Shown one piece after another: positions 1-21,430 of a DNA stretch of 21,430 nucleotides; the stretch's first letter is position 1; each line of letters starts with the position of its first letter. The position numbers were made by a program, and so were the translations under genes. Origin of the DNA: Chthoniobacteraceae bacterium (lineage in GTDB: Bacteria > Verrucomicrobiota > Verrucomicrobiia > Chthoniobacterales > Chthoniobacteraceae); NCBI GenBank assembly GCA_031409335.1, contig JANNWY010000274.1:1-21430 (forward strand), read 5' to 3'. The notes beneath the pieces were generated by a model, which saw only the letters and a list, made by a program, of their open reading frames with translations, was not told the DNA's origin and made no database searches.

Positions 1-22
1 CGATGTTCGATGTTCGATGTTC
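1..22. repeat. Short tandem heptamer repeat (GATGTTC)x3, probably truncated by the window edge
   Basis: Sequence cgatgttcgatgttcgatgttc lies directly after the stop codon of the ABC ATPase (stop at 28-30, minus strand). Confidence 0.7.
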
Positions 23-27
23 CTTCA

Positions 28-933
28 TCATTCGTCGTCCGGCTGTTCGGCCCGCTGTTTGACGATGTCCTCCCGCCCCGCGCGATGACTGAATTCGAGG
101 TGCCCGCCTTTCCCGAAAACCAGCGGCCGTTCGTCATCAGAAAGCACGGTGACGGTGCGCCCGTCGTGTTTCTGCACGGTCGATTCGTCGAAGCGAAAAT
201 GGCGGAGCACGCCGCCGAAGGCCTTCGTGAGATTTTGTTCGGTGAAGACTTCCAGCGTTGGGCCGCAGGCGAGGACGGTGCGATTGACGAGCACGACTTG
301 GTCGCAAAACTCGGGCACGGAGCCGAGATTGTGCGTGGAGACGAGCATGAGATGGCCGTCGGCGCGGAGCTGGCGGAGTAGCTCGATGATCGTGGTCTCG
401 GTCTGCACATCGACGCCGGTGAAGGGCTCGTCTAGGAGGATGATGCGGCCTTGCTGCGCGAGCGCGCGGGCGAGGAAGACACGCTTCTTTTGCCCGCCGC
501 TCAGCTCGCCGATCTGCCGCTCGCGGAAGTCGATCATGCCGACGCGCGCGAGGCTTTCCTCGACGATGCGCCGGTCTTCAGTGCGCGGGATGCGGAGGAA
601 ATTCATGTAGCCGTAGCGGCCCATCATCACCACGTCCCAGACGCTGACCGGGAAGGTCCAATCGACTTCTTCGCTCTGCGGCACGTAGGCGACGAGGTTG
701 CGCTTTTGCGCGGCAGCGACGTTGGCGCCCGCGAGGCGCACGCTGCCTTTGCTCGGCTTCACGAAACCCATGATCGCTTTGAAGAGCGTGGATTTGCCGC
801 TGCCATTGATGCCGACGAGCGCGCAGATGGTGCCGCCGTCAAGGCGGAAGGTGGCGTCGCGCAGGGCGACGTTGCCGTTCGGATACGTGACGGTGACGTC
901 GTGAACGTCGAGTTGGATGGGCGCGTTGGTCAT
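28..933 (-). CDS. sitB: Mn2+/Fe2+ ABC transporter ATP-binding subunit (SitB/MntA-like)
   Basis: Walker [10 protein letters not shown], signature [15 protein letters not shown], Walker [22 protein letters not shown] motif and a C-terminal SDDERPL tail typical of SitB. Overlaps the upstream binding-protein gene by 4 bp. Confidence 0.92.
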
Positions 934-1811
934 TCGCCGAGGAGACCTTTTACGACGGTTTCGACATCGTATTCGAGCATCTTCAAATAGGTCGGCACCG
1001 GGCCTTTCGCATCGCTGAGCGAATCGACATAAAGCACGCCGCCGTAGCGCACGCCGGTTTCCTTCGCGATCTGGCGGGCAGGCTTGTCGCTCACCGTGCT
1101 CTCGCTGAAGACGACGGGAATTTTATTGGCGCGCACGCCGTCGATCACCTTCTGCACCTGCTGCGGCGTGCCCTGCTGATCGGCATTCACCGCCCAGAGA
1201 AACAGCTCTTTCAACCCAAGACTGCGGGCCAGATACGGAAACGCGCCTTCGCTGGTGACCAGCCACCGCTGCGCCTCCGGCACGCGCGCGAGCTTCTCCG
1301 TCACCGCGGTTTCGATGGCTTGAAATTTCGCGGTGTAGGCGGCGGCGTTCGCCGTGTAGGCGGCGGCGTTTTCGGGATCGAGTTTCACGAGCGCCTTGCG
1401 GATGTTCTCCACGTAGATCGTCGCGTTTTGCAGCGACATCCAGGCGTGCGGATTCGGCTTTCCCAGATACGGCCCTTCCTCAATGCCGATGGGCTCGATG
1501 CCTTCCGTGAGCACGACACTCGGGACGTTGCGCAGGTTGCGGAAAAACTTCTCGAACCAGCGTTCAAGGTTCATCCCATTCCACAAAATCAAGTCAGCTT
1601 TCTGCGCCTTCACGATGTCGCCGGGCGTGGGTTCGTAGCCGTGGATTTCCGAGCCGGGCTTGGTGATGGATTCGACGGTGGCTTTGTCGCCCGCGACGTT
1701 CTGCGACATCTCGGCGATGATCGTGAAAGTGGTGACGACACGCTTTTTCGCGGCCCAGGTAGGCACGATGGAAAGCAGCAATGAGAGGGTGATGCAGGCG
1801 ATGTGTTTCAT
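930..1811 (-). CDS. sitA: Mn2+/Fe2+ ABC transporter substrate-binding protein (SitA/MntC/TroA family)
   Basis: Signal peptide, plus metal-ligand motifs [22 protein letters not shown] and LYVDSLS. Confidence 0.93.
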
Positions 1812-1814
1812 AAA

Positions 1815-2612
1815 TTAAAAGCGGATGGAAAAACCGGCAAAGGGTTGAAAGTCGGGCGCGGATTTGGTGAGGCCGAAATTGCAGCCGAAGTCGAGTTGCA
1901 CGTCATCGGTGACCGCATAGGTGAAACCGAGATCGGCCTGCGCCTGCCAGTCAAAGCCCGGCGCGTTGCCGACGACGGTGAAGAGTTCGACGTAACCGCC
2001 CAGTTTGCCGACAATGTCATGACTGAGCGTGATTGAGTTCACCCACTCCGCATCGTGCCCGCCCGCGCCATCGCTCACGAAATCGACTTCAGTCATCAGC
2101 CCCATGCCCCAACCGCCCGGCAGCGCAATGGCGAGCGGGATGATGATGCCGCCTTCCGTCTCGCCGTTGCGCAGGTTCGAGGCGTCGAGCGGGAGCTTGA
2201 TGTAAGGCATGATCGCCAGCGCGGTAGTGCCGCCATCGTTGCCCCAGAGATTGATTTTGAGCCGCGCGGTGATGTCGCCGAAACCGGACGCGCCACTTTC
2301 GCGGACGTAACTATCGAGCACGATCTGTAAATCCACGTTGTTCAGCAGCCCGGCCTTCAGATTGATCGGCGCGACATTCCACGACGGGCGGTGGCGGTCG
2401 TAGGTGAATTTCACGAAATCCATCTCGATCTGAAAATGTCCGGCATCGACCGTGTAGGCGCTCTCCGTCTGATCGGGCCGATCCGTGCTCATCTCGCGCA
2501 TCTCCGCGCGCGGCGTCGGGTGGAAAAGGTGATGGCGGGATTTGTCCGGCGCGGGCTCGGGGCCGGCGAGTGCGGTGGAACCAAGGAGGCAGGCGAAGGC
2601 GGCGGACTTCAT
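1815..2612 (-). CDS. Outer-membrane beta-barrel, MetA-pathway-of-phenol-degradation/COG4313-like 'transporter'
   Basis: Signal peptide from the ATG at 2612 (MKSAAFACLLGSTALA), TDRPDQTESAYTVDAGHFQIE N-terminal motif, SGFGDITARLK motif, alternating beta-strands and a terminal Phe (GFSIRF). Start moved from 2654 to 2612. Confidence 0.8.
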   Translation of the reverse strand: MKSAAFACLLGSTALAGPEPAPDKSRHHLFHPTPRAEMREMSTDRPDQTESAYTVDAGHFQIEMDFVKFTYDRHRPSWNVAPINLKAGLLNNVDLQIVLDSYVRESGASGFGDITARLKINLWGNDGGTTALAIMPYIKLPLDASNLRNGETEGGIIIPLAIALPGGWGMGLMTEVDFVSDGAGGHDAEWVNSITLSHDIVGKLGGYVELFTVVGNAPGFDWQAQADLGFTYAVTDDVQLDFGCNFGLTKSAPDFQPFAGFSIRF

Positions 2613-2649
2613 CAATGCGAGAAAAGCGCGGACCAAGACAGGATGCAAC

Positions 2650-2677
2650 AACAAAGTTAGGCATGACTAATTTTGTT
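2650..2677. promoter_or_regulatory. DtxR/MntR-type operator palindrome between divergent promoters
   Basis: AACAAAGTTAGGCATGACTAATTTTGTT: a 28-bp inverted repeat with 2 mismatched pairs and a TTAG-N6-CTAA core. It is an AT-rich patch between the metal uptake operon and mntR. Confidence 0.8.
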
Positions 2678-2685
2678 TTGTGCGC

Positions 2686-2714
2686 TTGACTCCGCGTGGG
2701 CCGCTTTCTACCGT
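2686..2714 (+). promoter_or_regulatory. Sigma70-like promoter for mntR, probably leaderless
   Basis: TTGACT (2686-2691), 17-nt spacer, TACCGT (2709-2714), then 5 nt before the ATG at 2720. Confidence 0.55.
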
Positions 2715-2719
2715 GCGCC

Positions 2720-3154
2720 ATGCCCGCCAAAACCGCGAAACGCCCGGCTTCCTCCGCAGTCGAGGATTACCTCGAACGCATCCTGGAACTCATCAACACC
2801 AAAGGCTACGCCCGCGTGGCGGACATCGCGCGCAGCCTCGACATCTCACAGGCGAGCGTGACGAACATGATCCAGCGGCTGGATGCCGAGGGGCTGCTGA
2901 AATACGAAAAATATCGCGGCCTCGTGCTCACGACCGCCGGCGAGACGCTGGCGAAAAACATCACGCGCCGCCATCGGCTGCTCACCGATTTCCTAAATCT
3001 TTTCGGACTCGATGAGCAGGTGATTTTCCACGACGTGGAAGGGATGGAGCACCACATCAGCCCGCCGACGCTGCGCGCCATCGAGGCGCTGACCGCACAA
3101 CTCGAAAGGCGGCCCGCGCTCGTCCAGCGGGTCCGTTTAGCGGCGAAGGTTTGA
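2720..3154 (+). CDS. mntR: DtxR/MntR family metal-dependent transcriptional repressor
   Basis: EDYLERI motif, HTH (ARVADIARSLDISQASVTNMIQRL), RRHRLL and DVEGMEHHIS metal-site motifs. Short form without an SH3 domain, divergent from the Mn/Fe ABC genes. Confidence 0.92.
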   Translation: MPAKTAKRPASSAVEDYLERILELINTKGYARVADIARSLDISQASVTNMIQRLDAEGLLKYEKYRGLVLTTAGETLAKNITRRHRLLTDFLNLFGLDEQVIFHDVEGMEHHISPPTLRAIEALTAQLERRPALVQRVRLAAKV

Positions 3155-3210
3155 TCTGGCCGCACTTTGTGTGTTGCGGCGCTGCCGCTCATTCCGCTAC
3201 ACGAATCGCC

Positions 3211-3687
3211 ATGCAAATCCGGTCAATTCTCGCTCTCGCTCTTGCCTTGTTTCTACCGCTGACCGGATGCGTCACGCAGGAGATGAAACAAAAGAAGGCA
3301 GCGCGCGTGGTGATGGAGGATACGATCCGACAGGAGGAGCGCGGCAACTACTTCGTCGGGCGGCGCTATTACAAAAGGGATTACAAGTTTTGGGGTTTCG
3401 TCCGCAAACCCGGCGAGCAATGGAACACGGCCAAGCTGGTGATGCTCAATGAACAGGGCAAATTCGCTCCCGATCGGGAACTCGGCAAACTGGGGAGCGA
3501 CAACAACTCCGAATACAAACTCTACGGCGAGTTTTCGGGACAGACGGTTTACGAGCCGGCGAGCAACGGGTTTTATCCCGAGTTCATGCTCAAAGCGTAT
3601 GAACTGCGCAACGTCGCACCGGCGAGCATCTTCAAGGAACCGGGTGCCACTGATCCTGCCCGGCGGATCATCGCGACGCCATACTGA
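3211..3687 (+). CDS. Hypothetical lipoprotein
   Basis: ATG at 3211 gives MQIRSILALALALFLPLTGC, a signal peptide with a lipobox-like LTGC. Coding-like composition. Confidence 0.75.
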   Translation: MQIRSILALALALFLPLTGCVTQEMKQKKAARVVMEDTIRQEERGNYFVGRRYYKRDYKFWGFVRKPGEQWNTAKLVMLNEQGKFAPDRELGKLGSDNNSEYKLYGEFSGQTVYEPASNGFYPEFMLKAYELRNVAPASIFKEPGATDPARRIIATPY

Positions 3688-3702
3688 GCGACTGCAGCCA
3701 GC

Positions 3703-4263
3703 TTACGCCAGCCGCTGGAGCGTCCCGATGGTCGCGAGCAGGATCGTGCCGTAGCCGAGCCCGGCGAGCGCGGTCGCTTTCCACCGACCGTCGCTTTTTG
3801 AAACCCACGCGATTTGATCGCGCAACGTGTAGGGCATCCCGATCCAGAAAAGCGCAAACGACACCCACACATACACGAGCGTCACGAGGAAAAGGCGCGA
3901 CATTTCCGGGCGGAGAAATGCCGACTCGAGCAGCGGCTCCGCGGCCAGCAGCACAAGCATTCCGAGACAGCGCGCGGCGAGAAATTCCTCGACGAAAAGC
4001 CACGTCAGCACGGCGGCGACGGGGATGAAAACCTTGAGCGTCGGACGCCAGTTCGAGAATTCGCCGAGGTCGATATTTGCCGCGAGCAGCCACGCCCAGA
4101 TCGTCACGACCAGCAGCAGCACGAAACCCATCGCACGCGAGCGCGGCAGCTCGCGGAGGAAGTTGCGCGTCGCGTTTGGCTGTAACAATGCAAACGCGTG
4201 GCCGGCAATGAGCAGCAGGCCGACGGTGAGCAGCGCGGTCTTGAGATCGAGAGAATAAATCAT
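3703..4263 (-). CDS. Hypothetical integral membrane protein (about 6 TM helices)
   Basis: Multiple hydrophobic segments; likely start is the ATG at 4263 (MIYSLDLK). Confidence 0.75.
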   Translation of the reverse strand: MIYSLDLKTALLTVGLLLIAGHAFALLQPNATRNFLRELPRSRAMGFVLLLVVTIWAWLLAANIDLGEFSNWRPTLKVFIPVAAVLTWLFVEEFLAARCLGMLVLLAAEPLLESAFLRPEMSRLFLVTLVYVWVSFALFWIGMPYTLRDQIAWVSKSDGRWKATALAGLGYGTILLATIGTLQRLA

Positions 4264-4311
4264 GAAGGGCGGCAAGAGAACGCGCATTCCCGCGGGCGCT
4301 CAAGCGGAATG

Positions 4312-5283
4312 TCAGTCGCCGTAGCCGCCGGGATTGCGGACGTGCCACGACCACGCGCTTTCGACGATGCGGTCGATGGATTGAAATTTTGGCGTCCAGC
4401 CGAGCGCGCTTTTGATCTTGTCCGAACCCGCGATCAGCCGCGCAGGGTCGCCGGGGCGACGCGGTTTTTCGATGACCTTGATGGTTTTTTCGGTGATCCG
4501 CTCACAAGCGGCGATGACCTCGCGGACGCTGGTGCCGCCGCCGGTGCCGAGATTGTAAAAGGCGCTTTCATTCACGCCGAGCGCGAGCATATGCGCGGTG
4601 GCGAGGTCGAGGATGTGGATGTAATCGCGGATGCACGTGCCGTCGGGCGTTTCGTAGTCGGTGCCGTAGATTTCGACGTGGTCCTTTTGGCCGAGCGCGA
4701 CTTTGAGCACGTTTGGAATCAGGTGCGTCTCGATGCGGTGATCCTCGCCAAATCGCTCGCTCGCCCCGGCAGCGTTGAAGTAGCGCAGCGCGACGAATTT
4801 GAGGCCGTGAATCTCGTCGTACCAGCGCAGGACTTTCTCGAACATCAGCTTCGATTCGCCGTACGGATTGATCGGGCGTTGCGGCAGCGTCTCGTCGATC
4901 GGCACGCGGTCTGGTGGGCCAAAGGTGGCGCACGTGGAGCTGAAGACGAAGCGCTTGCAGCCGACGGCGATCATCGCATCGAGCAGGTTCAAGCCGCCAT
5001 ACACATTGTTCCGAAAATACTTCGAGGGGTTCTCCATCGACTCGCCGACGAGCGCGTTTGCGGCGAAATGCATCACCGCTTCCGGGCGCACTTTTTCGAG
5101 CGCATCCTCGATGTCGCAGCGTTGCTGAAGATCGCCCTCGATCAGCGTCGCGCGCGGGTCGATCGCGCGGCGATGACCCTCGGTGAGGTTGTCGAAAATG
5201 GTGACGGTGTGGCCGGCGTCGATGAGTTGCTCGACGCAGATGCTGCCGATGTATCCGGCTCCGCCGGTGACGAGGATGTTCAT
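4312..5283 (-). CDS. galE: UDP-glucose 4-epimerase
   Basis: MNILVTGGAGYIGS, HFAA, FSSTCATFG, YGESK, LRYFNAAGA and DGTCIRDYIH motifs. Confidence 0.96.
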   Translation of the reverse strand: MNILVTGGAGYIGSICVEQLIDAGHTVTIFDNLTEGHRRAIDPRATLIEGDLQQRCDIEDALEKVRPEAVMHFAANALVGESMENPSKYFRNNVYGGLNLLDAMIAVGCKRFVFSSTCATFGPPDRVPIDETLPQRPINPYGESKLMFEKVLRWYDEIHGLKFVALRYFNAAGASERFGEDHRIETHLIPNVLKVALGQKDHVEIYGTDYETPDGTCIRDYIHILDLATAHMLALGVNESAFYNLGTGGGTSVREVIAACERITEKTIKVIEKPRRPGDPARLIAGSDKIKSALGWTPKFQSIDRIVESAWSWHVRNPGGYGD

Positions 5284-5291
5284 GGAAATCG

Positions 5292-5357
5292 TGCTCCTGA
5301 TCTTGCTCCTGATCTTGATCTTGATCTGGTTTGGACGGACGGGATCAGGAGCAAGAT
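5292..5357. repeat. Intergenic hexamer-based repeat with a 15-bp inverted repeat
   Basis: Run of tgctcc/tgatct units. ATCTTGCTCCTGATC (5300-5314) is the perfect reverse complement of GATCAGGAGCAAGAT (5343-5357). Confidence 0.7.
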
Positions 5358-5367
5358 TTTCGGAATG

Positions 5368-5880
5368 CTAGCCAGCCGGCGTCACGCCCTGCTTGCGAAG
5401 TTCCGCGACCATCACGCCGACGTGACGGTGGCGGGCGCGCGGCGCGAGCAGTTTCAGGCTCATCGCCTCCGAGCCCCATTCGAGGATTTCGATCTCCACG
5501 TTTCGGACGCCCCAGTTCCGCATCATGCCGCGGCTCGGCATGTAAAGGTCGATGGTCTTGCGGCCTACCAGCGCGGAGCCGTAATCCTCGATGACATACG
5601 TCCGCCCGTTTTGCACCATCCGAAACCGCGTCCCCAGCGGCATCCACGACCAGTCGCTCGCGGCGCTATAGACGCCGCCGCCGCCAAAGCGCAACCGCGA
5701 GCCGACGGCATTGTTCGCGCCGCCTGGCTCGGTGTGGGTGTAGGCGGTGGTGCGGACGTGCATCTTTTTCCCGGAGGATTTGGAAATCTTCGGGGTGCTC
5801 GTCGCGCAGCCCACGAGGCTCGAAAGCGCGCAGATCGCGAGCAGCGTGCGCCAGGAGATGCGGTGCTTGGATTGGTTCAT
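5368..5880 (-). CDS. 3D (Asp-Asp-Asp) domain lipoprotein, putative peptidoglycan-acting enzyme
   Basis: Lipobox-like LVGC, and TTAYT...AASDWSWMPLGT...IEDYGSAL...IDLY carrying the three Asp motifs of the 3D domain. Start set at the ATG at 5880. Confidence 0.82.
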   Translation of the reverse strand: MNQSKHRISWRTLLAICALSSLVGCATSTPKISKSSGKKMHVRTTAYTHTEPGGANNAVGSRLRFGGGGVYSAASDWSWMPLGTRFRMVQNGRTYVIEDYGSALVGRKTIDLYMPSRGMMRNWGVRNVEIEILEWGSEAMSLKLLAPRARHRHVGVMVAELRKQGVTPAG

Positions 5881-5985
5881 GGCAAAGTGGTGCCGGGGTG
5901 AAATCGGGCGCATTCGATGCCACGGGTGGCGCGGAATGCAAACGGGAAATGACCGGCGAGTGACGGGCGATCCACCGTCATTGTG

Positions 5986-7455
5986 TCAGCGCACGAGCAT
6001 TCTGCGGAGGACGTTTTCGGTGATCCGCTGCGCGCGCGCATCCGGGCCTTTGGGCTCCGTGTACGCTTTCGGGCGGACGTAACCCGGCGGCGCGCTGAGG
6101 CCGTCGGCCCACCAGCACGTCCCGGCGTTGAAGACGAAATTTCCCTTCGGTCCGGGATACACCGTCGCGGTGTGAACGCCGCCGTTTGGCTTGTCGGGCG
6201 CGGCTTGCGTGGGCGAAGTCGCGACGATTTCCAGACCCGGAATCGCCGCGGGATCGCCGTGCCATTCCCAGCCGATGATGCCGGGGATGCGATCACCCGC
6301 CTTCATCCCAGTGCCCTCATGCACCCAATGCTTGGGCAGCGCGCATACCCAATCCGCGCCGCCCGTCACCGGGCCGGTGCTGTGCGCGCCGATCAGTTCG
6401 TTCGCGTACGGGCGGACGTGCTCCAGCGATTTCATCGCGACGAAATCCGCCATGCCGCCCGGCGGTCCGAAAACGCCGACGCGCTCGAACGCGGTGAGCG
6501 TCGGATCGAAGACGACGCGGCCGCAGACTGCGTTCCCCGAAAAAAATCCCGCGCTGACGCCGTCCGCGACCGCCGCCTGCACGTTGCGAAACATCTCGAT
6601 CGTCCAGTATTCATCGTGGCCGACGCTCAAAAATCCCCGCGCGCGCAGCAGGCCCGCCGCGTCGCGATGCGTGTCCAAATTTGAAATGTAGCTCACGTCG
6701 TAGCCGTGCTGCTCGAGCCAGAACGCGAACGGAAATTCCCAAAGCAGCCACTCGCCCGACCCGGTGGAAAGCGGCGCATCGAGAATCTGGCAGTATTTCC
6801 CGTAAGGCCGCCGGTAACTCACCTGCACGTCGCCGCCCCAAAACCATTCGTTCTTCCCGTCGTCGTAGAGCGCGAACTGCGATGGCCAACGATTGTAGGC
6901 CTGCCACGTGTTGTCGCTGCATTGGAAAATGAAATCCGCGCGCCGGTCGTCGCGCACGATGAAGATGATGTAACTCTGCGGACCATCCGCGCCCGCGCTG
7001 AGTTTTCCGAGATACACGCCGCTGACTGCATCGGCGGGCACTTTCCACTCCGCACCCGTCGGCCATTCGCACGCGCGCACGCGTTTCGCGCCGACCGCCG
7101 GCTCGGGCTGCTCCACGCCATCGAACGGCCCCAGCTCCGCGACGAGCCGCGCGCCATCGCCGCCGTACCAGCCCATGCGATACAAGCGCAGCGTCCATTG
7201 CGCAGCGGGTCGTGTGCTGACGTGAAAACGAACGGTCTCCCCTGCTCTCACGCTTGCCGCGGAGGCGAACCCTTCGATCCACGGGCAGCGATGTTTCGAC
7301 GCGGGATCGATGCGCGGGCGCGCGAGCATCCAGTCGCGCGTGCCGGGCCTGGCGTTTTCTTCCGCGATGAGGTTTCGCTTTTCATCCGCACCACGAACGA
7401 GCGAGCCGAGGCTGAGTCCAGCCAGCGTTTGAATGGTTTGCCGTCGGGTGAACAT
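5986..7455 (-). CDS. N,N-dimethylformamidase beta-subunit-like (DUF6605-type) protein with a possible Tat signal
   Basis: IEGFAS..SVRAGE, YRMGWYGGDGAR, SGVYLGKL, TWQAYNRW, SVGHDEYWT and FFSGN motifs; N-terminus TRRQTIQTLAGLSLG. Confidence 0.8.
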   Translation of the reverse strand: MFTRRQTIQTLAGLSLGSLVRGADEKRNLIAEENARPGTRDWMLARPRIDPASKHRCPWIEGFASAASVRAGETVRFHVSTRPAAQWTLRLYRMGWYGGDGARLVAELGPFDGVEQPEPAVGAKRVRACEWPTGAEWKVPADAVSGVYLGKLSAGADGPQSYIIFIVRDDRRADFIFQCSDNTWQAYNRWPSQFALYDDGKNEWFWGGDVQVSYRRPYGKYCQILDAPLSTGSGEWLLWEFPFAFWLEQHGYDVSYISNLDTHRDAAGLLRARGFLSVGHDEYWTIEMFRNVQAAVADGVSAGFFSGNAVCGRVVFDPTLTAFERVGVFGPPGGMADFVAMKSLEHVRPYANELIGAHSTGPVTGGADWVCALPKHWVHEGTGMKAGDRIPGIIGWEWHGDPAAIPGLEIVATSPTQAAPDKPNGGVHTATVYPGPKGNFVFNAGTCWWADGLSAPPGYVRPKAYTEPKGPDARAQRITENVLRRMLVR

Positions 7456-7457
7456 GG

Positions 7458-9713
7458 CTAGCGCAGAGTTTCGAGGAACGCGATGAGGTCGGAAAATTCC
7501 GCGGGAGTGAGCAGCGTGTCGAGGCCGCCTGGCATGAGCGAAGCCGCGCCTTCGGTCATCGCGGTCACTTCCACGCGCGGGATGCGCACCTCGGTCGTCG
7601 CGCTGGTCGCGAGCGTGATCGTGTCCTGCGATTCATTTCGTAAAATGCCAAGGTGCTCGGCTCCCGCGCGCGTGCGGACGAGCAGCGGTTCGTAGCTGCG
7701 CACGTAGCTGCTGCCGGGAAATGCGATCGCTTCGATCAAATCGCGCGCGGTGCGGATGCCGCCGATCTTCGTAAGATCGGGGCCGAATGCGCCGCCTTCG
7801 CGCGCGACAGCATGGCAGGTGACGCAAAGCGCTTTTCCGCCGCGGAAGATTTCCGCGCCGCGTTTGGCATCGCCGTCCTTGGTGCGGGCGATGAGTTCAT
7901 CGACGCGCGCGAGTTGCAGCCGGCGCGCCTCCGGGTCCGGCGGTGCCGCGGGAGCGATTAGCGGCAGCGCGAGCGACATCGCGGGTTTTGGCAGGGCACG
8001 CATCGCGAGCGCGGTGCGGGAGACATCGCCCGCGAAGCCGGCTGCATCCGGCGTGAGCGCCGCGCTGTCGGCGATTTCGTAGAGCGCGTATGCGGCGGAG
8101 TGAAACGCGAACCGGTCCGGTGCCTTCGCCGCGAGGATCGGAGCGACCGCACTTTTATCGCCAATGCGGCCGAGCGCCTCGGTCGCGGCGCGGCGCAGAT
8201 GCGCGTCCCCGCTTGCGAGCAGACGTACGAGTTCCGGCTTCGCCGCGCGGTCGCGCCACAGTCCGGCCCCGTGCGCGGCGAGCGTTTGAATACCGCTGTC
8301 TTTTTCACTCAGAGCGGTGCGAATCGCTCCGCGCGCGTCCGCGCTGTCGATGCGGATCAGGCCCCACAATGCGCCGAGCCGCGGCGCGGGATCACCCGCG
8401 GCTTTCACCCTTTCCACAAGCGCGGTTGACTCGCTGTTTTTCACGAGTTGCGCGAGCGCGCGGGCCGCGACTTCGTGGCGTGGATCGGCGAGGCGCGCGA
8501 TCAAATCCGCTGCCGGAACATCCTTCCACGCGAGCCCTGCGCCGCGCGCGTCGGCGACCGGCGGCGCGTCCTTTTTCCGCACGCGATAGATCGCGCCGAG
8601 CACTTCGGGCTTTTCCGATTTTGAAGTCGGGCAACACAGTTTGTACCAGCCGCCGGTGTCCGCGATGAGCACGCTGCCGTCCGCATCTTCCACCACATCG
8701 GTCGGGTGAAAATCCGCCTGGTCGCTGACCACAAAATCGCGATCGCCGGTGCGAAATGTCGCGCCATCCCCGGCGAGCGCGTGGCGTGAAATCTTGCGCA
8801 TGTTGAACTGCGTGCAGAGCAATTCGCCACGCAGCCCGAGCGCATCGCTGCGCAGCATTTCCAGCCCGCTCGCTGCCGCCGGGCCGAGGTGCGTCATCAC
8901 CGGCAGCAAGTCGCCCGTGCGCGCGTGGCCCTGGAGCACGTCGTGATCTTTCCCCCACACGCCGCCGTGGACTGCGTGCAAAATCCCATCGCGCTGGCCG
9001 CCGCCGGGATTCACAAAAAATGTGCCGCAGAGAAACCGTTCGCCAGTTGGCGAGAAGACCACATCGACCGGGTTGTCCATCCCACCCGTGATCACGACTT
9101 CACGCCCGCTGCCATCGGGTCGGGCGCGGAAAAGATGCGACGCGCGGGTGATGAAATCGCGACCGTCCGCGAGCCGGTGACGCTGCTCGGCGAACGCGCC
9201 TTTGCACCAATAGATGAACCCATCCGGCCCCGCATACGGCCCGTGCAGATCGTTCGCGCAGCCAGTCAGCGTCACCCCGTCAAACCAGACCTCGCGCTTC
9301 TCCGCGACGCCGTTCGCATCCGCATCGGTGAATTTCCAGATGACCGGCGGCGCGGCGACATAGAGCGAGCCTTCCAGCCACATCGTGCCTTCGGGAAAAG
9401 GCAGCTTGTCGGCAAACACCGTGCGCTCATCGAAGCGTCCGTCGCCGTCCTTGTCCACGAGGCGCACGACGCGGTGCGTGGGATTCTTGACCTGCTCATC
9501 CGGCTTCGCATTCGAGCCCGAGCTATCGGTGACGTAAAGCGCGCCGGACTCGTCGAAAGCCATATTGATCGGCCGATCCACCATCGGTGCGCCAGCCACC
9601 TGCTCGATGACGAACCCGTCCGGCACGGTGAAAGTATGGATGCCCAACTTAGTCTCCGCTGCGAAGGCGACGGTGGACGCGGCGAGGAGGACGAGGATGG
9701 ATTTTGAACGCAT
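7458..9713 (-). CDS. PVC-type heme-binding CxxCH protein (membrane-bound dehydrogenase-like propeller, HEAT repeats, cytochrome c domain)
   Basis: FTVPDGFVIEQVA..P...RPINMAFD start, D-x-DGDG motifs, FHPTDV..DADGS, HEAT-like helices, CVTCH (7812-7826) followed by GPDLTKIG and SLMPGGL. Confidence 0.88.
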   Translation of the reverse strand: MRSKSILVLLAASTVAFAAETKLGIHTFTVPDGFVIEQVAGAPMVDRPINMAFDESGALYVTDSSGSNAKPDEQVKNPTHRVVRLVDKDGDGRFDERTVFADKLPFPEGTMWLEGSLYVAAPPVIWKFTDADANGVAEKREVWFDGVTLTGCANDLHGPYAGPDGFIYWCKGAFAEQRHRLADGRDFITRASHLFRARPDGSGREVVITGGMDNPVDVVFSPTGERFLCGTFFVNPGGGQRDGILHAVHGGVWGKDHDVLQGHARTGDLLPVMTHLGPAAASGLEMLRSDALGLRGELLCTQFNMRKISRHALAGDGATFRTGDRDFVVSDQADFHPTDVVEDADGSVLIADTGGWYKLCCPTSKSEKPEVLGAIYRVRKKDAPPVADARGAGLAWKDVPAADLIARLADPRHEVAARALAQLVKNSESTALVERVKAAGDPAPRLGALWGLIRIDSADARGAIRTALSEKDSGIQTLAAHGAGLWRDRAAKPELVRLLASGDAHLRRAATEALGRIGDKSAVAPILAAKAPDRFAFHSAAYALYEIADSAALTPDAAGFAGDVSRTALAMRALPKPAMSLALPLIAPAAPPDPEARRLQLARVDELIARTKDGDAKRGAEIFRGGKALCVTCHAVAREGGAFGPDLTKIGGIRTARDLIEAIAFPGSSYVRSYEPLLVRTRAGAEHLGILRNESQDTITLATSATTEVRIPRVEVTAMTEGAASLMPGGLDTLLTPAEFSDLIAFLETLR

Positions 9714-9992
9714 GCGTTGAAGAGTGAAGATGAGTCTGAAACGCCACCCGGCGGCAGGAGCGAGCGCTTTCCCGCAGACACTCGCCTTTCTCGCATCGCT
9801 TGGAAAAACAATTCCACCGATGCCTCCCGAACTACGAACGCAGGCTTGCTGCCGCAGCGGGAACTCCGCTAAAAGGCTCTCGCGATGCGGACAAACCTGC
9901 TGCCGTCACCCCCAAGCCGACGCCTCGGCCAAAAGCGGGACACGCCTCCCGGCGCGATCGACCGTGCCGAAGACTCGCGACAAGCCCGCATC

Positions 9993-10841
9993 ATGGACTG
10001 GTCGGCTCTGGAAACGCGGCTGATCCGAATCGGCGAAGCCAGCACTGGGCGCGATCAGGTTTCTGGTTTGTGCGACGTTCAACATTTTCGGGCATGGCTG
10101 GTTTGCAGGGAAGATGAGGCCCTCGACCACGATCTGGACCGGCTGGTTGCGGCGGATTGGGTGATCGCGACGCCGGGCCGTGCGGACGGCGCGCTTGCGC
10201 CGGGAGCGGGAAGCCTGCTGCTCACTTTCGACGCCACTTGGCCGAATGGGGAAAGTCTATTCGACGAAGCCGTGATCCGGTCGTTTTCCGCCGAACCGCA
10301 TCCGCAAATGGAAGCGGCGGCCCTCGCTCTGCTCTGCTTCGTGCGGAAATACCTGCCCGACTCCGGGAAGACCGTGCCAAACTCATTGGCGGATATTCAT
10401 ATCTATACGGGACTCAAACAGCGGTTCGACGCCTGGCTTGCGGCATTCCTCACCAGCATGATGGATGAAGGCGCGGAACCCACCCGGCTGGGTATTTCCG
10501 ACCAGCGAATTCAACGCGCCCTGCGGCTGCTGGATTCATGGCCGCTGGAGGTGCCGCTCGATCGGCAGCGCGTCGCGAATGAGGCTGGCATCACGGTCCC
10601 GCATCTCGCCAGGCTTTTTAACACTCAGCTTCAACGTACCCCGAGCCGCTATTTCGACAGCCGTCGCATCGCGCACGCGCGCCGGAGTCTTTGCGAGACG
10701 GAAATCACGATCAAGGCGATCGCATCCGCGCTGGGCTTTCATTCCGAGGCGCACTTTTCCCATTGGTTCAAGCAACACCAAGGGTCCTGCCCGCGGAGTT
10801 TCCGGCAGACCCACGTACGACAGGATAGCCAGACGGGGTAA
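9993..10841 (+). CDS. AraC/XylS family transcriptional regulator
   Basis: C-terminal double HTH: VANEAGITVPHLARLF...RRIAHARRSL...IKAIASALGFHSEAHFSHWFKQHQGSCPRSFR. Start uncertain (9885 or 9993). Confidence 0.88.
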   Translation: MDWSALETRLIRIGEASTGRDQVSGLCDVQHFRAWLVCREDEALDHDLDRLVAADWVIATPGRADGALAPGAGSLLLTFDATWPNGESLFDEAVIRSFSAEPHPQMEAAALALLCFVRKYLPDSGKTVPNSLADIHIYTGLKQRFDAWLAAFLTSMMDEGAEPTRLGISDQRIQRALRLLDSWPLEVPLDRQRVANEAGITVPHLARLFNTQLQRTPSRYFDSRRIAHARRSLCETEITIKAIASALGFHSEAHFSHWFKQHQGSCPRSFRQTHVRQDSQTG

Positions 10842-10856
10842 GCGGCCGCGGACGGA

Positions 10857-10893
10857 TGTGAAGAATCGGCAACTTTTTGTTCCTTTTGAGCAA
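10857..10893 (+). promoter_or_regulatory. Candidate AraC-family tandem binding site
   Basis: TGTgaagaatcgGCAA (10857-10872) and TGTtccttttgaGCAA (10878-10893): TGT-N9-GCAA repeated at a 21-bp period upstream of the 11046 gene. Confidence 0.45.
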
Positions 10894-11045
10894 GCGAAGG
10901 AGCTTCGCATCGCGCCGCGTCGGGAGTTATTCAATGTAACAAAACCAAGCCATTCTTTCCGAGCCTCCCAGCCGCGAGCCGACCTTCATGATTTGTCCGC
11001 TCGAAACTGGAGTTCGCCAGTTGGCGCAACAAAAAAGATAGAACC

Positions 11046-12095
11046 ATGAAAGCAAAAAACTCGGTCATTTGGACGAAGTTTTCCGCAGCTCTCCGACGTT
11101 CGGCGGTCTGCGCAATCGCGTTATTCGCAGTGCTGCAGGGAGCGACGGCGCTCGCACAAGTGCAGATCACGGGAAGCCTCGGAAACTTCGATGTGCGTTA
11201 CCCGGCCAGTCTCCCGAACGATCTCGAAGTGGTCATCTATGGTGACTTCCCCACCTCCGCGACTGGAGCACCGTCCTGTGTCATCGGCACATGGAACACG
11301 AACATCCTCCTGTCATACCAAGGCAGCCCGCCAGCCGGTGCCCAATGGGGTCCGGCGGCAACCATCACCCAAAGTGTCGGGAACGATCCGAATTCACCGG
11401 GCTTTGGTCTGGATTGCATCACGATCCGGTGGGCCGGCCCGGCGCGACCCAATTTGGTGGGCAGGATGATCCATTTCGGCGTCCACTTGCGGCCCGGTTG
11501 CGTCGTTCAACACCAGGAAGTGTGGTGGACGATCAATGGCCAGCGAGTCCACCGCCCGTGCGATCCGCACATTACTTGGTTTTGCACGACGAGGGGCTGG
11601 ACCATCTGCATCGGCAACCCGACTCCGTTGCCGATCTACGTCTATGGGTGCCGCCACTTCACCCCTGCTCCCACGGTGTTGCTCCCGAATTTGAACCAAC
11701 TGAACCTCGGCATGAACCCGGCGCAATTTGGAGCGCCTGCATGGACGCCCATCCAGCTTCCCGGCGGTCGGGTGACGTGCATTCCGCCGTGGTGTCGCAT
11801 CTATGTCCGCGTGTTCACCACCACATGGCGTCCGATTATCTTCCAGATCGCCGCGCGCAATGTGTCGGATGAGCAGTTCCCATTGCAGCCGGCCCCAGAT
11901 GGCGGTCCGAATCCAAATGATTTCGAGCCGACTCCGACTGGTGACATGGGAACCATGTTTATCACGACCACACGTGCGACCCAGGAATTCCGCGAGGATA
12001 TCACAGGCGATGGAGTCGTCGGCCAGCCCGACTTCAACATGCTGCGCAGCCGCTTCGGGACACAAAGTCAGGACATAAATCCGGGGCCTCAATAG
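11046..12095 (+). CDS. Secreted Cys/Pro/Trp-rich protein with a C-terminal dockerin-like Ca2+-binding motif
   Basis: Signal peptide ending ATALA-Q; nine Cys in the mature region; C-terminal EDITGDGVVGQPDFNMLRSRFG. Confidence 0.75.
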   Translation: MKAKNSVIWTKFSAALRRSAVCAIALFAVLQGATALAQVQITGSLGNFDVRYPASLPNDLEVVIYGDFPTSATGAPSCVIGTWNTNILLSYQGSPPAGAQWGPAATITQSVGNDPNSPGFGLDCITIRWAGPARPNLVGRMIHFGVHLRPGCVVQHQEVWWTINGQRVHRPCDPHITWFCTTRGWTICIGNPTPLPIYVYGCRHFTPAPTVLLPNLNQLNLGMNPAQFGAPAWTPIQLPGGRVTCIPPWCRIYVRVFTTTWRPIIFQIAARNVSDEQFPLQPAPDGGPNPNDFEPTPTGDMGTMFITTTRATQEFREDITGDGVVGQPDFNMLRSRFGTQSQDINPGPQ

Positions 12096-12125
12096 GCACG
12101 GTCGAACCCATCAACCCCAAAACAA

Positions 12126-12773
12126 ATGAAGAAACGTATGAAACATCGAAGACTACCGAAGATCATCCTTGGACTCACCGCCATGTTCGGTGGTCTGGCC
12201 ACCCTGCCAGCCGCTGTCATGGTCGAGGTGGACATGGACGATATCACGCCGGGAATCCAGAGCACCCGCTCGTCGTCCTCTCCGTTCACGGCCACCCTGT
12301 GGATGACTGCGGATGCTTCCGGAGTCTCGTCTTACGCCGTCTCCGTGCTGTTTGATAACACGGAACTCATGCTCGACGGGGGCTCTGCGGCGACCGAGTT
12401 CCTGCCAGCAGGCTTCGCGTTCAACTTCTCGATTGGAGTTGCCAGTGAATCCAACGGGATCACACCCAACTCACCGGCCGGAAGTGTCAATAGTTTCGAG
12501 GCCGCCACGTTTGGACCTGGTCCGGTCAGCAGCCTCTTCCCGATTGGCACGATCAAGTTCAAGGTGCTGTCGGTGGTTGATGACGGGAGTCCCGATGTCA
12601 GCATCGGCCTGTTCAACGGGGGCGTTGATGGCATCTCCGACAGTGTCGGTGGCGATCTCGCTCCCACGGCGATTTACGTTGCCGGTCGCGTAGTGCCGGA
12701 GCCCGGCAGCGTCGCACTTCTCCTCGCGGGAGCAGGCGCGCTGTCGCTCAGAAGGCGCAACCGGACGACATAG
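12126..12773 (+). CDS. PEP-CTERM sorted surface protein with a cohesin-like beta-sandwich
   Basis: Signal peptide; C-terminal VPEPGSVALLLAGAGALSLRRRNR. The body has a cohesin-like pattern FTATLWM...VSSYAVSVLFDNTEL...IGTIKFKVL. Confidence 0.82.
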   Translation: MKKRMKHRRLPKIILGLTAMFGGLATLPAAVMVEVDMDDITPGIQSTRSSSSPFTATLWMTADASGVSSYAVSVLFDNTELMLDGGSAATEFLPAGFAFNFSIGVASESNGITPNSPAGSVNSFEAATFGPGPVSSLFPIGTIKFKVLSVVDDGSPDVSIGLFNGGVDGISDSVGGDLAPTAIYVAGRVVPEPGSVALLLAGAGALSLRRRNRTT

Positions 12774-12803
12774 GCGCGGTTCAGTCCAAATAATGCAAAA
12801 GAG

Positions 12804-12843
12804 ACTTCCGGCCCGTCACCGCGGGCCGGAAGTTTTCTTTTTT
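12804..12843 (+). terminator. Rho-independent terminator, possibly bidirectional
   Basis: 12-bp stem ACTTCCGGCCCG/CGGGCCGGAAGT with a 6-nt loop, followed by a T-rich tract and preceded by an A-rich tract. Confidence 0.85.
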
Positions 12844-12897
12844 CAGGGCACACTCTACCGGCGTGGGTGCCCGAAAGGCTGGCGACGTAATTGAAAC

Positions 12898-14937
12898 ATG
12901 AAAACTATCCGACTTATTGCGCTGATTGTTTGGACTTTTGGTGACTTCACCCACTTATCCGCCACGCAAAGTATCGCCCGCATCTGGGATGAGCAGATTC
13001 TCGCGGCCATCCGCATTGACCGGCCCAATCCGCCCGTCCATGCGCGCAATCTCTTCAACTTGTCGGTCGCGATGTATGATGCCTGGGCGGCTTACGATAC
13101 GATGGCGGTGGGTTATCTTTTCCGGGAAAAACACACTGCCGCCGATATCGCAGTAGCGCGGCGGGAAGCGATCAGCTACGCGGCTTACCGGATCCTGAGA
13201 GAACGTTACGCGCTTTCTTTCAACGCGAACGCCACACTAGCCACGCTGGATGCGCAGATGGCGGCGCTGGGCTATGACAAGAACAACCTCTCGATGGACA
13301 CCGCCACTCCCGCAGGCTTGGGCAATAGCGTCTTCGCCATGGTGTCCGCCTGGTTCCTCAACGATGGCGCGCGGCAGGCGCAGGCTTATGCCGATTACCC
13401 CGTCGGCTCGGGTGGCTACGTCTCGGTGAATCCCTACCTTGTCACCGGCATCTCCGGGACGAACGCCGTGGACGTGAACCGCTGGCAGCCACTGGCGATC
13501 GCGAACTCGGTCAGTCAAAACGGCATCCCGAACGGGCCGCTGCAATCCTATGTCGGCGCGCAATGGCTGGGCGTGCGGCCTTTCGCGCTGGCGCGCACCG
13601 ATGCGTCGCAGCCGTGGATCGATCCAGGTCCGCAGCCGCGTCTCGGCGGGGTGGGCGATGCGCAGTTTCGCAGTGAAGTGGTGGACGTGATCCGGCGCAG
13701 CAGCGAATTGACGCCGGACGATGGCGTGATGCTCGATATTTCGCCGGGCGCCTTTGGCAATAGCACACTCGGCACGAACGATGGCACCGGGCATCCGCTG
13801 AATCCCGCGACCGGTCAGCCTTACGCGACAAATGTCGTGAAGCGCGGCGATTTCACGCGGGTGCTCGCCGAATTCTGGGCCGACGGACCCAGCTCCGAGA
13901 CGCCGCCTGGACATTGGAACACGATCGCGAACGAGGTGAGCGACCATCCCTCCTTCATAAAACGCCTTGGCGGGACGGGCCCGGTGCTCGACGACCTCGA
14001 GTGGGATGTGAAGTTGTATTTCAGCCTCAACGCCGCGGTGCATGAAGCCGCCTGCGCCGCGTGGTCGATCAAACGTTTCTACGACGGCGGACGCCCGATC
14101 GCTTTCATCCGCTACATGGGTCAGATCGGTCAATCCACCCAGACCGCCGGCCCGTCGTACCACCCCGATGGCCTGCCGCTCGTGCCCGGCCTCATCGAAG
14201 TCGTGACCACTGCCACCGCGCAGCCCGGCGAGCGCCATGCCAATCTCCCCGTCGGCGGGATCGCGATCCTGGCGTGGCCCGGCCAGCCGGCAAACCCGGT
14301 CACCCAGCACAGCGGCGTGCGCTGGATACTTGCCTGGAACTGGTTGCCCTTTCAAAAAGCGTCGTTCGTCACGCCAGCCTTCCCCGGCTACATCTCGGGC
14401 CACAGCACCTTCAGCCGCGCGGCCGCGGAAGTGCTAACCGCTATCACTGGCTCGCCATTTTTTCCCGGCGGAATCGGCACCCACACCGCTCCCGCTGGCA
14501 CGACACTTACCTTTGAGAATGGCCCGAGCCAGAACGTCGAGTTGCAGTGGGGCACCTACTACGACGCCGCCGATCAGGCCGGGCTCTCGCGACTCTGGGG
14601 CGGCATCCATGTCTCGGTGGATGACGTGACCGGACGCCGCGTGGGCTCGCAATGCGGCCTGGGCGCATGGGCGCTGGCGCGCAAGTATTTTGACGGCTCG
14701 GTGCTGCAAACGCCGCCAACCCTGACCATCCGCCAGGCGAGTGCCGGCCAGTGCGAACTGCGGTTCACGACGATCCGGGGACTATTCTACAAGGTGCAAT
14801 CCACTCCCGACTTGAGCCAGAGCTTCATGGATGAGCCCGGCGGCTTTAGCCAGGCGCTCGATGGCTACGCGACGGTGAACGACGGGATCGCAGGCGCGCA
14901 GAAATTCTACCGCGCGGTCGGCGCACTCGCGCCGTGA
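12898..14937 (+). CDS. Secreted vanadium-dependent haloperoxidase-family protein
   Basis: Vanadate-site motifs KRFYDGGRP, PAFPGYISGHSTF and SRLWGGIH; N-terminal ARIWDEQILAAIRIDRPNPPVHARNLF; FWADGP.SETPPGHW; C-terminal YKVQSTPDL...KFYRA domain. Confidence 0.88.
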   Translation: MKTIRLIALIVWTFGDFTHLSATQSIARIWDEQILAAIRIDRPNPPVHARNLFNLSVAMYDAWAAYDTMAVGYLFREKHTAADIAVARREAISYAAYRILRERYALSFNANATLATLDAQMAALGYDKNNLSMDTATPAGLGNSVFAMVSAWFLNDGARQAQAYADYPVGSGGYVSVNPYLVTGISGTNAVDVNRWQPLAIANSVSQNGIPNGPLQSYVGAQWLGVRPFALARTDASQPWIDPGPQPRLGGVGDAQFRSEVVDVIRRSSELTPDDGVMLDISPGAFGNSTLGTNDGTGHPLNPATGQPYATNVVKRGDFTRVLAEFWADGPSSETPPGHWNTIANEVSDHPSFIKRLGGTGPVLDDLEWDVKLYFSLNAAVHEAACAAWSIKRFYDGGRPIAFIRYMGQIGQSTQTAGPSYHPDGLPLVPGLIEVVTTATAQPGERHANLPVGGIAILAWPGQPANPVTQHSGVRWILAWNWLPFQKASFVTPAFPGYISGHSTFSRAAAEVLTAITGSPFFPGGIGTHTAPAGTTLTFENGPSQNVELQWGTYYDAADQAGLSRLWGGIHVSVDDVTGRRVGSQCGLGAWALARKYFDGSVLQTPPTLTIRQASAGQCELRFTTIRGLFYKVQSTPDLSQSFMDEPGGFSQALDGYATVNDGIAGAQKFYRAVGALAP

Positions 14938-15728
14938 TGCGGCAGCTCGCGCGTGGCGAGCAAGTCGCAGAGTCCGCGCTTTCCGGCTGCGCCCACGAAA
15001 TCCCAAAAGGCGCGGCCTTCCTCTGACCATGAGCGTTCCCGCGCAGCGGCGATGGCTTGCGCAACGTTCATCCGGCTGCGGTAGAGCAATGCGAACGCAG
15101 CTTTGATTTCGGCGCGCTGGCTGGCGTCGAGGCCGGCGCGGCGGAGGCCGACGGTGTTCAGGCCAGCGATGCCATTGCGCTCGGCGGCCATGGTGAAGGG
15201 CGGGATGTCTTTGCCAAAGCCGGATGCGCCCTGGCAGATGGCGAGCCGACCGATGCGGACGTGCTGGTGAAAGACGCAGCCGCCGCCGATGAAGACGCGA
15301 TCTTCGACGACGACGTGGCCGCCGAGCAGCGCGTTGTTCGCGATGACGACGTGGCTGCCGAGGCGTGCATTGTGGCCGAGATGCACGCCGACCATGAGGA
15401 AACACTGATCGCCGACGACGGTGGCACTGCCTTCCGCGGTGCCGCGGTGAATGGTGGCGTATTCGCGGATGCGATTGTCGCTGCCGATTTCGACGCGGCT
15501 GTGCGTGCTTTTTTTGAATGCGAAATCCTGCGGATCACCGCCGATGATCGCGCCGTGGCCGATCTCGTTGCGCTCTCCCATGATGACGTGCGCGCCGATG
15601 ACGGCGTGGGCGTGGATGACACAGCCGGCGCCGATGCGCGCGGCTCCTTCGATGACGGCGTGCGGACCGATCTCGATGTCTTCGGCGAGGATCGCGTCGG
15701 GATGGATGACGGCGGTGGGATGCTTCAC
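14907..15728 (-). CDS. lpxA: Acyl-ACP--UDP-N-acetylglucosamine O-acyltransferase
   Basis: Hexapeptide repeats, GGDPQDF, IREYATIHRGT, HLGHN, LGGHV, HQHVRIG and GLNTVGLRR motifs. Confidence 0.93.
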   Translation of the reverse strand: MKHPTAVIHPDAILAEDIEIGPHAVIEGAARIGAGCVIHAHAVIGAHVIMGERNEIGHGAIIGGDPQDFAFKKSTHSRVEIGSDNRIREYATIHRGTAEGSATVVGDQCFLMVGVHLGHNARLGSHVVIANNALLGGHVVVEDRVFIGGGCVFHQHVRIGRLAICQGASGFGKDIPPFTMAAERNGIAGLNTVGLRRAGLDASQRAEIKAAFALLYRSRMNVAQAIAAARERSWSEEGRAFWDFVGAAGKRGLCDLLATRELPHHGASAPTAR

Positions 15729-15741
15729 GATGCGCGAGATT

Positions 15742-16440
15742 TCACTGCATCATACCCGCTTCGAGGAAGCTGAAATACGGGAGCCGTCCCGGCATCGGCG
15801 CGCCGATGATGACGTGATCGACCATGTTGATCTGCATCAGCTTGGCGGCGTCGATCAGCTTGCGCGTGAGGCGGCGGTCGGCCTCGCTCGGCGTGGGATC
15901 GCCGGACGGGTGATTGTGGACGAGCACGAATGCGTAAGCAGCGTGGATCAGCGCGGGGCGCAGAATCTCGCGCGGGTGCGCGGTCGTTTCATTCAGCGAG
16001 CCGAGGGAGATTTCCTCGACGCGGATGAGGTGATGTTTGGTGTCGAGGAGGACGGCGCGAAGCGACTCGCGTTCGAGCGTGCGCATCTCGGCACCGAGCA
16101 TGGCGTGGATCAATTCCGGGCGATCCATCGGCTGCGCGGCGATGGTTTCAAAAGCGAGGCGCTGGCCGAGGCCGAACGCGGCAGCGAGCTGCACGGCTTT
16201 GGCGAGGCCAACGCCTTTGATCTTCGCGATCTCGGCGACGCTGCATCGCGCGAGTGCGGCGAGCGATCCGTATTTCACGAGAATCAGGCGCGCGAGTTCG
16301 ACGGCGTTCACGCCTTTCATCCCGACGCGCAGCAGGATCGCGATGAGTTCGGCCTCGCTGAGGGCGGCAGCGCCGAGCCGCGCGAGTTTTTCCCGGGGAC
16401 GATCCCCTTCCGGCAGCTCCTGGATGGTAAAGGAACTCAT
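15742..16440 (-). CDS. radC: RadC/UPF0758 JAB-domain protein
   Basis: RPREKL...LSEAELIAILL, helix-hairpin-helix KGVGLAKA, HPREI, HNHPSGDPTPSEAD and DHVIIG motifs. Confidence 0.95.
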   Translation of the reverse strand: MSSFTIQELPEGDRPREKLARLGAAALSEAELIAILLRVGMKGVNAVELARLILVKYGSLAALARCSVAEIAKIKGVGLAKAVQLAAAFGLGQRLAFETIAAQPMDRPELIHAMLGAEMRTLERESLRAVLLDTKHHLIRVEEISLGSLNETTAHPREILRPALIHAAYAFVLVHNHPSGDPTPSEADRRLTRKLIDAAKLMQINMVDHVIIGAPMPGRLPYFSFLEAGMMQ

Positions 16441-16466
16441 GCGCCGGGGGACCGCCAGGCCATCGC

Positions 16467-17501
16467 TCAGAGCGCGTGCGCGGCTCCGAACGGCGCGATC
16501 ATTTCGTCGAGCGTGGTAATGAGATTCGAGAGCGCGTCGCGATATTTGTTCGCGGGCACGATCTTCAATTGCGTCGCCGCTTCGCGGAGCATTTTGCGAC
16601 CAGTGGAAACCGCCGAGTTGATCGCACCCGCCTCGACCGCGCGATCGACGAGCAGGCCGATGTCGGCGTCGTCGCCATTGAGAATGATTTCGCTGAGGCG
16701 ATGCCGCTCGGCTTCGTCGCTCTGCTGGAGCAGATGCAGGATCGGCAGCGTCAGCTTGCCTTTGCGAAGGTCGCTGCCGAGCGTCTTGCCGACCTTCGTT
16801 TCGTCGCCCGCGAGGTCCACGCAGTCATCGTAGATCTGATACGCAGTCCCGAGGCGCATTCCGAACGCCTTCAGCGCGCTGATGACCTCTGGCGATGCCT
16901 CGTTGATAAACGCACCGAGTTCCGTCGCCGCGGCGAACAGCGCGCCGGTCTTCATCTCGATGATTTTGTAATAATCCGGGACGCTCAGTTTCAGATCGAA
17001 GCGCCGTTGCGTCTGGATGATTTCGCCGCTGCACACATCCGACGCGGCGTGCGCAATGCGGCGGCTGATTTCGCCGTTTGGAAAATTGGTCGAGAGCTTC
17101 AGCGCGTGCGCGAAAAGGCAGTCGCCGAGCAGGACGGAAATGGCATTGCCCCACTTCGCATTCACGGTGGGTTGGCCGCGGCGTTTGTCCGCGCCGTCGA
17201 GGATGTCGTCGTGAACGAGCGTCGCGGCATGGATCAGCTCGACGACCACAGCGAGTTCGAAATGGCTCGGCCCGATCGCGCCCGTCGCGCCACCGGCGAG
17301 CAGCGCCAGCGCGGGCCGCAGCCGCTTGCCATTGCTCTCGATCGCGTAAGCCACGTAGCCCTCGACGCCCGGATCGAAAGCCCGCGCCTGCTGCCGAATC
17401 CGCTCTTCCACAGAGTAAAGCTGCGAATTGATCAGCTCGAAGGTTTGCTTCAACGCCTGGGTTTTGTCCGCTGGGATTTGGATCTTTGTGAAATTTTTCA
17501 C
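16467..17501 (-). CDS. Trans-polyprenyl diphosphate synthase (IspB/HepT-like)
   Basis: GKRLRP, LIHAATLVHDDILD..RRG, KTGALF, AYQIYDDCVD and GK..GSDLRKGKLTLP motifs; GTG start. Confidence 0.92.
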   Translation of the reverse strand: MKNFTKIQIPADKTQALKQTFELINSQLYSVEERIRQQARAFDPGVEGYVAYAIESNGKRLRPALALLAGGATGAIGPSHFELAVVVELIHAATLVHDDILDGADKRRGQPTVNAKWGNAISVLLGDCLFAHALKLSTNFPNGEISRRIAHAASDVCSGEIIQTQRRFDLKLSVPDYYKIIEMKTGALFAAATELGAFINEASPEVISALKAFGMRLGTAYQIYDDCVDLAGDETKVGKTLGSDLRKGKLTLPILHLLQQSDEAERHRLSEIILNGDDADIGLLVDRAVEAGAINSAVSTGRKMLREAATQLKIVPANKYRDALSNLITTLDEMIAPFGAAHAL

Positions 17502-17507
17502 AAGGGC

Positions 17508-17536
17508 ACGTTAAGAGTTGGAAAGTTGAGTGTCAA
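17508..17536 (-). promoter_or_regulatory. Sigma70 promoter for the polyprenyl synthase-radC-lpxA operon, probably leaderless
   Basis: Minus strand TTGACA, 17-nt spacer, TAACGT, then 6 nt before the GTG start at 17501. Confidence 0.65.
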
Positions 17537-17640
17537 TTCTGTGTCCGATTACGCGCCGGGGCGGCTTTTGGATTCGCAGAGTGATCGCATCAAAATGATC
17601 GATGCAGGTCTGCCGGGGTGCCTTTGCCGGATGGCGGTGG

Positions 17641-18360
17641 CTACGGCAGCGGATCCTTCGCCTTTCCATCCACATCAAACAGAACCACGCTCCCACCGTC
17701 GTCGTCGGCGGTGAGGCTCGCGGCCATGGAACCGTGCGGGCCATACACCGAAAGCACCCCGTGATCGGTATTCGCCGAAAAGAATCCCATCACCTGCCCG
17801 CTCGGCTCGAAAATCGTGATCACCCCCCCCGTCGGCAGCGCCTTGATCGTCACACCCGGCTTTGCCCCCGGTCGCGCCACAAAAATCTCCCCGCCCTGCG
17901 GGTCGCCGCGCAGCATCGCCAGCGCCGGCCCCATTTCCCCCACCACATTCACCAGCCCCACGCCCTCATGCACGCGCAAGCCCGCGCGCGGCTGCCCGCC
18001 GGCCTCCGCCACATAGATTTGCCCGCTCCCATCCGCCGCCTCGGTGAGCGAAATCACCACCTTTCCCGCCGCATTGCGCAGCTCGAAACTCGCCCGCTCC
18101 CCATCCGTCGTGAAAACCGCCCGTGGCCGGTGTTCCCGATCGTGCAGATAAATGCCCGCCGCCGCCTCCTCCGCACAAACCCACACCGGGATATGGCCCG
18201 ACGGCTCTTGAATCAGCACGCGATCCGCGAACAGCTTCAGCGCCTTCGACCGCGGATTGTCAGGCGGATCATCCACCTGATTGAGCAATCTCAACACAAG
18301 ATCGAGGTCGCGGCGCAAGCAGCACACCTCTTCGCGAAGCAGGGCAATTTCATCGGGCAT
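17641..18360 (-). CDS. Hypothetical protein with an N-terminal coiled-coil-like helix and about 9 tandem ~22-aa beta-hairpin repeats
   Basis: Repeats such as AGIYLHDREHRPRAVFTTDGER, GQIYVAEAGGQPRAGLRVHEGV and GVITIFEPSGQVMGFFSANTDH. Confidence 0.72.
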   Translation of the reverse strand: MPDEIALLREEVCCLRRDLDLVLRLLNQVDDPPDNPRSKALKLFADRVLIQEPSGHIPVWVCAEEAAAGIYLHDREHRPRAVFTTDGERASFELRNAAGKVVISLTEAADGSGQIYVAEAGGQPRAGLRVHEGVGLVNVVGEMGPALAMLRGDPQGGEIFVARPGAKPGVTIKALPTGGVITIFEPSGQVMGFFSANTDHGVLSVYGPHGSMAASLTADDDGGSVVLFDVDGKAKDPLP

Positions 18361-18483
18361 TTGACCAAGGCTTTCTGATTGCGCACCATCGAACGAGCCT
18401 AAAACGCTGGCAGCCAGATATAAGACCCACGGCAGGACAGACGTGCAAAGTCGAATAGGGAATCTAGCGGGATGCGTAGCAAC

Positions 18484-18610
18484 GCCTAACGATCAAACTG
18501 AGGCGACCACTGCGGCGGTGGTGGGCGTCGAATCGGCGGCGATGGTTGAAGTTCAAATAAGACAAGTCCGGCACAGAGCCCCAGCGATTGCCTTCAGTGC
18601 TTTGTTAGGC
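18484..18610 (-). mobile_element. Integron attC site (127 bp)
   Basis: Minus strand R'' GCCTAAC ... R' GTTAGGC. Inner arm ACTGA(A)GGCAATCGCTG pairs imperfectly with CAGTGGTCGCCTCAGT, with one bulged base. Lies 16 bp after the cassette stop codon. Confidence 0.85.
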
Positions 18611-18626
18611 TTCGACTGCGCATCAG

Positions 18627-19787
18627 TCATTTGGATTCGGGCTTGGGCGCTACTTGGGCTTCGGCCTTCACGCCCTGGGCGATGAACCTCTGAAGATACT
18701 CGCTGTTCACGGTGACGGTTCGTTTCGAGCGGTTCCACGCGGCCCCGCCCGAGCCCCCGACAAAATCGACGGTCACCTGCGAGTGCCAGTCGATTCGCTG
18801 GAGCGCAGACTCGATCGTCGAGGCGAGGCTTGGCTCTCCCGCGTCCACAAACGCGCGCGTTGACTCGTCGGCACGGAAGCGGGCCTCCTTCGAGACCTTG
18901 CCCGCGGGCATCATCAGCGGGGACAGCGTTCGCCGCCATGCCCGGTGGATGTCCGCCCCATAGTCGCGCGCCTTGGAGATGTCTCGCTCCGACATACCCA
19001 CGATCTCCGCAACGCCGGCGTATTTCTCCTTGTCCGCAGCGATTGCCAGAGCTGCGATCTGGTAAGCGCGCCGGGCATCGTTGTCGTGCTCTCCGCGAAC
19101 GGTCCACTGTTCACGCGGCACCTCGTTCGCTTCGATCACGAGGGACTTGACCCGCGCCGAGATCGCGCGGACCGCCTGCTCAGGGAAATGCTCGGTGAGC
19201 AGGTGCGTGGCAAAGGCATCGGCCATCGTCTCCTCGTTACCCAAAACCATCAGATCGAACTCGCGGATCACCGCGTGGCCGAGTTCATGGAGCACAACGT
19301 GCAGCGTAACGTCCGCTGCGAAGGCCGAGACGGGCACGGGAGGCAAGGTCTCGCCCGTGGTCGCGTTGCGAATGGCGTCGGGCACGGCATAGCCGGGGAG
19401 CGCCGGGTGCTTGCAGTTGATGTGGCGCCAGTGTTCGACCAACGTTGCCAACCGCTTCTGGTCGATCTTGTAATGCTCTGCGGCGATTTTGAGCAGATCG
19501 TCGCCCGTGGCGCTGCGCCTTGCCGCTTTCTCCAGGAATGCATTCACTTCTGACTCGGGTTTGTGCTCAGCGCGGGTAAGCACGTTCGATATGATAGCTC
19601 TCATGTCCCAGGCGATTTTCATGTCCCCTGTGCACTGTAGGGTTGCGGGCGGTTGAGGCTTTGGCTCAGCAACCACCGGGGGAGGGAGAGGGGCGGCCTC
19701 TTGAGCCAAGGCCACGGCTACAAAGGCTACGCTGCACGCAACCCCGATTGAATTAGTTAGAAGTGTCTTGAAGTTGTGATTGTTCAT
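18627..19787 (-). CDS. Gene cassette: secreted DUF4344-like putative metallopeptidase
   Basis: Signal peptide, Pro-rich linker, HVVLHELGHAVI (HExxH), EETMADAFA and GEHDNDARRAYQI motifs; flanked by attC sites. Confidence 0.8.
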   Translation of the reverse strand: MNNHNFKTLLTNSIGVACSVAFVAVALAQEAAPLPPPVVAEPKPQPPATLQCTGDMKIAWDMRAIISNVLTRAEHKPESEVNAFLEKAARRSATGDDLLKIAAEHYKIDQKRLATLVEHWRHINCKHPALPGYAVPDAIRNATTGETLPPVPVSAFAADVTLHVVLHELGHAVIREFDLMVLGNEETMADAFATHLLTEHFPEQAVRAISARVKSLVIEANEVPREQWTVRGEHDNDARRAYQIAALAIAADKEKYAGVAEIVGMSERDISKARDYGADIHRAWRRTLSPLMMPAGKVSKEARFRADESTRAFVDAGEPSLASTIESALQRIDWHSQVTVDFVGGSGGAAWNRSKRTVTVNSEYLQRFIAQGVKAEAQVAPKPESK

Positions 19788-19836
19788 TGGGGTTGGTTTG
19801 TTCAGCTATCGTTACCTCGGGACGCACGAGGAAGCC

Positions 19837-19937
19837 GCCTAACGTTTGCACTCTGGCACAGATGGGGCGCACACAGCGCTCACGAATCAGAGAAAACTCC
19901 GACGCCCCATCTGTTGCCAGCAGTGCTCTTGTTCGCC
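19837..19937 (-). mobile_element. Integron attC site (101 bp)
   Basis: Minus strand R'' GGCGAAC ... R' GTTAGGC. A 22-bp stem, GCACT(G)CTGGCA(A)CAGATGGGGCG / CGCCCCATCTGTGCCAGAGTGC, carries two extrahelical bases. Confidence 0.9.
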
Positions 19938-19959
19938 TTTGGTTGATTGTGCTGGGTGG

Positions 19960-20559
19960 TCATGAGCCGAAAAGCCTACTGAAGAAACCTCGCTTCGGCT
20001 GCGACTGCTCGGTAGCTGTGGAAGTTTGCGTGAGGACATGAAAAGTGCCGTCAATAACATGGGGTGAATCCTCGTCATGCTTGAATCCGACGATGCTCTG
20101 GGCAACGGCGAGAGGGATGTCAAAGAGGTAGTCCACATTAGCCTTCGTGCCACCAGCCTCCGTCTGCTTCCGCTCTAGGTCACTTCGGATAGAGTCAAAA
20201 CAGGCAGGCAGTGTCCCAGTGGCATCTAATCCCTTGGCACCACCACTGCCATCGTGGTGGATGAACCAGTGTCTAAGTCCCACTCGCCAAAGCGTGGCGG
20301 TGCTGTCCATGCAGTGTTCCTCTACTGTGCAAGCGATGACGTCGTGATGATGGGAAAGTGAGGAAAGCTCTTTCTCACCAAGGAATGGACACTCATACTT
20401 GTTATACGAGAGCACCCGCCAACCCGTGTCCAGACGAGCGGAAGAAATCAACGAGTCAGGGCACTCATCTGTCTCGCCTGTGGGGACTAAGCCGAGACGC
20501 TGAAGGAACGAATCCGAGTGTGCTTCTGGAACGGCGAACCAAGTAATCGAGAATCCCAT
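19960..20559 (-). CDS. Gene cassette: hypothetical protein (199 aa)
   Basis: ATG at 20559 (MGFSITWFAV) lies 20 bp after the upstream attC. The longer start at 20658 would run through the attC. Ends in KRGFFSRLFGS. Confidence 0.78.
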   Translation of the reverse strand: MGFSITWFAVPEAHSDSFLQRLGLVPTGETDECPDSLISSARLDTGWRVLSYNKYECPFLGEKELSSLSHHHDVIACTVEEHCMDSTATLWRVGLRHWFIHHDGSGGAKGLDATGTLPACFDSIRSDLERKQTEAGGTKANVDYLFDIPLAVAQSIVGFKHDEDSPHVIDGTFHVLTQTSTATEQSQPKRGFFSRLFGS

Positions 20560-20579
20560 GGCGAGTGGTGTTGAAGTTA

Positions 20580-20672
20580 GGCGAACGACTCGGATCAGGC
20601 GACGGCGAGCGGGAGGCGTCGATGACACGACAGATGCCATACGAGCCGTTGCCTGCATCCGTTTTGTTCGCC
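20580..20672 (-). mobile_element. Integron attC site (93 bp) with atypical R boxes GGCGAAC/GTTCGCC
   Basis: Minus strand GGCGAAC-AAAA-CGGAT(G)CAGGCAACGGC ... GCCGTCGCCTGATCCG-AGTC-GTTCGCC, showing a bulged base and an unpaired spacer between the R and L boxes. Confidence 0.88.
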
Positions 20673-20726
20673 TTCGGTTTGTTGTGGTGGCAGTTCATGG
20701 AGGTTGGTCAGTGCCAAAACTCGCTG

Positions 20727-21077
20727 CTAAATCCCTGCGACAATACCGAACCATCCCCAAACCCACCAGAAAAATCCTCCACATAAAGTGAGACATAACG
20801 TCCACCGCCTCGGCATGATTGGGTGGGAGATGATGCCGATCACACTGCAAACGGGGACTGTGAACGACCATGGAAACTGTGGATGCCGAACAAGTGGCCC
20901 ATACGACGGTATCGGCCCTGCCAACTGAATAAGCACGATGTCTAGTCGCCGTGCTATCGTCATGTCGCGGAACGTGAATGCGAACAGGATACTGGCGGTC
21001 ACCATCAGTCCGGCAGCGACCGAAAGGGCAAACCAGCGTCTCCTCACCAAGGAGATGGTTGTCGTATCTGGAATCAT
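20727..21077 (-). CDS. Gene cassette: small hypothetical membrane protein (116 aa)
   Basis: Three hydrophobic segments. Fills the space between the attC remnant at about 21099-21103 and the attC at 20580-20672. Confidence 0.6.
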   Translation of the reverse strand: MIPDTTTISLVRRRWFALSVAAGLMVTASILFAFTFRDMTIARRLDIVLIQLAGPIPSYGPLVRHPQFPWSFTVPVCSVIGIISHPIMPRRWTLCLTLCGGFFWWVWGWFGIVAGI

Positions 21078-21103
21078 TGGGCTGCGCTCTCGGAGTTAGG
21101 CGA

Positions 21104-21430
21104 GACTTTATGGCTGCCCTCCATGTGAGCGCGGCGTTTTCTGAAAGGGGAAGCGGTGTGCTTGAGGAGTGGCGAAGTCGCGGGTTGCGCGGGATAAACC
21201 GTGCCGAGCCGCATTCTGTGCGGGATCACCGCCGGAGCGGCGTCACCAATGATAAAGCCAACACACAACAAGCACAACATGAACAAAGAACTACTGTTTG
21301 TCGGACTCGATGTCCACGCGAAAAACATCACCGTGGCCCTCGCGGGTGTCATTAATTGTGGTGCATGCTTGGGATGGGTTGGTGAGGGGGCCAGAAGGCG
21401 TCCCAATGTTGGTTGGCGCGCAGGACGCGG
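21104..21430 (+). mobile_element. Left end of an IS110-family element inserted in an attC R' box
   Basis: Junction agttaggcga|gacttt replaces the expected agttaggcga|ac. It is followed by ~175 nt of non-coding sequence and then an IS110-like transposase start. Confidence 0.65.
21279..21430 (+). pseudogene. IS110-family transposase N-terminus (DEDD RuvC-like), apparently interrupted after about 22 codons
   Basis: ATG at 21279 reads MNKELLFVGLDVHAKNITVALA, the IS110 first catalytic-Asp motif. The continuation GVINCGACLGWVGEG does not look like IS110. Absent from the ORF track because the frame runs off the window. Confidence 0.68.

Follow-up and report, generated by a model that had tools for sequence, protein, structure and literature searches.

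A truncated IS110-family element in the crossover box of an integron attC site and the predicted guide RNA of its intact relatives

Results

The window, a stretch of 21,430 nucleotides that makes up the whole of contig C274 in the 7.9-Mb draft genome of a Chthoniobacteraceae bacterium (G000), carries a minus-strand cassette array within its final 4 kb, followed at the contig end by the remains of two insertion sequences (Table 1). The array shows the hallmarks of an integron, with attC hairpins whose R'' and R' boxes match lying between co-oriented genes and an integrase gene, intI, present in the genome on a different contig (C166; TIGR02249, 416 bits). The attC site at 20580-20672 is predicted to fold stably (DNA fold of 20578-20673, -28.5 kcal/mol, z -5.7). 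An Rfam search of positions 17500-21430 returned three matches, every one of them below the gathering score. Around R'', a 52-nt stretch is 75% identical between two adjacent cassettes (19913-19964 and 20648-20699), and both of them start with TTCGCCTAACT, which suggests a common origin. The first 399 nt of C166 hold a cassette start and an attI-like junction ahead of intI, and the array there runs off the contig start; the array in the window may be its far end. Upstream in the window, positions 930-3154 contain what appear to be Mn/Zn/Fe ABC transporter genes and a DtxR/MntR-like regulator, assigned by the look of their translations alone.

Table 1. Features of the cassette array and of the insertion-sequence remnants near the end of the window.
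Feature	Position	Strand	Basis or remark
attC-like site, last of the array	18484..18610	-	R boxes pair; fold energy z -0.1, not better than shuffles
Cassette gene, 386 aa, DUF4344 putative metallopeptidase	18627..19787	-	Translation and Pfam
Intact attC, R'' GGCGAAC / R' GTTAGGC	19837..19937	-	Sequence
Cassette gene, 199 aa counted from ATG, without Pfam family	19960..20559	-	Translation and Pfam
Intact attC, R'' GGCGAAC / R' GTTCGCC	20580..20672	-	Sequence and DNA fold
Cassette gene, 116 aa, without Pfam family	20727..21077	-	Translation and Pfam; own R'' GGCGAAC
Residual part of the split R' box (bottom strand, GGCG)	21099..21102	+	Sole G-ending flank among 53 left flanks
IS110-family left remnant (left end, 176-nt leader, first 22 codons)	21103..21343	+	97.9% identity to the copy on C38
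Terminal 7 nt, AGACTTT	21103..21109	+	First A common to target and element
Left subterminal inverted repeat, ATGGCTGCC	21110..21118	+	Partner 3 nt from the right end in relatives, C9 and C268
5' fragment of a DEDD transposase gene	21279..21343	+	Frame start MNKELLFVGLDVHAKNITVALA
End of an ISKra4-like element, inserted in the DEDD transposase gene	21344..21430	-	Opposite orientation; runs off the contig

The original prediction, made from the letters of the window, placed an IS110-family element in the core of an attC site, and the observations on which it was built could all be reproduced. The 10-mer AGTTAGGCGA is found at 20575-20584, where it runs into an intact attC, and again at 21094-21103, where it runs into the element. 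Because the cassette with the gene at 20727-21077 has the R'' box GGCGAAC, 54 nt past the stop codon, its start is expected to read GTTCGCC, of which only TCGCC is retained, the T being common to the element end. The opposite-strand frame indeed begins at 21279, 176 nt from the element end, with MNKELLFVGLDVHAKNITVALA. In a second copy, on contig C38, this frame extends into a DEDD_Tnp_IS110 domain (PF01548, E 1.5e-18), which bears out the family assignment. In the window, the gene is cut after 22 codons, at 21344, by a second repeat that has seven other copies in the genome, with starts at 21342-21344, and whose transposase is ISKra4-like (NF033572, E 2.3e-53, under the curated cut-off). Positions 21103-21343 therefore represent the left-hand remnant of an IS110-family element that a second one has interrupted. 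The shared first A of its terminal heptanucleotide may represent a 1-nt core.

Several further observations concern these two elements and the repeats around them. At least eight copies of the ISKra4-like element lie at varied sites (window 21344-21430 and contigs C68, C155, C147, C146, C77, C5 and C154), the copy on C154 being diverged and frameshifted, and those on C146 and C147 adjoin a palindrome of ATCGAAC heptamers. Palindromes of this kind, 70-140 nt long with tandem heptamers on both arms, occur on about 30 contigs of the genome (for instance C195:4018-4117 and C17:20404-20510) and imitate attC boxes in simple scans. They make up most of the 133 matches of a mechanical attC scan, which was discarded as an attC count. 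In intact copies of the IS110-family element, a leader segment corresponding to window positions 21153-21162 is complementary to the bases directly before the start codon (21268-21281), a pairing that may hide the start codon; the window copy has a mismatch within this complementarity.

The same genome contains four further left ends (on C38, C150, C213 and C57) and two right ends (on C9 and C268). A BLAST search against the genome mapped the left end to 21103 in all four copies, within a nucleotide of the predicted 21104. As also anticipated, their flanks are attC-like: all four read, on the opposite strand, as a cassette start minus GT, followed by a gene. The expected R'' comes after this gene on C38 and C213; it was looked for after the gene on C150 and C57 and not found. 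The copy on C57 (11650-12098) is decayed, with several small insertions and without a nearby right end. The attC remainder that should follow the right end is seen in relatives and on C9 and C268. None of the right ends could be assigned to the window copy, and a tblastn search with a full-length relative did not recover the C-terminal half of the transposase from the genome, the right ends having come from a DNA search.

The target site was derived from a wider set of loci, gathered from metagenomes, named genomes and relatives with P0002, a full-length relative protein that is 96% identical to the C38 fragment and served as stand-in query. The 108 sequences yielded 55 distinct left junctions, from which two right-end/left-end joints were removed (n=53). 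The left flank ends in T in 48 cases, in C in four and in G in one, the window itself, and it reads GCCT in 39 of the 53. On the right, 38 of 42 distinct junctions start with AACG, the beginning of the missing attC body, including those on C9 and C268; the four that lack AAC are L011, L032, L111 and the circle joint L015. At genome positions, the chance levels are 0.4% for GCCT and 1.1% for AAC. An ATG frame of at least 50 codons that starts within 90 nt and points away from the element is present in 35 of the 39 left flanks that are long enough, compared with 37% of random positions. Many right flanks run into a clear hairpin ending in GTT, and a strict fold test paired AAC with GTT in 8 of 16 rebuilt empty sites (2 weakly). 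Two empty sites of the commonest target type exist in the window's genome. The left and right junctions together define the target as RYYT^AAC on the bottom strand of R', a single A belonging to target and element alike. Crossover by the integron integrase IntI takes place within AAC, directly before the C, so that the element splits the R' box 1-2 nt from this crossover, as the original prediction had proposed. Intact relatives are antisense to the cassettes, and the target duplication amounts to at most one shared A; one target, one orientation and no long target duplication are features of the IS110 family in the broad sense. The left flank in the window departs from the consensus guide at two of the four junction-adjacent positions (GGCG for GCCT), the only such case seen.

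Named close relatives come from Pedosphaera and Chthoniobacteraceae. Two Pseudomonadota matches are 1.9-kb contigs that hold little beyond the element and may be misbinned. A few junctions are irregular. At the left junction of L115 (G014:C38), the left end is preceded by CTGCCATATC, which resembles a right end and might reflect a tandem or remnant insertion; in L032, 48 unrelated bases separate the right end from an intact attC, and the right end of L011 continues into non-attC sequence.

End to end, the intact relatives measure 1583-1801 bp in 18 elements, with two more at 2094 and 2239 bp. They begin with AGAC..ATGG and finish with CCAT plus 3 nt. Subterminal ATGGCT repeats are set in from the ends by 7 nt (left) and 3 nt (right). 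In 16 of 18 elements, the first six bases of the two repeats pair with each other; the repeats are short and imperfect, with 4-11 uninterrupted nt. The original prediction had placed the long non-coding region upstream of the gene, as in the IS110 group, an assignment made with only the left end in view, which proved wrong: the longer region lies downstream, with 255-447 nt between the end of the longest frame and the right end (18 elements), compared with a leader of about 175 nt. This downstream region has a mean column identity of 79% (17 sequences), and its predicted fold contains 12 of 51 pairs with a change on both sides. L015, a contig that closes on itself through a 127-nt terminal overlap, carries a right-end/left-end joint; a collapsed tandem copy would look identical. 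At 15-16 nt inward of the right end there is a conserved TTG-CA hexamer, to which inspection by eye could match no clean -10 box of a junction promoter.

Because the guide region of the window genome's own element is not assembled, the guide was derived from relatives, the closest of which are 80-91% identical to P0002. In their downstream regions, a complement of the right target comes first, followed by a copy of the left-target sequence and then by one of the circle-junction sequence. The top-strand match lies 5' of the bottom-strand match, the order reported for IS1111 seekRNAs in PMC11187229. Over 35 elements (L154 and L159 left out), the longest junction-anchored match within an element's own downstream region has a mean length of 6.6 nt with the right target and 7.1 nt with the donor, compared with maxima of 5.9 and 6.6 nt in 5000 permutations, values that overstate the significance because the elements are related, and with 3.7 and 4.1 nt in shuffled regions. 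The right-target segments vary with their sites (GTCGTT:AACGAC, GGCGTT:AACGCC, GACGTT:AACGTC) and the donor segments with the right ends (ATATCAG:CATATC, ATACCAG:CATACC, ATCACAG:CATCAC, ATATGAG:CATATG). Co-change of segment and site extends to outgroups, in which L155 matches its own non-attC right flank at 9/9 nt. Right-flank matches are weak, at only 4-5 nt, in L012, L020, L033, L035, L111, L118, L119, L149 and L152, and the donor segment fails (at most 4 nt) in L026, L119 and two of three outgroups. In the RNAalifold model, three bases of both target guides pair mutually, without a clean loop. From these patterns, we infer that the downstream region yields a guide (bridge or seek) RNA.

P0002 matches PF01548, PF02371 and NF033542 above cut-off and hence belongs to the IS110 family in the broad sense by its domains. 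The narrow IS110 group is defined by a longer non-coding region and guide RNA upstream and by absent or very short subterminal repeats, none of which applies here. Members of the IS1111 group have subterminal inverted repeats 7 and 3 nt from their ends, and the new lineage conforms to this layout in its repeat positions (a spacing also seen in L068), its longer downstream region and its leading top-strand target match. Core IS1111 transposases are 330-350 aa long; those of the new lineage have 378-389 aa, and P0002 is only 24.5% identical to IS5075 over 241 aa. While the IS1111-group layout holds, the protein-based place in that group is less clear. In the final tree (16 rows, LG+G4 without mixture model, one long branch), seven rows with insertions at R' form one clade (99/98) beside ISSfr2 and ISEc45 (99/99), and ISPa62 (L156) and L068 group with IS5075 and ISShdy1. 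A quick 39-row tree, from which L113 was left out, gave the 20-row clade an SH-aLRT of 96. ISPa62 and L068, an ISUnCu1-type element whose name is taken from a preprint, are stand-ins for the known attC-targeting elements in this tree, from which ISPa21, ISPst6, ISPa25 and ISKpn4 are absent; uniting the attC-R' rows with these two stand-ins was rejected (p-AU 0.000127). Together with the different insertion point in attC, this result upholds the proposal of a separate lineage. ISPpu9 and ISAzs32 were considered as members of the clade and ruled out, as their sequences show other motifs.

Occupation leaves R'', both L boxes and GTT of the upstream attC in place and exchanges only the outer four bases of its R' box. 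In predicted folds, the AAC-GTT pairing of the empty form was lost in the occupied form at all six foldable sites (11 tried), at a predicted cost of 0.4-3.8 kcal/mol. Since the attC body is left whole, the site may be weakened rather than destroyed; the models suggest a weakened attC, not one proven dead, and its inactivation is plausible.

Discussion

Our results make it very probable that the window contains the cut-off left end of an IS110-family element located in the crossover box R' of an attC site, to which a guide RNA, predicted to derive from the downstream region, likely directed it. On excision, the element would form a circle in which 10 nt separate the repeats. The downstream, right-end RNA would bind the DEDD recombinase and pair with the attC body on the right side of the site, with the cassette start on its left side and with the circle junction, enabling the recombinase to join circle and target by recombination at the shared A. 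In this scheme, circle excision and RNA-guided pairing with target and donor are carried over from the family as described in PMC11187229 and PMC11208160. The attC body, which the right guide would read, does not vary within an attC family; the start of the following cassette, which the left guide would read, does. The window copy likely landed on a site poorly suited to its left guide (GGCG for GCCT) and was then broken by the ISKra4-like insertion.

Tolerance of guide mismatches is the simplest reading of the window flank. Alternatively, the lineage could be as described and the junction in the window be secondary, produced by a rearrangement or an assembly join beside a GTTCGCC cassette. 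The flank is the sole one among 53 that ends in G, irregular junctions also occur elsewhere (L011, L032) and the contig stops about 90 nt into a repeat; we nevertheless judge this scenario unlikely, given that the register is identical to that of all other junctions and that the cassette's own R'' predicts exactly such a start. Moreover, the adjacent intact attC reads GGCG^AACGACTC, so that GGCG sites with a guide-matching body do exist in the array. The proximity of the insertion point to the IntI crossover (at most 2 nt) and the presence of intI in the genome would also be in keeping with a role of the integron integrase, rather than the transposase, in placing the element circle at the crossover as a pseudo-cassette. 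However, an IntI product would retain TT on the cassette side, whereas the junctions retain T there and the whole AAC on the attC side, and outgroups with the same ends (L052, L153, L155) occupy sites outside attC that agree with their own guide segments, leaving this idea with scarcely any credibility.

Two other readings concern the kind of element involved. The 176-nt leader is long, conserved and predicted to fold better than shuffles (z -2.66), and exceptions to the rule on the location of the non-coding region are reported in PMC11187229, as would befit an IS110-group element with its guide RNA upstream. Yet matches in the leader are at chance, averaging 2.7 nt (left target), 3.5 nt (right target) and 3.1 nt (donor), compared with 4.9, 6.5 and 7.3 nt downstream (23 elements; regions of 160 and 305 nt), and the intact relatives possess subterminal repeats, making this reading, which builds on the IS110-group assignment of the original prediction, highly improbable. 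We give equally little weight to the possibility that the element is an ordinary member of the IS1111-attC group (ISKpn4, ISPst6, ISPa21, ISPa25), or has borrowed its guide RNA from that group, as in ISPa25. The new lineage does share with this group the DEDD transposase, the ATGG subterminal repeats, the long downstream region, the target class and the antisense orientation within attC. However, P0002 is closer to ISSfr2 (53.5% identity over 370 aa) than to the ISUnCu1-type transposase (30.7% over only 176 aa), and a blastn search of 72,556 plasmids at E 1 returned nothing for the downstream region, which by eye resembles that of ISSfr2. Furthermore, the known group splits R'' from L'', an insertion described as 'near the 5'-end' of attC in PMC3001079, whereas the new lineage splits R' at the crossover. 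In the aadA1 attC examined here, the known type inserts 6 nt after R'', past the first G of L'' (L068 at both ends, L156 at the right end). The new elements thus share neither the transposase clade nor the R''-L'' insertion of the IS1111-attC group and, while targeting attC and apparently working like IS1111 elements, are not members of it.

A distinct lineage with a predicted downstream guide RNA therefore remains the preferred reading, and among its closest known counterparts is ISSfr2, which likewise starts with AGAC, has its repeats 7 and 3 nt from the ends and shows target matches at corresponding downstream positions, with ISEc45 (42.7% identity to P0002) being more distant. The examined copy of ISSfr2 differs in that it lies in a non-attC site and has a leader of about 105 nt, as opposed to about 175 nt in the attC-R' elements. 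ISSfr2, ISEc45 and ISCARN28 have a YEAGP motif in common, and the attC-R' elements form a clade of their own. Judged by list order only, the source data of PMC11187229 count ISSfr2 among the IS1111-type sequences, and ISCARN28 provides one of the six bridge RNAs drawn in PMC11208160. IS621 and ISEc21, of the IS110 group, have the same two Pfam domains and the RNA-guided recombination of circle and target that is predicted for the new lineage; however, their RNA lies upstream, in the left end, the order of the guides is reversed, and their proteins are very distant from P0002 (IS621, E 4e-4; ISEc21, E 3.5). Group IIC-attC introns likewise invade attC antisense to the array, near its 5' end according to PMC3001079, but are retroelements.

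In the literature searched, we came across no account of an element of the ISSfr2/ISEc45 type inserted at attC R'. The class of mechanism is already known, and the window copy is a dead fragment; by its sequences, however, the lineage appears to be a so far undescribed, independent group of insertion sequences that targets the attC crossover and is predicted to be RNA-guided, and it likely reached attC independently of the ISKpn4/ISPst6 group. It is tempting to go further and speculate, doubtful as this extension may be, that a phylum-wide RNA-guided lineage enters integrons at the crossover of their integrase, posing as the head of the next cassette, and has had its guide retuned repeatedly to local attC families. 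As the upstream attC retains GTT and the L stem, IntI could then remain able to excise or shuffle the element, taking the following cassette along. If true, the element would ride two recombinases, its own and IntI.

Collectively, our findings indicate that insertion sequences with a guide RNA, predicted in the present case, have converged on attC on at least two occasions, using different ends of the site, and insertion at the crossover would have a different consequence from that of the known IS1111-attC group. The clade represents a series of natural variants whose target and donor segments change alongside their sites. These variants offer a test set for asking whether IS1111-type RNAs contain a donor guide in addition to a target guide and how far mismatches with the left guide are tolerated.
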